A stretch of 45,821 nucleotides of DNA, taken from IMG/VR virus record IMGVR_UViG_2695420343_000003; one strand, given 5' to 3'. The translations under genes were made by a program, and so were the position numbers. The notes beneath the pieces are model-generated. The model was not told the DNA's origin and ran no database searches. It saw only the letters and a list, made by a program, of their open reading frames with translations. Shown piece after piece: positions 1 through 45,821 of this stretch (within the stretch, counting starts at the first letter, position 1; the number at the start of each line of letters is the position of its first letter). This DNA is from a virus. Its lineage: Duplodnaviria; Heunggongvirae; Uroviricota; Caudoviricetes.

Positions 1-342
1 ATGATGAGAAAAAGTATTCTGGCGTTTCTGTTACTCACCAGTTCTGCAGCTGCGCTGGCGGCACCGCAGGTGATTACCGTCAGCCGTTTTGAAGTGGGTA
101 AAGACAAATGGGCGTTTAATCGCGAAGAGGTGATGCTGACTTGCCGACCGGGTAATGCTTTGTATGTCATTAACCCAAGTACCCTCGTGCAGTATCCTTT
201 AAACGATATCGCACAAAAGGAAGTTGCCAGTGGGAAGACTAAAGCCCAACCCATTTCGGTGATTCAGATTGATGATCCTAACAATCCCGGCGAAAAAATG
301 AGTCTGGCACCGTTTATAGAGCGAGCTGAAAAACTCTGTTAA
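1..342 (+). CDS. yebY: YebY-like periplasmic protein (DUF2511), host gene
   Basis: 113-aa ORF with N-terminal signal peptide ([20 protein letters not shown]); matches my recollection of E. coli YebY; followed by a hairpin terminator. Confidence 0.75.
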
Positions 343-370
343 TTACCTAAAATAGCCTTTTGATTTCCAA

Positions 371-409
371 TAAAAAACCGCCTCAGTTCTTTCACCAGAA
401 CGGGCGGTT
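371..409 (+). terminator. Rho-independent terminator downstream of yebY
   Basis: A-run, GC stem (ccgcc...ggcgg), T-run: aaaaaccgcctcagttctttcaccagaacgggcggttttt. Confidence 0.55.
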
Positions 410-499
410 TTTAACATTTAAGCTGATGACCACCACGCTTTTTATTGACCATTTTGCACGCAAACTGGAAAACCTGGCGTCGTCATCTATTCTTAAAGA

Positions 500-602
500 G
501 CAAGGCAACTAAGCCTGCATTAATGCCAACTTTTAGCGCACGGCTCTCTCCCAAGAGCCATTTCCCTGGACCGAATACAGGAATCGTATTCGGTCTTTTT
601 TT
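500..602 (+). ncRNA. sdsR: SdsR (RyeB) small RNA, sigma-S dependent; 3' end overlaps prophage attL
   Basis: Sequence gcaaggcaactaagcctgcattaatgcc...ccgaatacaggaatcgtattcggtcttttttt matches my recollection of E. coli SdsR/RyeB, ending in a terminator hairpin and T-run; lies between yebY and pphA homologs as in K-12. Confidence 0.7.
577..596 (+). repeat. attL core (direct repeat with attR), inside sdsR terminator
   Basis: acaggaatcgtAttcggtct here vs acaggaatcgtGttcggtct at 44729..44748 (19/20 identical); integrase gene lies 140 bp away. Confidence 0.6.
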
Positions 603-733
603 AATTGTATTTAAAATCAATCGGTTGCAAACGTCTTCCCGAAATTCCCCGAAATTTACTCGAATTTCTGTATTCCGGTCTTTTTTGGTTATATCACAAC
701 CAAAACGCATTTAACAATCCATTTACGTTAAAA

Positions 734-1810
734 TCAGAGCAGTAAGTACGTTTTTTCTCTCTCATCAAGATACATTTTTGTTGTCTTCTCCGATGTGTGG
801 CCAAGTAGACGCTGAGCAAATTCTTCTCCACATGTTTCTTTGTACAATCGTCCAGCCAGACTTCTGATCTCGTGAAAAGTTGGTGGGTTTTCACTGAACT
901 GGATACCTGTTAATTTTCTGGCTGCGACAAATTTTTTTGTCAGGCCATCCGGGTGAATGCTGCCGTCAGGGCTGTTTTTTCTAATCCCGGCACTGATTAG
1001 ATAATCTCCCCGGCTTACCAGGCGGCAGCGTTCAACTACTGTACCAAGCCGTAGACCAGCGACAGGAAGTCTGAGTGACAGGGGGATAGCAATCATCATT
1101 CCTGTCTTAATTTGCCTGATGTGGAGACGATCATCATAAATCTCACTGAACCGCATATTTGTTATGTCTTCGCGACGTTGTCCTGTTACAAGGGCTAAGT
1201 CCATAGCTAATGGGAACCATGTCGGAAGTTGATCTGCTGCCTCCCTGATGCAGTTGTATGTCTTTAGTTTCAGCCGTTCTCTTGTAACTACTATTTTCGG
1301 TGCTCTTGTTGGCGTTACTGGATTTTGAGATATACGTCCTTCAACAATGGCCTCGCGGAACATATCAGATAACACAGAACGCATTGATCCTGCCATCGTG
1401 TTTTTCCCTCCTTCAATCCACAAATCAAGAAACTCGGCAATATGGCGAGTGGTTATTTCTGTCAGTAAAACCCCTCCTAATTTTTCTTTTATTGTCTCCA
1501 GTTGATTTACCCGAATTTTATAAGTATTTCTGGACACTTTTCTCCTTATAAGAATCGTTTTGTAACGTTCAATCCAGTCTGCCATAGTAAATGAGTCGAA
1601 CCCTTTTAGTTTTTCAATTAAGGCAGCAGGAGAGTAGTTTTTGTATATATAATGATTTGCTTCAATTGCCTGCGCTACTGCATCTCTTCTTGAAATTTTA
1701 CCTAGTGTAAATTCTTCTTTCGTCAGAGGGTTGCGCCAGTAATATGCTTTGTCCCTCCTTCGATATGTTAAGTTTTTAGGCAAATTGGGATCGTATTTTT
1801 TCCGCTGCAT
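734..1810 (-). CDS. Phage integrase (tyrosine recombinase, lambda Int family)
   Basis: 358-aa ORF; C-terminal catalytic-domain residues consistent with tyrosine recombinases (…[11 protein letters not shown]…[13 protein letters not shown]); adjacent to att site and overlapped by the xis ORF. Confidence 0.9.
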
Positions 1811-2063
1811 GTTTTAACTTCTCCAGTAACGGACTGTCTCTCCCTTGTCGCCCATTAGGCTGATGGTGTGTTATATCGGTATCAACCTTATTTGGGTTGA
1901 TATAGAAAGCTTCCGGAACCACCCTGTAACTCCTCCCGTGTAGTTCAGGTGCAGGATAAATGTTTCCATTCCTTGCCCATCGTCTCAGCGTTGATATTGA
2001 TGGTGGGTTATCCGGATATCTGAGTTTTCCCCACGTTTTGAGTGTCACAAGATTCATTGCCAT
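1776..2063 (-). CDS. Excisionase (Xis-like)
   Basis: 95-aa basic protein immediately upstream of and overlapping int; motif TLRRWARNGNIYPAP resembles lambda Xis DNA-binding region. Confidence 0.7.
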   Translation of the reverse strand: MAMNLVTLKTWGKLRYPDNPPSISTLRRWARNGNIYPAPELHGRSYRVVPEAFYINPNKVDTDITHHQPNGRQGRDSPLLEKLKHAAEKIRSQFA

Positions 2064-2163
2064 ACCTCTTACGATATGACCGCCAGTAAATATACAGAAT
2101 ACTGGCGGATGTGGTTGATTTTTAATAATCAGCTATGAAGTTCTAATTTGTATATAATGCAAC

Positions 2164-2352
2164 TCACGAGGACAGAAGTTTCTCGCAATTAAAATTTATC
2201 AGCTTTACTTTCTGCTCTCTGGAAACGCCTGCTTCTTTTTTCCCTGAGAGCATTTTTTCGCATTCTGATTTCGTTAATTTAGATTTTGAATATCTTGTCC
2301 AGTTAGTAGGAGTGCCACCTTCCTTTTCAATAGTGGCAGTAATTTTATACAT
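2164..2352 (-). CDS. YdaC-like small protein (DUF1187), hypothetical
   Basis: 62 aa from ATG at 2352 preceded by GGAGG RBS; the track ORF 2164..2421 has an unsupported N-terminal extension; position matches ydaC in Rac. Confidence 0.45.
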   Translation of the reverse strand: MYKITATIEKEGGTPTNWTRYSKSKLTKSECEKMLSGKKEAGVSREQKVKLINFNCEKLLSS

Positions 2353-2539
2353 GAACACCTCCATTATTATTTCCAGTAGTTCGTTTATTCCATCTTTCGA
2401 GTGCTTCTTTTTCACTTCCACTATAGCCGGTTCGGGATTCGCATCCGTTACACTTTGCGCGGTAATATCCTGAAATGGCTTTCACCGTTACTGATGGACA
2501 ACCACAAAACGGACATGGTTTGACTTTTTCATACCGCAT
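2345..2539 (-). CDS. ralR: Restriction alleviation protein Lar/RalR
   Basis: MRYEKVKPCPFCGCPSVTVKAISGYYRAKCNGCESRTGY… matches recalled Rac RalR (Cys4 zinc ribbon); start placed at internal Met. Confidence 0.8.
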   Translation of the reverse strand: MRYEKVKPCPFCGCPSVTVKAISGYYRAKCNGCESRTGYSGSEKEALERWNKRTTGNNNGGVHV

Positions 2540-2602
2540 TGTCTTTTCTCTCATAAAATAAAGTTTTGTTATGGCGGTGAGGCTACACCGCCATAGTAAA
2601 TA

Positions 2603-3655
2603 TCAGGAGCCGATATATTCTGGTTTCATATCTGTCAGTGTCGTTTTATACGCCTCATATAATTCTCCCAGATGTGGTCGTGCAGCATTCAGCGTATTTT
2701 CCAGAGCAATAAATTTTTGTTCTGCTTCTGGATCACCTGATGAAGGCAGGTCATTTATCATCGTCTCAATACGGGCAATAGCATTGAGACGGTGATGACG
2801 CTGAACCACTTTTCCTTTAAGTTCTGTGTAGAGAGCGCCAAGTGTATTTTTATGATCTTCCACTTCCTGGCGAAGTGATGTTGTTTCTCCGGTGCTTTGT
2901 GCCTGCTCAATACGTTCACGGAAAGCACTGATCCAGTTTTCCCCGGCATCCTGCTCAATAATTGTTGTTTCACGTTCCGCACGGCAGGCGGATGTATTTT
3001 TATGTTCCTGAACCGGATTAATGATTTTTTCCTGTGGTTCGTCCAGTTCGTCCCGGGTGTACACTCCAAGAATCACTTCAGGGCAATAAAGGCGCGCCCA
3101 GCGTTTCAGTGCCAGATAGGCAAGCTGCTGGCGAGGATCATCGGCCCATAACGTTGAGTTACGTGTTCTGGCCTGCGCCAGAAGTAACTCCAGTACGCGT
3201 GGCTTGCTCTCTCCGCGTAGTGTTGCCTGGACGCGAACTCCGATCCCGTTTTCATCGGCCAGCTTCCAGCCAGGTACACGATATTCTTTCCCCTTGTCGT
3301 TCTTCCTGATTTCAAATTTCCCGATAATTTTTTCCCACGGCCCGAACCAGTCATATTCAATACGCCCGGTTAACGGCCCACGAGTACTGATTACGGCATT
3401 AACCAGTTGCGCTTCATATCCGAGCACACCATTCACAACGAAAGTTTTCTGAGCTACTGCGTAAGGGTTCATTTGCCACTGCATCGCCTGCATGGTGATG
3501 GCCATGCAGTCTGATGGATTTCCCCGGAGGTGTTCCGGTACAGTAGCCATGCCGGAAGCCATTACCTGGGAAAATGTCTGAATTGCAGCCAGGGACTGAG
3601 GGCTGAAAACCGCAACATTAGAGTTAATATTTTCTTGTTGAGTTAATTCGTTCAT
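2603..3655 (-). CDS. Putative single-strand annealing recombinase (RecT-like partner of RecE)
   Basis: 350-aa ORF in the position of recT, directly upstream of recE on the same strand; call is from synteny, sequence differs from K-12 RecT. Confidence 0.5.
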   Translation of the reverse strand: MNELTQQENINSNVAVFSPQSLAAIQTFSQVMASGMATVPEHLRGNPSDCMAITMQAMQWQMNPYAVAQKTFVVNGVLGYEAQLVNAVISTRGPLTGRIEYDWFGPWEKIIGKFEIRKNDKGKEYRVPGWKLADENGIGVRVQATLRGESKPRVLELLLAQARTRNSTLWADDPRQQLAYLALKRWARLYCPEVILGVYTRDELDEPQEKIINPVQEHKNTSACRAERETTIIEQDAGENWISAFRERIEQAQSTGETTSLRQEVEDHKNTLGALYTELKGKVVQRHHRLNAIARIETMINDLPSSGDPEAEQKFIALENTLNAARPHLGELYEAYKTTLTDMKPEYIGS

Positions 3656-3666
3656 TGTGTCCTTCC

Positions 3667-6600
3667 TCAGATGCTCAGTGCTTCAAGACGACGAAGATCA
3701 AAGTCGTTTAATTCGTCGGTATAACTTTCGGTAATCGGTGCTGGCCAGTTGTTTGTCTCCAGAGCTTCGTTTATCTGTCGTAGTGTCCGGCGATATTCCT
3801 GTCGACCAAGTTCCAGGAGTTCCTGCGAGGCTTCCACGACGGCCACCCAGTGATAGCCAGCATCTTTGTTGACGAAGATCCAGAAAAATTTGTCCAGGTT
3901 TGCCACATCGCAATACATTGCTGCGCTGAGGTGATAATCACGTTCAATAATTTCACGGTGCAGGCGATCTTTCAGTCGTTCCTGTCGCACATAACCGAGG
4001 CTGACTGACTTCACGTCGGCGCAAATGCTTTCGTATGGCAGCCGGATTTCGATATCAGGACGGACCCTGATTTCCAGCCCGGTTTCTTCATCAAACCCGA
4101 AATAGCTGATTTCAGATTTGCGATCCGGGTGGTTGAGTAGCCTTGCTGCATCAGTATTGTTTTGCAGTGCTGCGTGAATATTTTTTGCCTGTTCATACAT
4201 ATCCGGACTGATAAACGTTTTTCCGGCGTTTTCTTCTTGCTGGCGTTTTTGCCAGTCCTCCAGTGTTACCAGTTCCGGGCGAATTTTCCGGGCGATTTCG
4301 GTTAATTGCTCTTTTGTGCCACTGATGTTGTAAGGCAAAGATTTAGCACGTTCTTTTTTTGCCAGTTCTGGATCTACAGTTTCAATTTGCTCCAGGAGCT
4401 GCTCTCGTGTTCCACTGGCTTTCAGCAGAGGAGGGAGGCTTGCGTTGTATTCTTTAATACAGGCTTTCATTGCTGATGCTGTGTGTTTTTCCCCCTCAGG
4501 AATACGCCGGAATTCCTCCGGAAGCGAACCGTAAAGGATGCCTGTTTCTTCGGCCCCGGCACTTACCGACAGTGGCTGTATAAGAGTGCTGTTGTAGCTT
4601 TCGATCCACTCTTTCATCTGCTCTGGTGTCATCAGTGCTGGCAGACTGGCATTGTGTTTTTTAATGATGGCGATCAGTTCGTTAGAAGTAGTAACCACAT
4701 ATTCAGGAACCGGTACCGGAATGGCATACTCATCAGCGAATTTATCCGTTTCCAGAACATAGCTGTGAATAATCCGCCCACGCAGCAATGCATCACTTTC
4801 CTCGCCCGGAATAGTTCCGGCAATGTGCCGTCCGTGGTAATACATCAGGCTGATGCGGGCATCCTTCAGCATTGTGCTGCTTATTCCGTTGGCGGAGTGA
4901 TAAACCTCGTTCGGGAGGTTTTCATAGCGGCCAGGCTCGAAATATGACGGCCACATGATTTCAGTTACTACAGGTGCTGTCGTTTCACCAGCTTCATCAC
5001 TGCAATCGCAATGCGGATTGCTGCCAGCGTTCTCCTTGTGCGGATGTTCAGCACCTTCCATTTCCTCCAGACCTTTTTCCTGATATTCATTCTGATTTTC
5101 TTCATTAAAGGTTTTCTGATACGTTGCGTCGCCCATCACCGCGCCACAGTCAGGACAGTTGCCGCCGCCAGCCTTACCGCAGGCGGTGCAAACTTTCTCC
5201 GTTTCCTGTTGTTGCACTACTGGCTCAGGCTGTTTCGTTTCTGGCTCGTTTTGTTGCGTATTTGGGTCGTTCTGTTCCGTTTCTGGCTGATTCTGGTACA
5301 CAGAATCGCGGGTCTGGATCCCCTTAACCCATTTCGGATCATTCGGGTCGCTAATCCCTTCAACAAATTCTCCGCGAGAGGCAGCCAGTAATTTGTCTGC
5401 ATCGACAGGATTTTTGGGCGGAATGTTTTTCCGGGCTTCATAGAGTTCTGCCCGCAGTTTCTGATATTTCGCATCAACAGAATTTACCTGTGACTGAGCA
5501 TCCAGCGGCTGCGTGTCCTGATGATGTTCAGTTGCATCCGGTTCCACTGTTTCAGCCGTTGCCTGTTCATCTGCCATTGCGCAAGATGGTTGCAGTTTTT
5601 CTTCATCATCCTGTTTTTCTTCTTCTGTTACACGCTGCGGCATCGGGGCAGAGGAACGACCGCAGGCAATATCCACGATTTCTGGATCAGGGTTGGCATG
5701 ATCAGTTTCAGTCAGTACTTTGTTAAGATATTCAGTGACGTGTGCGGGGATAACCTCGATCCCAATTGGTGCTTCTTTTACGGACGCAACCACGATGGCG
5801 CGGGAATAATCCAGCCCGCCAGGCATGGTGATGAATTTGTCGCGGAAAACAGAAAAGGGCGGTTTATTTTCAGCGATAATTTCCTCGACACGTTTAGCGT
5901 GTGCCGGATGAAGGTTATAAATGTCCACGTCCATTGAACGAGCCAGTACGCCAGTGGCTACGTCGCGCGCCAGTGACGTCAGATCGTGAACGAAACCTTC
6001 GCCGCGATCGGTGAGGTTCCCGCCGCCAGCATTAGCGCCGGAAGCCGTGCGCGTGATGCGTGAAACACGATTTCCTTTCATCCACTCTTTTGTCAGCAGA
6101 CCGCGATCGGTGTAGTCTGCGTCCAGGTATGCTTCGAAAAAAGCAGTCATCAGCCCCAGGCTTGAATTGCCTGGATTAGGGAAAACTCTGTCAGTATCAC
6201 GCACCAGTTTATGGAGATCGCGAATTTCCAGCGGGTCGAGCAGGCTGGTTTTGTGGGAAACAGCCAGGGCAGTAACAGCTGGTAGTTCTTCAGCCCGTGC
6301 AATGTGTAATGCCTGGAGTCCGTCGCGTGAAACGTGCGTTACCGGTTTTTCGCTGCCGTGTTGAGCAGGCCAGCGAATGGGCAGCTCCTGACCGGAAATC
6401 GGGAGTAGCATATTCTCCTCAATCTCCGTCATGTCTTCGCCATTAACATTGGTATTGTCAGTGCTGGCTGGTTTGTCCTGCGCAGAGGATGAGGGCGCGA
6501 TAAATACCATTGTGATGCCATCTTCCCCGCCTTTTTCGTAACGGTTGCAGAATTCCGTATCAAATACGCCCTCTGGTGGAAGGTCATCAACAACGGGCAA

Positions 6601-6795
6601 ATTGACGCGAACAGGTTTTTTAAAGTCATCTTCATCGTAGCCAGCATCGTCAATCGCAACAGCACCACGGGATATGGCAATGGATAATTTTTTCGCTTCA
6701 GCCCAGTAGAAACCGCCTTTAATACCGAGACGTTTTCTTACTTTGTCATTTTTTGCTTCGTAATACAGTGGGTAAACTTGTTTATCGGTGCTCAT
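3667..6795 (-). CDS. recE: Exodeoxyribonuclease VIII (RecE)
   Basis: 1042-aa ORF with long identical stretches to recalled Rac RecE ([29 protein letters not shown]…, [29 protein letters not shown]). Confidence 0.9.
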
Positions 6796-6923
6796 TGTTT
6801 TTTAACCTCAACTCAGATTAAAATTAATGCGAGTGATGAATAAATGTCCCAGGTTCTTCACTCAGGCCTGCACAGTGTGCAGGCTTTCTTTTTTTCAGAT
6901 TTCACCTTTTAATTTCATTGCAA

Positions 6924-7169
6924 TCAGAGTTGCCAGAAATTCGGCTTTTTTTCTGCGGGCAGATTCTTTCCTATGTGCACCAGACACATTTTTTTAACAC
7001 CATCGTTAAGTGTTTTAACGTTGCCTGATGGACCGTCGATATCAACCACAGTGAATGGGGTTTCTTTATTTTCTGTCTTAATCACGTAGCCAATACGCTT
7101 TCCTTCCAGGGTAACTTCGTGAACAATGTCATCAGTAGTAACAACAGTGGCTTCATAACTGGTAATCAT
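6924..7169 (-). CDS. racC: RacC-like protein
   Basis: MITSYEATVVTTDDIVHEVTLEGKRIGYVIKTENKETPFTVVDIDGPSGNVKTL… matches recalled RacC; start at internal Met with AAGGAG RBS. Confidence 0.7.
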   Translation of the reverse strand: MITSYEATVVTTDDIVHEVTLEGKRIGYVIKTENKETPFTVVDIDGPSGNVKTLNDGVKKMCLVHIGKNLPAEKKPNFWQL

Positions 7170-7243
7170 GTTTTTCTCCTTAATTAAGGTTGAGTGAATC
7201 CCTGCCATTGCTGGCATAAATTCAGTTTCGGATAGTCAGTTAA

Positions 7244-7414
7244 TTAAAGTTCGTGTGCCATCTGGTCTTTTTCGGCACAGATTTCACTACAATATTTTTT
7301 CATTTCCGTCGTTGGTATAACTCCACGCATGAAATGAAGTGGTCTTGTAATGATTTTGCTTTCTTCAATTTCTTTATTGCAAAGGTGATAAGCACATTTT
7401 ATTTTCTTAGTCAT
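7244..7414 (-). CDS. ydaE: YdaE-like zinc-binding small protein (56 aa)
   Basis: Translated by hand (below the 60-aa ORF track cutoff): [56 protein letters not shown]; start ATG overlaps kilR stop (TAATG). Confidence 0.7.
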   Translation of the reverse strand: MTKKIKCAYHLCNKEIEESKIITRPLHFMRGVIPTTEMKKYCSEICAEKDQMAHEL

Positions 7415-7635
7415 TACCATGACTCCGCCTTTACAGGTAAACCATCACGACCGAGGAAGACTTTAATCATGCAGTCAGAAATGCATGTTTTTGTAGTCAG
7501 GCTACGAATATAAAGTTTTCGCTTTTTAATATTGTTTGCCGAGGCGATATACGTCCGGCCTTCATGAAGAACATAATCGCCAGGGGTCACACACTGACGT
7601 GGTATTTCATCAGTTCCGAAGTGATGAGCAATCAT
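7414..7635 (-). CDS. kilR: KilR (FtsZ-targeting cell division inhibitor)
   Basis: [49 protein letters not shown]… matches recalled Rac KilR; start at second Met with GGAG RBS. Confidence 0.8.
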
Positions 7636-8059
7636 AATTATCTCCATTTTTACAAATGAATTTTGTCGATGCGGTGCCTGGTGCCTCCAGGTGACGTTAA
7701 CCAGTTAACAATTAACGCCGGATAATCCACCCATAACACTGATGCTTTTAACTGTTCCGCGTGCGCTTAGCCGCATTCACCGCATCACAAAATTCACTTT
7801 AAAAAGGGGCGGCAGGGCAGCCACGGAGTAGAACTGATGCCGCCAAAGACTACACAAAGCAATGTCGTTATTTACAACCGGAGGCGCACTCCCACCATTT
7901 AAATTTAACAGACAAGACCGACTCTTTATGGATACCGGAAATGCGCCTTCGTGTTGTGCCCGGTTTTATTTCACCACCTCCGGGCTTTGGTGGTATCTTT
8001 ACTGGAGTTCTCACACAACCAGTAAGGAAATGAATATGCCAACGTATCTCGCCAGAGTA

Positions 8060-8067
8060 GAACTATA
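8060..8067. repeat. IS1 target-site duplication, left copy (gaactata); right copy at 8836..8843
   Basis: Identical 8-bp direct repeat immediately flanking both IS1 ends. Confidence 0.75.
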
Positions 8068-8082
8068 GGTAATGACTCCAAC

Positions 8083-8586
8083 TTATTGATAGTGTTTTAT
8101 GTTCAGATAATGCCCGATGACTTTGTCATGCAGCTCCACCGATTTTGAGAACGACAGCGACTTCCGTCCCAGCCGTGCCAGGTGCTGCCTCAGATTCAGG
8201 TTATGCCGCTCAATTCGCTGCGTATATCGCTTGCTGATTACGTGCAGCTTTCCCTTCAGGCGGGATTCATACAGCGGCCAGCCATCCGTCATCCATATCA
8301 CCACGTCAAAGGGTGACAGCAGGCTCATAAGACGCCCCAGCGTCGCCATAGTGCGTTCACCGAATACGTGCGCAACAACCGTCTTCCGGAGCCTGTCATA
8401 CGCGTAAAACAGCCAGCGCTGGCGCGATTTAGCCCCGACGTATCCCCACTGTTCGTCCATTTCCGCGCAGACGATGACGTCACTGCCCGGCTGTATGCGC
8501 GAGGTTACCGACTGCGGCCTGAGTTTTTTAAATGGCGGAAAATCGTGTTGAGGCCAACGCCCATAATGCGGGCGGTTGCCCGGCAT
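8083..8586 (-). CDS. insB: IS1 transposase InsB
   Basis: 167-aa ORF matching recalled InsB ([30 protein letters not shown]…). Confidence 0.9.
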
Positions 8587-8780
8587 CCAACGCCATTCAT
8601 GGCCATATCAATGATTTTCTGGTGCGTACCGGGTTGAGAAGCGGTGTAAGTGAACTGCAGTTGCCATGTTTTACGGCAGTGAGAGCAGAGATAGCGCTGA
8701 TGTCCGGCGGTGCTTTTGCCGTTACGCACCACCCCGTCAGTAGCTGAACAGGAGGGACAGCTGATAGAAACAGAAGCCAC
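8505..8780 (-). CDS. insA: IS1 InsA
   Basis: 91-aa ORF matching recalled InsA ([43 protein letters not shown]…). Confidence 0.9.
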
Positions 8781-9078
8781 TGGAGCACCTCAAAAACACC
8801 ATCATACACTAAATCAGTAAGTTGGCAGCATCACCGAACTATATAATGCTGAGCCAGAGGATTACGAAGGGCTTCATAAATATATGCTCTCACTAGGATT
8901 CAGGAGAACGATCCCCCATGGAGATGGTTCGTATAATCAACTCCCGGACGGAACTTATGTTTCCGAAAAGGGCGGTGATATTTATCAAATTCGCAGCCAG
9001 ATATCTGACTATGCAGACCGACTATCCAGATATCGCGCGTCTGTTTTTGTTTGCGAATTCAGTCAATGCGCATGGTAT

Positions 9079-9282
9079 TTATACCCCGCCAAGACCCGGT
9101 GAATATCCTGCACGGCCTTCTGCTTTGTAGAAGGCTTCTTCGCTATCATTATCGCCAGATTCCAGCGCTTCTTTAGCCAGCCAGATGCGGGCTTCAGTGC
9201 CTGCATTTGGCTCCAGTTGCTGGAGGCGTTTTGCATCTTCTAGGAGTAGAGCGATAACGTGTTTTAATTCTGTCTCGTTCAT
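9079..9282 (-). CDS. Small hypothetical protein (YdaG-like)
   Basis: ORF MNETELKHVIALLLEDAKRLQQLEPNAGTEARIWLAKEALESGD…; downstream of repressor on same strand, as ydaG in Rac. Confidence 0.4.
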   Translation of the reverse strand: MNETELKHVIALLLEDAKRLQQLEPNAGTEARIWLAKEALESGDNDSEEAFYKAEGRAGYSPGLGGV

Positions 9283-9283
9283 T

Positions 9284-9439
9284 TTACTCACCTGAATGTC
9301 TTCCCAACCAGCGGCGTGCGCCAGCTTCGGTTTTAAACGTTTTGCTTTTGGTATACGTCATGGCGGTGAATGTGCCGTCCTGATTGGGAAACACGCCACA
9401 TACCAGAGATTCGTTGTTGCCAAGATCGATAGTATCCAT
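9284..9439 (-). CDS. Small hypothetical protein (YdaF-like, 51 aa)
   Basis: MDTIDLGNNESLVCGVFPNQDGTFTAMTYTKSKTFKTEAGARRWLGRHSGE resembles recalled Rac YdaF; start at internal Met of track ORF. Confidence 0.45.
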   Translation of the reverse strand: MDTIDLGNNESLVCGVFPNQDGTFTAMTYTKSKTFKTEAGARRWLGRHSGE

Positions 9440-9690
9440 GTTGACCTCATTTCCCCTTAACGCCGGGTGGCGGAACGTTTTATCTACTGCGCTTTGTATC
9501 AATCAACAACTGCCGTCATGTTCGTATGCCTCAGGCTGGCTACTTAGCCCTGTTCAGTGGCTGGATAACTCGAGGTATTGTCCAGCCGTTCTCTGGTGGG
9601 GCGTTGTTTGGATATGCTTATTAAACACAATGCGTTTTCTTATGTCAACACGAAATGTGTTTTGTGGTGAGTGTCATATGATGATGGTAC

Positions 9691-9714
9691 AAAAAAGCCC
9701 GCTGATAGCGGGCT
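9691..9714 (-). terminator. Rho-independent terminator after the repressor gene
   Basis: Minus-strand reading gives hairpin agcccgctatcagcgggct followed by TTTTTT. Confidence 0.55.
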
Positions 9715-9744
9715 GATTGGCATATTACTGTGATAGCAAGATCA

Positions 9745-10164
9745 TTACTCCGGTGGGGGATTATCTTTAAGCCTGCCTCTCAAATATTTTTCTACATACT
9801 CATCGATTTCTTTTAGCCGGACTTCAAATAGCTCAATCATTCGTTGTTGTTCTGAGCCCGGTAGCTGGTTAAACAACTCAAGAAGTTTTCGTTGGGATTC
9901 ATTTAACCACAATTCAGAAGATTCCTGTTCTCCAAATAGGAGCTCAGGAGGAGATATGCCAAGTGCCTTTCCCAATACGACAGCGTCATGCACTCCAACA
10001 TTTCTGCTGCCCGCCTCATAGTTACCTATACGCGATTGCGTCCATCCGCAGATTTCAGCAAGTTTTCCTTGAGATAAACCAAGCTTCTGCCTGCGCTCTT
10101 TAAGACGCATTGCAATTTTGTCATTGAGCCTACTAGCGGCAATTTTTTCGTTTTCTTTTTCCAT
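9745..10164 (-). CDS. Phage repressor (CI-like, XRE-family HTH)
   Basis: 139 aa with HTH motif (LGLSQGKLAEICGWTQSRIGNYEAG); divergent from a Cro-like gene across a 96-bp operator/promoter region. Confidence 0.8.
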   Translation of the reverse strand: MEKENEKIAASRLNDKIAMRLKERRQKLGLSQGKLAEICGWTQSRIGNYEAGSRNVGVHDAVVLGKALGISPPELLFGEQESSELWLNESQRKLLELFNQLPGSEQQRMIELFEVRLKEIDEYVEKYLRGRLKDNPPPE

Positions 10165-10175
10165 TGCATCCTTGT

Positions 10176-10190
10176 ATCACGAATCGTGAT
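10176..10190. promoter_or_regulatory. Candidate operator palindrome in the immunity intergenic region
   Basis: Perfect 7-1-7 palindrome atcacgaAtcgtgat; second palindrome acacaAGGtgtgt at 10223..10235 lies between candidate -35 TTGACC (10212..10217) and an A/T-rich -10. Confidence 0.45.
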
Positions 10191-10260
10191 TTACATAAAA
10201 CACAAAACAGCTTGACCATATAACACAAGGTGTGTTTAAAATTGTCATCGGAGGTTTTCA

Positions 10261-10503
10261 ATGAACAAAATTTCAACATATCGAAAACAGCTTGGGCTGT
10301 CTCAAAGACAACTTGCTGTTCAGTTAGGGTGGATACAAAGCCGACTGGCAAATTACGAAGCAAATTTTCGTACCCCTGGACTAGAGGAGTGCAGAAAAAT
10401 TGTTTCTACCCTTAATCGGCTTGGCGCTCATTGTGGACTTGACGATATATTCCCCCCAGACGGTAAGCATAGCGAAAACAGCATAGGAGCGGTTGATTCA
10501 TGA
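10261..10503 (+). CDS. Cro-like HTH regulator
   Basis: 80 aa; HTH (LGLSQRQLAVQLGWIQSRLANYEA); first gene of rightward operon, GGAGG RBS. Confidence 0.7.
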   Translation: MNKISTYRKQLGLSQRQLAVQLGWIQSRLANYEANFRTPGLEECRKIVSTLNRLGAHCGLDDIFPPDGKHSENSIGAVDS

Positions 10504-10922
10504 AAATCAGGCATGAGCACATCGAATCAGTGTTGTTAGCCCTGGCAGCCGAAAAAGGGCAGGCGTGGGTCGCTAACGCAATTACTGAAGAATATCTGCG
10601 CCAGGGGGGCGGCGAATTGCCCCTTGTACCAGGCAAGGACTGGAACAATCAGCAGAATATCTATCACCGTTGGTTGAAAGGTGAAACGAAAGCGCAAAGG
10701 GAAAAAATTCAGAAACTGATCCCTGCGGTTCTGGCAATTCTTCCGCGCGAGCTGCGTCACCGACTCTGCATCTTCGATACCCTGGAACGCCGTGCATTAC
10801 TGGCGGCGCAGGAAGCGTTGAGTACGGCAATTGATGCGCATGATGATGCAGTCCAGGCCGTTTACCGGAAAGCACATTTCAGCGGTGGTGGGTCGCCCGG
10901 CGATTCTGTCGTAGTGCATTGA
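10500..10922 (+). CDS. ydaT: YdaT-like protein (CII functional analog / putative toxin)
   Basis: 140 aa; MKIRHEHIESVLLALAAEKGQAWVANAITEEYLRQGGGELPLVPGKDWNNQQNIYHRW… matches recalled Rac YdaT. Confidence 0.7.
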   Translation: MKIRHEHIESVLLALAAEKGQAWVANAITEEYLRQGGGELPLVPGKDWNNQQNIYHRWLKGETKAQREKIQKLIPAVLAILPRELRHRLCIFDTLERRALLAAQEALSTAIDAHDDAVQAVYRKAHFSGGGSPGDSVVVH

Positions 10923-10966
10923 TTGAAATTAATCGTGCCGGATTGTTTTGTTCGGTATCAGTTAAA

Positions 10967-11386
10967 TGTAACGCTGCGAGCGTTACAAGGTGAAAACAAA
11001 TGGCTTCAAACTGGATAAAGCTCGAGGTTATTACGCCGGATAAGCCGGAAATATTCAGGCTTGCTGAGATTCTGAATATTGATCCAGATGCCGCATTAGG
11101 GAAGGTTATTCGCTTCTGGGCATGGGCGGATCAACAAATGATAGACGGTAATGCAAATTGTAACGCTCGCGGCGTTACAAAAAGTGCAATAGATCGCATC
11201 ACTTTTATGGCTGGTTTTGCTGATGCGTTAATTCAGGTTGGATGGCTGGTCGAAAATGACGTTGGGCTTTCTCTACCTAACTTTGAACGTCATAACGGAA
11301 AAAGCTCTAAAAAACGGGCGGTTACAAACGAGCGAGTTACAAAAATACGCGAACTGAAACGAAAAGGTAACGCTGCCAGCGTTACA
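10967..11386. repeat. Iteron-like palindromic repeats GTAACGC-N5-GCGTTAC (candidate origin / initiator binding sites)
   Basis: Copies at 10967..10987, 11159..11179, 11367..11386, plus tandem GTTACAAA x2 at 11321..11344; one upstream of and three inside the O-like gene. Confidence 0.55.
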
Positions 11387-11788
11387 CAAACGGATCAAAA
11401 AGCGTTACCAGAGGAAGAGGAAGAGGAAGATCTAAATACTGATCTCCCCCTAAATCCCCCTCGCCAAAAACGAGCGTCTAAAAAATTCGAGCCGGAGGCT
11501 ATTGAGCTGCCCGATTGGTTGCCGGAAACACTCTGGCATGAGTGGGTCCGGTTCAGACAGGCATTGCGAAAACCGATTCGAACGGAGCAGGGCGCTAACG
11601 GGGCGATACGGGAACTGGAAAAATTCCGTCAGCAGGGTTTTACACCTGAGCAGGTGATTCGACACAGCATCGCCAATGAATACCAGGGCCTGTTCGCGCC
11701 GAAAGGTGTTCGGCCTGAGACGTTGCTCCGACAGGTTAACACCGTCTCGTTGCCGGACAGTGCGATCCCGCCAGGCTTCAGGGGGTAA
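11000..11788 (+). CDS. Replication initiation protein (lambda O-like / YdaU-like)
   Basis: 262 aa; position upstream of the DnaC-like gene; internal repeat array and acidic linker (EEEEEED) as in O-type initiators. Confidence 0.65.
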   Translation: MASNWIKLEVITPDKPEIFRLAEILNIDPDAALGKVIRFWAWADQQMIDGNANCNARGVTKSAIDRITFMAGFADALIQVGWLVENDVGLSLPNFERHNGKSSKKRAVTNERVTKIRELKRKGNAASVTQTDQKALPEEEEEEDLNTDLPLNPPRQKRASKKFEPEAIELPDWLPETLWHEWVRFRQALRKPIRTEQGANGAIRELEKFRQQGFTPEQVIRHSIANEYQGLFAPKGVRPETLLRQVNTVSLPDSAIPPGFRG

Positions 11789-11794
11789 CGGACC

Positions 11795-12541
11795 ATGAAA
11801 AATATTGCGACAGGAGGCGTTCTGGAGCGTATCCGCAGACTGACCCCACCACATGTAACCGCCCCATTCAGAACGGTTGCGGAGTGGCGCGAGTGGCAAC
11901 TTGCTGAAGGCCAGAAACGTTGCGAGGAGATCAACCGCCTGAATCGTCAGTTGCGGGTGGAAAAAATCCTGAATCGCTCTGGCATCCAGCCGTTGCACCG
12001 CAAATGCTCGTTTGCGAATTACCAGGTGCAGAACGAAGGGCAGCGATACGCGTTAAGCCAGGCGAAATCCATCGCCGATGAACTGATGACCGGGTGTACA
12101 AATTTTGCGTTCAGCGGAAAACCTGGTACCGGGAAGAATCACTTAGCGGCAGCTATCGGGAATCGCCTGCTGAAAGACGGTCAGACAGTGATTGTGGTTA
12201 CCGTGGCTGATGTCATGAGCGCCCTGCACACCAGCTATGACGACGGGCAGTCAGGCGAAAAATTTTTGCGGGAGCTGTGCGAAGTGGATCTGCTGGTTCT
12301 TGATGAAATTGGCATTCAGCGCGAGACGAAAAACGAGCAGGTGGTACTGCACCAGATTATTGATCGACGGACAGCGTCGATGCGTAGCGTGGGAATGCTG
12401 ACAAACCTGAACTATGAGGCCATGAAAACATTGCTCGGCGAGAGGATTATGGATCGCATGACCATGAACGGCGGGTGTTGGGTGAATTTTAACTGGGAGA
12501 GCTGGCGTCCGAATGTCGTCCAGCCAGGAATTGCGAAGTGA
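11795..12541 (+). CDS. DnaC-like helicase loader (IstB-type AAA+ ATPase)
   Basis: Walker [12 protein letters not shown] and Walker [10 protein letters not shown]; 248 aa. Confidence 0.85.
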
Positions 12542-12564
12542 TTTTTACCGGGAGGAAATTTTAA

Positions 12565-13325
12565 TGGAGACTGTTTTTGACGCACTGAAAGCAATGGGAA
12601 AAGCCACGTCGGTAGAACTGGCTGCGCGACTTGATATCAGTCGTGAAGAGGTACTGAACGAGCTGTGGGAACTGAAAAAGGCTGGTTTCGTTGATAAAAG
12701 CGTATACACTTGGTGTGTGGCTGATAACAACGTTCAGCAGGAACAGCCAGAGCAGGCAGAACTGCCGGAAGAAACCACCACGGCAACAGTCGCGAAAATT
12801 TCGGAGTGCGATTTAACTGCGGCGATTGAACAACGTGGACCACAAACGGCGGATGAGTTGGCTACATTGTTCGGTACCACATCACGCAAAGTGGCTTCAA
12901 CGTTGGCAATGGCAATCAGCAAAGGTCGTCTGATTCGCGTAAATCAGGGCGGTAAATTTCGTTACTGCATACCGGGCGATAATTTACCAGCAGAGCCGAA
13001 AGCAGCATCGGTAGCGGAAACTGATGGTAAGGCCTTTCCTCAGCCCGCAGGTGTTGCGTTACCAGTACAGGAGGCTGCAACACAGGAAGATATTAAAACA
13101 GAAACTGTGGCGGACATTGTGCAGTCGCTGCCATCGTTTACTGAAACGCGAGCGGATGACCTGGTTTTACCATCACTGCATATGGCAAACCGCGAACTGC
13201 GTCGGGCGAAAAATCATGTCCAGAAGTGGGAGCGTGTCTGCGCCGCGCTGCGTGAGTTGAACAAGCACAGGGATATTGTACGACAGATTACTGATTCTTC
13301 CCGCCATGTTGCATCGGAAAAGTGA
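12565..13325 (+). CDS. Hypothetical phage protein (N-terminal winged-helix-like)
   Basis: ATG at 12565 with GGGAGG RBS; track ORF start at 12513 probably an over-extension. Confidence 0.5.
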
Positions 13326-13340
13326 TTGCCGGAGGCACCT

Positions 13341-13772
13341 ATGGCAAAAGTATTTACACCAGAAGAGCGGGAAAAAATTAAAGGGCAGGTTGTTGAACTT
13401 GTACGTCTGAGCGGTCGCGAGACGTTACGGGCTCTGGAGGCTAAAACCGGTGCATCAAGGTATTACATAAGCACTCTCGCCAGAGAACTGGTCGCCAGTG
13501 GTGATGTTTACAATTCAGGCTACGGATTATTCCCGTCTGAGCAGGCTCGTAAGGACTGGCAAAACGCCCGCAAAAAACTATCCAGGGCAAAGGTGAAAAA
13601 AACGGTTGTGGTTGATCCTGACCTTATCTGGTCATTACCAGACGGAGAAATACGCCGCTACGACAGGCGCCTGAATATAATCTGTCGCGAGTGCCGGAAA
13701 AGCGAAGTTATGCAGCGTGTACTGGCATTTTACCAGAGTAATTTCAGGAGGTTGTCTGGTGAGCACGATTAA
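13341..13772 (+). CDS. Hypothetical phage protein
   Basis: 143 aa from ATG with GGAGG RBS; C-terminal CxxC (CRECRK). Confidence 0.5.
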   Translation: MAKVFTPEEREKIKGQVVELVRLSGRETLRALEAKTGASRYYISTLARELVASGDVYNSGYGLFPSEQARKDWQNARKKLSRAKVKKTVVVDPDLIWSLPDGEIRRYDRRLNIICRECRKSEVMQRVLAFYQSNFRRLSGEHD

Positions 13773-13805
13773 CTACTAGGGGGGATAACAATAAAATAAA
13801 GCCTC

Positions 13806-14846
13806 CTAGGAGGCTTTGATTATATTAAGCAAATGTTTTCCAATCGTTTCAGACATCTTCGGAGGGACCGCATTTCCTATTTGACGAGCCCGAGATTGCA
13901 AAGAACCAATAAATTTATAATCCAAAGGAAATGTTTGTAGACACGCTGCTTCACGAACCGATATTGCTCGATTTTGTGTTGGATGTCCAAAACGTCCATT
14001 TGAATAGCTAATACAACGAGTTGTTAGTCCGCTGGCTGGTTTGTCCCAACTCAAACGTCCATATACGTCTGTATGCCCTTTATGGTTACGATGGCATTCT
14101 AAAATCAATTCATCTGGCCAAAATTCTCGACTTCCACCTTCAGGAGTGCATTTTATTCTACGTAAATTAAGCTCTGATAAGCGTGCAGCTTCATGATCAG
14201 GAATACTATTATGCTTTTCTCCTGCTTCTATCTTCGGTAAATTAGCGATCCAGTCCTTTACTGTTGAATAGGGAGTATTTCCAACCCCATGTGTAGGAGA
14301 AGGCAATGCGACATAAAAATCCTTGGATGCAATGAGCACTAATCTTTCTCGCGTCTGTGGTACACCGTACCACGCAGCTGGCATTACTTTATAATCTACA
14401 CTATATCCCTTTGATGAAAGCATTTCTAAAAACATCATGAATGTTCCTTCATTTTTGTTAAACTTTTGCATTCCTGGCACGTTTTCAACAAAAATAAAAT
14501 CAGGCATATAATGCTCTACAAAACGACTGAATTCCTTTAATAGATCTAATCGTGGATCATCATTTTTTTTATTTGAGTTTTGCTTAGAGTACGGTTGACA
14601 AGGCGCACATCCTGAAAAAAGAATGTAATCATTACGATGTTTTTTTACTAACTTGTTTATGGCATTGTTGTCGATTAACCTAATGTCCGAGTTAATAAAA
14701 GCAGCTTGCGGGAAATTTGCACGAAATGAACTGGCTGCATCAACGTCGAAATCGAGGCCAAAAACAATATCCATTCCAGCTTGATGGAAACCTTGGCTGG
14801 TTCCACCACAACCGGAAAAGAAGTCAAACACTTTGATTTTTTTCAT
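13806..14846 (-). CDS. DNA (cytosine-5)-methyltransferase (Dcm-like)
   Basis: C5-MTase motifs: I FDFFSGCGG, IV GCAPCQPYS (catalytic Cys), VI FVENVPGM, VIII QTRERLVLIA, X GNAVPP; AT-rich; 23 bp downstream of the ATPase gene on the same strand. Confidence 0.9.
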   Translation of the reverse strand: MKKIKVFDFFSGCGGTSQGFHQAGMDIVFGLDFDVDAASSFRANFPQAAFINSDIRLIDNNAINKLVKKHRNDYILFSGCAPCQPYSKQNSNKKNDDPRLDLLKEFSRFVEHYMPDFIFVENVPGMQKFNKNEGTFMMFLEMLSSKGYSVDYKVMPAAWYGVPQTRERLVLIASKDFYVALPSPTHGVGNTPYSTVKDWIANLPKIEAGEKHNSIPDHEAARLSELNLRRIKCTPEGGSREFWPDELILECHRNHKGHTDVYGRLSWDKPASGLTTRCISYSNGRFGHPTQNRAISVREAACLQTFPLDYKFIGSLQSRARQIGNAVPPKMSETIGKHLLNIIKAS

Positions 14847-14869
14847 TTTTCCCTCTGCATCCAGAATCA

Positions 14870-16699
14870 CTATCTAATGATACCACGGTCAAGAGCCTGA
14901 GTAATTATTTTTCTTATTTTTATAAATTCAGGCAATTCATTTTTAAGTCTTGCGGTCATCATTTGTTGGAGGCAAAAAATTTCCTCTGCATTTACTTCTT
15001 CTTTATCATACAGGTGTTGCGCTAATAATCTTATTTGATTCTTATACAGCTCTGGATCATTAGAACTCCAGGTCTGTGAATCAATTATTTCTTTTTCACT
15101 TGGCGTAATTGCCTTTTCAATGAGTAATTGTTCGGGAGTATCAAATGGTAAATACTGCACTTTATTGAATGCATACTCAAGCACTTGCCTTTTGAGTCTA
15201 TTAGATTCTTGTTCATTTTTTTTGCCATTACTACCACTGGCATTGATAATTAACTCGCAACCATAATATTTGCACATTGTATTAACTAAATCAGCATCAG
15301 CAATTTCACTAATTCTTACTGGTTTTATTTTTTTGTTTTTATCACCATCAAGTAAAAACAAAATATCATTGCGTTCTACCACAGCGTAACTGGGAAGATG
15401 CTTGCTTAAAATTGTCTCCGAACCACCTGGTATATAACTTACACTAAATGATAAACTTAATCTTTCATAATTTTTAATCGCTTTATCTATAATTGCTTTA
15501 GCTAATTTATCTTCTACAATTATTGTTTTCTTGTTAATATCATGCCCTAGCTCTATAAAAGCTTCATCCGGTGCTATATTTTGAACTATTTTAGCTGTTT
15601 CACTCTCTTCATCAAAAACAAATAATTTAATAGCATCTTTGGGAAGAGTGTTCACAATAACAGGAGAATGGGTTGATATTACCACTTGATGTTTTTTCTG
15701 CTCAACAATAGAGTACAGAACATCCATCATCCTTTTCTGTGCACCAGGGTGAAGTGAAACTTCTGGTTCGTCAAGAAGAATTAATGAATTAGGTTTGGCC
15801 GAATAAATATTGAGTATTAGTGAAACTATTGCAAATTCACCACTTCCAGCAAAAGCTTCTGTATAGTTCAACTTATCAGTTGAAAGTAAAGCGGTTCCTC
15901 CTCTGGTTCCAAATAACCGATGCTCAAGAAATTTAATGACTTTATATTTTTTTCCTAATATAAATGAGACGTGCTCAACTAGTTCTGGCGCCAAGGTTAT
16001 ATTTTTAACAATGGTTTCCGTCCCCCAAAGTCTTAAATTATTTAGCTTTTCATCAAAAGCTTTCTTTATATATTTAGATTTGCTTCTGATATAGTCTTGC
16101 TTTGTAATTAATACACCACTCTTCTTCTTTCTTAATTTAAAATCAGAGTGATACATACATCTATCAAATGCACTTATTTCCGATCTGAAATCTAGGAAAA
16201 CCAATCCCTTCTTGATTTTTTTCCATCTGGTTGCATTACTATTAGCACCCAGATCATCCGAAATACTCTCCATGTTATCACCAACAGATGGTCGACTTGT
16301 TTCCCAATAATCGATTGTTTTCTTGGTAGCATTGATACGCGCTTGGAGTATTTCAACTAAACGGCCATCAGCATTTTTATATCCATATATATATCTAGGC
16401 TTAAGAGAACTGCCATCAGCAAGTTTTAGGTCAGGAAACTCATCTGTTTCAGTTGTGAACCAATAACGAGTTATATTTTTACCATGTGGGCAACCAAATA
16501 GCGCTTTGATAACAGAACTTTTATTAGTTCCATTTTTTCCTACTAAAGCCGTTATAGGGAACTGAAAATCGATCCTTGCATTCTGCTCTATATTTTTAAA
16601 GTATGGAAAACGGATATGTTGTATGAATGGTTCAAATTCACCGTTTTTTAACGCGCACTGGAGTGTTCGAATTTTGCTCTTGTATGCGGAAGTGCTCAT
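14870..16699 (-). CDS. OLD-family ATP-dependent nuclease (ABC-type ATPase + Toprim-like domain)
   Basis: Walker A LVGKNGTNKSS, signature-like AGSGEF, Walker B LILLDEPEVSLHP, H-loop ISTHSP; C-terminal Toprim-like motifs TIIVEDK and FLLDGDKN; very AT-rich. Confidence 0.8.
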   Translation of the reverse strand: MSTSAYKSKIRTLQCALKNGEFEPFIQHIRFPYFKNIEQNARIDFQFPITALVGKNGTNKSSVIKALFGCPHGKNITRYWFTTETDEFPDLKLADGSSLKPRYIYGYKNADGRLVEILQARINATKKTIDYWETSRPSVGDNMESISDDLGANSNATRWKKIKKGLVFLDFRSEISAFDRCMYHSDFKLRKKKSGVLITKQDYIRSKSKYIKKAFDEKLNNLRLWGTETIVKNITLAPELVEHVSFILGKKYKVIKFLEHRLFGTRGGTALLSTDKLNYTEAFAGSGEFAIVSLILNIYSAKPNSLILLDEPEVSLHPGAQKRMMDVLYSIVEQKKHQVVISTHSPVIVNTLPKDAIKLFVFDEESETAKIVQNIAPDEAFIELGHDINKKTIIVEDKLAKAIIDKAIKNYERLSLSFSVSYIPGGSETILSKHLPSYAVVERNDILFLLDGDKNKKIKPVRISEIADADLVNTMCKYYGCELIINASGSNGKKNEQESNRLKRQVLEYAFNKVQYLPFDTPEQLLIEKAITPSEKEIIDSQTWSSNDPELYKNQIRLLAQHLYDKEEVNAEEIFCLQQMMTARLKNELPEFIKIRKIITQALDRGIIR

Positions 16700-16847
16700 T
16701 GTTTACTAAAGTCCATAATAGGCTATTAACAGGTTGAGGATGACATGATAGCGATTTTTAATGCAGATAAAAGAGGTTTGTTGGTTAGCACACAACAGAA
16801 AAAGTGACCTTACCGCTTGAACGAAAGGTAAGGGTAAGTAGGCTGTG

Positions 16848-17000
16848 ATGCAGCAAAAGGCGATGTTAATCGCCCTGATCGTCATCTGTTTAACCGTCGT
16901 TGTGACGGCACTGGTAACGAGGAAAGACATCTGCGAGGTACGAATCCGAACCGGCCAGACGGAGGTCGCTGTCTTCACAGCTTACGAACCTGAGGAGTAA
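16848..17000 (+). CDS. hok: Hok/Gef-family type I toxin (50 aa)
   Basis: Hand-translated: MQQKAMLIALIVICLTVVVTALVTRKDICEVRIRTGQTEVAVFTAYEPEE, near-identical to recalled HokD/RelF; short upstream ORF ends TGATG-coupled to the start (mok-like). Confidence 0.8.
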   Translation: MQQKAMLIALIVICLTVVVTALVTRKDICEVRIRTGQTEVAVFTAYEPEE

Positions 17001-17067
17001 GAGACCCGGCGGAGGAGAAATCCCCCGCCACCTCTGATGTGTCAGGCATCCTCAACGCACCCGTACT

Positions 17068-17089
17068 TAGCCGCTTCGGCGGGTTTTTT
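17068..17089 (+). terminator. Terminator at 3' end of hok mRNA
   Basis: gccgcttcggcggg hairpin + TTTTTT. Confidence 0.65.
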
Positions 17090-17274
17090 GTTGCGCGCTG
17101 AATACGCAGGGTGAAAAATAACCATATATTTGATTATATACACAACAAAAAATAAAAGTCATTGTACCTGCACATTAAATAATCAAATATACGGCGTGAA
17201 ATAAATATTTTTCAGATTAATATTTTTGTCTCTATGTGGATATAACCGTTTGTACTTATAAACTCGGAGGCATC

Positions 17275-17487
17275 GTGGAAAAAATAAAGAAACTATTTAG
17301 TTGTAAATACGCAGTCATACGTCGTGATGACCTGTCAGTTATAGTCGAAATGGATTACTTCCCTGAAACCCCAAAATCAATGATGTATCGTAATGGTCGA
17401 AAGGCAATTTTTTTACCGATGAGGGTAAGTGACATTATGGGAAATGATAAACTGCTGGATGAATTGCGAGTCAGAGCATCCTGTTAG
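17275..17487 (+). CDS. Hypothetical small phage protein
   Basis: GTG start preceded by GGAGG (alternative ATG at 17236 lacks an RBS); 70 aa. Confidence 0.4.
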   Translation: MEKIKKLFSCKYAVIRRDDLSVIVEMDYFPETPKSMMYRNGRKAIFLPMRVSDIMGNDKLLDELRVRASC

Positions 17488-17558
17488 TATTGGCATTAAT
17501 TCTGGTATACTACATAACGGGCTGAACACCCATTCTACTGCGCCAGCGGAGAACTACG

Positions 17559-18158
17559 ATGGCGCATATACAACTGGTCAAACAAACCTCTTCCGGATTA
17601 CTTCTCCCGGCGACGCCGGAGAGTTGCGATTTTTTGCATCAAATCAAAATAGGTGAGTGGATACACGCAGACTTTAAGCGTGTGCGTAACTACGCATTCC
17701 ATAAGCGTTTTTTCAAACTTCTGCAACTCGGATTCGATTACTGGACTCCGGTCGGTGGGGCGATCACTCCTCGCGAGCTAAAACTGGTGTCCGGTTTCGT
17801 TGATTATCTGTGCGAATCAGTAGGCCGGGAACATACGCCAGCTCTGAGCGAAGCCGCAGAGCAATATCTGAATACAGTTGCGACACACAGAACCCGAGAT
17901 ACAGCATTGCTAAAGTCGTTTGAGGCTTTCCGCGAGTGGGTAACCATTCAGGCCGGATTTTACACCGAGCATATTTATCCGGACGGTAGCCGTGGGCGCA
18001 GGGCGAAATCCATCTCGTTTGCGAATATGGACGAAACCGAGTTTCAGCAGGTTTATAAATCTGTACTGAATGTGCTGTGGAACTGGATCCTGTTCCGTAA
18101 ATTTTCCTCTCCGGAGGAAGTCGAAAATGTGGCTGCGCGGTTACTGGAGTTTGCGTAA
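17559..18158 (+). CDS. Nin-region phage protein (DUF1367-like), hypothetical
   Basis: 199 aa; GGAGAA RBS; located just upstream of a YbcO-like gene. Confidence 0.5.
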   Translation: MAHIQLVKQTSSGLLLPATPESCDFLHQIKIGEWIHADFKRVRNYAFHKRFFKLLQLGFDYWTPVGGAITPRELKLVSGFVDYLCESVGREHTPALSEAAEQYLNTVATHRTRDTALLKSFEAFREWVTIQAGFYTEHIYPDGSRGRRAKSISFANMDETEFQQVYKSVLNVLWNWILFRKFSSPEEVENVAARLLEFA

Positions 18159-18448
18159 TGGTGGATTTACGTAAAGCGGCGCAGGGGCAGATGTGCACCG
18201 TCAGAATTCCTGGCTACTGCAATCACAATCCCGAAACATCTGTGCTGGCGCATTACAGGCTGGCGGGGACGTGCGGAACAGCGACAAAACCACACGATAT
18301 GCAGGCAGCGATTGCCTGCAGCTCATGCCACGATTTAATCGACGGGCGGGTAAAAACCAGCGATTACACCAAAGAAGAATTACGCCTGATGCATGCAGAA
18401 GGTGTTTTTCGCACACAAGAAATCTGGAGAAAGGAAGGTTATTTATGA
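18158..18448 (+). CDS. YbcO-like putative nuclease (DUF1364)
   Basis: 96 aa; MVDLRKAAQGQMCTVRIPGYCNHNPETSVLAHYRLAGTCGTATKPHD…ACSSCHD resembles recalled DLP12 YbcO. Confidence 0.7.
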   Translation: MVDLRKAAQGQMCTVRIPGYCNHNPETSVLAHYRLAGTCGTATKPHDMQAAIACSSCHDLIDGRVKTSDYTKEELRLMHAEGVFRTQEIWRKEGYL

Positions 18449-18987
18449 TTTACCCAACAAATACAGGCAAAAGCGGGGAACACCTTCGTCTCACCACGCT
18501 GGAAAGTGTCTGGATTCAGGGAAAACTGCGCATGTGGGGGCGCTGGTCGTATATTGGCGGCGGTAAGACGGGAAATATGTTTAACCAGTTGCTGGCATCC
18601 AAAAAATTGACGAAAACAGCCGTCAACGAAGCCCTGCGCAGGATGAAAAAAGCAGGTCTGGACAAACCTGAACTTGAGGCTTTTTTGCGGGATATGATCA
18701 ACGGCAAGCAAAAAAGCTGGCTGGTGCATTGTACTGATGCAGAGGCGTTATGTATTGATAGAGTCATAAGTGAGGTGCTGGCAGAGCATCCTGGATTGAT
18801 TAGTGTCCTCCGGCAACGGTATGAAGGGCGGGGGATGACTAAGCGCAAAATGGCTGAATTGCTAAATGATGTACATCCTGAGTGGTGTTTTAGCACATGC
18901 GAAAAGCGAATTGCTAATTGGTTGGCTGTTGCTGAGTATGCCCTATATATTCCCATGCGAGAATCATTTGCTCAAAAAATAGCTTGA
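18445..18987 (+). CDS. Putative late-gene antiterminator (Q-like)
   Basis: 180 aa, last gene before the lysis region; TTATGA overlap with the YbcO-like gene; call is positional, not motif-based. Confidence 0.4.
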   Translation: MIYPTNTGKSGEHLRLTTLESVWIQGKLRMWGRWSYIGGGKTGNMFNQLLASKKLTKTAVNEALRRMKKAGLDKPELEAFLRDMINGKQKSWLVHCTDAEALCIDRVISEVLAEHPGLISVLRQRYEGRGMTKRKMAELLNDVHPEWCFSTCEKRIANWLAVAEYALYIPMRESFAQKIA

Positions 18988-19061
18988 TTTTTTACGCATA
19001 AACTGCTTCAATTCCGGTATGCTTCGCAAAGCTGTATCGCGAGGCGAACCAAGCGCATGAA

Positions 19062-19085
19062 CTTTACCAGAACCCGCCATTGAGC
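19062..19085 (+). terminator. Candidate tR'-like terminator downstream of the Q-like gene
   Basis: cccgccattgagcggg hairpin followed by ttttgttgttt; ~75 bp after the Q-like stop; candidate promoter -35 TTGATT 18976..18981, -10 TTCAAT 18999..19004. Confidence 0.4.
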
Positions 19086-19112
19086 GGGTTTTGTTGTTTC
19101 TGGAGAACACCC

Positions 19113-19343
19113 ATGAAATTTTATGAATTATCTTCTGATTCCCGATCTCAGGCCAGAATCACACTGGGTCAGTTCATTGTGGCTCGGGCTAACGCGGGGG
19201 TGGATGATTTTGAAAATTTGGGGCATTGCATCGCTGCCGCGTTTATTGCGATGGAGCGCTATGAAAGCGCCCCTGAGGTTGGTGAGGGGCGTAGCGGGAA
19301 CGGAATACCCGTTAATGGCGATCAAAACTCACTTCTTGATTAA
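19113..19343 (+). CDS. Hypothetical small protein (77 aa)
   Basis: ATG with GGAG ~8 nt upstream; convergent with and overlapping the 3' end of the 19329..19607 gene. Confidence 0.3.
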   Translation: MKFYELSSDSRSQARITLGQFIVARANAGVDDFENLGHCIAAAFIAMERYESAPEVGEGRSGNGIPVNGDQNSLLD

Positions 19344-19607
19344 ATGCCATGAGCGATCTGCTGCTTGAGTGACTAGCACCCGAGGGTTCTTTTTTATTGT
19401 CCCAGCGATGGCTACAACTTCTTCTCGGACTGCGCGAGCAGATGCGTTTTTTTCGGCTGTGTACTCAGCGTCTGGAAGATAAAACCAGTTTCCTGCTCCA
19501 TCTTGAATTTCGCGAAAGTATCTTCGGGATTCCATCGCCTCATGAAGGCGATTGTAGTCATCGGATGATGCACCCACAAGCTCAACGCGGACAGTAAAAC
19601 TAGCCAT
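19329..19607 (-). CDS. Hypothetical protein (92 aa), reverse-oriented moron between Q and holin
   Basis: ATG at 19607 with strong AAGGAG RBS; MASFTVRVELVGASSDDYNRLHEAMESRRYF…. Confidence 0.5.
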   Translation of the reverse strand: MASFTVRVELVGASSDDYNRLHEAMESRRYFREIQDGAGNWFYLPDAEYTAEKNASARAVREEVVAIAGTIKKNPRVLVTQAADRSWHLIKK

Positions 19608-19701
19608 ATATACTCCTTTAATTGATATGGTTACTTTTGGCGATTTAACGATATCAAACACGAGGATATACCGCCAGAAGCTTAATCTGGCACTCCAGCT
19701 G

Positions 19702-19726
19702 GCCCCGGCATGTCCCGGGGCTTTTT
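19702..19726 (+). terminator. GC-rich hairpin terminator upstream of holin
   Basis: gccccggcatgtcccggggc + TTTTT. Confidence 0.5.
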
Positions 19727-19824
19727 CGTTGTCAGGCTCCGGAAACATCCTCGACTTCTTGTGAGCAAGCCTGAGAGCCTGAATCTTACATTTAGCACCA
19801 TCCGAACTCTCGGAGGTGAGGCTT

Positions 19825-20166
19825 ATGAAAATGCACAATGCCCCTCATTCCTGGCCTGACTTACTGGAACTCTTACAAAGTTGGTGGCGTGGAGATACGC
19901 CGCTGGGCGCAGTGATCATGTCAATTATTATGGCTGGTTTGCGCATTGCCTATTTTGGCGGTGGCGGCGGCTGGAAACGAAAAACGCTTGAGATTTTGCT
20001 CTGTGGTGCCCTGACGCTGACCTTTGCATCCGCGCTTGAGTATGTCGGATGGCCTAAATCACTTTCTGTTGCCATTGGTGGTGGGGTGGGGCTGATTGGT
20101 GTTGATGCTATTCGTGGTGCGGCAATGAGGGTCATCGGTAACAAGTTCGGTGCCCATAAGGAGTAA
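19825..20166 (+). CDS. Class I holin with lambda S-like dual start (MKM)
   Basis: GGAGG RBS 8 nt before ATG AAA ATG; three predicted TM segments; charged C-terminus; immediately upstream of endolysin. Confidence 0.65.
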   Translation: MKMHNAPHSWPDLLELLQSWWRGDTPLGAVIMSIIMAGLRIAYFGGGGGWKRKTLEILLCGALTLTFASALEYVGWPKSLSVAIGGGVGLIGVDAIRGAAMRVIGNKFGAHKE

Positions 20167-20169
20167 TTA

Positions 20170-20646
20170 ATGCAGACACTTAATTCCCAGCGTAAAGCTT
20201 TCCTTGATATGGTGGCATGGTCAGAAGGAACAGATAACGGACGGCAGAAAACCAGAAATCACGGTTATGATGTTATTGTCGGTGGCGAACTGTTCACTGA
20301 TTACTCCGATCACCCCCGCAAACTTGTCACGCTAAATCCGAAACTCAAATCAACAGCCGCCGGACGTTACCAGCTTCTTTCTCGCTGGTGGGATGCCTAC
20401 CGCAAGCAACTTGGCCTGAAAGATTTTTCCCCAGAAAGTCAGGATGCTGTAGCGCTGCAGCAGATTAAAGAGCGTGGCGCTTTACCGATGATTGACCGCG
20501 GCGATATTCGTCAGGCAATCAACCGTTGTAGCAATATCTGGGCGTCGTTACCTGGTGCAGGTTACGGTCAGTATGAACATAGAATCGGTGACCTGATTTC
20601 CCGATTTAAAGAAGCTGGTGGGGTGGTAAATGAAGCTGAGATATAA
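20170..20646 (+). CDS. R: Endolysin, lambda R-like lytic transglycosylase
   Basis: 158 aa, near-identical to recalled lambda R (…QRKAFLDMVAWSEGTDNGRQKTRNHGYDVIVGGELFTDYSDHPRKLVTLNPKLKST…). Confidence 0.9.
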   Translation: MQTLNSQRKAFLDMVAWSEGTDNGRQKTRNHGYDVIVGGELFTDYSDHPRKLVTLNPKLKSTAAGRYQLLSRWWDAYRKQLGLKDFSPESQDAVALQQIKERGALPMIDRGDIRQAINRCSNIWASLPGAGYGQYEHRIGDLISRFKEAGGVVNEAEI

Positions 20647-21022
20647 GCTGGTTATTGTTGCCTTCTTTGTTACCGTCATCGGTTCTTTTATCTGGTCTGC
20701 CGGGCATTACTACAGCAAATATCAACACGAAAAGGAGCGTGCTGATGAGGCTGTACGAAATGCTGAATCTGCAACAGCTATTACCAGTAACGTCCTGCAA
20801 TCACTGCAAATCATCAATACAGTTATAGAGGCTAACCAGCATGCAAAACAGCAGATCGCACTGGAGTCACAGAGAACCCAGGAAGATATCAAAGTGGCTG
20901 TTGCGGATGATGATTGCGCTGTTCGTATCGTTCCTTCTGGCGCAGTTAAGCGGTTGCACGAATACGCGAACGGTATACGTGTCGGTGCCGGTCGTTCCGT
21001 TACCAGCCAGTCTGACGGATGA
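20630..21022 (+). CDS. Rz-like i-spanin
   Basis: N-terminal TM segment (LVIVAFFVTVIGSFIWSA) then coiled-coil periplasmic domain; follows endolysin. Confidence 0.65.
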   Translation: MKLRYKLVIVAFFVTVIGSFIWSAGHYYSKYQHEKERADEAVRNAESATAITSNVLQSLQIINTVIEANQHAKQQIALESQRTQEDIKVAVADDDCAVRIVPSGAVKRLHEYANGIRVGAGRSVTSQSDG

Positions 21023-21185
21023 AACACCCCAGCCAGATTTACCCGACCCGTTTACGTGGGGAGCCAGCCTTAACCTGAATGTTGCGTTGTTGTCAGCGTT
21101 AGCACAGTGCAACAGGGATAAGGCTGATATCAGGACTTTTGAGAAAAACAGGGCAGCACAAACTAATGGCACGATTAAACGTTGA
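20910..21185 (+). CDS. Rz1-like o-spanin lipoprotein (overlapping, +1 frame)
   Basis: Lipobox LAQLSGC followed by Pro-rich segment (PVVPLPASLTDETPQPDLPDPF); starts inside Rz and extends 163 nt beyond its stop. Confidence 0.5.
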   Translation: MIALFVSFLLAQLSGCTNTRTVYVSVPVVPLPASLTDETPQPDLPDPFTWGASLNLNVALLSALAQCNRDKADIRTFEKNRAAQTNGTIKR

Positions 21186-21488
21186 AGTTATCCCACCAGA
21201 CAGCGAAACGATGAACGGGATTTTTGCAGAGATTGAACGTAAATATGCGCATCAGCCGATGACGCCAAAAGTTATCGATGAAATGCAACGCGAAGCGGCG
21301 CGCCTTGTAAGGCGAGCGACAAACACGAAGGTTACGTTTGTTCGGGACTGACATTACAGAAGCTCCTTTGATAAGGAGCTTCGATAATGTCACTAAGAGG
21401 AAAAATTCATGGCAAAACCGGACTGGGAGGCCATCGAATCGGTGCCCCGGGCCAGATTGCTCTCTCCGTTAAATCAGAACTCAAAATC

Positions 21489-21950
21489 CTATCCGTGGAA
21501 AATATTTGCATCCAAATCATCTATGAGATTAGACCTAACTGATTCATAATTTTTCCCATATGCGGCCCCTTTACCTGAATGGGTTACATGCCCAATAGGA
21601 CCGTACAGAAGTATAGAGATTGTGAATGATATTTCATCAGAAATGCCGCCTATCTTTTGAAACCAAAGTTCCGGGTTACGATTCCGGTCGGTTACAACGT
21701 CAAATACAAGCGCGATAAGATCTGGGAGATAGTTCATGTTAAATCCGCCATTTGGGGTCAACTCGAGATTCAACAGGGCTTTGATGGAGGGATAATTGCT
21801 TACATCATCCTGAATGCCATTCTTAAGAGTTGTAAACACAAAGTTCAGCATTTCAGCAACTTTATCTTTGTTTGGTTCTACTCCATTTCTGAAGGACCGC
21901 TCTCCAGATTCATATTTTTCAACACAAAAATCTAATAAATTCATTATCAT
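21489..21950 (-). CDS. Hypothetical protein (153 aa), AT-rich reverse-oriented moron
   Basis: Minus-strand ORF between lysis cassette and terS; AT-rich; hairpin gaagctcctttgataaggagcttc at ~21360..21385 downstream. Confidence 0.5.
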   Translation of the reverse strand: MIMNLLDFCVEKYESGERSFRNGVEPNKDKVAEMLNFVFTTLKNGIQDDVSNYPSIKALLNLELTPNGGFNMNYLPDLIALVFDVVTDRNRNPELWFQKIGGISDEISFTISILLYGPIGHVTHSGKGAAYGKNYESVRSNLIDDLDANIFHG

Positions 21951-21966
21951 TCCCCGAGGTAACTAA

Positions 21967-22518
21967 ATGGCGCTCACCGACAAACAAGAGATGTTCTGTC
22001 GCGAGTACCTCATCGATTTAAACGCCACGCAAGCGGCTATTCGGGCGGGGTACAGCGCTAAGACAGCTAACCGTACCGCATCCGAAAACCTGTCAAAACT
22101 TGACATCAAGTTAAGAATCGCCGAACTGAAAGCGCAACGCAATGATCTTGTTGGTATTAATGCAGAATATGTACTTAATCGCCTTATTGAAATCGACCAG
22201 ATGGATGTGCTTGACATTCTCCTGCAAAACGGTGAGCTAAAACCCATTAAAGACTGGCCTAAGGTATGGCGCACAACGCTATCAGGAATGGATGTCGTGG
22301 AGATGGTATCCGCAGATAGCGCCGCACTTCTGAAGAAAATCAAATGGCCTGATAAGGTTAAAAACCTTGAGTTGCTTGGGCGCCATATTTCTGTTCAGGC
22401 GTTTAAAGACAACGTCAAAAATGAAGTGACTGGTGCTGACGGAGGACCAGTCAGAACAGAAATTACCAACTTAACGCCGGAGCAGGCTGCAGAAGCGTAT
22501 AAAAAAATGATGGGCTAA
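21967..22518 (+). CDS. Terminase small subunit
   Basis: 183 aa; N-terminus [30 protein letters not shown] typical of Terminase_2-type small subunits; directly precedes the large subunit. Confidence 0.8.
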
Positions 22519-22520
22519 GT

Positions 22521-24143
22521 ATGCCGTTACCATTTCACTTCGATTTTAAACATCCTGATTACCAGATGGTTTTTGAATGGCGGATGGAACGCTTACAGCG
22601 CATTCGCCAGAACCCTGAAATATTGCCTGCACTAAAACAGTTTTATCGCACCAACCCGGCACAGTTCATCATCGACTGGGGTATGACTACTGACCCGCGT
22701 AACATCGATTATGGCCTGCCGGTCACCATCCCTTTTCTGCTGTTCCCGAAACAGGAAGAGTGGATTCACTGGATCATGGAGCGGCGCGAACGACTGGAGA
22801 ACGGCATCACCGAAAAGAGCCGCGAAATGGGGCTCAGTTGGACCGCGATCGGGCTGGCCTGCTCGCTTTGTCTCTTCAACAAAGAAATGGTTATCGGTTT
22901 CGGCTCCCGTAAAGAGGAATACGTCGACAGCACCGGTGACCCGAAGGCGCTGTTCTGGAAGGCGCGAAAGTTCGTGGAAACACTGCCCATCGAGTTTCGT
23001 GGTTCGTGGGACGAGAAGAAGCATGCGCCGTATATGCGCGTTGAGTTTCCAGATACTGGCGCGGTTATCAAAGGAGAGGCTGGCGACAATATCGGACGTG
23101 GTGACCGTACCACGCTCTACCTGGTGGATGAAGCTGCATTCCTCCAGCGTCCTCTGTTGATTGATGCGGCGCTGTCGCAAACCACCCGTTGCCGTATTGA
23201 CCTGAGCTCGGTTAATGGCATGGCGAACCCGTTCGCGCAGAAGCGCCACGGCGGAAAAATACCAGTATTCACGTTCCACTGGCGAGATGACCCGCGCAAG
23301 GATGAAGAGTGGTATCGCAGGGAGTGCGAGAAAATCGACAATCCGGTGGTGGTGGCGCAGGAACTTGACCTGAACTACAGCGCATCTGCGGAAGGCGTCC
23401 TGATCCCGTCCGACTGGGTACAGGCTGCCGTCGACGCGCATATCAAACTTGGTATTCAGCCAACGGGCAAGCGACTGGGCGCGATGGACGTCGCCGACGA
23501 AGGCCGGGACAAAAATGCCTTTTCGACCCGTCACGGCTTCCTTCTGGAGAACGTGCGTGAATGGTCCGGCGTTGGCAGCGACATTTACCAGTCTGTTGAG
23601 AAGGTCTTCGGCTTTTGCGAACAGGACAACCTCGAAGAGTTTCGCTTCGACGAGGACGGCCTGGGTGCTGGCGTTCGCGGCGATGCGCGCGCCATCAACG
23701 AACTGCGTTACGCAGCGCGCCGACCGTCAATACTCGCCACACCGTTTCGTGGTAGCGGCGCGGTATTTGATCCGGATGATGAAGCTGTTCGCGGGGACAA
23801 CGGGCAAGCCGCACGTCTGAACAAGGACTTCTTCGCTAACGCCAAAGCCCAGAGCTGGTGGCGGTTACGTAAACTTTTTCAGAATACCTGGCGCGCCGTG
23901 GTTGAAGGTATGGCTTACAACCCGGACGAAATCATCTCAATCAGCAGTAGCATGGCACTCAAAGATAAACTCATCATCGAGCTTTCGCAGCCGACCTATT
24001 CCATTAATGGTGTGGGAAAAATCGTTATTGATAAACAGCCTGATGGAACCCGATCGCCAAACCTTGCCGACTCGGTGATGATCAACTATGCCCCAATGAA
24101 TTCAGCCCTGAACATCTGGGAGCTGCTAGGGAGACAGGCCTGA
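22521..24143 (+). CDS. Terminase large subunit
   Basis: 540 aa; Walker B-like [11 protein letters not shown]; located between terS and portal. Confidence 0.75.
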
Positions 24144-25609
24144 TGGCACGAAACAAACAAGCCCTGCGGCGAACTGCGCAGGCCACAGCTGATGGTTATG
24201 AGAATTTTATTGCCCGCGTAGGGATGCAGACACCTAACCAGCACTCAGCATCCACCTACCGGGCTAATTTCACCAGTCGTAACCGCATGCTGGTGGAATG
24301 GTCCTATCGTTCGTCCTGGATTATCGGCGAAGCGGTCGATGCTATCCCGGATGATATGACCCGCAAAGGCATTCGCATCACGTCGGAAATTGATGCAAAA
24401 GATCGCGGCATTCTCGAATCACAACTGGATGAGTTGCAAATCTGGGATGCGCTGAATGACGTGCTGAAATGGTCGCGCCTCTACGGCGGCGCGGTGGGTT
24501 TCATCATGATTGAGGGGCAGGCACCAATGACCCCGCTGCGACCCGAAACCATCGGTAAGGGCAAGTTTAAGGGTATTCTCCCGCTCGACCGCTGGATGAT
24601 CGACCCGGTACTGACCCGCCGCATTAAAGATATGGGGCCGGACCTGGGTAAACCTGAGTTTTACGATGTGGTGACCACAGCAACGGGAATTCCAGCCTGG
24701 CGCATTCATCACAGTCGCCTGATTCGCTTTGATGGCGTCACGCTGCCATTTCAGCAGAAGATGACCGAGAACGAATGGGGAATGTCGGTTGTAGAGCGTA
24801 TCTGGGATCGTCTTACCGCGTTCGACAGCGCTACTGTCGGTGCGGCGCAGTTGGTCTACAAGGCGCATCTGCGCACCTACAGCGTGGAGAAGCTACGCGA
24901 GCTTATCGCACTTGGTGGTCCTGCGTATGAAGCGTTGCTGAAGAATATCGACCTGATTCGACAGTTCCAGAGCAATGAAGGTATGACGCTCATGGACTCG
25001 CGGGATAAGTTTGAAACGCATCAGTACAGCTTCAGTGGTCTGGATGACATCCTATCGCAGTTTGCAGAACAGATTAGTGGCGCTGTTGGTATCCCACTGG
25101 TGCGGTTGTTCGGACAGTCCCCGAAAGGATTTTCTACCGGTGATGCAGACCTTGCCAACTATTACGACCGCATCAGTTCGCTGCAGGAGAGGCGTTTACG
25201 TCTTCCGGTGCGGCGGATACTGGACATCATGCATCGCTCGGAACTTGGCAAGCCGCTGCCGGACGATTTCACGTTTGAGTTTAACCCGCTCTGGCAAATG
25301 TCTGATGTCGATCGCTCAACGGTGGCGTTAAACACCACCAACGCAATCAGTACAGCGCTGGGTGATGGTCTGATGACACTGAAAGCCGCTATGACCGATT
25401 TGCGCGAAAATTCTGACGTAACCGGCATCGGGGCATCCATTACCGACGAGGACATCGAGAATGCCGAAGACGAAGCGCCGCCCGGCATCGGCGAACCTGA
25501 TGACGAACCGCAGGAACCGTCAGGCGGAAATCCGCTATCGAACCAGCCTACGCAGGATAGCGCGGGCGGTCGGGGACATCGTAAATGGTCACTACGATGG
25601 TTCAAATGA
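24143..25609 (+). CDS. Portal protein
   Basis: 488 aa following terL (ATGA overlap); acidic C-terminus; order terS-terL-portal-MuF. Confidence 0.7.
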   Translation: MARNKQALRRTAQATADGYENFIARVGMQTPNQHSASTYRANFTSRNRMLVEWSYRSSWIIGEAVDAIPDDMTRKGIRITSEIDAKDRGILESQLDELQIWDALNDVLKWSRLYGGAVGFIMIEGQAPMTPLRPETIGKGKFKGILPLDRWMIDPVLTRRIKDMGPDLGKPEFYDVVTTATGIPAWRIHHSRLIRFDGVTLPFQQKMTENEWGMSVVERIWDRLTAFDSATVGAAQLVYKAHLRTYSVEKLRELIALGGPAYEALLKNIDLIRQFQSNEGMTLMDSRDKFETHQYSFSGLDDILSQFAEQISGAVGIPLVRLFGQSPKGFSTGDADLANYYDRISSLQERRLRLPVRRILDIMHRSELGKPLPDDFTFEFNPLWQMSDVDRSTVALNTTNAISTALGDGLMTLKAAMTDLRENSDVTGIGASITDEDIENAEDEAPPGIGEPDDEPQEPSGGNPLSNQPTQDSAGGRGHRKWSLRWFK

Positions 25610-26234
25610 CAGTATCACGGAAATTATTGAGGCGCTGGAACGCTACAGTGAAATCATCACCCCCTGGGCGACAAAGGTCGCGGAAAACTTTACCGCCGAC
25701 ATTGTGCGCAAGAATGATGAGCAGTGGCGTAAACACAGCAAAACCATCAGCCGTGAGCTACGCAATCTGGTAAACAGTGCCCCTCCAGGGCAGGTTATGA
25801 AATCCATCGTTGCTGAACAGGTTAAGTACATCAAATCGCTATCCCTCGAGGCGGCTGACAGGGTGTACGACATCCAGAATCGGGCGATAGAAGCTGTTGT
25901 TACCGGTGGGAGAGCGGAACATTTTGCTAAAGAAATAGCCGCATCGGGTGATATAGCAAAGTCCAGAGCTGACCTGATTGCCCGTACTGAACTTGGACGT
26001 GCAACCGGAGCGCTGGATCAGGCGCGTGCGCTGTCAATTGGTTCGAATGGTTATATCTGGCGTACAGCCGAAGATGGTGACGTCAGGCATTCTCATCAGG
26101 AAATGGAAGGTAAATTTGTCGAATGGGGTAAACCTCCAACGCTTGACGGCATGACAGGTCATGCTGGCGAGCTCCCGAATTGTCGCTGTTATAAAGAAAT
26201 CGTTTTTCCCACCTCCCAATCTTATCCCGCCTGA
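25461..26234 (+). CDS. Head morphogenesis protein (Mu F-like minor capsid protein)
   Basis: C-terminal hallmark …DGDVRHSHQEMEGKFVEW…GELPNCRCY; true start uncertain (track ORF overlaps portal by 149 nt). Confidence 0.65.
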   Translation: MPKTKRRPASANLMTNRRNRQAEIRYRTSLRRIARAVGDIVNGHYDGSNDSITEIIEALERYSEIITPWATKVAENFTADIVRKNDEQWRKHSKTISRELRNLVNSAPPGQVMKSIVAEQVKYIKSLSLEAADRVYDIQNRAIEAVVTGGRAEHFAKEIAASGDIAKSRADLIARTELGRATGALDQARALSIGSNGYIWRTAEDGDVRHSHQEMEGKFVEWGKPPTLDGMTGHAGELPNCRCYKEIVFPTSQSYPA

Positions 26235-26248
26235 ATCGCAGGTAACCC

Positions 26249-27469
26249 ATGAAATATTTTTTCAATACCCGGCTGGGAGAAACCCGCTACCAGCTGGCTG
26301 ACGGCTCGTTGCTGTGCAAAGACGTGCCGATAGGACGAACAGGTAAGCAGCTCTATGGTGCTGATGACCTGCCAAAACTGAAACCCGATAAGTTCGGTGA
26401 AATAGTCGTCACACGTTCTCCTGAGCAGGTATTCCATCCGGCCACGCTTGCCTCATTCGAAGGGATGAGCATCACGATCCTGCATCCTGAAGATGAAAAC
26501 GGGAATGTGCGGCTGGTAAATCCCGAGAACTGGAAAGAGCTTGCTGTCGGGCACCTCCAGAATGTCCGGCGCGGGACGGGTGTGCAGTCTGATTTGATGC
26601 TGGCTGACCTTATCGTCAAAGACGAAAACGCCATTCAGCTGATCGAAGATGGTCTGCGCGAAGTGTCGTGCGGCTATGACGCTGAGTACGAGCAGACCGA
26701 ACCCGGAAAAGCCGAGCAGGTCGATATTACCGGAAACCATGTGGCTCTTGTCCCTAAAGGCAGAGCCGGAAATCGTTGTGCAATTGGAGACAGAGACACA
26801 ATGGCAAATCAAAAGAAAAGCTGGTGGACCCGCATGCGCACGGCCATCAAAACGGGTGATGCTGACACCATGAACGAACTGCTGGACTCTGCGCCAGCGG
26901 CGGTAACGGGCGATGAAGGGGATCTGCCGAGCGGCGTTAACCTCAACATTAATCTTTCACCGCAACAACCATTGCCGGACAAAAAGCCGGAAATGGGCGG
27001 AGAGCCAACCGGCGACGGCGAGGACGATATCAAAACCTTGCTCAAAGCCCTGCTGGCTAAGCTGGAAGGTACTGCAACGGGCGATAACGATAATAAGCCT
27101 GACGATAATCCGACCGGTGACGGCGAGGGCGATGAAGAGGAAACCACGATTACTGGTGACTCAGCCTGGCGTGCCGAAGTTATCGTTCCGGGTATCGATC
27201 TGAGCCGTAAGATGAAACCGACCGCGTTCAAACGCGAGGTTCTGGCTTCTGCTGACAAAACGCTGGTTCGCCAGATAGTCGGTGATGCGGATATCCGCAA
27301 ATTGCCGAAACAATCGGTCGACATGGCGTTTAATGCCGTGTCTGAGATTGCCAAAGGGCGAAACACCCGCGCCACCACCGGCGATGCACAGCGCCTAAAC
27401 ATGGGCATGACCAGTATCGCTTCCCTGAACAAACAAAACGCTGAATTCTGGGCAAACCGTAAAGGGTAA
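26249..27469 (+). CDS. Putative scaffolding-like head protein
   Basis: 406 aa with long acidic low-complexity stretch (GDGEDD…DNDNKPDDNPTGDGEGDEEE); between MuF-like and capsid genes. Confidence 0.45.
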   Translation: MKYFFNTRLGETRYQLADGSLLCKDVPIGRTGKQLYGADDLPKLKPDKFGEIVVTRSPEQVFHPATLASFEGMSITILHPEDENGNVRLVNPENWKELAVGHLQNVRRGTGVQSDLMLADLIVKDENAIQLIEDGLREVSCGYDAEYEQTEPGKAEQVDITGNHVALVPKGRAGNRCAIGDRDTMANQKKSWWTRMRTAIKTGDADTMNELLDSAPAAVTGDEGDLPSGVNLNINLSPQQPLPDKKPEMGGEPTGDGEDDIKTLLKALLAKLEGTATGDNDNKPDDNPTGDGEGDEEETTITGDSAWRAEVIVPGIDLSRKMKPTAFKREVLASADKTLVRQIVGDADIRKLPKQSVDMAFNAVSEIAKGRNTRATTGDAQRLNMGMTSIASLNKQNAEFWANRKG

Positions 27470-27472
27470 AAA

Positions 27473-27979
27473 ATGAATAATGTATTTCTGTACCGGATGC
27501 CTGTTGGCATTGCCGGGGCTGTCTCTCGCCCGCAGGACTTAACCGTCGAACCGGTGGTCCTTAAATCCGATAACGCCTTCGCTGTCTATGGCCTGGCTGG
27601 TAAATACGATGATGACGGTTTTTTCGTGCCGCTGGCAGATGGTGATACCGCAGACAAGGTGAAGGGGATCTACGTGCGCCCTTATCCGACCACTTCGCAG
27701 CCGGACATGGTTCGCCAGGTGGGGACTGGCAAGAACTTCCCGGGCGACGCCATGAAGCGTGGCTACGTGACCGTTAATCTCGGTTCTGATTTTGATGCCA
27801 GCACCATCAAAAAAGGCGACCCGGTATACGTTGTCGTCTCCACTGATGAATCCATCAAAGTGCCGCTGGGTGGATTCATGTCCACGTCAGTCAGTGGCAA
27901 AAACGTGGTGCTGACCAACGCTGAATTCACAGGTGCCGGTGATGCTGACGGCAATGCAGAAATTTCCTGGAAGATTTAA
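27473..27979 (+). CDS. Phage structural protein (possible head decoration)
   Basis: 168 aa immediately upstream of major capsid gene. Confidence 0.45.
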   Translation: MNNVFLYRMPVGIAGAVSRPQDLTVEPVVLKSDNAFAVYGLAGKYDDDGFFVPLADGDTADKVKGIYVRPYPTTSQPDMVRQVGTGKNFPGDAMKRGYVTVNLGSDFDASTIKKGDPVYVVVSTDESIKVPLGGFMSTSVSGKNVVLTNAEFTGAGDADGNAEISWKI

Positions 27980-27990
27980 GGAACAGACGA

Positions 27991-28932
27991 ATGATTACTT
28001 TTGATCAGGCAACCGTTGACAGCTCTGGTGCCTTTCTCATCGGGGAGCTGGAGCGACTCGACCAGACGCTGAACCTGCCACTGGTGGGGTACACCTGGAC
28101 CCGCGATATTCAGTTGCGTGAAGATGTCTCTATCGCAGATGACATTTCCAGCTGGACGAATACCAGCTTCGCCGCTGCGGGTACTGGTGCAAATCCGAAT
28201 GGCAAAAACTGGGTAGGCAAAGACTCAACCGCTATTGCTGGCGTGAACGTGGATACCGGCAAATCCGGTAACCCGCTGAACCTGTGGGGGATGGAACTTG
28301 GCTGGACGGTCATAGAATTGCAGGCTGCTCAGCAGGTCGGCCGCCCGATTGATACGCAGAAGTATGACGGGATGCAACTGAAATGGCAGATGGATAACGA
28401 TGAACAGGTATATGTTGGCGATTCCGCATTAAACCTGAAAGGCCTTGTTACCCTGGACGGCGTGCCTGTCAACAACGCTGCCAAAACGTGGGCAACCTCA
28501 ACACCGGACGAAATCCGTGCAAGCATTAACCAGGTGCTGTCTGATGCGTGGGCCGCTTCCGGTTACTCTGTGGTTCCGCGTGATTTGCTGATCCCGCCTG
28601 AGCAGTTTGCTCTGTTGTCCAGCATCATCGTTTCATCTGCGGGTAACCAGTCCCTGTTGACGTACCTTCAGACCAACACCATCAGCTATCACCAGAACGG
28701 TGTTCCGCTGAATATCCGCGCGGTTAAATGGCTGAAAGGCCGTGGTGTGGGGAATAAGGATCGCATGGTTGCGTACACCAACGATAAAAAATACGTCCGC
28801 TACCCGCTGGTTCCGCTTCAGAGCGTGCCGGTGCAGTATCGCGGTCTGTATCAGATCGTCACTTACTACGGCAAGCTGGGTGCAGTCGAGCCAGTGTATA
28901 AAGAAACTCTGTCCTATGTGGACGGTATCTGA
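27991..28932 (+). CDS. Major capsid protein
   Basis: 313 aa in the expected position of the head module; followed by a hairpin (ggccccgaaaggggcc). Confidence 0.65.
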   Translation: MITFDQATVDSSGAFLIGELERLDQTLNLPLVGYTWTRDIQLREDVSIADDISSWTNTSFAAAGTGANPNGKNWVGKDSTAIAGVNVDTGKSGNPLNLWGMELGWTVIELQAAQQVGRPIDTQKYDGMQLKWQMDNDEQVYVGDSALNLKGLVTLDGVPVNNAAKTWATSTPDEIRASINQVLSDAWAASGYSVVPRDLLIPPEQFALLSSIIVSSAGNQSLLTYLQTNTISYHQNGVPLNIRAVKWLKGRGVGNKDRMVAYTNDKKYVRYPLVPLQSVPVQYRGLYQIVTYYGKLGAVEPVYKETLSYVDGI

Positions 28933-28972
28933 TAACCAGAATGGCCCCGAAAGGGGCCTGAAGGAAACTGAA

Positions 28973-29341
28973 ATGGCGAAAGAAAAGCTGGTTACCATCC
29001 ATGTTCACACCCCGTTTACGCTGACGCTCGGCGATCAGTCAAAACAGGAGTTTGGCCGGGGACGGCATAACGTACCGGAAGAGGTCGCGTCGCACTGGTT
29101 CACCCAGGCGCACTCTGAGCTTTCCGAAAGCGTGATTAGCGACACCGATGATCTGCAACCCATTATCGACGGCCTGCAAGCGCAGATTGCCGACAAAGAT
29201 AAGCTGATTGCCGATCTGAAAGATGCATTGCTCAAACTGCAGGAGCAGAACGACAGCCTGCAGGCGCAGATTACTACCGCCCGGACTGGCGGTAATGGGG
29301 CTAAAGATGCCAAAGAATCAAAGTCTGCCAGCGGTAAGTGA
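28973..29341 (+). CDS. Hypothetical virion protein (coiled-coil)
   Basis: ATG with AAGGAA RBS; heptad-rich [33 protein letters not shown]. Confidence 0.4.
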
Positions 29342-29714
29342 TTTTCGACGCGACTTCCCGCAGTTTGCTGACCCGGCAAAATATCCCGACGCCCAAATCG
29401 GGTTCCGTCTGAATCTGGCCGATGAACTGCTGAGCGAAAATGTCACCGGCAAAAAGTTGTTTCCGTACTTTGCCGGATTGTTCGTTGCGCACTACATGAC
29501 GCTCTGGGCGGCAGACAGCCGGGCGATGCTGGCTGGTGGTCCGGGCGGTTCAACCAATGGTGTTCAGTCCTCAAAGTCCGTGGATAAGGTAAGCGTCAGT
29601 TATGACACCAGCGCGACGCTGAATCCTGATGCAGGTTTCTGGAATAACACCCGATATGGCGCTGAATTTTATCAGTTGATCACGATGTTCGGTGCAGGCG
29701 GTCGCCAGCTATGA
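29307..29714 (+). CDS. Hypothetical head-tail joining protein (DUF4054-like)
   Basis: ORF in head-tail connector region; start uncertain. Confidence 0.4.
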
Positions 29715-30265
29715 GTTTCAAAAGCGGTGTAACAACGAGGGTGGATAACGCTAAGGCCATTCTGGATGCGCTCAGGTCGTTAACCAAAAAAGATGTGCTG
29801 GTCGGCATCCCTTCGGAAGACAGCGAACGGGATGAGGTTCCGTTTGGTAATGCGGGCATCGGTTACCTCAACGAATACGGCTCACCAGAGCAGAACATCC
29901 CGCCACGACCTCACCTGGTCCCCGGCGTTAAATCGGCAGAAGAGCAGACGGTGCCGCAGCTCAAAGCCGCGGCGCAGGCTGCACTTGATGGTAATGCTGC
30001 GGGAGCAGAAAGTGCACTCAACCGTGCCGGAACGCTGGCCGTTAATGGCGTCAGGCGTTACATGACCATTACCGGCTTTACGCCGCTTGCTGACAGCACT
30101 GTTGAAGCCCGGGCTCGTCGGGGGCGCAAGGGAGCAACACTGGAACTTGCCCGGCGTGCTGCTGGCGAATCTCCGGGAACCGAACTGGCGAAACCATTAA
30201 TTGATACCGGGCAATATCGCAGAGCGATTACCCATATTGTGAGGGATAAAGATGCCGACTCTTGA
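29711..30265 (+). CDS. Hypothetical head-tail joining protein
   Basis: ATGA-coupled to upstream gene; 184 aa. Confidence 0.4.
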
Positions 30266-30641
30266 TGTAACAGATGTGCTTTTTGACCCCGATTTTTGCG
30301 ACTTCAATTTGTGGGTAACACGGCGTGTGCAAACGGTGGATGAGGACGGGATCGGTAGCGACAGTGAAGTTAAAAAGCAGTTTGCCGGAGTCGTAACTGT
30401 TGATCGCTCTCTGGAAAACCGCCGTATGCAGGCAGGGCAGGTAATCAGCGGTGCAATTCTGATTGTGACGACTGAGCGACTGACGCAGGGACAGACTGGC
30501 CGTGATGCCGATATCGTGACGTATCAGGGCCGTGATTATCGTGTGACCTTCGTCGACCCGTATACAGCTTATGGTGCCGGATTCGTTCAGGCGCATTGTG
30601 AGTTGCTGCCGTTTGATGGGGGAATTCCGGTTGAGCAATAA
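30252..30641 (+). CDS. Hypothetical head-tail joining protein
   Basis: 129 aa, overlaps neighbours by a few codons. Confidence 0.4.
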   Translation: MPTLDVTDVLFDPDFCDFNLWVTRRVQTVDEDGIGSDSEVKKQFAGVVTVDRSLENRRMQAGQVISGAILIVTTERLTQGQTGRDADIVTYQGRDYRVTFVDPYTAYGAGFVQAHCELLPFDGGIPVEQ

Positions 30642-31179
30642 CACCAGTACAGAGCGCGGATGGCTGATACCAACCAGTGGCGATCCGGATTATGACGAAG
30701 CGCTCGACAGGCTGTTAAGCCAGTGGATGCGTAACGTTTCCGGTCTGTCTGCCGGGATGGTTCGCCCGCGCTGGCAGAAAGAGCAGCCGCCACTGCTACC
30801 GGCTGAAACGAACTGGTGTGCGTTTGGGGTTATCGGATGGTCAGGTGATGACAGTCCGGCATTCACCAGACAGACCGATGATGGCTCTAAGCTCTGGCGG
30901 CATGAAACGATTGAGTGTATGGCTTCGTTTTATGGTCCGGCGGGGATGGTGTATGCGTCCCGGTTTCGTGACGGTATATCTGTACCGCAGAACAATGCAG
31001 CACTGAATGCGCTGGGGCTGTCTCTTGGCGATTACACAGGTCTGACCCCCTTCCCTGAACTTATTAATCAGCAATGGGTCCGCCGCTACGATATGACGGT
31101 GCGCCTGCGCCGGAAGGTTGTGCGCGAGTACGGTATTAAATCGCTGGTGGAAGCACCAGTCATCTTTTTCGGAGATTAA
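30632..31179 (+). CDS. Hypothetical tail completion-like protein
   Basis: Probable TTG start after GGGGGA; ~182 aa; directly precedes sheath gene. Confidence 0.35.
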
Positions 31180-31182
31180 GCT

Positions 31183-32328
31183 ATGGCACAGGGCTTGCCT
31201 GTATCAAACGTTGTTAATGTTGATGTGATCATGTCGCCGCGTGCAGCATCAGGGCGAAATTTTGGTGCATTACTCATTCTCGGCCCGTCCACAATCATTC
31301 CGGTAAGTGAGCGCATTCGCCGTTATTCTGCCGCGGAAGATATTGGAAAAGATTTTGGCGTGGAATCACCAGAATATAAGGCTGCGCAGGTGTTTTTCTC
31401 ACAATCACCGAAACCTCAGGAGGTTTTTGTTGGTCGTTGGGTGAAAACGAAGGGTGACAGCGAACAGGCCACGCCTGAGACGCTGGAGCAGGCTGTGAAT
31501 GCCATGCTCGATTATACTTCATGGTATGGGCTGGGGATTGCAGACGATGAAGATATTCCGGATGCAGACTGGCTGAAAGTGGCTGCGGCGATCGAATCCT
31601 CTTCTGTAAGCCGTATTCTGGCGATTACGACAAGCGATGATAAATGCCTGCAGACTGCATCCAGCGATGATTTGGCATCAAAACTGAAAACCGCCGGATA
31701 TTCACGCAGTTTTATTCAGTATTCATCGGGTAATAAATACGCTGCGTTATCTGCATTTGGCCGGGTATTCACGGTTAATTTCAATGGCAGTAATACCGCG
31801 ATTACGCTCAAGTTTAAGCAGGAGCCGGGTGTCGGGTATGAAACACTGACAGTCAGCCAGGCATCGGCACTTGATGCAAAAAACTGCAATGTATTCGTGT
31901 ACTACCAGAATGATACGGCTATCCTCCAGCAGGGAGTGATGGCTAACGGCGATTTCTTTGATGAACGCCACGGCCTGGACTGGTTACAGAATTATGTGCA
32001 GACCAACCTCTATAACCTGCTTTATACCAGCACCACGAAAGTTCCCCAGACTGAAGCCGGTATTACCCGACTGTTATCAAATGTTGAAAAATCACTGGAT
32101 CAGGCCGTTCAGAATGGACTGATTGCTCCGGGCGTATGGAACGGGGGCGACCTTGGTCAGTTGTCATCAGGTGACACACTGCCCAAAGGTTATTACGTAT
32201 ACGCCCAGCCGCTGGATGAACAGGCACAATCAGAACGTGAAGCCCGTAAGGCTCCGGTGATTCAGGCTGCAATAAAACTTGCAGGCGCGGTTCATTACGC
32301 TGACGTACAGATTAACGTTGTTCGCTAA
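31183..32328 (+). CDS. Tail sheath protein (DUF3383-like)
   Basis: 381 aa, first of sheath-tube-chaperone-tape measure order typical of contractile tails. Confidence 0.6.
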
Positions 32329-32338
32329 GGGGAAGTGA

Positions 32339-32779
32339 ATGTCTACCTATTCTTTTATGGATGTCACTGCGACGCTGACCGGCCCGACCGGTTCGATTGA
32401 CCTCGGGTACGGTTCTGCAAGTTCTGAAGAGGGGATTGTGGTTGCGATGGGCGGTCCTAAAAACACCATGACCATCGGTGCTGATGGCGAAGTGATGCAC
32501 AGCCTCCATGCAGATAAAAGCGGGACGATTACCGTTAACCTTCTGAAGACATCACCGACAAATAAAAAATTGTCGCTGGCGTATAACGCACAGAGCCAGT
32601 CTTCTGCCACATGGGGGAATAACGTTATCGTGATCCGCAACAAGGTCAGCGGCGACATCATCACGGCACGCAGTGTTGCGTTCCAGAAACAACCGGATAA
32701 TGCCAACGCTAAAACCGGTAATACGATGCCGTGGGTGTTTGACTGCGGCAAGATTGACCAGGTTCTCGGGGAGTTTTAA
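32339..32779 (+). CDS. Tail tube protein
   Basis: 146 aa directly after sheath gene. Confidence 0.55.
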   Translation: MSTYSFMDVTATLTGPTGSIDLGYGSASSEEGIVVAMGGPKNTMTIGADGEVMHSLHADKSGTITVNLLKTSPTNKKLSLAYNAQSQSSATWGNNVIVIRNKVSGDIITARSVAFQKQPDNANAKTGNTMPWVFDCGKIDQVLGEF

Positions 32780-32782
32780 TAC

Positions 32783-33235
32783 ATGGAATTCGAAATCAAA
32801 GGCGTGAAATATCGCGTGGCAAAACTCAGCGTTTTTGACCAGCTGAAAGTGACCCGCAAACTTCTGCCGGTACTGGCGGGAATGATGTCAGATTTCGGGA
32901 GCATTCGCTCCCGTTTGCCTGCTGACGGCAAAATCGACACCGTGAAATTCGAGCAGTTAAAACCGGTGTTTGAAACCATGCTCCCGCGTATCGCTGAGGA
33001 ACTGTCTTCCCTGACCGAAGATGACACCGATGCGATTATTCATCCCTGTCTTGCGGTGGTATCGCGGCGTCATATGGACGGATGGGTGCCGGTATTTACC
33101 CAGGGCGAACTGATGTTTGATGATATTGACCTGCTGGTCATGCTGCAGCTGGTGGCGCGGGTGGTCGCCGATTCGCTGGGAAATTTTTTGCCTACACCCC
33201 TTACCAGCACGACGCAGAGCCTGCAACAGGGCTGA
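32783..33235 (+). CDS. Tail assembly chaperone (G-like)
   Basis: 150 aa immediately upstream of tape measure; contains slippery T_TTT_TTG at 33184..33190 with open -1 frame to 33432. Confidence 0.6.
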   Translation: MEFEIKGVKYRVAKLSVFDQLKVTRKLLPVLAGMMSDFGSIRSRLPADGKIDTVKFEQLKPVFETMLPRIAEELSSLTEDDTDAIIHPCLAVVSRRHMDGWVPVFTQGELMFDDIDLLVMLQLVARVVADSLGNFLPTPLTSTTQSLQQG

Positions 33236-33432
33236 CGTTTAACAGCCTGCCGGACGGGCTGTCCTACCTTCTCAATCCGGTTGACGCCGGGTTAATTCCT
33301 TATACAGCACTTAAAGATGGCTCTGTCGATTTGTACGACATTGCTCTCTTGAATGACCATCTGGCGGTAAAAGCGGATAACCAGCGGCGCATTGAGAAAT
33401 GGAGAGAGGATAATGAACGCCGAGACTATTAA
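33184..33432 (+). other. Candidate -1 programmed frameshift extension of tail chaperone (GT-like product)
   Basis: Heptamer t ttt ttg in zero frame; -1 frame open from 33184 to TAA at 33430..33432 (…AYTPYQHDAEPATGLTFNSLPDGLSYLLNPVDAGLIPYTALKDGSVDLYDIALLNDHLAVK…). Confidence 0.5.
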
Positions 33433-35401
33433 AGATTTCCTTGTCTCGCTTGGCTTCAGTGTGGATGATGCAGGAGCGAAAAAATTCGGTTCTGTCCTCG
33501 CCGGTACAACTGCAAATGTCATCAAAATGGGGCTGGCCGTCGAAGGAGCGGCGCTGTCCGTGGTGGCCTTCACGGCTAAGATCGCCTCCGGCCTGGATAA
33601 TCTTTACTGGGCGTCACAGCGCACCGGCGCGACAGTCCAGGGAATTCAGTCTATTGGCTATGCGGTTTCGCAGGTTGGCGGCAGCGTGGACGCTGCGCGA
33701 TCTTCTCTGGAAAACCTCTCCCGGTTTATTCGTAATAATCCCGGGGCGGAGGGATTTCTGAATCGTCTGGGGGTACAGACACGGGATGCCAGCGGTAACA
33801 TGCGTGACATGGCCGCTATTTTTACAGGGGTAGGCCAGAAGCTCAGCGACATGCCGTATTACCGTGCTAACCAGTATGCGCAGATGCTGGGCATTGACGA
33901 AAATACCCTGTTGGCTATGCGTCGCGGTGTGGGTGGCTTCTCCGGGCAGTACAGCGCAATGGCGAAAGCTATCGGCTTCAATGCTGACGAGGCGGCCAGA
34001 AGCTCCAACAAATTTATGACCTCCCTGCGTGAGTTTGGCGCGATGGCAGGCATGGCCCGTGACAAAATCGGCTCTAATCTTGCGGGTGGGCTTGCGGGTT
34101 CGCTGGACACACTGCGCCGCCATATCCTGGACAACTTCCCGCGTATCGAGCAGACCCTGACGAAAGCCATAAAAGGCATTCTGGCGCTCGGGGATATTAT
34201 CGGGCGGCTGTTCTTCAGACTGATTGAGGGGACATCAGGCCTCATCACCTGGTGGCAATCGCTGGATAAGCAAACGCGGGAGTTGATCTCGCTGTTTGGC
34301 GCACTGACGATTGCGCTGCGCATTCTGAACAGTACGTTCTGGATGTCGCCGATTGGCCTCATTACCGCGCTGGCGGCGGGGATTGCCCTCCTGTGGGAGG
34401 ACTATCAGACCTGGAAGGAAGGCGGCGACAGCCTGATTGACTGGGGCAAGTGGAAACCGGAGGTTGATGCCGCGCTGAAGATGGTTCGTGACCTTAAAAC
34501 GACCGTTAACGACCTGGTGAAAGCGCTGGCGAAACTGCTCAATATTGACCCCAAATCATGGTCCCTGAAGTGGGATTTCAGCAACTTCATCGACCAGATG
34601 GGCGAATTCAGCAAAATGCTGAACATGATCGCCGACCTGCTCAACGCTATCAAAGATGGCCGCTGGGCTGATGCCGTCAGCATCGGCAAACAGATACTTA
34701 ATCAGGGCAGCGAAAATCCGTCAGCGATGCCGATGGTTACAGACAGCGCTAACAGTACTGCCGACTGGATTAAAGAGCACTGGGGATTTGATCCCCGCAG
34801 TGTGGGCCGGACGGTACGCGGCTGGTTTGGTGATGATGAGCCGGAACAACATGCACAGGCTACGAAACGAGGAGAACGGAATAACAATCCGGGAAACCTT
34901 AATTTTGCTGGTCAGGCAGGGGCTTCTCTTGAACGCCCGGGCGGGCGATTTGCCAGATTTGAAACTGCCTTTGATGGATTACGGGCTCTTGCTCGTCAGT
35001 TAATGCTGTACGCCGGACGGGGAATAAACAGTGTGGAGAAAATTATCTCTACCTGGGCACCTGCGTCTGATAATAACAACACAACTGCGTATATCAGGGC
35101 TGTATCGCAACGACTGGGAGTGGATCCCCGGGCTGCCCTGAATATGAGCGATCCGCAAACCATGTCAGCATTGATGAGCAGCATTATCCAGCATGAGAAT
35201 GGAAGAAATATCTATTCTCGGGAGCTGATTAATAAGGCTGCCGTGGCGGGAATTAGTGGCAAAGTGACAGAGGTTAACCAGCAAAATACCTACCACATTT
35301 ACGGTGGCGGAGATCCGCACGCTGTCGGTAATGAGGTTGCACGTCGGCAACAGTCTGCAAATGCTCAGGTCATGCGAAGTAATCAGGTGAGGGTGGGTTA
35401 G
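33413..35401 (+). CDS. Tail tape measure protein
   Basis: ~662 aa from ATG with GGAGAGAGG RBS; Gly/Ala-rich helical regions; position after chaperone frameshift. Confidence 0.8.
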   Translation: MNAETIKDFLVSLGFSVDDAGAKKFGSVLAGTTANVIKMGLAVEGAALSVVAFTAKIASGLDNLYWASQRTGATVQGIQSIGYAVSQVGGSVDAARSSLENLSRFIRNNPGAEGFLNRLGVQTRDASGNMRDMAAIFTGVGQKLSDMPYYRANQYAQMLGIDENTLLAMRRGVGGFSGQYSAMAKAIGFNADEAARSSNKFMTSLREFGAMAGMARDKIGSNLAGGLAGSLDTLRRHILDNFPRIEQTLTKAIKGILALGDIIGRLFFRLIEGTSGLITWWQSLDKQTRELISLFGALTIALRILNSTFWMSPIGLITALAAGIALLWEDYQTWKEGGDSLIDWGKWKPEVDAALKMVRDLKTTVNDLVKALAKLLNIDPKSWSLKWDFSNFIDQMGEFSKMLNMIADLLNAIKDGRWADAVSIGKQILNQGSENPSAMPMVTDSANSTADWIKEHWGFDPRSVGRTVRGWFGDDEPEQHAQATKRGERNNNPGNLNFAGQAGASLERPGGRFARFETAFDGLRALARQLMLYAGRGINSVEKIISTWAPASDNNNTTAYIRAVSQRLGVDPRAALNMSDPQTMSALMSSIIQHENGRNIYSRELINKAAVAGISGKVTEVNQQNTYHIYGGGDPHAVGNEVARRQQSANAQVMRSNQVRVG

Positions 35402-35988
35402 TGGATATTCTCTCTACACTTTTTCATCAGCAGAGCAGAAAAATAGGAATGATTGTTCCCAGTGTTGTTATTTCAGAGAAGCATACAGATATGCTTGAAA
35501 TAACAGAGCATCCGGTAGAGGTTGGGGCCGCTGTCGCTGATCATGCCTATAAAAAACCGTCAGAAGTGGTGATGGAGGTTGGTTTCGCCGGTGGCGGCGC
35601 ATTGCTGGATTTTGCCAGTAATCTGACGGCTACCAGCCTGCTCGGCCTGAGTCCTCAGCAGACGTATCAGGAGCTACTGGATCTGCAGGAAAGCCGTATC
35701 CCCTTCGATGTGGTAACCGGTAAACGACTGTACAGCAACATGTTGATCCGGGCGCTGGAAGTGACGACGGACAAGACAACCGAAAACGTCCTGTCCGCCG
35801 TCCTCACCCTGAGGGAGGTCCTTATCTCCCGGACACAGCAGATTACCGTCGCGGATAAAACCAACATGAAGGAAGGGGCCAGCACGTCGGCGGTACAGAA
35901 TAGCGGCAACAAAACCACAAAGCCTCCAGATACTTCACTGCTGAAAAGCATCACGGGTAACGTGGCGTCATTACTGGGGGGCGGCTAA
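35401..35988 (+). CDS. Tail protein (hypothetical)
   Basis: GTG start overlapping TMP stop (TAGTG); 195 aa. Confidence 0.45.
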   Translation: MDILSTLFHQQSRKIGMIVPSVVISEKHTDMLEITEHPVEVGAAVADHAYKKPSEVVMEVGFAGGGALLDFASNLTATSLLGLSPQQTYQELLDLQESRIPFDVVTGKRLYSNMLIRALEVTTDKTTENVLSAVLTLREVLISRTQQITVADKTNMKEGASTSAVQNSGNKTTKPPDTSLLKSITGNVASLLGGG

Positions 35989-36290
35989 TGACAATTCAGG
36001 AAATTCCGCTGACAGCGGACAACCAGCAGTTCAGCATCGTCTTAGGTGGTGTTACTTGGCGGATTAGCATCATATGGCGCGATCTGTACTGGATTATGGA
36101 CCTGCAGAACGACAGAGGGGAGCCGGTAATCTCCGGTATTCCTCTCGTCACTGGTGCCGACCTGCTGGCGCAGTACGCCTGTATGGGGCTTGGTTTTAAG
36201 CTGGTGGTGGTCTGTGATGACAACACACAGGATTACCCCACAAAAACTGACCTGGGCGGTCGCAGCCATTTACTGGTATCAACGGAGTAA
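35988..36290 (+). CDS. Tail protein (hypothetical)
   Basis: TAATG-coupled; 100 aa. Confidence 0.45.
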   Translation: MTIQEIPLTADNQQFSIVLGGVTWRISIIWRDLYWIMDLQNDRGEPVISGIPLVTGADLLAQYACMGLGFKLVVVCDDNTQDYPTKTDLGGRSHLLVSTE

Positions 36291-36292
36291 GC

Positions 36293-37357
36293 ATGTCACA
36301 GAACTGGATGAGACATTTCGAGCTGCAGCTTGTGGACGAGAACGGTCAGGGAATTGAGCTAAGTGATTTTAAAGTTACCTTTACGATCGACTGGTTCAAC
36401 ATCAGCAGTGCATCCCGGGTAGGGACTATCAAAATTTATAACCTCTCGGCAGATACTGTGAACCGAATCACCGGACAGGAGTTTTCGAAAGTGCGTCTGA
36501 TTGCGGGTTACGACGGTATCGCGCCGGAGGTGTCGGCAAGCGACGTCGGGACAGTGCGGGAAGTTGACGCGGCGGACGTGGGCCAGAGTGATGGCCGCAA
36601 CTACGGACTGATTTTCAGCGGTGAAATTCGCTACTCGGTCACAGGAAAAGACAGTCCGGTTGATACCTACGTCCTGATTCAGGCAGCAGATACTGATCTG
36701 GCTTTTGCTACCAGTATAACCTCACAGACGCTGGCTGCCGGTTACACGGTCGCTAATGTGAACCGTGCGCTGATGAAAGACTTCGAAGCCAAAGGCGCGA
36801 CCGAAGGCCTGACGCCTGAAATGCCTGCTACTGTATTCCCCCGGGGGCGGGTACTCTTTGGCATGACGCGGCATCTAATGGATAACGTAGCCGGACAATG
36901 TGGCGCAACATGGCAATTCGTGGACGGTCAGCGCCAGATGGTGGCGAATAACGAATATGTTCACGAAGCGATTGTGCTCAACAGCGCTACCGGGCTTATT
37001 GGAATGCCGCAGCAGACTATCGGTAACGGCGTAAACGTCCGCGCGCTTATTAATCCGAACATCCGGGTTAACGGGCTCATTCAGCTGGATCAGGCTTCCG
37101 TCTATCGTACCGCGTTGTCGAACAACGATATTGCGATGGCTGGTGGTCAGATCACCGACCAGAACACGGACGGAAATATCACGCTCAGCGGCACCACATC
37201 GCAGCCTGCCAGCATCGCAACGGATGGCGTTTATATTGTGCGCGGGATTATGTACACTGGCGACACAAGAGGCCAGGCCTGGTACATGGATATGATGTGC
37301 GAAGCGCGCGGTGCGCAGGATATGCCATCCAGCACTGCTTTGCAGAGAGGATTATAG
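36293..37357 (+). CDS. Tail/baseplate hub-like protein
   Basis: 354 aa between TMP-distal genes and baseplate genes. Confidence 0.5.
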   Translation: MSQNWMRHFELQLVDENGQGIELSDFKVTFTIDWFNISSASRVGTIKIYNLSADTVNRITGQEFSKVRLIAGYDGIAPEVSASDVGTVREVDAADVGQSDGRNYGLIFSGEIRYSVTGKDSPVDTYVLIQAADTDLAFATSITSQTLAAGYTVANVNRALMKDFEAKGATEGLTPEMPATVFPRGRVLFGMTRHLMDNVAGQCGATWQFVDGQRQMVANNEYVHEAIVLNSATGLIGMPQQTIGNGVNVRALINPNIRVNGLIQLDQASVYRTALSNNDIAMAGGQITDQNTDGNITLSGTTSQPASIATDGVYIVRGIMYTGDTRGQAWYMDMMCEARGAQDMPSSTALQRGL

Positions 37358-37359
37358 AA

Positions 37360-37710
37360 ATGAAACGATGGATATTTTCATTGCTGGCGTTAGTGTCTGT
37401 TGGTGTAAGTGCAAACACCATAACGATGCAATGCGGTAACTTTCGTATGGATGCGATCCCTGACTCATTATTTAAAATCAATGGCGAAACAGTAACGTCC
37501 CAAAAAGTAAAAATGTTGGGTAAAGACGGTACAGGCATGCAGATCAAAATGGGGCTGATGCCTGCCAAAGATGGCCACAATTATGGGTTCGAGTATATCC
37601 ATCTACCAGGCACCGAAACGCGATTCCTGAGCGTCCAGCTTCTGCAAAACAGCATGGATGCGCCGAAAATCATCGGATCATTCCCTTGTAAAAAAGTGGC
37701 TGGGCGATGA
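37360..37710 (+). CDS. Secreted small protein (signal peptide), moron
   Basis: ATG 2 nt after upstream stop, AGAGAGGA RBS; MKRWIFSLLALVSVGVSA signal peptide; followed by AT-rich intergenic region. Confidence 0.5.
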   Translation: MKRWIFSLLALVSVGVSANTITMQCGNFRMDAIPDSLFKINGETVTSQKVKMLGKDGTGMQIKMGLMPAKDGHNYGFEYIHLPGTETRFLSVQLLQNSMDAPKIIGSFPCKKVAGR

Positions 37711-37875
37711 TTTTTGACGTCCATAATATTATGGATGAACTGTTGCCAATTGCGCTAATTTTAACAAAATAATACTGGTTAACGCATTTTTTGAACCATC
37801 TGTACACAGTAGTTGTCTATACTTTACCTTAAAGGTAAACTCTGCGCTCCACTGATGTTCACTATGGGAGGGGAT

Positions 37876-38115
37876 ATGAGGAAAATCGTTAACCGTTACT
37901 TAGCCGCTGCCGGTAGTGTTATGGACATTATGCCGACTACAGATTACTGGCAATATGCTGCTTCTGGATCTGATTGTCGGGCAATAAGAAGTGATGTTAA
38001 AGTCATTGCAAGTGACATGAACAGAGTTATCAGGTATGAGTTCAAAACCCCGCAAGCAGGCGGCCGTTCTCAAAAAGCATCAGGAAAACAAAGCGTCGCA
38101 AAAAGCCGTTCCTGA
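37876..38115 (+). CDS. Hypothetical small protein (79 aa)
   Basis: ATG preceded by GGGAGGGG; overlaps the next ORF by 80 nt in another frame. Confidence 0.35.
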   Translation: MRKIVNRYLAAAGSVMDIMPTTDYWQYAASGSDCRAIRSDVKVIASDMNRVIRYEFKTPQAGGRSQKASGKQSVAKSRS

Positions 38116-38608
38116 TTCGGATGGTATCGACGAAGCTATTGATTCCTCGGAATATGATGAGTCTCAGGAAGTAGTGGAAAAGCTGTCTGCAGTTGCCAAC
38201 CTTGATCCTGAGCTAAAATCGAAGTTAACACCTGAACTTCTTGAGAGAGTTTCTAAGAACCCGAAGGTTATTGCCATGTTTCAGCAGGAGTCTTTTCAGG
38301 GACCACTCCCACCTCCTGCTATGCTCTTACAATATAATCAAATATTACCCGGCGGCGCTGAGAGAATTTTCAGGCTAACCGAAAAAGAGCAAGAGCATAG
38401 GCATAAGACGCAAAGTGATGCATTACTTGGTGCGGTTTCACGCGACAAACGTGGGCAATGGATGGGATTTTGCATTGCAATGGTAGTGCTTATAATGGCT
38501 GCGTTTTTTGCTAATCGCGGTAACACTTGGTTCGCAGGTACTCTTGCTACTTTAGATCTCGTAGGATTAACTACAGTGTTTGTTTATGGTAGGAAGAAAC
38601 CTAAATAA
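38036..38608 (+). CDS. Predicted membrane protein (DUF2335-like), moron
   Basis: 190 aa; acidic N-terminal half, conserved-looking segment PLPPPAMLLQYNQILPGGAERIFRL, two C-terminal TM helices; followed by terminator. Confidence 0.5.
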   Translation: MSSKPRKQAAVLKKHQENKASQKAVPDSDGIDEAIDSSEYDESQEVVEKLSAVANLDPELKSKLTPELLERVSKNPKVIAMFQQESFQGPLPPPAMLLQYNQILPGGAERIFRLTEKEQEHRHKTQSDALLGAVSRDKRGQWMGFCIAMVVLIMAAFFANRGNTWFAGTLATLDLVGLTTVFVYGRKKPK

Positions 38609-38623
38609 TCCATACATCCTTTC

Positions 38624-38647
38624 AAACCCGCTTCGGCGGGTTTTTTG
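38624..38647 (+). terminator. Rho-independent terminator closing the tail-embedded moron unit
   Basis: cccgcttcggcggg + TTTTTT. Confidence 0.65.
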
Positions 38648-38665
38648 CTTTCTGGAGCCTACTAA

Positions 38666-39418
38666 ATGGCCGTATCTGACCAGACCCGCAGCGGCGACCT
38701 TGCCGAAACATTCAAATCTGAACGGGAAACAACAAAGAACCAGATCCGTGTCGCCTTGCCTGGCATTATTCAGTCATTCGATCCTGATGCGGTGACGGCA
38801 GTTGTGCAGCCTGCTATCCGTTCGGTTGAAAAGGATAATGACGGCAACCGCATTACCCAAAATTACCCATTGCTGGTGGATGTGCCAGTGGTATTCCCGC
38901 GCGGTGGAGGATGCACGCTAACGTTCCCAGTTAAAGCCGGTGATGAATGTTTGATGATTTTTGCCGATCGTTGTATTGATTTCTGGTGGCAGAACGGCGG
39001 GATACAGGAGCCTGTTGATGACAGAATGCATGATTTATCGGATGCGTTTTGTATTGTCGGTCCCCAGTCGCAGGCTAGGAAGATTAGCGGTATTAATACC
39101 AGTGCCACACAGTTGCGTAGTGACGATGGCAGCACCTATTTTGAGCTTAATCCTGATACCGGGAAAATTAAAATTGTCGCTCCGGGTGGTCTTGATGTGG
39201 TTGCCCCTCTGGCTGATTTTTCTGAGAAAGTAACCATTCATGGCCTGTTAACCTGGATGGGAGGCATGGTGGGGTCTGTTGTTTCTGGTGTGGCTTCAAA
39301 AATCACTGGTGCTGTTGAGTTTTTGGGTAGCGTGAAGGCTAACGGCAAGCCAATCGATGATACGCACACTCATGGTGGTGTTCAGCGCGGTGGAAGCAAT
39401 ACCGACGGAGTAAACTGA
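38666..39418 (+). CDS. Baseplate spike / assembly protein (gpV-like)
   Basis: 250 aa at start of baseplate cluster; Gly-rich C-terminus. Confidence 0.5.
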   Translation: MAVSDQTRSGDLAETFKSERETTKNQIRVALPGIIQSFDPDAVTAVVQPAIRSVEKDNDGNRITQNYPLLVDVPVVFPRGGGCTLTFPVKAGDECLMIFADRCIDFWWQNGGIQEPVDDRMHDLSDAFCIVGPQSQARKISGINTSATQLRSDDGSTYFELNPDTGKIKIVAPGGLDVVAPLADFSEKVTIHGLLTWMGGMVGSVVSGVASKITGAVEFLGSVKANGKPIDDTHTHGGVQRGGSNTDGVN

Positions 39419-39771
39419 TGCGATACAGACGTGAAGACGCCGATGGCGATTACACCTTTGGCAGCGGTGATGACACCTGGCTGATTAACTCACCGGAGGC
39501 CGTGGCGCAGGCGGTAAAAACGCGATTCGAATTGTGGTATGGGCAATGGTTTCTCGACACCACCGAGGGGACTCCGTGGATCCAGTCCGTACTCGGTAAG
39601 CAGAAGCCGGAAACCTACAACCTGGCGATCCGTAAGCGCATCCTCGAAACGCGGGGCGTTAAATCAATTCTCTCTTTCAATACGACGGTGGATACCACGA
39701 CCCGACGTGTCATGTTTTCCGCTGAAATCGACACTCTTTATGGAATAACGACTGTTACATCGGAGGCGTAA
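39418..39771 (+). CDS. Baseplate protein (gpW/gp25-like)
   Basis: 117 aa, coupled between spike and J-like genes. Confidence 0.5.
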   Translation: MRYRREDADGDYTFGSGDDTWLINSPEAVAQAVKTRFELWYGQWFLDTTEGTPWIQSVLGKQKPETYNLAIRKRILETRGVKSILSFNTTVDTTTRRVMFSAEIDTLYGITTVTSEA

Positions 39772-40970
39772 TGGCTCTGAACCTTGATTCTCTCGGTTTA
39801 TCTGCAAAGGTAACCGCGGAGGGGATCAGTGCGCCTGATTATCAGACGATACTCAGCACCCTGATTAGCTATTTTCAGCAGATTTATGGCAGTGATGCCT
39901 ACCTCGAACCGGACAGCAAAGACGGTCAGATGATGGCTCTGATGGCGCTGGCGATTCATGATGCCAATAATACGGCGATAACTGTCTACAACTGTTTTTC
40001 ACCGGCAACCGGCTATGGGGCTGCACTGACCAGTAACGTGAAAATAAATGGTATTTCACGTAAAGGCGCGACGAACTCTACGGTTGATTTGCTTCTTACA
40101 GGAACTGCAGGAACAACCATCATTAATGGCAGCGTGAAAGACAGTAATAATGTGATATGGCGTTTGCCTGCTTCAGTGGTGGTCGGCGTGGATGGTACAG
40201 TGATGGCGACCGCAACATGTTCTGTCAGTGGTGCAGTGGCGGCGCTGGCTGGAACTATCACTGAAATTAATACGCCAACCCGTGGCTGGGTTTCGGTAAC
40301 CAATCCTGCTGCAGCTACTGTGGGCACTCCGGCAGAAACTGATGCGGAGTTACGTATCCGCCAGTCGCAAAGTGTTGCGTTGCCATCAATAACCCCATTT
40401 GAAGCACTGGATGGTGCTGTTTCTAATGTTACAGGTGTAACCCGCCACAAACTCTATGAAAACGATACTGGTTCGGAGGACGGTAACGGGTTACCGCCAC
40501 ACTCTGTTGCTGTGATTGTGGATGGCGGTGATGTGACGGATATTGCTCAGGCTATCAGAGGGAATAAAGGTCAGGGGACAGCCACTCACGGTACAACATC
40601 CGTTACGGTTCCGGATAAATACGGCAATCCCCATGTAATCAAGTTCTCGCGTTCCAGTGATGTACCTGTTTATGCCCGGATCAAATTAAAAGTTTTTACG
40701 GGTTATACCTCACAGATAGGGCAGCAGATCCAGCAGGCTATTTCCGACTATATCAATAGTCTGATGATTGGTGATTCGGTCCTTTTAAATCGCATTTACT
40801 CACCGGCGAATCTTGGCGTGGTGAGTGGCGGGAATGCACGCTATTACGATATTCAGGAACTGACGATTGGGAAATCCCCGGGGGCTTTGTCGTCATCAAA
40901 CATTGATATCAGATACAACGAACATGCGTCCTGTACCCCGGAAAATATCGTTATAACGGTGGAGTCATGA
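39771..40970 (+). CDS. Baseplate J-like protein
   Basis: 399 aa in canonical V-W-J-I-fibre order. Confidence 0.65.
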   Translation: MALNLDSLGLSAKVTAEGISAPDYQTILSTLISYFQQIYGSDAYLEPDSKDGQMMALMALAIHDANNTAITVYNCFSPATGYGAALTSNVKINGISRKGATNSTVDLLLTGTAGTTIINGSVKDSNNVIWRLPASVVVGVDGTVMATATCSVSGAVAALAGTITEINTPTRGWVSVTNPAAATVGTPAETDAELRIRQSQSVALPSITPFEALDGAVSNVTGVTRHKLYENDTGSEDGNGLPPHSVAVIVDGGDVTDIAQAIRGNKGQGTATHGTTSVTVPDKYGNPHVIKFSRSSDVPVYARIKLKVFTGYTSQIGQQIQQAISDYINSLMIGDSVLLNRIYSPANLGVVSGGNARYYDIQELTIGKSPGALSSSNIDIRYNEHASCTPENIVITVES

Positions 40971-41647
40971 GCAAATACACCGAACTAATCACGAACAACC
41001 ACGCCACCAAACCTAAATTTCTTGCACATGTTGATCTGATGACCCGGCCGCTTATTGATGTTGCGGCTGCCACCAGAGGGCTGATTACTGCATTTGATAT
41101 TGACTCTGCGGTTGGTGTGCAACTTGACATTCTTGGATTGTGGATCGGACGTAGCCGTGTTGTCAGCCAGCCTATCTCAGGTGTCTATTTCAGCTGGGAT
41201 ACCGACGGGCTTGGATATGATCAGGGGGTATGGCAGGGACCATACGATCCTGATTCAGGATACATGTATCTCAGCGATGAAACTTATCGTGTCATTCTTA
41301 AAGCGAAGATTGCGATTAATAACTGGGACGGACGGAATGATTCGCTTCCGGCAATTCTTGACGCGGCAACAGCAGGATCCGGGCTGCGAATGCAGATAGT
41401 CGATAACCAGGACATGACGATATCGGTCTGGGTCTTTCCTGATACTGATATTTCAGATGTATCGCGTGAGTTAATTGCGGCAATTAAACAGGGGTATCTC
41501 ACAGTAAAAGCCGCCGGGGTATGGGCGGGTGGCATTGAAACACCTTCGGTGGAAACCCCATCGGAAGGCTCAAAATTTTTTGGTTTTGATATGGATAACG
41601 AATTCATCAGTGGTTTTGATGTAGGAGCATGGGGAGTATTACTCTGA
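40967..41647 (+). CDS. Baseplate/tail protein (gpI-like)
   Basis: 226 aa; ATGA overlap with J-like gene. Confidence 0.5.
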
Positions 41648-42501
41648 TGGCGAAAAATGACTTTAAAGCGTTTGCAACGGATCGAAATGCCAATGTTATA
41701 TCGCAGGAGGAATGGGAAGCGTTGCCCGCGCTTTTATCTGGATTTACAGCAGGGAAAGCCTCCAGTGCGCAAGTCAATAAGGTTATTCGGCAGGCCAGCT
41801 TTATTGCTGCAGCTCTGGCCCAGTTTGTAAGTGATAAAACGCAACGGGATGTGCTTGATAATGGTGATCTGCCCGGTTTTGTTGAATTGCTGGGATCGGG
41901 GTTTGCTGTTGAATACCTGAGCCGCAAGAATCCGTTTGGTGATATCAAATCGGATGGCACGGTGGAAACGGCTCTCGAAAACCTTGGTTTGGGGGAAGGC
42001 TCTGCATTGCCTGTTGGTGTACCGGTTCCGTGGCCCACCGCCACACCGCCAGCAGGCTGGTTAAAGTGCGACGGGCGCGCCTTTACAAAAGAACAATATC
42101 CTGTTCTGGCCAGAGTCTACCCGACCCTCCGTCTTCCCGATTTGCGCGGTGAGTTTATCCGTGGATGGGACGACGGGCGCAAAGTTGATACAGGACGTAA
42201 GTTGCTGTCCGCACAAGGGGCAACGCTGTTAAGAACAGCAATGCTGGATTATTATAACCAGGACACTACGGGAACCTCGGGGATAGTCGGCATGGGATTC
42301 AACAATGAAGATTCCATTACAGACCTTCGTGAGGGCAGCTTTAAAATGCCGGACGGGACAACATTCAGCGATCCTGTCATAGCAATGTCAGACAATGGTA
42401 TGCAGGCTACTATTCTGACCTCTATCAGAAGCGGGTATGCGAAGGGTATCACTGTCAGACCCCGTAGCATTGCACTTAATTACATTGTGAGGGCAGTTTA
42501 A
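41647..42501 (+). CDS. Tail fibre protein (constant N-terminus + variable C-terminus Sv)
   Basis: Tail-collar-like segment …[65 protein letters not shown]…; alternative start 41629. Confidence 0.75.
41973..41998. repeat. Invertase crossover-like site (left), gix/pix-like
   Basis: Reverse complement ttcccccaaaccaaggttttcgagag; inverted partner ttcccccaaaccaacgtttatgaaaa at 43575..43600; bounds ~210-bp inverted homology (41986..42195 vs 43381..43590). Confidence 0.55.
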
Positions 42502-43115
42502 TGAGTAACACTGCAGTTCTGGATGAAAACGGTATCGCCACTGTAGCGGGCGATATCACTGTATATCACTATGACGAGGAAACCCGGGAATACACCTCAT
42601 CCTCTGTGGAGTATCTCGCCCTTGGGGTGGGTACTCCGGCACATTCGTGCGCCGATGCACCGCCGGAGGCAATTTCGGGTTACGTGGTTTGCCGGACTGC
42701 CACGCTGAACGGGTGGGAGCATGTGCCTGATCACCGCGGCGAGACGGTATACAGCACGGAGAACGGTAACCCCGTTCTGATTACCCAACCGGGTGATTAC
42801 CCGGCGGACACCACCACAAAACAGCCTGCCACACCATGGGATACCTGGAACGGTGAAGCGTGGGTAACTGATACTGAACGGCATAGAGCCGCAGAGCTGG
42901 AGACTGCCAGACTGCAACGCCAGAAACGGGTGGATCAGGCGATGAAGTCCATCGACCTCATCAACCTCAAACTGCGGGCAGGTCGCAGTCTGAAACCAGA
43001 AGAAACGGCAAAACTGAACGCCGTGCTGGATTATATCGACGAGCTGAACGCACTGGATATCAGCAAGGCACCTGAAATCAGCTGGCCGGAAGCGCCACTG
43101 GCGCTTGCCGGCTGA
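42501..43115 (+). CDS. Tail fibre assembly protein (Tfa)
   Basis: 204 aa immediately after fibre gene (TAATG overlap); C-terminal region typical of Tfa chaperones. Confidence 0.7.
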   Translation: MSNTAVLDENGIATVAGDITVYHYDEETREYTSSSVEYLALGVGTPAHSCADAPPEAISGYVVCRTATLNGWEHVPDHRGETVYSTENGNPVLITQPGDYPADTTTKQPATPWDTWNGEAWVTDTERHRAAELETARLQRQKRVDQAMKSIDLINLKLRAGRSLKPEETAKLNAVLDYIDELNALDISKAPEISWPEAPLALAG

Positions 43116-43121
43116 ACGGTA

Positions 43122-43586
43122 TCACGCCGCCCTCACGATATAGTTAAATGCGATATTGCGGGGGCGAGCTGATACATAAGCCCACCAGTCATATCTTTGT
43201 GCACCTTTAGAGGATGCATCAAATATCCACTTTTTGCCATTTATGACCCCCAGTTGATTAGAGGTTAAAGCGTCACCAAATCCGTATTGTGTAGAGCCGA
43301 GCGAACTGATATCTCCGGTATCATTATCATCAAAACCGGATACGATAGTCCCTTCCTGAAATGAAAGTAGCGCACGCCCGGTATCAACTTTGCGCCCGTC
43401 GTCCCATCCACGGATAAACTCACCGCGCAAATCGGGAAGACGGAGGGTCGGGTAGACTCTGGCCAGAACAGGATATTGTTCTTTGGTGAACGTAGCTCCG
43501 TTGCACTGTAACCAGCCTGCTGGCGGTGTGGCGGTGGGCCATGGAACCGGTACACCAACAGGCAATGCAGAGCCTTCCCCCAAACC
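43122..43586 (-). other. Silent alternative tail-fibre C-terminal cassette (Sv') in inverted orientation
   Basis: Minus-strand ORF sharing [26 protein letters not shown]…[34 protein letters not shown] with the expressed fibre, then diverging; no in-frame constant N-terminus in this orientation. Confidence 0.6.
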
Positions 43587-43600
43587 AACGTTTATGAAAA
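43575..43600. repeat. Invertase crossover-like site (right), gix/pix-like
   Basis: ttcccccaaaccaacgtttatgaaaa; imperfect dyad with AAACC half-sites; 55 bp upstream of truncated invertase gene. Confidence 0.55.
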
Positions 43601-43654
43601 TGCAGAAATAACGAGCAAATGGCATCATTCCTGCTTTTGTCAGGGAGATCTACC

Positions 43655-43750
43655 ATGCTTATTGGCTATGTACGTGTGTCAACAAATGACCAGAACACAG
43701 ATCTACAACGTAATGCGCTGAACTGTGCAGGATGCGAGCTGATTTTTTGA
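43655..43750 (+). pseudogene. Truncated DNA invertase (Pin/Gin/Hin family serine recombinase), 31 codons
   Basis: MLIGYVRVSTNDQNTDLQRNALNCAGCELIF* matches recalled N-terminus of Pin/Gin including catalytic Ser in VRVSTNDQ; GGGAGA RBS; downstream sequence unrelated. Confidence 0.75.
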
Positions 43751-44040
43751 GGGTAAATCATCAGCATGAGACTAATAATTTAGCGTCCAATTCTGGTTTT
43801 TTTGGTTGCGCTCTCCCCGCCCAGAATTGTGCGTCAATTAGCCCAGAAAAACGCGAAGTTACAAATGTCGACCATTTTCGAACATGGTGTGAGGTGTCAC
43901 ATCTTGGTAGTACGTTGCAGTATTTCGTGGCGTATGGTGAGAAGATAAACCCGGTGAGTGAACATCGTATGACGTAGAAGAACATGTGCGACATGGGATA
44001 AAATAGCCCATTAATAATCCACAGATAAACGGAGGTAGTA

Positions 44041-44229
44041 ATGTGTGATGTAACGCATGATAACGGGTACAGCTTTGAGGAATGGCTGGAGGAACTGAAA
44101 GCATGTGCATCTGCGCAAGGAGACACCGTTAATGCGGACAATAATGACTGGTTTGGTGATGCTGAATGGTACGATGACTACAAGATGGAGGTGTGTGCTT
44201 GTGAGGCGTATCATCATAAGTTTGGATAG
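44041..44229 (+). CDS. Hypothetical small acidic Cys-containing protein (62 aa)
   Basis: Strong RBS GGAGG 5 nt upstream; D/E-rich (MCDVTHDNGYSFEEWLEELKACASAQGDTVNADNNDWFGDAEWYDDYKMEVCACEAYHHKFG). Confidence 0.45.
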   Translation: MCDVTHDNGYSFEEWLEELKACASAQGDTVNADNNDWFGDAEWYDDYKMEVCACEAYHHKFG

Positions 44230-44728
44230 TGCAGCATAATATTATACCCCGCGCTTGGTATGTTTAAGCGGGGGTATTGTCCTAACCCGAATAAATTATT
44301 GCTCAATTATGAGGGGAGGATTTGTAGCTTCCCCTTTCGTCTGAAATTGCCAGTTAGTTTGTCCAAAAAGTCACGAAGCAACACATACGAAATAATTTAA
44401 AGAGTTATTTGTCTAATGTTGAAAGCCGCAGCCACGTCGTATGCAAGAACGTGCCACGGCTGGCTGATGGACGTTCGATAGCGCGAGTTTGAATGAAAAT
44501 CAGCCGGAGGTGATTTTACATAATTGTTGCGGAATCATTCAATATAGGGATTGCTTATTTCTGCCTGGATTGGTCTGAAATAGTCCCGAAATTTTCTCTA
44601 AAAAACTCGAAAAAAATGGTAACTAATTGAATGCATTAATATGCAATGGTACGTGTTTGGGATTAAAAGATGAGCGTAATTTTGCTTAACAAATTAATTT
44701 AAAAAGGGTTTCTTGTTTGTTGACGAAA

Positions 44729-44748
44729 ACAGGAATCGTGTTCGGTCT
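44729..44748 (+). repeat. attR core (direct repeat with attL); displaced 3' fragment of sdsR
   Basis: acaggaatcgtgttcggtct + ctttttat; duplicate of the sdsR terminator region found at 577..596. Confidence 0.6.
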
Positions 44749-44888
44749 CTTTTTATCTGTTAAAAGCCAGAAGCATTCCCTTCGCTGACTTTATAGTCAA
44801 CCATAACACACACTCTACTGTCTGAGTCCAGCGTTTTTTAACATTCTTGTTAAGATTATGTGATCTTTAGCGCGGGAGGAAAATATTG

Positions 44889-45545
44889 ATGAAACAGCCT
44901 GCGCCCGTTTATCAGAGAATTGCGGGTCATCAATGGCGACATATCTGGCTTTCAGGCGATATACACGGTTGTCTTGAGCAGTTGCGCCGCAAATTATGGC
45001 ATTGTCGTTTTGATCCGTGGCGAGATTTACTTATCTCAGTGGGAGACGTTATCGATCGTGGGCCGCAAAGTTTACGTTGCCTGCAGTTACTGGAACAACA
45101 TTGGGTTCGTGCGGTAAGAGGCAATCATGAACAGATGGCGATGGATGCGCTGGCATCCCGGCAGATGTCTTTATGGTTGATAAATGGCGGCGACTGGTTT
45201 ATTGCGCTGGCAGATAATCAACAGAAACAAGCGAAAACGGCGCTGGAAAAATGTCAGCATTTGCCCTTTATTCTTGAATTACACAGTCGCACCGGCAAAC
45301 ATGTTATTGCTCATGCCGATTATCCAGATGATGTCTATGAATGGCAAAAGGACGTCGATTTGCATCAGGTCTTGTGGAGCCGCTCGCGATTAGGTGAACG
45401 CCAAAAAGGGCAGGGAATTGCAGGTGCTGATCATTTCTGGTTTGGTCATACACCTTTGCGCCATCGCGTGGATATTGGCAACCTGCATTATATTGATACC
45501 GGTGCTGTCTTTGGGGGAGAACTGACTCTTGTGCAATTGCAATAA
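44889..45545 (+). CDS. pphA: Serine/threonine protein phosphatase 1 (PrpA/PphA), host gene
   Basis: MKQPAPVYQRIAGHQWRHIWLSGDIHGCLEQLRRKL… with metallophosphatase motifs (GDIHG, GDVIDRG, GNHE); GGGAGG RBS. Confidence 0.9.
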   Translation: MKQPAPVYQRIAGHQWRHIWLSGDIHGCLEQLRRKLWHCRFDPWRDLLISVGDVIDRGPQSLRCLQLLEQHWVRAVRGNHEQMAMDALASRQMSLWLINGGDWFIALADNQQKQAKTALEKCQHLPFILELHSRTGKHVIAHADYPDDVYEWQKDVDLHQVLWSRSRLGERQKGQGIAGADHFWFGHTPLRHRVDIGNLHYIDTGAVFGGELTLVQLQ

Positions 45546-45737
45546 TTAAAAATCACCGTACTCCTGTGCAGGTCGCCAGAAACCATCTATAAAATCCTCA
45601 ATCGGAAAACAACCGCCATGGCGGATCCGTTGATCGCTCATAGAATAAAGACACTGCTGTTCCGTGTTGTAGATATCCACAACAATGTCTTCACAACCGC
45701 CATCCAGGTAGCAAACAAAAAGTACCAGCGCGAACAT
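45546..45737 (-). CDS. yebW: YebW-like small protein, host gene
   Basis: MFALVLFVCYLDGGCEDIVVDIYNTEQQCLYSMSDQRIRHGGCFPIEDFIDGFWRPAQEYGDF; track ORF extends to window edge at 45821, internal Met chosen from recollection of K-12 YebW. Confidence 0.55.
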   Translation of the reverse strand: MFALVLFVCYLDGGCEDIVVDIYNTEQQCLYSMSDQRIRHGGCFPIEDFIDGFWRPAQEYGDF

Positions 45738-45821
45738 TTCATCCCCGAAGTGTGGTGCCGTACCGTTAAGTTTAGGAGAGATTTTACAACGGGGGAATAA
45801 CCCGGACAAATAACCCGCCAT

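Follow-up and report, generated by a model that had tools for sequence, protein, structure and literature searches.

A reverse-strand gene between the lysis and terminase genes

The window analyzed here is a 45,821-nucleotide stretch of caudoviricete DNA (IMG/VR record IMGVR_UViG_2695420343_000003). At the junction between its lysis genes and the small terminase subunit gene, terS, a short region of low GC content carries a single gene that opposes the late operon. The features of the region, in order of their left-hand coordinates, are the following.

21166..21351, plus strand: small forward ORF of the phage backbone, phrog_12811 (PHROG match, 2e-39); ends at the hairpin and lies outside the cassette
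21349..21392, no strand: long, imperfect palindrome that folds as a hairpin, between the stop codon of the phrog_12811 ORF and the ribosome binding site of the fossil terS
21409..21456, plus strand: fossil 5' end of a second small-terminase type, about 16 codons (MAKPDWEAIES...), intact in E. coli PK8241
about 21457..21966, no strand: low-GC swappable cassette, made up of 32 nt of 3' sequence, the 456-nt ORF and the 22-nt spacer
21489..21944 including the stop codon, minus strand: cargo gene for a protein of 151 residues, from the ORF and the RefSeq CDS WP_001050348.1
21945..21966, both strands: divergent spacer of 22 nt with a ribosome binding site for each strand, GGGGA (minus, cargo gene) and GAGG (plus, terS), as read from the sequence
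21945..22106, minus strand: predicted 5'UTR of the cargo gene, about 162 nt, from the predicted transcription start site; antisense to the terS ribosome binding site and about the first 47 terS codons
21967..22518, plus strand: terS, of the Terminase_2 family (Pfam match, 3.8e-39); right flank of the slot
22114..22142, minus strand: predicted weak sigma-70 promoter, TTGCGT, 17-nt spacer, GATTCT, from alignment to the region upstream of pid

The earlier note on this DNA had described a minus-strand ORF of 153 residues at 21489..21950. The ORF is there, but its start has to be moved, because the second ATG, at 21944, is the conserved one: both the homologues and the RefSeq CDS (21489..21944) use it, and every homologue compared for its start is 151 residues long with the N-terminal sequence MNLLDF. 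The N-terminus of the protein from the window reads MNLLDFCVEKYESGERS. A Shine-Dalgarno sequence, GGGGA, is found 6 nt 5' of this ATG. The 16-bp gap reported between the gene and the terS ATG at 21967 is likewise correct when counted from the first ATG, but is 22 nt from the real start. Other particulars of that description stand. The gene lies on the strand opposite to the late operon (minus, against plus-strand terS), and its position between the lysis cassette and the terminase is correct, with the phrog_12811 ORF (21166-21351) and the 48-nt fossil of a terS start (21409-21456) as additional items between Rz1 and the gene. Its GC content, 39.0% (GC3 36.8%), is below the 46-55% of the neighbouring genes and the 48.6% of the window.

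This is a real gene under purifying selection, and no chance ORF, because dN/dS is between 0.09 and 0.33 in comparisons with the Klebsiella, Rahnella and Serratia copies, 26 homologous clusters exist, and the AlphaFold2 model reaches a pLDDT of 91.1. Rarity (6 of 5426 E. coli genomes), the lack of a known family, and the lack of a strong promoter or terminator might be taken as signs of a spurious or decaying ORF without function. That reading is already contradicted by purifying selection across genera, full-length conservation in the 26 clusters, the confident fold, the well-placed Shine-Dalgarno sequence, and near-identical copies in E. coli, Salmonella and Klebsiella, and we give it practically no chance.

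An uncharacterized family with an orphan predicted fold

The first reading of the sequence recognized no family, and this holds: neither the protein nor any of the 29 family members matches a model in Pfam, NCBIfam, PHROG or PADLOC, and a profile search against PDB sequences returned only noise. PADLOC-DB v2 HMMs at E <= 1 also gave no match for the window protein or for its homologue in Aeromonas, and a literature search for WP_001050348 or STY1045 found no matches. Among 1.84 billion representative sequences, however, the family comprises about 26 homologous clusters of proteins of roughly 140-157 residues, conserved over their full length and sharing the motif D.IALVFDVVTE.NRNP.LW. The proposed check by homology search and structure prediction thus turned up relatives well beyond the query, together with a confident model, all-helical, with a pTM of 0.87, for which no fold relatives were found in PDB or BFVD. 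By these predictions, the 151-residue protein founds an uncharacterized family with an orphan predicted fold.

The protein is acidic (pI 4.8), with a GRAVY of -0.21 and a maximum Kyte-Doolittle value of 1.06 over 19-residue windows; no signal peptide, lipobox or transmembrane segment is evident by this 19-residue-window analysis. We infer a soluble, cytoplasmic, single-domain helical product with no obvious catalytic signature. Such properties would suit a protein that binds another protein stoichiometrically, which is its most likely mode of action.

The lambda moron bor, a lysogenic-conversion gene like lom, lies in reverse orientation immediately past Rz/Rz1, where the late lysis region reaches its right end, and lysogens express it. 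Both Bor and Lom are exported, as outer-membrane proteins or lipoproteins. The gene described here resembles bor in its reverse orientation near the lysis genes. Unlike Bor and Lom, its product has no export or membrane signal of any of the three kinds sought above, and there is no sequence similarity. It therefore fits neither the exported conversion proteins of the Bor/Lom type nor the membrane proteins of superinfection exclusion (SieA-, SieB- or gp15-like).

A small, acidic, helical protein with no catalytic signature might instead be an anti-defence protein, for example an inhibitor or mimic that shields the phage from host immunity, and orphan folds are common among anti-defence proteins. 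However, the gene opposes both the early and the late operons and would therefore not be produced early in infection. The pI varies within the family and reaches 8.6, so that a DNA-mimic surface is not conserved, and among 50,697 deposited phage genomes a match, a distant one, is present in only one. An anti-defence role is accordingly very improbable.

Distribution of the family

Near-identical copies of the gene occur in E. coli, in Salmonella (including the S. Typhi prophage ST10) and in Klebsiella; carriers include E. coli CREC-544, CUVET16-465 and EC0585 and the ST10 prophage of S. Typhi CT18 and Ty2, where the gene adjoins STY1046. The family extends from Escherichia to Pseudomonas, Aeromonas and Castellaniella. 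The possibility raised at the outset that no homologs would exist beyond this phage is thereby disposed of. Two genome-contig scans found no related locus and one related locus, respectively, and a search of the PLSDB plasmids found no family member. In Klebsiella, Rahnella, Rouxiella and several IMG/VR prophages, family genes are found where the lysis genes meet terS, on the strand opposite to the late genes, and the homologue in Pseudomonas phage PseuP_222, at 25% identity, occupies the same junction in the same orientation.

In more than 12 lineages, the gene immediately 5' of terS is a family member, next to three different types of terS, and in the enterobacterial copies the gap between the two genes is kept at 22-23 nt. 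These regularities could point to a packaging-linked protein, one that acts on TerS or on packaging and so blocks competing phages or satellites, or restrains leaky terS expression in the lysogen. Against this, unrelated ORFans show the same position and spacing (see below), so that adjacency to terS is a property of the slot; some members have no terS beside them (in Serratia, next to an integrase; on a chromosomal island of Aeromonas; and in Castellaniella, next to lysis genes); and the gene is missing from most prophages with the same terS. We regard a packaging-linked role as distinctly unlikely.

A cassette with alternative occupants

Identity between the window and the prophages of E. 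coli REL606 and PK8241 is lost at about 21439-21457 and returns at the terS start; the stretch from 21440 to 21966 has a GC content of 40.4%. Among 5426 E. coli genomes, the left flank is present in 201 and the terS 5' end in 203, against six with the ORF itself. The commonest alternative is an ORFan of 182 residues (WP_000762846.1), found at the same site in 91 complete E. coli genomes, among them REL606 and BL21. It shares flanks and strand with the 151-residue gene, is likewise low in GC and belongs to no known family, and the gap to the same terS is 19 nt, but it encodes an unrelated protein; homology between the two cargos was rejected on comparison of the proteins. Strains 1223, IGC_RcoliRes_1.1 and VTB96929v and a further locus, L022, contribute four additional unrelated ORFans with GC contents of 37-44%. 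The PK8241 prophage has no reverse gene at the slot and carries an intact alternative terS. The cargos of the slot are all single, short ORFans of 72-182 residues, and comparison with known defence systems gave no match. Counted from the terS ATG, six cargo ORFs other than the one in the window begin at a distance of 19-24 nt, and their spacer sequences differ.

By sequence comparison, then, the slot abutting the terS start holds at least seven unrelated cargo genes, the pid gene discussed below included. The 151-residue ORF is very probably an accessory cargo gene, or moron, because it sits in a low-GC reverse-strand cassette that near-identical prophages lack or have replaced, is under purifying selection, and shares its slot with pid; its composition also departs from that of the surrounding phage genes. 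In our reading, Terminase_2-type terS starts in lambdoid and P22-like prophages adjoin a multi-allelic slot, and the 151-residue ORF is one of its alleles; taken together with the Pid-like expression and the protein-binding, anti-phage role considered below, this explanation has about an even chance. Cassettes are exchanged by homologous recombination between two conserved flanks, the right one being the terS 5' end and the left one lysis, Rha or fossil-terS sequence.

In the window, the fossil terS at 21409-21456 is that left flank. It is 48 nt long and retains a ribosome binding site, AAGAGG, and E. coli PK8241 carries its intact form in the corresponding position (L042:2558-3307). On the right, the first 30 codons of terS are almost invariant, synonymous sites included: across 19 distinct terS genes, the codon identity of this stretch is 0.90-0.93, compared with 0.52-0.80 elsewhere. 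Frequent recombination alone could produce such synonymous conservation.

The symmetric hairpin that had been noted at 21360..21385 is real but larger than reported. It has a 10-bp core (21360-21381), extends to 21349-21392, and has a folding energy of -27 kcal/mol (z-scores of -7.8 for the minus and -5.9 for the plus strand); neither strand has a U-tract there. Assignment of the hairpin to the cargo gene is refuted. The hairpin lies 97 nt past the cargo stop codon in phage backbone common to 201 E. coli genomes, with or without the ORF, and was therefore rejected as a private terminator of the gene. It is possible that it forms the 3' end of the cargo transcript or stabilizes it. The phrog_12811 ORF, which ends at the hairpin, likewise accompanies every state of the slot.

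The variable hotspots for anti-phage genes that Rousset reportedly described in 2022 in P2-like prophages and P4 satellites are similar in that unrelated low-GC cargos alternate at a fixed backbone position between conserved flanks. They differ in phage type and position, and the cargos of the terS slot are single ORFans 19-24 nt from the start of a structural gene. Taken singly, the gene in the window is an ordinary prophage ORFan, and its value lies in its context. A delimited hotspot at the terS start in E. coli, Salmonella, Klebsiella and their relatives is a cheap source of candidates for lysogen-benefit and anti-phage genes, and it connects these cargos to the only occupant that has been studied, pid.

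Relationship to pid and a predicted promoter within terS

In the Salmonella phages P22 and BTP1, the pid gene is a moron locus that encodes an ORFan (PMC3573128, PMC8835761). It has a weak promoter, with a mapped transcription start site and -10 mutants, a 174-nt 5'UTR and a G+C-rich Rho-independent terminator; and it is active in the carrier state and not in stable lysogens (PMC8835761). Its product is a small soluble ORFan that modulates host metabolism and is no defence protein. BTP1 carries pid on the reverse strand in the slot that the 151-residue ORF occupies here. We found that the 250 nt 5' of pid are a frameshifted fossil of the 5' end of a terS of the type seen in the window (79% identity, and 90.6% over the first 84 nt), and that the mapped pid start site and -10 box lie inside this fossil. 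The puzzling combination of a weak promoter and a very long leader in pid is explained by derivation from a fossil terminase gene.

The two loci thus share an architecture: a reverse ORFan between lysis or Rha genes and packaging genes, with upstream DNA derived from the 5' end of a Terminase_2 terS as its known or predicted promoter and leader. The Ppid hexamers, TTGCTT-17-AATCCT, align with TTGCGT-17-GATTCT in the window, within terS codons 50-59 or so, and the predicted start site at about 22106 would give a leader of about 162 nt, compared with 174 nt measured for pid. The candidate promoter has the same position weight matrix score as Ppid, which is weak, in the top 0.34% of positions. 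The differences are equally clear. The proteins are unrelated (86 residues for Pid against 151, with homology rejected at an hhalign probability of 0.1%); pid has its own Rho-independent terminator, whereas the 151-residue gene has none of its own; and terS is a fossil in P22 and BTP1 but functional in the window, so that in this case both promoter and leader would overlap a working gene.

Consensus scans for a private promoter or terminator found none at this locus or at three others. The best match to our own weight matrix, TTGACA with a 15-nt spacer and a poor -10 box, is not preferred, because the mapped start site in P22 lies upstream of the conserved TTGACA. By analogy with Ppid, it is an evenly balanced question whether a Pid-like promoter within terS drives the cargo gene. 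Conservation of its hexamers is inseparable from protein constraint, because they lie within conserved terS codons, and family members beside other types of terS (L038, L024 and L026) cannot use this particular promoter. The predicted leader matches no Rfam family and its fold is not significantly structured (z = -1.6).

With such a promoter, weak, of the sigma-70 type and within terS (about 22114-22142, minus strand), transcription of the gene would not depend on the late operon, and the mRNA would have a leader of about 162 nt complementary to the terS start. If the Pid-like promoter holds, quiescent lysogens would express the gene at a low level, and the abundant, convergent and complementary late transcript might shut it off. 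An S. Typhi RNA-seq study highlights, in its searched text and supplements, transcriptionally active cargo in the SopE, ST35, ST2-27 and ST46 prophages, and these parts make no mention of ST10, which carries a near-identical copy of the gene.

The resemblance to pid suggests a Pid-like host modulator, which would bind a host regulator or enzyme and rewire the physiology of carrier or pseudolysogenic cells, with no anti-phage role. The gene shares the pid slot and homologous upstream sequence, Pid too is small, soluble and an ORFan, has a weak promoter and a long 5'UTR, and acts in carrier cells, and PADLOC finds no defence signature. However, the protein resembles Pid neither in sequence nor in profile; many unrelated cargos occupy the slot, so that position in it does not predict function; and a family that spans hosts from Escherichia to Castellaniella argues against a host-specific regulator as the target. 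We consider host modulation unlikely.

A more general proposal is that the terS start acts as a platform for cargo expression, with an antisense promoter and leader within about the first 60 terS codons, at least seven cargos, shut-off during lytic growth, and an effector of new fold. Signals embedded in terS would drive whichever ORFan recombination has placed 19-24 nt from its ATG; complementarity of the leader and convergent transcription could provide a built-in self-immunity device in lytic growth; and the 151-residue family would be a new-fold, single-protein effector acting against phages or on the host. The proposal as a whole is speculative and, we think, somewhat unlikely. If true, the shared antisense-in-terS signal would be a simple general way to couple cargo expression to the phage life cycle.

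A possible anti-phage role

The earlier note had suggested a lysogenic-conversion or defence gene expressed from the prophage. As to accessory cargo outside the late operon, the suggestion is borne out, but a part in defence or lysogenic conversion, and expression from the prophage, are conjectural; no PADLOC match, signal peptide, transmembrane segment or recognizable fold was found. An anti-phage role, in which interference with superinfecting phages would protect the lysogen or carrier cell, is the role that we favour over the others, tentatively, although by itself it is less likely than not. The only defence-flavoured hint is that the Aeromonas homologue directly follows the PADLOC candidate system PDC-M43 A/B. 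The prophage in the window already encodes a reverse-strand ATPase and methyltransferase, a defence-like pair. A well-folded family with an orphan fold is suited to phage-challenge screening.

A parallel in layout is Tab of Pseudomonas phage JBD26, a reverse-strand moron next to the terminase genes; transcribed in the prophage from a promoter of its own, it gives defence through protein-protein interference (PMC10884400). Like tab, the 151-residue gene is a small minus-strand gene that adjoins terminase genes in the late region. In contrast, Tab has 83 residues and is encoded between terS and terL, with an antidote, atab, on the late strand. No antidote partner is found beside the 151-residue ORF, and no extra forward ORF separates terS from terL, which abut. 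Defence is demonstrated for Tab and conjectured for the 151-residue protein, and the two are likened by layout, not by sequence.

Small neighbouring ORFs at some loci raise the further idea of a toxin, or an abortive-infection effector, in a module of toxin-antitoxin type: in Pseudomonas-type loci a co-directional ORF of 68-71 residues lies 5' of the family gene, and in K. oxytoca an ORF of 84 residues lies 3' of it. Such partners are not conserved across the family, however, the cassette in the window is nearly all ORF with no partner, and neither PADLOC nor Pfam gives a toxin match, which leaves this idea with very little probability.

The cargo gene and its start codon

The window carries a lambdoid prophage whose late region lies on the plus strand, with one gene set against it between the lysis genes and terS:

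19816-20166, plus strand, holin
20170-20646, plus strand, endolysin
20630-21185, plus strand, Rz-like and Rz1/LysC spanins
ending at 21351, plus strand, small phrog_12811 ORF
21489..21944, minus strand, cargo gene of 151 aa (start placed from homologue starts, RefSeq CDS and Shine-Dalgarno)
21967-22518, plus strand, terS (Terminase_2)
22521-24143, plus strand, terL
starting at 24143, plus strand, portal

The earlier note had reported here a minus-strand ORF (21489..21950, 153 aa) of lower GC than its neighbors. The ORF is present, and its GC content is 39.0%, against 46-55% for the neighbors and 48.6% for the window. Its start, on the other hand, is better placed at the second ATG (21944), which shortens the protein to 151 aa and leaves 22 nt between the gene and the terS ATG. 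Homologues of the protein are all 151 aa long with the N-terminus MNLLDF, the RefSeq CDS (WP_001050348.1) spans 21489..21944, and a Shine-Dalgarno sequence, GGGGA, lies 6 nt 5' of this ATG; on these grounds 21944 is the functional start. The in-frame ATG at 21950 is lineage-specific (ATGATA in the window, AACATA in the Klebsiella copies), and the 153-aa length is therefore an ORF-finder artefact.

A small minus-strand ORF at 19329-19607, between the Q antiterminator and the holin, matches phrog_8894 (E = 2e-37) and resembles a further site for reverse-oriented cargo among the late genes; at the matching position, E. coli PK8241 has a reverse-strand hypothetical protein (L042:478-756). An IS1 transposase (8083-8586, minus strand) is inserted in the early region, so the prophage may be defective. 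In the sister copies L001 and L037 the insertions are IS100 or IS26, and they lie in head or tail genes.

An uncharacterised family under selection

The cargo ORF is a genuine gene, and its family is uncharacterised. A word-indexed search of 5.8 billion proteins returned only seven relatives; the full profile search with HMMER, over 1.84 billion representatives, returned 26 clusters, each a single-domain protein of about 140-157 aa. The earlier note had recognised no family, and none of the curated collections supplies one: no family member matches Pfam, NCBIfam, PHROGs or PADLOC, and a profile search of PDB sequences with the family gave only noise. The note had also allowed for a non-functional ORF with no homologues beyond its own phage; instead, homologues span E. 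coli, Salmonella, Klebsiella and more. Pairwise dN/dS against the Klebsiella, Rahnella and Serratia copies is 0.09-0.33, and a non-functional ORF is effectively excluded.

In the 29-sequence family alignment, F68, D75 and F81 are invariant, N88, W94 and G115 are near-invariant, and the core motif reads D.IALVFDVVTE.NRNP.LW. The structure prediction suggested in the note, run by AlphaFold2 on this alignment, gave a confident all-helical model of eight helices (pLDDT 91.1, pTM 0.87). Family members are soluble, most of them acidic (the window protein has a pI of 4.8), and no signal peptide or transmembrane segment was found in them. The cargo protein is thus selected, foldable and cytoplasmic.

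Copies identical or almost identical to the window protein come from E. coli, Salmonella enterica, S. Typhi among them, and Klebsiella. The S. Typhi copy adjoins STY1046, terS of the ST10 prophage, in a late region collinear with that of the window. Among 50,697 deposited phage genomes a single one has a distant relative, and a plasmid search found none that carries a relative.

An exchangeable cassette in a slot with many alleles

Of 5426 complete E. coli genomes, just 6 contain the cargo ORF. In E. coli B (REL606/BL21), sequence nearly identical to the window runs up to about 21439 and resumes at the terS start; between these flanks lies an unrelated reverse ORF of 182 aa, 19 nt from terS. 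This allele is present in 91 complete E. coli genomes, including common B-strain laboratory hosts. The cassette proper, about 21457-21966, consists of 32 nt, the ORF and the 22-nt spacer. On its right, the terS 5' end is found in 203 E. coli genomes at 82-100% identity.

Seven mutually unrelated reverse ORFs occupy the slot, by a census of a handful of sampled loci (E. coli genomes and others):

Occupants of the slot at the terS start
window 21489..21944, minus strand, cargo gene, 151 aa
L012:3133-3681, minus strand, REL606 ORF, 182 aa (E. coli B, REL606/BL21)
L045:1560-1778, soluble ORFan, 72 aa (strain 1223)
L046:1504-1776, hydrophobic protein, 90 aa (IGC_RcoliRes_1.1)
L047:1243-1776, YkgJ-type Cys-cluster protein, 177 aa (VTB96929v)
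L022:4802-5236, ORFan, 144 aa (IMG/VR locus)
P22/BTP1, Pid, 86 aa

Prophage L048 has no reverse gene in the slot. The six ORFs other than pid have GC contents of 37-44% and start 19-24 nt from the terS ATG, and each comes with a spacer and a Shine-Dalgarno sequence of its own. For pid, the distance between its ATG and the beginning of the fossil terS is about 45 nt. The cargo gene thus lies in an exchangeable, low-GC cassette on the strand opposite to late transcription, at a hotspot where pid is found too. With variable presence and deviant composition it shows two of the features that define a moron; a transcription unit of its own, a further such feature, may also be present. Its architecture is that of pid, Tab and bor. 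Of the role proposed in the earlier note, the accessory-gene part is supported by these features; the defence part is a favored but tentative reading.

Across 19 distinct terS genes, codons 1-30 (21967-22056) encode 97-99% identical protein, and codon choice at same-residue pairs is 90-93% identical there versus 52-80% elsewhere. A function at the nucleotide level would explain this pattern, as would recombination if it is frequent at this flank.

CxxCxxCC/YkgJ-type Cys-cluster proteins were met twice, as slot cargo in E. coli (L047:1243-1776) and in the Serratia fonticola island (L002:3719-4330), a few kb from the family gene, a hint that the two draw on a common pool of accessory genes.

The left flank: a backbone hairpin and a fossil terS

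The hairpin described after the ORF (21360..21385) exists, but it is larger than described: its 10-bp core extends to a 44-nt imperfect palindrome at 21349-21392 (dG about -27 kcal/mol; z -7.8 and -5.9 on the two strands). It lies directly 3' of the phrog_12811 stop codon, and the first 91 nt of the interval that the note had delimited, with the hairpin inside, are common to 201 of the 5426 E. coli genomes regardless of what follows. The hairpin is thus part of the ancestral late-operon intergenic region, backbone sequence independent of the cargo, which rules it out as the gene's own terminator. Neither strand has a U-tract, a terminator scan made no call there, and no terminator conserved 3' of the family gene was found in other loci. 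The cargo transcript may nevertheless end at the hairpin or be stabilised by it, and the hairpin may be a processing site, a protein-binding site or an atypical terminator.

In PK8241 the hairpin and RBS are the same, and what comes directly after them is a complete small-terminase gene of a different type (MAKPDWEAIESAYRAG...), then a PBSX-type terL; the slot there lacks a reverse gene. The window keeps the beginning of such a gene:

21409-21456, plus strand, fossil terS start of about 16 codons (MAKPDWEAIES...), RBS at about 21396-21401; intact in PK8241 at L042:2558-3307

Because the intact PK8241 gene stands at the same place, this stretch is a fossil of a second terS type, and it records a past exchange of the entire packaging module.

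Genomic settings of the family

In prophages of K. aerogenes and K. oxytoca, in Rahnella and in several IMG/VR prophages, the family gene and a Terminase_2 terS diverge directly from each other, 22-23 nt apart in the Klebsiella loci and in locus L023. The Klebsiella prophages have three terL types and differing lysis cassettes. In three loci (L029, L035, L022) the gene is further from terS, on the opposite strand, between lysis genes and terS; in Rouxiella (L038) and locus L024 it faces the other (PDWEAIE) terS type. In Pseudomonas phage PseuP_222 a member of 25% identity stands upstream of a terS of yet another, third type; a single small ORF of the same direction separates the two. There are three exceptions: the gene is near an integrase in Serratia fonticola, converges on lysis genes at a prophage end in Castellaniella, and in Aeromonas hydrophila is found on a chromosomal island, where a 139-aa distant member lies 50 nt downstream of, and co-directional with, the PADLOC candidates PDC-M43A (E = 1e-10) and PDC-M43B HATPase_c (E = 3e-19; L013:6549-8420). 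These three genes could form a unit. Given the varied terS types and the exceptions, the family is tied to the lysis/packaging junction and to accessory-gene pools, not to one terS. A packaging-linked function, suggested by the usual place beside terS and disfavored by the unrelated ORFans in the same position and by members found away from terS, is improbable.

Link to pid and predicted expression

Over its first 84 nt the window terS is 90.6% identical to P22-like phages, in a stretch that carries the annotation pid in BTP1. There, pid is encoded on the reverse strand, with rha on one side and the packaging genes on the other. Upstream of pid, 250 nt derive from the 5' end of a terS (about 83 codons) that has decayed through frameshifts and stop codons; the alignment pairs window 21968-22217 with L025:2505-2750 (BTP1, LT714109.2) at 79% identity. 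The pid TSS was mapped 174 nt upstream of the start codon, up-mutations were found in the eroded -10 box AATCCT, and the promoter was described as weak and the 5'UTR as 'exceptionally long' (Wolput et al., PMC8835761). The mapped TSS, the -10 box and the 174-nt 5'UTR all fall inside the fossil terS. The word 'terminase' is absent from both pid papers (PMC3573128, PMC8835761), and the terS origin of the pid regulatory region is therefore not discussed there.

Alignment to the pid region points to a candidate promoter in the window:

22142..22137, minus strand, TTGCGT, candidate promoter, followed by a 17-nt spacer
22119..22114, minus strand, GATTCT, candidate promoter

By a simple PWM it scores the same as Ppid, that is, weakly. 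The predicted TSS is near 22106; the leader, some 162 nt long, would then lie antisense to the RBS of terS and to about its first 47 codons. The hexamers fall within conserved terS codons, so their conservation is not attributable to promoter function. Under the arrangement proposed by homology to pid, a weak promoter inside terS would drive cargo transcription and give a long leader; the transcript would be convergent with and complementary to late mRNA, so that lytic transcription should interfere with cargo expression. The slot with many alleles at the terS start is the more interesting result; that its occupants share an expression signal is a hypothesis that we regard as doubtful. In an S. 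Typhi RNA-seq study (text and supplements searched), ST10 is unmentioned among prophages with active cargo.

Possible roles

Conserved positions are mostly core hydrophobics and a few acidic or amide residues, with no recognisable catalytic signature, and binding of a partner protein is therefore the favored mode of action. As to purpose, we lean, without much confidence, toward interference with other phages, on three grounds: the precedent of Tab (PMC10884400), a defence moron encoded next to terminase genes on the reverse strand; the candidate system neighboring the Aeromonas member; and a defence-like pair in the prophage itself. This pair (13806-16699, minus strand), upstream of the DUF1367/Q genes, comprises a C5 cytosine methyltransferase and a 609-aa ABC/OLD-type ATPase (PADLOC HEC-04 6e-35, also AriA-, PtuA- and GajA-like models), and looks like defence cargo. 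The cargo protein itself lies outside every PADLOC system, curated family and known fold searched; an anti-defence function seems quite improbable, and a toxin-type role more improbable still. Host modulation of the Pid kind, to which the shared slot would point, is unlikely; membership of the cargo protein in the Pid family was ruled out by profile comparison.

A 609-aa ATPase with the same Pfam domains as that of the defence-like pair flanks the S. Typhi ST10-like prophage (L044).

What the first reader, a model, noticed from the sequence alone, without database searches (positions are those of the whole stretch)
33184..33432. Candidate -1 programmed ribosomal frameshift in the tail assembly chaperone
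Seen in sequence: heptamer T_TTT_TTG sits in the zero frame near the chaperone 3' end, and the -1 frame is open from there to a TAA at 33430..33432, overlapping the tape-measure start (33413). Established knowledge: conserved -1 frameshifting producing G and GT chaperones immediately upstream of the tape-measure gene is near-universal in long-tailed phages. The A-site codon UUG is less canonical than AAG or UUU, so efficiency is uncertain.
Basis: partly seen in the sequence, partly recalled or inferred. Interest (0 to 1): 0.45.

Follow-up and report, generated by a model that had tools for sequence, protein, structure and literature searches.

The report
Tail chaperone -1 frameshift site
This is the ordinary "G/GT" programmed -1 ribosomal frameshift that long-tailed phages use to make two tail-assembly chaperones from one start codon; comparison with relatives supports it strongly, but RefSeq annotates the downstream part as a separate small gene.

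Summary
The 150-aa chaperone ORF (32783..33235, Pfam Phage_TAC_15) contains T_TTT_TTG in phase at 33184..33190. The -1 frame is open from there to the TAA at 33430..33432, 20 nt into the tape-measure gene (ATG 33413).

- The -1 extension matches Pfam DUF6889 (E = 1e-20).
- Across 75 distinct relatives its third codon positions vary most, as in coding sequence.
- It is 76-82 aa long in all but two of the 77 loci analysed.
- It has no conserved start codon.
- The slip-site codons are frozen at synonymous sites: GGA 70/75, AAT 71/71, TTT 74/74, TTG 69/70.

- T_TTT_TTN is the most conserved (74/75).
- A_AAT_TTT belongs to the class reported as most efficient in E. coli.
- G_GGA_AAT is the only one left in a few lineages that still have an intact -1 ORF.

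No downstream RNA structure is conserved. An upstream GGTGG is a possible Shine-Dalgarno-like stimulator.

The same frameshift is annotated in the homologous gene of Klebsiella phage Mulock, and phage P2 uses TTTTTTG. This is a routine member of a known kind, and nothing here was tested experimentally.

The parts
32783..33235 (+). Zero-frame tail assembly chaperone ('G'), 150 aa
   Evidence: ORF. Pfam Phage_TAC_15 PF21822 E = 2e-31 and phrog_1688 'tail assembly chaperone' E = 2e-65. The AF2 model's best BFVD matches are tail assembly chaperones, E = 8e-9.
33178..33190 (+). 13-nt slippery tract G_GGA_AAT_TTT_TTG. It holds three overlapping in-phase heptamers: G_GGA_AAT (33178-84), A_AAT_TTT (33181-87) and T_TTT_TTG (33184-90).
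   Evidence: Sequence. Synonymous codon choice is frozen in 75 distinct relatives: GGA 70/75, AAT 71/71, TTT 74/74, TTG 69/70, against roughly 50:50 for other Phe and Asp codons. Heptamer presence is 66/75, 69/75 and 74/75 respectively.
33190..33432 (+). -1 frame extension ('T' part), 80 codons after a slip on T_TTT_TTG, ending at TAA 33430-33432. The frameshift product is join(32783..33190,33190..33432), 216 aa.
   Evidence: Open frame. Length is 76-82 aa in all but two of the 77 loci analysed. Entropy by codon position is 0.77/0.65/1.39 in the -1 frame. There is no conserved start codon.
33298..33414 (+). DUF6889 domain within the -1 extension
   Evidence: Pfam PF21829, E = 1.2e-20, 73.4 bits (cut-off 23.9), residues 39-77 of the 82-aa -1 peptide. 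phrog_4364, E = 2e-23.
33159..33164 (+). Candidate upstream Shine-Dalgarno-like stimulator GGGTGG (GGNGG class). This is an inference.
   Evidence: GGTGG is present at this position in 62/75 relatives. The codons that carry it are biased beyond amino-acid need: the rare CGG in 50/68 and GTG in 68/75. [quoted passage not shown] PMC4066793 treats GGNGG at 6-17 nt as stimulatory.
33413..35401 (+). Tape measure protein gene, overlapped by the last 20 nt of the -1 extension
   Evidence: phrog_2276 'tail length tape measure protein', E = 1.5e-282. The ATG and upstream GGAGAGAGG are conserved in relatives.
32339..32779 (+). Tail tube gene immediately upstream of the chaperone
   Evidence: Pfam PF11681 (KPP10_Orf10; called Phage_Tube_PhiTE), E = 9e-61.
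31183..32328 (+). Tail sheath gene
   Evidence: Pfam DUF3383 (PF11863; called E217_gp31_N), E = 7e-101. phrog_205 'tail sheath'.

Best explanation
A minority of ribosomes translating the chaperone gene slip one nucleotide backwards within GGGAAATTTTTTG (33178-33190). They then continue in the -1 frame to TAA 33430-33432. The result is a 216-aa 'GT'-type protein: the chaperone body fused to a DUF6889 C-terminal domain. Most ribosomes stay in frame and make the 150-aa 'G' protein.

By analogy with lambda gpG/gpGT and P2 E/E+E', the shared N-terminal part would coat the tape-measure protein. The -1 domain would recruit the tail tube subunit. Neither product would end up in the virion.

Shown here: the two ORFs and their phase, the coding status of the -1 frame, conservation of the slip tract beyond amino-acid need, and the absence of an independent start codon.

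Inferred: that slippage happens at all, its efficiency, which heptamer is used, and the role of each domain.

T_TTT_TTN is the most conserved heptamer and the likely principal site. By published E. coli rules A_AAT_TTT should slip at least as well. G_GGA_AAT appears to suffice in a few lineages. No downstream RNA stimulator is present. An upstream GGUGG may stimulate slippage on the first two heptamers.
For: Gene order is sheath, tube, chaperone, tape measure.

The G part matches PF21822, and the -1 part matches PF21829 at 73 bits and phrog_4364.

Across 75 distinct loci from the window, three phages (Mulock, SEN34, YP3) and enterobacterial genomes:
- T_TTT_TTN is present in 74 of 75.
- The -1 extension is 76-82 aa and usually ends 11 nt into the tape-measure gene.
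- Protein homology in the zero frame stops exactly at residue 136, the slip site.
- Synonymous codon choice is frozen at GGA-AAT-TTT-TTG, while other Phe and Asp codons are near 50:50.

The -1 frame has third-position variability like a real gene (1.39 against 0.77 and 0.65 bits). This holds even within the 13 codons where both frames are open.

No start codon is conserved in the -1 frame, and PGAP has to invoke a CTG start at 33259.

The Mulock homologue is annotated 'tape measure chaperone frameshift product'.

P2 E/E+E' uses TTTTTTG without a hairpin (PMC3091744). The lambda G/GT mechanism and its wide conservation are reviewed in PMC5009743.
Against: There is no experimental evidence for this family: no junction peptide, no reporter assay, and no paper mentions DUF6889.

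U_UUU_UUG is not among the most efficient motifs in E. coli, where heterogeneous A-site codons such as UUG and AAU shift less well (PMC4066793).

No downstream stimulatory structure was found. Fold z-scores were -0.7 to +1.1, the mean z over 78 loci was -0.16, and the RNAalifold consensus energy was -1.7 kcal/mol. Efficiency may therefore be low.

The AF2 model of the T part has low confidence (pLDDT below 50), so its fold and binding role are unverified.

The relatives share ancestry, so the conservation counts are not independent events.
Confidence: 0.9

Rival explanations
1. DUF6889 is an independent small gene, translated from its own (possibly non-canonical) start codon. This is how RefSeq/PGAP annotates it (window 33259..33432, CTG start).
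For: PGAP calls a 57-aa 'DUF6889 family protein' CDS in E. coli genomes. Databases hold 46-78-aa stand-alone entries named 'DUF6889 family protein' or 'NTP pyrophosphohydrolase'. phrog_4364 is a 54-position family of such calls.
Against: The window has no ATG, GTG or TTG in the -1 frame before codon 47 of the 80-codon extension, so the ORF listing finds no ORF of 40 aa or more there. Start-codon positions differ between relatives, and one relative (L148) has none at all. Coding periodicity and amino-acid conservation (aRtPrqrd..P) begin right at the slip site, upstream of any called start. The frozen synonymous sites in the slip tract have no explanation under this model.
Confidence: 0.03
2. 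The shift to the -1 frame is made at the RNA level. RNA polymerase stutters on the T6 run and adds one U, and normal translation of the edited mRNA gives ...SLGNFFAYTPYQ...
For: A DNA allele with T7 gives exactly this in-frame fusion and exists in public assemblies (P0001/L267; CDL28562.1 in E. coli ISC7). The A/T-rich tract AAATTTTTT would give a weak RNA-DNA hybrid. The product would be indistinguishable from a ribosomal slip on the first two heptamers.
Against: From established knowledge, efficient transcriptional slippage in bacteria uses runs of about 9 or more A or T, and T6 is short. The tract is conserved in codon phase, including GGA, which lies outside the homopolymer. The last letter of the run varies (G, A, T, C) while the X_XXY_YYZ form is kept. 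Lineages with a broken run (AAT ATT TTG) keep G_GGA_AAT and an intact -1 ORF. That pattern fits ribosomal slippage and does not fit RNA polymerase slippage.
Confidence: 0.05
3. The heptamer and the open -1 frame are coincidental, and the 177-nt gap before the tape-measure gene is non-coding.
For: In-phase slippery heptamers are common: 51 in this window, including two other in-phase TTTTTTG.
Against: The -1 peptide hits a Pfam family at 73 bits. The -1 frame shows codon periodicity. ORF length and slip tract are conserved in 73-74 of 75 relatives.
Confidence: 0.01

Closest known systems
Phage lambda gpG/gpGT programmed -1 frameshift (Levin, Hendrix and Casjens 1993; Xu, Hendrix and Duda 2004, 2013, 2014; reviewed in PMC5009743)
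   Same: The gene sits immediately upstream of the tape-measure gene. [quoted passage not shown] The -1 extension is about 80 aa and has no start codon of its own. No RNA stimulator is needed. G_GGA_AAN is part of the tract here, and lambda uses G_GGA_AAG.
   Different: This is a myovirus (sheath plus tube) tail module, whereas lambda has a siphovirus tail. The chaperone belongs to Pfam Phage_TAC_15 and the extension is DUF6889. No Pfam family other than PF21822 was reported for the chaperone at E up to 0.1. Similarity to lambda gpG itself was not tested. The tract ends in U_UUU_UUG, and the G_GGA_AAU heptamer carries U rather than G as its last letter.
Phage P2 E / E+E' frameshift (Christie et al. 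2002, as cited in PMC3091744)
   Same: Both are contractile-tailed temperate enterobacterial phages. The slippery heptamer is the identical TTTTTTG, in a chaperone gene next to the tape-measure gene. No downstream hairpin is present.
   Different: No match to any family other than PF21822 was reported, so the resemblance appears analogous rather than homologous. P2 E is 91 aa and E+E' is 142 aa, against 150 and 216 aa here. This tract adds two further overlapping heptamers upstream.
Klebsiella phage Mulock CPT_Mulock_014/015 (GenBank MN098327)
   Same: It is a true homologue: the chaperone is 58% identical, GGGAAATTTTTTG is identical, and the gene order is the same. The GenBank record already annotates a joined 'tape measure chaperone frameshift product'.
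   Different: That annotation is by inspection only. The genome announcement (PMC6856289) does not mention the frameshift. The exact join point could not be recovered.
dnaX / IS911-type -1 frameshifting with an upstream Shine-Dalgarno-like stimulator
   Same: [quoted passage not shown] That is within the 6-17 nt range treated as stimulatory in PMC4066793.
   Different: No downstream hairpin is present. The spacing to the best-conserved heptamer (about 20 nt) falls outside that range. The stimulatory role is untested.

Membership tests
G/GT-type tail assembly chaperone programmed -1 frameshift (Xu, Hendrix and Duda 2004) | The chaperone gene lies between the major tail (tube) gene and the tape-measure gene. 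| tested here: met
   Tube 32339-32779, chaperone 32783-33235, tape measure 33413-35401.
G/GT-type tail assembly chaperone programmed -1 frameshift (Xu, Hendrix and Duda 2004) | A second ORF in the -1 frame overlaps the 3' end of the first, has no start codon of its own, and ends at or just inside the tape-measure gene. | tested here: met
   The -1 frame is open to TAA 33430-33432. No start codon is conserved. The -1 ORF ends usually 11 nt into the tape-measure gene in relatives and 20 nt here.
G/GT-type tail assembly chaperone programmed -1 frameshift (Xu, Hendrix and Duda 2004) | An in-phase X_XXY_YYZ slippery heptamer in the overlap, conserved among homologues beyond amino-acid constraint. 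| tested here: met
   T_TTT_TTN in 74/75, A_AAT_TTT in 69/75, G_GGA_AAT in 66/75. Codon choice is frozen at GGA, AAT, TTT and TTG.
G/GT-type tail assembly chaperone programmed -1 frameshift (Xu, Hendrix and Duda 2004) | The downstream frame is under protein-coding selection. | tested here: met
   Entropy by codon position is 0.77/0.65/1.39 in the -1 frame. Pfam DUF6889 at 73 bits.
G/GT-type tail assembly chaperone programmed -1 frameshift (Xu, Hendrix and Duda 2004) | Both the short and the frameshifted product are made from one start codon at a fixed ratio. | not testable with these tools
   This needs a protein gel, mass spectrometry or a reporter assay.
G/GT-type tail assembly chaperone programmed -1 frameshift (Xu, Hendrix and Duda 2004) | Both products are required for tail assembly and are absent from mature virions. 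| not testable with these tools
   This needs genetics and virion proteomics.
Pfam Phage_TAC_15 (PF21822) | The score reaches the family's gathering threshold (22 bits). | tested here: met
   109.5 bits, E = 2.1e-31, residues 6-138.
Pfam DUF6889 (PF21829) | The score reaches the family's gathering threshold (23.9 bits). | tested here: met
   73.4 bits, E = 1.2e-20, on the -1 frame peptide.
P2 E/E+E' chaperone family | Sequence homology to P2 gpE. | tested here: not met
   hmmscan against Pfam at E up to 0.1 returned only PF21822 for the chaperone. The profile search of PDB sequences found nothing significant. The shared TTTTTTG is a functional resemblance, not family membership.
SD-stimulated -1 frameshift (dnaX / IS911 type) | [quoted passage not shown] | tested here: inconclusive
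   GGTGG at 33160-33164 lies about 14 and 17 nt before heptamers 1 and 2, but about 20 nt before T_TTT_TTG. It is conserved in 62/75 relatives with biased codons. Its function is untested.
Hairpin- or pseudoknot-stimulated -1 frameshift (IS3 / viral type) | A stable conserved structure starts 4-10 nt downstream of the heptamer. | tested here: not met
   Fold z-scores were -0.42 and -0.67 for the window and above +1 for Mulock. The mean z over 78 loci was -0.16. RNAalifold found only a 5-bp hairpin about 57 nt downstream of the tract, -1.7 kcal/mol.

The most novel reading that the evidence does not exclude
The 13-nt tract works as a tandem, fail-safe slip site. Ribosomes get three successive chances to shift -1 (G_GGA_AAU, A_AAU_UUU, U_UUU_UUG), helped by an upstream GGUGG:anti-SD contact for the first two. 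Together these set a higher or more robust G:GT ratio than any single heptamer would. The result would be two GT isoforms differing at residue 136 (Phe or Leu). Lineages that lost one or two of the heptamers would then be natural titration mutants.
Probability: 0.3. Interest if true: 0.35.

Novelty: new member of a known kind. Interest (0 to 1): 0.2.

Why it matters
The main value is for annotation. In 337 of 5,426 complete E. coli genomes, and in many other Enterobacterales, the -1 part is filed as a stand-alone 'DUF6889 family protein'. That entry has an invented CTG start, and older records call it 'NTP pyrophosphohydrolase'. The evidence here says DUF6889 is the frameshift-encoded C-terminal ('T') domain of Phage_TAC_15 chaperones.

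This assigns a role to a domain of unknown function and corrects the gene model for a widespread family of temperate myovirus tail modules (SEN34/Brunovirus-like and Mulock-like).

The nested triple heptamer, and the natural variants that keep only one heptamer, offer a convenient system for asking how slip-site redundancy sets the chaperone ratio. The underlying biology is well established.

Tried and rejected
(1) Downstream stimulatory RNA structure: none found in single-sequence folds, a 78-locus z-score survey or RNAalifold.

(2) Solved-structure relatives. The profile search of PDB sequences found nothing significant. Foldseek of the AF2 model against PDB gave only E above 5. The T part of the model has pLDDT below 50, so it gave no structural insight into DUF6889.

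(3) NCBIfam has no model for the fused protein.

(4) Recovering the exact join used in the Mulock record by exact-sequence look-up of both possible products: neither is in the collection.

(5) The first viral-contig scan with the single protein returned only relatives of 95% identity or more, which are useless for conservation tests.

(6) The 15-nt pattern scan for the AAT ATT TTG variant returned mostly random hits. Only 5 of 101 were in chaperone context.

(7) A second apparent frameshift candidate, G_GGG_GGC at 35976-35982, has a -1 frame open for 102 codons. That frame is simply the next gene, and the heptamer is absent in Mulock and SEN34. Rejected.

(8) The rival readings (independent small gene, transcriptional slippage, chance) were considered and ranked low. 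See the rival explanations.

Full report
**1. The observation**

The chaperone ORF runs 32783..33235 (150 aa). Around the site the zero-frame codons are CTG GGA AAT TTT TTG CCT, giving ...SLGNFLP. The T6 run occupies 33184-33189 and G is at 33190, so T_TTT_TTG (33184-33190) is in X_XXY_YYZ phase.

Translation of the -1 frame is open from about 20 codons upstream of the site to TAA 33430-33432. That is 20 nt past the tape-measure ATG at 33413. All coordinates in the finding are correct.

Two details were missed or wrong:
- The tract G_GGA_AAT_TTT_TTG (33178-33190) contains three overlapping in-phase heptamers: G_GGA_AAT, A_AAT_TTT and T_TTT_TTG.
- Classical tandem slippage on T_TTT_TTG gives the junction ...SLGNFL-AYTPYQ.

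**2. Is it more than chance?**

A heptamer alone is not. In about 12,000 codons of plausible genes in the window there are 51 in-phase XXXYYYZ heptamers, including two other in-phase TTTTTTG.

Only the chaperone's three heptamers have a -1 frame (80-82 codons) that runs past the zero-frame stop. The single exception is G_GGG_GGC at 35976-35982, whose -1 frame is simply the next gene. That heptamer is not conserved in Mulock or SEN34. The longest -1 run after any of the other 47 heptamers is 58 codons.

**3. What the two frames encode**

- The zero-frame protein matches Pfam Phage_TAC_15 (PF21822, E = 2e-31) and phrog_1688 'tail assembly chaperone'.
- The 82-aa -1 peptide matches Pfam DUF6889 (PF21829, 73.4 bits against a cut-off of 23.9, E = 1e-20) and phrog_4364.
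- The flanking genes are a tail sheath (DUF3383/E217_gp31_N), a tail tube (KPP10_Orf10/Phage_Tube_PhiTE) and the tape-measure protein (phrog_2276, E = 1e-282). The gene therefore sits in the canonical position.
- An AF2 model of a naturally fused homologue gave a moderately confident G domain and a low-confidence T part. Its best matches among predicted viral structures are tail assembly chaperones (E = 8e-9). PDB searches found nothing.

**4. Relatives**

Near-identical DNA occurs in:
- 337 of 5,426 complete E. coli genomes;
- Escherichia phages vB_EcoM-689R2 and its relatives;
- Salmonella phage SEN34 (Brunovirus);
- Yersinia phage YP3;
- more distantly, Klebsiella phage Mulock.

All of those I read carry the identical GGGAAATTTTTTG.

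The Mulock GenBank record already annotates a joined CDS, 'tape measure chaperone frameshift product'. Its genome announcement does not discuss it.

RefSeq/PGAP instead calls a separate 57-aa 'DUF6889 family protein' at window 33259..33432, which begins with CTG. Older database entries call the same small ORFs 'NTP pyrophosphohydrolase'. No paper in the library mentions DUF6889.

**5. Comparative test**

A scan of one genome per species returned 80 loci at 38-86% protein identity. They span Enterobacter, Citrobacter, Pantoea, Erwinia, Serratia, Photorhabdus, Arsenophonus and others. Adding the window and three phages (Mulock, SEN34, YP3) and removing duplicates and broken genes left 75 distinct loci.

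- (a) The zero-frame protein is invariant through ...VVADSLGNFL and then diverges abruptly. Many tblastn matches end exactly at residue 136.
- (b) T_TTT_TTN is present in 74/75, A_AAT_TTT in 69/75 and G_GGA_AAT in 66/75. All three are present in 65 loci.
- (c) Synonymous choice is frozen at GGA 70/75, AAT 71/71, TTT 74/74 and TTG 69/70. In the same alignment other Phe codons are 40:35 and 27:32 (TTT:TTC), and Asp codons are near 50:50. Background usage favours AAC over AAT, and GGA makes up 18% of Gly codons.
- (d) The -1 extension is 76-82 aa in all but two of the 77 loci analysed. L116 is truncated and L141 reads through. The extension usually ends 11 nt into the tape-measure gene.
- (e) Aligned by the -1 peptide, nucleotide entropy is 0.77/0.65/1.39 bits at -1-frame codon positions 1/2/3. 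This is like the upstream chaperone body in its own frame (0.71/0.52/1.23). It also holds in the 13 codons where both frames are open (0.95/0.86/1.35).
- (f) Start-capable codons in the -1 frame occur at inconsistent positions, and one locus has none.

Together these results show that the -1 frame is translated starting from the slip tract.

**6. Which heptamer?**

T_TTT_TTN is the best conserved. It is the only heptamer left in five loci: the Erwinia and Kalamiella loci (GGC GGT TTT TTG and similar) and the Arsenophonus locus L148. Its last letter varies (G, T, A, C) while the slippery form is kept. P2 E/E+E' is reported to shift on the same TTTTTTG without a hairpin (PMC3091744).

The systematic E. 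coli study points in a partly different direction. It found that homogeneous A-site codons shift best and lists H_HH.U_UU.Y among the most efficient motifs. That class includes A_AA.U_UU.U. U_UU.U_UU.G is listed as efficient only in eukaryotes (PMC4066793).

A third clue comes from lineages in which the T run is broken (AAT ATT TTG): Salmonella L105 and viral contigs L204, L210, L222 and L233. They retain G_GGA_AAT and an intact 77-80-aa -1 ORF.

My reading is that the tract is redundant. T_TTT_TTG is the principal conserved site and the upstream heptamers contribute. Only a junction peptide can settle this.

**7. Stimulators**

No downstream structure was found:
- Fold z-scores were -0.42 and -0.67 for the window and +1.0 and +1.1 for Mulock.
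- The mean z over 78 loci was -0.16.
- RNAalifold found only a weak 5-bp hairpin about 57 nt downstream of the tract.

Upstream there is a second patch of synonymous constraint at codons -9 and -8: CGG 50/68, although CGG is rare in the background, and GTG 68/75. This patch forms GGGTGG at 33159-33164, and GGTGG is present in 62/75 loci. [quoted passage not shown] PMC4066793 treats GGNGG at 6-17 nt as experimentally stimulatory. This is a candidate Shine-Dalgarno-like stimulator for the first two heptamers. It is an inference only.

**8. Rival explanations**

- **Independent DUF6889 gene.** This fails on the lack of a conserved start codon, on coding signal that reaches back to the slip site, and on the unexplained frozen codons.
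- **Transcriptional slippage on T6.** This would give the FF-A product, and a DNA T7 allele with the in-frame fusion exists (P0001/L267; E. coli ISC7 CDL28562.1). Against it, T6 is short for RNA polymerase stuttering (established knowledge). The conservation is also codon-phased and extends outside the homopolymer.
- **Chance.** This is excluded.

**9. Comparison and novelty**

Functionally this is the lambda G/GT and P2 E/E+E' mechanism (PMC5009743). It meets every sequence-level membership criterion. The biochemical criteria (two products at a fixed ratio, requirement for assembly, absence from virions) cannot be tested here.

No match to any chaperone family other than PF21822 was seen, so the likeness to P2 appears analogous. 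It is homologous to the annotated Mulock case.

I rate it a new member of a known kind with low interest. Three things are modestly new:
- the assignment of DUF6889 as the frameshift-encoded T domain of Phage_TAC_15 chaperones;
- the widespread mis-annotation of DUF6889 as a separate gene;
- the nested triple heptamer with a possible upstream Shine-Dalgarno-like element.

Noticed in passing
L267 997-1011 (Logan SRR23924998); proteins P0001, P0147 (CDL28562.1, E. coli ISC7): Some E. coli assemblies carry a T7 run instead of T6 (GGGAAATTTTTTTGCC). This puts chaperone and DUF6889 in one 213-aa in-frame protein with both Pfam domains. It could be a real 'GT-only' allele, which would probably be tail-defective, or a homopolymer sequencing error.
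   Followed up: partly
window 33259-33432; L005 3477-3650: RefSeq/PGAP annotates a 57-aa 'DUF6889 family protein' that starts at a CTG codon. Older NCBI entries name the same small ORFs 'NTP pyrophosphohydrolase'. Both look like artefacts of not modelling the frameshift.
   Followed up: yes
window 35976-35982: G_GGG_GGC lies in phase three codons before the stop of the 35401..35988 baseplate gene, and its -1 frame is open for 102 codons. That frame is just the next gene (35988..36290). The heptamer is absent in Mulock and SEN34, so it is probably coincidence.
   Followed up: yes
L105 (Salmonella enterica s1); L204, L210, L222, L233 (IMG/VR): In several diverged lineages the T run is interrupted (AAT ATT TTG, protein SLGNIL), yet G_GGA_AAT and a full-length -1 ORF are kept. 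These are natural single-heptamer variants.
   Followed up: partly
L116, L141, L093, L160: These are exceptions that look like decaying prophages. The -1 ORF is truncated at 37 aa in L116. In L141 it reads on for 256 aa. The chaperone ORF itself is broken in the two Apirhabdus loci (L093, L160).
   Followed up: no
window 462-606, 2168-2346, 7807-7858: Rfam hits above the gathering score: SraC/RyeA and SdsR/RyeB (chromosomal sRNA pair), RalA (Rac-type antitoxin sRNA) and DicF. The window is therefore an E. coli prophage with lambdoid (Rac/Qin-like) early genes joined to this myovirus tail module. This resembles the description of Mulock as a temperate myophage with lambda-like functions (PMC6856289 abstract).
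   Followed up: no
L097 (assembly labelled Chryseobacterium sp. 18061); L164 (labelled Bacillus sp. AFS073361): Chaperone loci 70-78% identical to the window appear in assemblies labelled as non-enterobacterial genera. This is probably contamination or mislabelled contigs.
   Followed up: no
window 33392 versus 33413: The mechanical ORF list starts the tape-measure ORF at TTG 33392. The ATG at 33413, with GGAGAGAGG upstream, is conserved and is the start annotated in all relatives.
   Followed up: partly

Follow-up and report, generated by a model that had tools for sequence, protein, structure and literature searches.

The interval between the baseplate hub and spike genes of the prophage analyzed here, a Q-dependent temperate myovirus of E. 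coli of the SEN34 / vB_EcoM-like kind, is a hypervariable, dedicated cargo slot, and the cargo that it carries in this phage is an obligate two-gene unit found across bacteria and phages. The first gene of the unit, orf79, belongs to a new, previously undescribed family of small proteins, and the second encodes a DUF2335 membrane protein. Our subject was the 45,821-nt Caudoviricetes record IMGVR_UViG_2695420343_000003 (the window), and within it the plus-strand region 37360-38650, for which an earlier note had described a 116-aa signal-peptide ORF, an AT-rich gap, a 79-aa ORF, a 190-aa ORF and a terminator, all of which we found where they had been placed. Taken as a whole, the explanation we favor, of a slot with a fixed first gene (orf116) and a fixed terminator that holds an autonomous gene pair acting at the inner membrane, is one in which we have moderate confidence.

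The slot has conserved flanks on both sides. On its left is the hub gene (36293..37357, plus strand), which matches phrog_196 'baseplate hub' with an E of 3e-88 and E217_GP41 at 23.9 bits (E 3e-5), under the 27-bit cut-off of that model; on its right is the gene for the membrane-puncturing, gpV-like spike (38666..39418, plus strand; PF18352, E 4e-44, and an Apex motif). Across 80 related loci, the space between these two flanking genes is filled in at least 20 different ways, with lengths from 694 to 1876 nt and GC contents from 0.37 to 0.46. The window itself has a GC content of 0.38-0.47 across 37300-38600 vs. 0.50-0.58 in the hub gene. Of 321 E. coli genomes with these flanks, only 16 had the orf79/DUF2335 cassette, or ~5% of related prophages, and it was at least 99.6% identical across those 16 complete genomes. 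Lysogens that carry it include E. coli 21KM1392, BEN2908 and M-17. It also occurs on further IMG/VR contigs, and six distinct full-length variants have 13 variable sites among them. Among the other fillings of the slot are a YafO toxin (E 4e-17) that is accompanied by a partner, HEPN-like proteins (a weak match, E ~0.009) and a PycTM-like membrane protein (also weak, E 9e-4). Several of the properties by which morons are recognized can be seen here: the extra DNA is differently filled in relatives and, in the terms of Juhala and Hendrix, base composition is deviant and a terminator is present, though the terminator belongs to the slot. The view of the earlier note that the region is accessory, replaceable cargo within a tail/baseplate operon is therefore upheld. 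Homologs annotated as structural tail components, which the note had named as evidence that would count against it, were not found among the homologs of these proteins, and the PHROGs category of the DUF2335 family is 'moron'.

Only 37711-38623 is exchangeable; orf116 and the terminator are fixed parts of the slot. orf116 (37360..37710, plus strand) starts 2 nt past the hub stop codon, with a GAGG Shine-Dalgarno inside AGAGAGGA upstream of its start, has neither an upstream gap nor a promoter of its own, and opens the slot in 17 of 20 variants irrespective of which genes come after it. Transcription of orf116 together with the hub gene is probable. The intrinsic terminator (38624..38650, plus strand) consists of a hairpin at 38624..38643 and a T-run, lies just before the ribosome-binding site of the spike gene, has a predicted RNA fold of -15 kcal/mol (z = -2.6) and is the sole terminator-like site within 36-40 kb. 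Its hairpin is kept in 18/20 slot variants, with differences in the loop, the stem length (shorter in window-type variants) and one G-U wobble, and because of this conservation we regard it as the fixed right border of the slot. We considered, and rejected, assigning the terminator to the cassette, as the same 18 variants hold different cargo. Cassettes may be swapped by recombination among related prophages, with orf116 and the terminator serving as the homology arms.

The pairing of orf79 with DUF2335 was examined across phyla. Of 136 DUF2335 genes, 125 have a member of the small-protein family directly upstream in the same orientation, and when all six frames of 168 sequences were searched only 3 of 126 small-ORF matches did not adjoin a DUF2335 gene. 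In the reverse direction, a DUF2335 ORF lay downstream at each of the five places reached via the small ORF. The two proteins also co-diverge (r = 0.77 vs. a permutation maximum of 0.07). The conserved small gene has been overlooked by standard annotation: Pfam and NCBIfam hold no model for the family, the PGAP annotation of the RefSeq relatives has no CDS at the position of orf79, and a direct protein search with orf79 returned no match because gene callers skip this ORF. Its relatives were found instead by profile searches of all six reading frames at DUF2335 loci and subsequent use of the alignment as query, which led to a family of 4222 cluster representatives with the motif ..PS...G....D..G....Y.......AD..A..SDW..VG.D. 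orf79 (37876..38115, plus strand) matches this family (E 7e-17 against the iterated profile built here, and E 2e-12 over aa 1-52 against phrog_26284), within which the enterobacterial members form a divergent branch. As the earlier note had observed, it has a strong ribosome-binding site, the Shine-Dalgarno sequence GGGAGGGG positioned 4 nt upstream. The predicted structure of the small protein is a helical hairpin of low confidence (pLDDT 65) for which fold matches were uninformative; this model has no recognizable DNA-binding fold, and profile searches detected no HTH, RHH or other antitoxin-type DNA-binding family.

The partner of orf79 is a protein of 190 aa (38036..38608, plus strand) that scores 66.6 bits over aa 92-141 with PF10097/DUF2335 (cut-off 25) and matches phrog_3996 with an E of 1e-46. 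A polar N-terminal linker, which precedes the conserved core in all enterobacterial relatives, leads into the conserved domain (GPLPPP...ERIF...EKEQ.HR...RDKRGQW) and then a membrane hairpin, whose two C-terminal hydrophobic helices (~142-161 and 165-185 by hydropathy, with flanking basic residues) agree with the pair of transmembrane helices reported earlier. The conserved domain faces the cytoplasm, held by this predicted two-helix hairpin. The literature contains no demonstrated function for DUF2335 or for its small partner. A list of Dickeya mutants names a DUF2335 gene, with no mechanism given, and we set aside a 'DUF2335 phospholipase' mentioned in T6SS papers as almost certainly a slip for DUF2235. 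None of orf116, orf79 and DUF2335 had any match in PADLOC-DB v2 at E <= 1, and a sequence search of solved structures gave chance-level matches only for all three proteins (e.g., DndE, E 0.09; Dps, E 0.07).

The reading of the earlier note differed from ours in that orf116, orf79 and the 190-aa ORF were seen as a single, self-contained moron of three genes, complete with promoter and terminator, the latter two ORFs possibly representing halves of a single protein linked through a frameshift, whether programmed or a sequencing error. It is true that the two ORFs overlap in different frames, that the homology of orf79 (aa 1-52) stops where the DUF2335 ORF starts, and that at one locus, L075, a sequence weakly resembling the small ORF lies in frame with DUF2335. 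However, orf116, joined to the hub gene, and the terminator are shared with other cargo, and the arrangement of the overlapping ORFs is identical in 16 complete E. coli genomes, so that it is no sequencing artifact. The frame offset takes the values 0, +1, and +2 in different lineages of the family, DUF2335 genes have start codons of their own, and orf79 is preceded by a strong Shine-Dalgarno. Of the 4222 family representatives, the best 150 were short and stand-alone proteins, with eight longer ones that lacked a DUF2335 domain. A programmed-frameshift fusion such as that of the tail chaperone G/GT would show one constant frame offset at a conserved slip site and have fused homologs elsewhere; the variable offset and the lack of fused proteins among these 150 representatives speak against it. 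We conclude that this explanation is largely refuted and highly improbable.

The suggestion of dual coding holds only as an ordinary overlap of two genes through their non-conserved tails. The overlap in the window (38036..38115, plus strand) is 80 nt if ATG 38036 is used, which is likely, although there is an alternative GTG start at 38174; it places the non-conserved basic tail of orf79 over the non-conserved N-terminal linker of DUF2335. Among 55 non-redundant related loci, 43 cannot avoid an overlap, which measures 8-77 nt. As orf79 overlaps the start of DUF2335, translational coupling of the two genes is possible.

The left end of the cassette is an AT-rich spacer (37711..37875, plus strand) with a GC content of ~0.38 vs. 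0.50-0.57 in the flanks, and is a candidate promoter region. The promoter-like hexamers previously noted in this gap are the least secure of the features: the sole match in the spacer, TTGCCA-16-CAAAAT at 37743-37770, is weak (9/12 positions), and the five promoter-like sites across the 4-kb region compare with 5.1 expected from shuffles. Copies of the module in other phages are bracketed as well, 28 of 40 having an upstream promoter-like site (7.6 expected) and 31 a terminator-like site (0.8 expected). The spacer also accompanies the cassette at another locus, L182, where the slot is arranged differently. We propose that 37711-38623 is an autonomous two-gene operon, which in the lysogen would be driven by a promoter within the AT-rich spacer, with the slot terminator halting transcription ahead of the tail genes. 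During lytic growth, a Q-modified polymerase would pass through the terminator. The same prophage encodes a Q-type late antiterminator (18445..18987, plus strand; DUF1133, E 6e-108; Phage_antitermQ at 27.6 bits, cut-off 26) upstream of its holin and lysin genes, an observation relevant to read-through of the slot terminator in lytic growth.

Since the same slot elsewhere holds the YafO pair and weakly HEPN-like and PycTM-like modules, our best inference, by analogy with that cargo, is that the pair is a prophage-expressed inner-membrane module for exclusion, abortive infection or addiction, in which DUF2335 would act as the effector at the membrane, partnered by the small protein as regulator, neutralizer, or sensor. 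Several observations count against this explanation, among them the empty PADLOC search, the weak promoter match in the window, the lack of a recognizable DNA-binding fold in the small protein, the occurrence of the pair in tiny CPR genomes and its mostly housekeeping neighbors. In 71 genomes the neighbors were heterogeneous, with 163 Pfam families in 141 proteins, and no conserved third gene was present beside the pair. Most of them were housekeeping genes rather than defense genes. The commonest families were DNA methylase (4), Mrr (3) and integrase, Fic, and HNH (2 each). Type II toxin-antitoxin genes occur near the pair at three loci (L251-L253).

The housekeeping neighbors and the empty PADLOC search favor a different explanation, that the pair has no exclusion role and hitch-hikes in the slot as a selfish, toxin-antitoxin-like addiction module or as a general membrane-housekeeping pair. 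The phyletic spread of the pair is very wide, extending from Enterobacterales to an archaeal MAG and to CPR bacteria with tiny genomes, and it is abundant in non-phage genomes; its presence in tiny CPR genomes may be a sign of housekeeping work at the membrane. The tight coupling, overlap and co-divergence of the two genes are typical of toxin-antitoxin pairs, as is the arrangement of a small upstream gene that overlaps a larger downstream one and is inherited with it as a unit, and like Type II toxin-antitoxin operons the pair is scattered over variable neighborhoods and mobile elements. Unlike those operons, however, the pair matches no toxin or antitoxin family and its small protein, as described above, lacks an antitoxin-type DNA-binding domain. 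The pair also recurs in the moron positions of the unrelated phages RAH1, BUCT711, and EC.W1-9, and its own slot otherwise holds toxin or defense-like cargo. We therefore consider an addiction or housekeeping pair with no part in exclusion rather unlikely.

Prophage exclusion pairs such as lambda RexA/RexB and SieB/Esc combine a soluble partner with an inner-membrane protein, and in SieB/Esc the coding regions overlap. The orf79/DUF2335 pair resembles them in being a prophage-encoded partner and inner-membrane protein with overlapping coding (SieB/Esc), but it has no sequence or detectable fold similarity to them, differs greatly from them in protein size, and is far more widespread, not being confined to phages.

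The first gene of the slot requires separate consideration. orf116 is a predicted exported, disulfide-stapled small beta-barrel protein that is translated right behind the hub gene. Its signal-peptide-like N-terminus (MKRWIFSLLALVSVGVSA, followed by N) ends between VSA and NT, and its first cysteine is residue 25, inside barrel strand 1; there is no lipobox cysteine at mature position +1, as there would be in a Cor/Llp-type exclusion lipoprotein. Periplasmic small beta-barrel inhibitors, namely the PliC/MliC lysozyme inhibitors and Brucella PhiA, are analogs of orf116, although orf116 did not prove to be a member of the MliC/PliC family, for which sequence match and beta-barrel fold are the tests, and fold searches with it returned generic small barrels as the only matches. 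We examined whether orf116 is diversifying rapidly and rejected the idea, as the barrel is well conserved and variation is concentrated within the signal peptide and at the very start of the mature protein. In our preferred explanation orf116 would be produced with the baseplate genes and act in the periplasm, where a possible target is the tail tip or muralytic activity of related superinfecting phages. The tape-measure protein, of 669 aa, has a muralytic-like domain at its C-terminus.

The lack of its own promoter means that orf116 may have a purely late lytic-cycle function. This raises the broader alternative that all of these genes serve the lytic cycle of the phage itself and are transcribed only from the late operon, for instance in envelope remodeling, in lysis timing, in stopping progeny from adsorbing to debris or as an aid to injection or assembly. 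The coupling of orf116 to the hub gene with no gap or promoter, its conservation in most relatives and the location of every gene on the late-operon strand are consistent with such a role. It fits poorly with a cassette that only ~5% of related prophages carry and that unrelated cargo can replace, with a pair of genes that is abundant in genomes other than those of phages, and with products, one exported and the other residing in the inner membrane, that are unlikely virion parts, and thus we judge a purely lytic-cycle role for the whole locus to be quite improbable.

Tail-operon morons can encode exclusion proteins, such as gp15 of HK97 (Juhala et al. 2000, Cumby et al. 2012; reviewed in PMC3594210). 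Like the HK97 gene 15 moron, for which superinfecting-phage exclusion is the precedent function, the locus here is low-GC extra DNA between late-strand tail genes, is followed by a terminator and has a membrane product. Unlike that moron, its site is multi-allelic with a fixed first gene and terminator, its two-gene cargo is unrelated to gp15/YebO, and its expression from the prophage is only putative. Hotspots of prophage diversity are rich in defense systems (Rousset et al., 10.1101/2021.01.21.427644), among them P2 Z/fun and the P2/P4 hotspots (10.1101/2021.01.21.427644; iLund4u, 10.1101/2024.10.15.618418). The slot shares with these its conserved flanks, with a baseplate gene upstream, and its many short alternative modules, some of which are toxin- or defense-like. 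It differs from the P2/P4 hotspots in belonging to the SEN34 / vB_EcoM-like family with its E217-type hub and in its hub-to-spike position, which is not beside cos, and none of its cargo here is a validated system. The locus is of a known kind, and what is new is a widespread, testable gene pair. A bolder proposal, that the pair is an unrecognized, widespread inner-membrane anti-phage system with the small protein as sensor or neutralizer, that the slot is a new defense hotspot and that orf116 works in the periplasm by blocking the machinery at the tail tips of related phages, we put forward only tentatively, as a possibility that is less probable than not.

The slot is compact and multi-allelic with clear borders, the 3' end of orf116 and the conserved terminator, in a common family of enterobacterial prophages. 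Cargo slots of this type are a productive source of new anti-phage systems, and the cassettes here, at <2 kb, are directly clonable. The analysis brings to light a conserved small gene missed in E. coli and shows the DUF2335 membrane family to be really one half of an obligate two-gene unit, which should always be studied with its partner. If the unit is a defense or addiction module, its phyletic breadth would place it among the more widespread of the small systems.

The prophage in the window is an E. coli prophage akin to Salmonella phage SEN34 and the vB_EcoM-R phages; a close relative is integrated between yfhL and yfhH and has its late region in the order holin, lysin, terminase, head, sheath/tube, tape measure, baseplate. 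The interval of interest, which we call the slot, is flanked on the left by the gene for the baseplate hub (354 aa; phrog_196, E 3e-88, with an E217_GP41 match under the Pfam cut-off) and on the right by that for a gpV-like spike (PF18352, E 4e-44, with an Apex motif). All elements that an earlier note had described here were confirmed by the ORF list and the sequence. The gene orf116 (37360-37710, + strand), for a 116-aa protein with a signal peptide, starts with an ATG 2 nt past the stop of the hub gene and has a GAGG Shine-Dalgarno upstream (within AGAGAGGA). After a gap of 165 nt (37711-37875; GC ~0.38 vs. 0.50-0.58 in the hub gene) comes orf79 (37876-38115, + strand), with GGGAGGGG 4 nt ahead of its ATG, and then a 190-aa ORF for a DUF2335 protein (PF10097; 38036-38608, + strand), which shares 80 nt with orf79 in a different frame. 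The hairpin terminator that follows (38624-38650, + strand; AAACCCGC-TTCG-GCGGGTTT, then TTTTGC) was the sole terminator-like site in a scan of 36-40 kb, with an RNA fold of -15 kcal/mol (z = -2.6). Promoter-like hexamers in the gap had also been claimed, and one 9-of-12 match was found (TTGCCA-16-CAAAAT), but promoter-like sites in the region are at chance level (5 vs. 5.1 expected). The local promoter evidence is weak, and this claim is the weak point of the observation.

For a survey of the slot, 80 loci were gathered via the spike protein and the hub-to-spike interval of each was excised, giving at least 20 distinct fillings (694-1876 nt, GC 0.37-0.46). An orf116 homolog is the first gene of 17 of the 20 fillings, regardless of the downstream content, and the remaining three open with the gene for a different exported product, which is either secreted (158 aa) or a lipoprotein (241 aa); an exported protein is encoded directly behind the hub gene in all 20. 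In the loci without orf116 (L174, L182, L231, and L173) the first slot gene is still exported, and the lipobox of the 241-aa lipoprotein is LTSC. At the other end, the hairpin and the ribosome-binding site of the spike gene are kept in 18 of the 20 fillings, with differences between hairpins in the loop, the stem length (shorter in window-type variants) and one G-U wobble. The two variants without the conserved terminator ahead of the spike gene (L217 and L246) have a terminator-like GC-rich hairpin and T-run directly 3' of the orf116 homolog, and the remainder of their slot appears to be opposite-strand coding or non-coding. The left joint of exchange falls within the final codons of orf116 (...GSFPCKKV), beyond which the sequences diverge. 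As the orf116 arm and the terminator arm are both fixed, only 37711-38623 is therefore exchangeable. Consequently the locus is not the single self-contained three-gene moron that had been proposed, as orf116 and the terminator are parts of the slot. At L182 and L183 the same cassette (orf79 plus the DUF2335 gene) is stacked behind the 158-aa gene and 18 leftover codons from the 3' end of orf116, which are a recombination scar.

Other slot cargo has the flavour of toxin- or defence-like two-gene modules, with matches other than that to YafO being weak; the P2/P4 hotspots likewise hold such modules (10.1101/2021.01.21.427644; 10.1101/2024.10.15.618418). One locus (L197; IMG/VR UViG_2778261277_000017) encodes, at 519..1515 of its slot, a YafO-family toxin (PF13957, E 4e-17) behind a 192-aa protein that faintly matches EAD5 and is unusual as a YafO partner. 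Several pairs comprise a 243-266-aa TPR-like protein and a 123-142-aa protein with a weak HEPN_IX match (E ~0.009), and a 57-aa acidic protein accompanies a multi-pass membrane protein of 176-184 aa that weakly matches PycTM (E 9e-4); there are also single genes of 170, 121, and 79 aa. The second slot gene of E. coli P4 (L004, 3918..4283) encodes a 121-aa signal-peptide protein laid out like orf116, with a Cys ~5 residues into the mature part (KCG context) and another near the C-terminus; visual comparison suggests that the two may be distant paralogues. Elsewhere in the window prophage, in its early region, two adjoining genes (together 13806..16699, - strand) are probably a second cargo of defence type: one encodes a 354-aa C5 cytosine methyltransferase (PADLOC MTase_II, E 1e-96), the other a 609-aa AAA_15/AAA_21 ATPase for which the best PADLOC matches are to HEC-04 (E 6e-35), ATPase-Toprim_I-B, and AriA/PtuA/Old-like models. 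Just past the tail-fibre assembly gene, on the opposite strand, a 168-aa ORF (43122..43628, - strand) gave no PADLOC match; this may be an O-antigen-modifying moron site, because a relative has a serine acetyltransferase at the equivalent position.

The 270 homologs of orf116 are all from Enterobacterales and all hypothetical, with variable signal peptides, a conserved mature part, and invariant C25 and C110. The structure of orf116 is predicted as an up-and-down beta-barrel (pLDDT 84, with >90 for most barrel residues) whose first strand holds C25 and whose last holds C110; a disulfide between them could staple the barrel shut. A comparison of the model with a viral structure library gave no match, and its structural likeness is at the level of the fold only. 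We suggest that orf116 would be produced alongside the baseplate proteins, exported, and act in the periplasm. Upstream of the baseplate genes is a 669-aa tape-measure-like protein (33392..35401, + strand), a "lytic transglycosylase" in one relative; if the tail carries a muralytic domain of this kind, an exported inhibitor such as orf116 would find a natural target there.

Searching the database directly with orf79 produced no match, RefSeq has no annotation at its position, and PGAP calls no CDS in the corresponding stretch of E. coli 21KM1392 (RefSeq; L001 3911..4237, window 37711..38036) or of any complete E. coli genome inspected. Using tblastn with the DUF2335 protein, we found Klebsiella phages RAH1 and BUCT711 and Escherichia phage EC.W1-9, all with an orf79-like ORF just 5' of the DUF2335 gene, unannotated in RAH1 and BUCT711. 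An iterated profile search was then applied to all six-frame stop-to-stop segments of 160 DUF2335 homolog loci (80 viral contigs and 80 genomes across phyla). The pairing is obligate: a member of the orf79 family immediately precedes, in the same orientation, 125 of the 136 DUF2335 genes for which 400 nt or more of upstream sequence was available, and only 3 of 126 small-ORF matches (six frames, 168 sequences) are without an adjoining DUF2335 gene. The reciprocal test started from the small protein: of five places reached in this way, four have an annotated PF10097 gene next to it on the downstream side, and the fifth has a DUF2335 ORF that was left uncalled. The two proteins are also co-inherited, as their pairwise identities across 89 distinct pairs correlate with r = 0.77 vs. 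a permutation maximum of 0.07 (n = 500). The small proteins share, roughly, the motif FLFA.PS...G.aR..D.gGtL..YN.S.T..eAD..Al.sDW.aVG.D...A, the enterobacterial clade including orf79 being a divergent branch, and have no model in Pfam or NCBIfam. An alignment query of the family returned 256 proteins, all "hypothetical" and without Pfam domains, and an exhaustive profile search 4222 cluster representatives at E <= 1e-3 (1813 at E <= 1e-10), with lengths of 65-170 aa among the matches listed. The small partner is systematically missed by annotation where it overlaps the downstream gene.

The DUF2335 protein, without relatives in PADLOC, NCBIfam, or PDB, has a polar N-terminal linker, a conserved domain (motifs GPLPPP, LPG.AERIF, EKEQ.HR, and RDKRGQW), two hydrophobic helices that anchor it in the membrane, and a terminal GRKKPK. 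Basic residues flank both sides of the membrane hairpin, and by the positive-inside rule the N-terminal domain and C-terminus are predicted to be cytoplasmic.

It had been suggested that the overlap may reflect a frameshifted fusion of orf79 and the 190-aa ORF, or dual coding. Among 55 non-redundant loci where the DUF2335 profile begins near the N-terminus, 43 have no start codon past the small-ORF stop, and the overlap (8-77 nt) is therefore obligatory. The frame offset is +1 in most lineages and +2 or 0 in others, which argues against a conserved frameshift site, and eight longer members of the small family contain no DUF2335 or other Pfam domain; on both grounds we reject the fusion. In the window an in-frame GTG at 38174, with AGGAAGTA ahead, could start DUF2335 without overlap, but the ATG at 38036 is favoured because all enterobacterial relatives carry a non-conserved polar N-terminal linker ahead of the conserved core. 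The overlap is confined to the non-conserved linker of DUF2335 and the non-conserved orf79 tail (aa 54-79); the six distinct cassette copies have 13 variable sites only, too few for a codon-position test.

Hub and spike flanks are present in 321 of 5426 complete E. coli genomes and the orf79/DUF2335 stretch in only 16 of those 321, always at the same position with at least 99.6% identity (flanks 93-98%). The nearest genes on both sides of the pair in 71 diverse genomes represent 163 Pfam families in 141 proteins, most commonly DNA methylase (4), Mrr (3), and integrase, Fic, and HNH (2 each), with DUF433/DUF5615 toxin-antitoxin genes close by at some loci. No conserved third partner was found among these neighbours, and the pair is therefore an autonomous unit. 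It occupies typical moron positions in other phages: between tail tube and tape measure in RAH1, next to the tailspike in BUCT711, and at the contig ends of many E. coli and Salmonella prophages. Among L042-L073 (~30 viral contigs), many loci have a DUF2335 gene of 44% identity at 31-447, right at the edge of the predicted prophage contig, and the small ORF accompanies it where there is upstream sequence (L042-L044). A further common family of enterobacterial prophages thus probably carries the pair as a border (att-proximal) moron. In a Photorhabdus prophage an orf116 homolog is followed by a 45%-identical DUF2335 pair and, just 3' of it, a 252-aa ORF at the place of the spike gene. Across 40 non-identical pair copies (roughly 16 lineages; expectations from shuffles), an intrinsic-terminator-like hairpin occurs within 120 nt downstream in 31 (0.8 expected) and a promoter-like site within 200 nt upstream in 28 (7.6 expected).

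We propose that in the lysogen the cassette would be transcribed from the AT-rich spacer and its transcript halted by the slot terminator, insulating the tail genes. The prophage encodes a Q-type antiterminator (18445-18987, + strand; DUF1133, E 6e-108; Phage_antitermQ over its cut-off), and during lytic growth Q-modified polymerase would pass through the slot terminator. At the inner membrane the pair may be an exclusion, abortive-infection, or addiction module, with DUF2335 as the putative effector and the small protein as its regulator. Such a role has precedents in HK97 gp15, a membrane protein with exclusion function whose moron gene sits within the tail operon (PMC3594210), and in prophage defence hotspots. 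Counted against it are the lack of PADLOC matches, the weak local promoter evidence, the predominance of housekeeping genes among pair neighbours, and the occurrence of the pair in minimal CPR genomes. Of the earlier note's reading, accessory cargo in the tail operon stands, with other unit boundaries and no frameshift. The kind of locus, a moron or prophage hotspot, is already known; its cargo is an undescribed and very widespread gene pair, the small member of which is systematically unannotated in E. coli.

Follow-up and report, generated by a model that had tools for sequence, protein, structure and literature searches.

An invertase-less tail-fibre inversion segment of the Gin/Pin type beside an orphan Mu-like end in a lambdoid prophage

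Introduction

Tail-fibre switches of the Mu G, P1 C and e14 P type share a layout in which the constant N-terminal part of the fibre (Sc) lies outside an invertible segment and two opposed C-termini lie inside it. For gin, cin and pin, the recombinational enhancer is said to lie inside the invertase gene itself, the reports being those of Kahmann et al. 1985, Huber et al. 1985, and Hübner and Arber 1989. The enhancer of hin is located 'on the hin gene' (PMC9368917); it is 65 bp long, with a Fis site at each end and ATTTA/TAATG between them, and lies about 100 bp from hixL (PMC3798978). Wild-type Hin is inactive without Fis/enhancer (PMC3798978). Invertases of this kind can also act on the segments of other elements: the P segment of e14 is a substrate for PinQ and PinR, from Qin and Rac, and the H segment for Fin, and PinE can complement Mu gin (PMC12529663). 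The P segment is locked by deletion of pinE (PMC12529663), which we read as a need for a cis element inside pinE, although loss of PinE itself may explain it.

We consider here a fibre segment of this type in a 45,821-nt stretch of viral DNA (the window), where the adjoining invertase gene breaks off after 31 codons.

Organisation of the invertible segment

The tail-fibre inversion module of the window is of the Gin/Cin/Pin type, with an alternative cassette that is silent, and is built from the following features.

41647-42501, plus strand: expressed tail-fibre gene, an open reading frame (longest ORF start at 41629)
41972-41997: left 26-bp crossover site, pix/gix type, within the fibre gene (reverse complement TTCCCCCAAACCAAGGTTTTCGAGAG)
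41979-42209: left inverted-repeat arm, 92% complementary to the right arm
42501-43115, plus strand: tfa, the tail-fibre assembly (chaperone) gene, sole copy in the segment (Caudo_TAP, E=2e-26; PHROG 105 'tail fiber assembly')
43122-43590, minus strand: silent alternative fibre C-terminus Sv', without a tfa of its own (Pfam Collar, E=1.1e-15; PHROG 523 'tail collar fiber protein')
43363-43593: right inverted-repeat arm, pairing with the left arm
43575-43600: right 26-bp crossover site, TTCCCCCAAACCAACGTTTATGAAAA

Within the fibre gene, Sc extends as far as the left crossover site and from there continues in frame into a variable C-terminus (Sv), which includes a Collar domain (PF07484, E=2.7e-15 in Pfam). 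The counterpart of this gene in the 99.2% identical locus of UPEC 26-1 is annotated 'phage tail protein'. The start of tfa overlaps the fibre stop codon (TAATG). The original prediction of an alternative C-terminal segment on the minus strand is borne out by the second collar-domain cassette, whose mechanically called reading frame extends to 43628 and which is the expressed C-terminus in the flipped relatives L015 and L016. A cassette 98.8% identical to Sv', also without its own tfa, is found in a P2-like prophage record. The layout of the Mu G, P1 C and e14 P segments is present.

The inverted-repeat arms are 231 nt each with 1153 nt between them, and bracket a segment of about 1.6 kb that contains the fibre C-terminus, the single tfa and the minus-strand alternative collar-domain C-terminus. 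They are essentially the repeat of about 210 bp that had been proposed at 41986-42195 and 43381-43590. The left arm encodes the collar domain common to both alternative C-termini (fibre residues 124-171 in Pfam). The crossover sites, imperfect palindromes, sit at the outer ends of the repeat, inverted relative to each other, and bound the segment. They were expected to be gix/pix-like, and each matches the e14 pix sites, as read from E. coli K-12, at 25 of 26 positions; both are identical to the sites of UPEC 26-1, the left one matching that of the invertase-proficient relative L001. An AAACC-NN-GGTTT core is common to the window sites and Mu gix.

A second tfa, which would supply a chaperone for each fibre end as U/U' and tfaE/tfaP do, is absent from the segment, as it is from the segments of invertase-proficient relatives. 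That the one tfa would be misoriented after a flip is seen directly in L015 and L016, and a promoter scan found no leftward promoter near 43590-43660 able to drive it in that state. The single-tfa layout is natural and no sign of decay: the same segment (99% identical) adjoins an intact pinE and is found in both orientations.

Invertase stub and putative enhancer

To the right of the segment lie the remains of the invertase gene.

43655-43750, plus strand: invertase stub, 31 codons and TGA (ATG at 43655, TGA at 43748-43750; MLIGYVRVSTNDQNTDLQRNALNCAGCELIF)
43676-43739: putative Fis-dependent recombinational enhancer, proposed by homology with e14 pinE and Mu gin
43676-43690 and 43725-43739: the 15-bp G...C cores of this enhancer, GTGTCAACAAATGAC and GTGCAGGATGCGAGC respectively

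The predicted stop after 31 codons agrees with both the reading frame and Pfam: the stub covers Resolvase positions 2-29 of 145, has no HTH_7 and keeps the catalytic-serine motif, the remainder of the enzyme being gone. Over its 93 nt, the stub matches the intact pinE of UPEC 26-1 without a difference (100% identity). A nonsense mutation in a full-length gene was rejected, since homology to pinE ends at 43747 and the window has no C-terminal invertase sequence. A sequencing or annotation error was likewise rejected, because the identical junction occurs in 19 independent complete genomes, and the full-length frame that a corrected sequence might have yielded, as the original prediction allowed, does not appear. 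A tblastn search of the 45.8-kb window found no other invertase-like coding sequence; one PinE match at 44554-44679 (E=0.099) has stop codons in frame and was treated as chance.

When the stub is aligned to pinE of e14 and gin of Mu, the distance between the crossover-site centre and the first Fis-like core is 95.5 bp in the window as in Mu, and the enhancer-homologous stretch is wholly kept and identical to the intact pinE allele. By homology, the stub would hold the whole Fis enhancer at its native distance. Fis contacts DNA flanking the 15-bp core too, and on the distal side of the second core just 8 bp of native flank is left before the breakpoint. Retention of the enhancer is not evidence of selection, because about 85% of random breakpoints in the 555-nt gene would retain it. 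Comparison of the two stub alleles showed no substitution bias at the Fis cores (4 differences in 30 core positions against 6 in 34 spacer positions).

Junction with a Mu-like terminus

Several features beyond the stub place the switch in its prophage context.

43748-43863, plus strand: orphan right terminus (attR-type end) of a Mu-like transposable phage, 116 bp, ending ...GAAGTTACA
43864-44739: rest of the lambdoid prophage right arm to the att core, context outside the switch
44729-44739, repeated at 577-587: att core ACAGGAATCGT, an 11-bp direct repeat
462-606: SdsR/RyeA
734-1810: integrase ORF

The window prophage is lambdoid and integrated at sdsR/pphA, with K-12-shared DNA resuming at about 44724. 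What follows the stub had been taken for unrelated sequence, but it can be recognised as the terminus of a Mu-like phage: Mu-like prophages of other E. coli genomes end in 116-118 nt that match it at about 92-95% identity. Similarity among these termini (43748-43863 compared with L003-L012) halts exactly at the terminal CA (...GTTACA), after which the host flanks diverge. A CCCAGAA....GCG motif is repeated at 43820 and 43842, the only exact matches to it in the window, and is inverted at the left end of the E2348/69 prophage, which carries inverted TTCTGGGCG repeats. A search of the window with the end sequence matched 43843-43863 alone, and the MuA/MuB-type genes and matching left end of a Mu-like element, present in E2348/69, are absent from the window. 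As there is no second end and the prophage is lambdoid, the Mu-like end is an orphan.

Among 5,426 complete E. coli genomes, 19 have the junction of stub and terminus (17 of them in the Mu-like version); a scan of one genome per species gave no match. All the stub loci that were fetched and aligned (L002-L005 and L007-L012) have the junction at exactly the same base, and it is kept over at least 9 independent insertion sites, the host DNA beyond it being eutC, the melA side, a Mo-oxidoreductase gene, scpC, mhpT, an RHS/IS region, yeiP or hyfB. The sole element checked whole, that of E2348/69, is a complete Mu-like prophage splitting eutC, and encodes MuA- and MuB-like proteins, Mor, and Mu-type head and tail proteins. 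Its insertion flanks (...ACACT/TG... and ...CA/CACTG...) match unambiguously over only 4 bp, against the 5-bp target-site duplication of Mu-like ends.

Judged by sequence, the stub goes back to an inherited junction, at which nucleotide 93 of the invertase meets the 116-bp Mu-like right end, rather than to local decay of the window prophage as had been supposed, since the break falls at the same base in prophages at many sites. The junction characterises a lineage of Mu-like prophages without gin and mom. The stub of the window is 100% pinE-like, against about 87% identity between it and the Mu-like stubs, and recombination therefore enters into the history of the junction. Its presence in the window may stem from an earlier Mu-like insertion, followed by recombination.

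Inversion among relatives

Elements that carry only the stub still invert. At one shared insertion site, L010 and L011 (9,176 nt each) differ by nothing but a precise inversion of 1,844 bp, which begins and ends inside ...AAACCTTGGTTTGGGAGAAG / CTTCTCCCAAACCAAC..., within the 26-bp sites. Only about 15 bp is inverted-repeated there, which makes homologous recombination implausible for this pair. L003 and L004 form a second stub-only pair in opposite orientations (1,906 bp). Each of the L010 and L011 genomes matches the chimeric query at two further places, most likely through the C-terminal invertase half of that query, and invertase-like matches to a query that includes the eutC flank fall at a median of 2 places per E. 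coli genome. In E2348/69, four assemblies have one orientation; consensus assemblies report the majority state only. A sensitive search with the invertase half of the query found three more distant invertase-like matches in that genome.

In the prophage family of UPEC 26-1, where pinE is intact, the same segment is found both ways (L001 compared with L015 and L016), and the window has 0 mismatches to UPEC 26-1 in 400 nt leftward and 1 in 160 nt rightward. Both orientations are seen among relatives with identical cis sites; the window locus is a single sequence in one orientation. The original prediction held the switch to be locked unless an invertase acts in trans. Any flipping does need such an invertase, but 'locked' as the default is too strong, given that stub-only relatives occur both ways; that they flip argues for a switch dependent on outside help rather than a dead one.

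Interpretation

The window locus is probably a Pin/Gin-type fibre switch whose cis parts look complete, whose own invertase is gone, and which can be flipped by the invertase of another prophage. In the present orientation, a late transcript would give the fibre Sc-Sv together with the chaperone Tfa; after inversion between the 26-bp sites, Sc would continue into Sv', the alternative C-terminus with a collar domain. Lacking its own invertase, the switch cannot flip itself; a Pin/Gin/Cin-type serine invertase of a co-resident prophage would bind both sites in trans, and would be activated by Fis on the enhancer that homology places inside the 93-nt stub. The sequences show the anatomy of the locus, cis sites identical to those of relatives that flip, the common junction, and inversion among stub-only relatives; we infer the function of that enhancer, the identity of the acting invertase and its presence in the host of the window.

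A dead remnant, in which the segment no longer leaves the Sv/Tfa orientation and too little time has gone by for the repeats and sites to decay, would fit an invertase reduced to 31 codons with no other in the window, the single orientation of the stub-only E2348/69 prophage in 4 of 4 assemblies, and two OkiPb genomes that carry the same lambdoid prophage and stub and have the same search coverage pattern. It is nevertheless unlikely, as flipping relatives have identical cis sites, stub-only prophages are found in both orientations (including two loci that differ by inversion alone), trans inversion by the invertases of other prophages is experimentally established (PMC12529663), and invertase-like genes are common in E. 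coli. Inversion might instead proceed mainly by RecA-dependent homologous recombination between the 231-bp, 92% arms, independently of invertase and enhancer. The arms are long enough for RecA, and they differ patchily among the window, L015 and L016, with offsets 80-103 from the site staying with the flank or homogenised, which points to gene conversion or crossover inside the arms. However, invertase action is likewise known to leave patchy conversion beside crossover sites, according to the part of PMC4406740 that cites Iida and Hiestand-Nauer 1986. The outer ends of the repeat lie exactly at canonical 26-bp sites, and Mu-like relatives with the same sites and a repeat of about 15 bp invert exactly at the site, so that RecA is very improbable as the main route.

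The trans-dependent switch might also be a selected design, transposable phages having dropped gin and mom, kept the sites and enhancer, and outsourced switching to co-resident prophages. This is rather doubtful. The junction is indeed base-identical across its insertion sites, the E2348/69 element is complete, the breakpoint falls just past the predicted distal Fis core, and stub-only elements flip; but all members share one ancestral junction, and its conservation may therefore be simple descent, most random breakpoints would keep the enhancer, and the Fis cores are not singled out among the differences between stub alleles. Only tentatively, then, can the stub be proposed to be kept as a Fis enhancer, and the module and attR end of an invertase-less transposable lineage to have been captured by an unrelated lambdoid prophage. 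By analogy with what is reported for e14, flipping of the trans-dependent switch could serve the host through alternative fibre proteins that mask receptors.

Implications

Annotators take a truncated invertase beside a fibre segment to mean that the switch is dead, although relatives carrying this stub flip. If this is general, the host range of some prophages depends on their co-resident prophages, as possibly does the receptor-masking phenotype of the lysogen. An orphan Mu-type end in a lambdoid prophage is a clear marker of recombination between transposable and site-specifically integrating phages. The Mu-like stub lineage also offers natural material for testing whether the enhancer inside the invertase gene is needed in cis in vivo.

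Comparison with known systems

An adjacent small serine recombinase gene (Resolvase + HTH_7) is the norm of Fis-dependent systems, and at this locus residues 1-31 of one remain. The e14 P segment of K-12, with PinE, has the same layout of constant fibre part, invertible segment and an invertase start about 55 nt past the right site. The first 93 nt of its pinE are about 97% identical to the window, the sites match at 25 of 26 positions on both sides, and it is flipped by the invertases of other prophages (PMC12529663). However, e14 has a full-length pinE and two tfa genes (tfaE and tfaP), where the window has a 31-codon stub followed by a Mu-like end, and one tfa; unlike those of e14, the alternative C-termini of the window are collar-domain cassettes sharing a 231-bp repeat.

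In the G segment of Mu, Sc is likewise joined to Sv or Sv', the 26-bp site core is shared, and the invertase gene lies immediately to the right, Gin being 90% identical to the stub over 31 residues. Mu differs in having both U and U', and an intact gin followed by com/mom and then attR, whereas in the Mu-like stub lineage gin past nucleotide 93 and mom are absent and the attR end comes directly next. The terminal 116 nt of the window are not alignable by eye with Mu's own right end.

The prophages of EPEC E2348/69 (at eutC) and its relatives have the identical junction of stub and right end and the same 26-bp sites, but they are complete transposable elements with YmfQ-type baseplate genes and two-tfa segments, and their stub is about 87% identical to that of the window, whose element is lambdoid with a site-specific integration site. 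The prophage at yfhH-tadA in UPEC 26-1, CREC-544 and NCTC9022, with a DUF2612-type baseplate, is 99.2% identical to the window over the fibre gene, the segment and the first 93 nt of the invertase, and has the same single tfa and Sv'. Unlike the window, with its stub and Mu-like end, this family has a complete 184-aa pinE (Resolvase + HTH_7) and is found in both orientations. Taken together, we judge the window locus to belong to the known Gin/Pin type of inversion system, as a variant that lacks its invertase and depends on one in trans.

Layout of the fibre switch

The tail module of a prophage ends in the 41.6-43.9 kb region of the window, with the following features:

40967-41647: DUF2612 baseplate gene, upstream of the fibre gene
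41647-42501: fibre gene, with a phage tail collar domain
41972-41997 and 43575-43600: 26-bp crossover-type sites, at the outer edge of each repeat arm
41979-42209 / 43363-43593: inverted repeat, 231 nt, 92% identity, flanking the segment
42501-43115: tail-fibre assembly gene (tfa), 3' of the fibre gene
43122-43590: second collar-domain C-terminal cassette (Sv'), on the strand opposite to the fibre gene
43655 (start), 43748-43750 (stop): invertase stub ORF, 55 nt past the right 26-bp site, encoding MLIGYVRVSTNDQNTDLQRNALNCAGCELIF

The inverted repeat of the original prediction was recovered with slightly wider limits, and is collar-domain coding sequence common to both alternative C-termini. 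The 26-bp sites differ at one position each from the e14 pix sites (read from K-12 itself), and at none from those of the close relative UPEC 26-1. The predicted truncation of the invertase also stands, as the ORF covers only positions 2-29 of the 145 of the Resolvase domain and tblastn with PinE and Gin found no further invertase-like sequence anywhere in the window. Over its 93 nt, the stub matches the intact pinE of UPEC 26-1 at every position.

A Mu-like terminus after the stub

The sequence following the stub had been called unrelated, which proved wrong, since 43748-43863 recurs at the ends of Mu-like prophages. Window positions 43573-43863 are found again, at ~92% identity, at prophage ends in differing and often interrupted host genes, including eutC, scpC, mhpT, hyfB and a molybdopterin oxidoreductase gene, as well as on the melA side, beside yeiP and in an RHS/IS region. 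The element in E2348/69 is a complete Mu-like prophage that splits eutC into two pieces and codes for a repressor, Mu-type transposase, MuB-like ATPase, Mor, and Mu-type head and tail genes. In a multiple alignment, all loci break at one point, after ...GAGCTGATTTTT at invertase nucleotide 93, and continue with 116-118 conserved nt ending ...GAAGTTACA and then with their own host DNA. Near the terminus, the conserved stretch has two direct copies of the motif CCCAGAA....GCG, 22 bp apart, and the motif occurs three times, inverted, at the left end of the E2348/69 prophage. Motif repeats inverted between the two ends are the arrangement expected of transposase-binding sites at Mu ends. The recurrence, common breakpoint and terminal motifs together identify 43748-43863 as the right terminus of a transposable phage of the Mu-like kind.

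The junction of stub and end marks a lineage. Among 5,426 complete E. coli genomes, 19 have it: 17 in the Mu-like version, and two (the OkiPb strains) in a lambdoid prophage beside pphA, as in the window. The stubs of the Mu-like loci (L003-L012) are ~87% identical to that of the window, and despite differences at 12/93 positions the breakpoint is at one and the same base; any crossover giving the present structure must therefore fall in the last 12 identical bases, unless gene conversion occurred. E. coli 401651 (L021, 3501-3591) has a related right end of a transposable phage, inserted in ompW and with 85% identity over the last ~90 nt; it lies directly 3' of a long fibre gene and a gene for DUF4376, and the inversion module is absent.

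A lambdoid prophage carrying the orphan end

The window prophage itself is lambdoid, not transposable, and has these features:

462-606: SdsR/RyeA
577-587 and 44729-44739: 11-bp direct repeat ACAGGAATCGT, bounding the prophage
734-1810: integrase-sized ORF
2168-2346: RalA (antitoxin sRNA of RalR), early region, Rfam gathering-score match
7807-7858: DicF sRNA gene, early region, Rfam gathering-score match

The SdsR/RyeA sRNA locus has the left copy of ACAGGAATCGT in its 3' part, and from ~44724, immediately ahead of pphA, the window again shares DNA with K-12. Because the host prophage is lambdoid and site-specifically integrated, the Mu-type end, 860 bp inside its right arm, is an orphan. The full right arm (43865-44885) is common to only 2/5,426 complete E. 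coli genomes. The stretch from the Mu-type end to attR contains an ORF (44041-44229) for an acidic, Cys-containing product of 62 aa, which matches PHROG 519 (E=2e-5; annotated as of unknown function) and no Pfam family.

Similarity of the window to Mu-like phages ends exactly at the terminal CA, which implies that the 43863/43864 junction arose by transposition. A Mu-type insertion would have come first, and a later recombination between two phages would have removed the remaining Mu-like genome, a removal that we infer. E. coli OkiPb01676 (L002) has the window's lambdoid prophage, with the stub, at the same insertion site, but the invertible cassette is different, being of the Mu-like type with two tfa genes (compared with window 41940-43587). 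On the right, identity restarts inside the 26-bp site, and on the left ~40 nt outside the site, which suggests that cassettes were exchanged at the crossover sites or close to them.

Locked or still flippable

The original prediction held that the switch is locked unless another prophage's invertase acts in trans. Loss of the resident invertase is upheld; three lines of evidence say that a lock does not necessarily follow. UPEC 26-1, CREC-544 and NCTC9022 have one common prophage at one site (yfhH-tadA) with a full-length pinE (Resolvase and HTH_7), and the segment is inverted in the latter two. The 1,605-bp segment of the window differs from that of UPEC 26-1 by 19 mismatches, the 400 nt on its left by none and the 160 nt on its right by one; the cis sites of the window are those of a working system. 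On inversion, a patch differing between the arms (window 42065-42090 and 43482-43507; offsets 80-103 from the site centres) keeps with the flank in CREC-544 and is homogenised in NCTC9022, indicating gene conversion or crossover inside the repeat arms.

Stub-only prophages also flip. 20KM0223N and MEI148-20EC carry a Mu-like stub-only prophage at one common yeiP site, their 9,176-nt loci being identical save for an exact 1,844-bp reverse-complement with limits inside ...AAACCTTGGTTTGGGAGAAG and CTTCTCCCAAACCAAC...; only ~15 bp are inverted-repeated there, so homologous recombination was rejected in favour of site-specific inversion. E2348/69 and tcmA_3 likewise share a 1.9-kb segment in opposite orientations. 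Two further places in both yeiP-site genomes match a chimeric query, most likely through its invertase C-terminal half. Action in trans is documented: PinQ and PinR of Qin and Rac act on the e14 P segment, which they invert at TTGGTTTGGGAGAAGG / CCTTCTCCCAAACCAA; Mu gin is complemented by PinE, which also inverts the Salmonella H segment, as does Fin of Fels-2 (PMC12529663).

The stub as a putative Fis enhancer

Fis-dependent invertases require a cis enhancer, which in gin, cin and pin, as in hin, lies within the invertase gene. The hin enhancer, located on the hin gene (PMC9368917), is 65 bp long, has a Fis site at either end and lies ~100 bp from hixL; wild-type Hin requires it for activity (PMC3798978). 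In the window aligned with e14 pinE and Mu gin, G...C 15-mers lie at 43676-43690 and 43725-43739, with ATCTA and TAATG between them. The distance from the crossover centre to the first putative Fis core is 95.5 bp in window and Mu alike, and the breakpoint falls 8 bp past the second core, so the stub keeps the homologue of the whole enhancer. Judged by sequence, it likely has enhancer function; its retention is not counted as evidence of selection, as the enhancer would survive a break at most random points of the gene. Deletion of pinE locks the e14 segment though PinQ and PinR are present (PMC12529663), which in our interpretation, not the authors', fits a cis requirement, and loss of PinE itself may explain it.

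A single tfa gene

As predicted, the only tfa points the wrong way after flipping, a state seen in CREC-544 and NCTC9022, where an 804-nt Sc-Sv' fibre gene (constant part with alternative C-terminus) is followed by a convergent tfa. The single-tfa layout is thus how an invertase-proficient phage is natively built, and no symptom of decay. A P2-like prophage record has a 98.8% identical Sv' cassette without its own tfa, adjoining another tfa-less cassette. Both alternative C-termini of the fibre end in a common motif (...R.IA.NYIVRA.). A promoter scan predicted no leftward promoter near 43590-43660. The fibre tip may not require a chaperone of its own; alternatively, Tfa may be provided by another route.

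Comparison with known systems

It is known in general that invertible segments can lack a nearby recombinase (PMC9881135), and inversion across prophages is known too (PMC12529663). What is new is the precise, recurrent junction of an invertase 5' end with a Mu-type terminus, its location inside a lambdoid prophage, and a Mu-like prophage lineage without gin and mom, yet still flipping. In the stub-only Mu-like locus of E. coli 47-1826 (L005), three crossover-type sites (at 1201, 3076 and 3515) accompany two alternative fibre cassettes in tandem, an arrangement for multiple inversions that recalls P1-type/Min systems. Compared with e14 Pin and Mu Gin, the window system has their sites and working principle, without a resident invertase and without paired chaperone genes.
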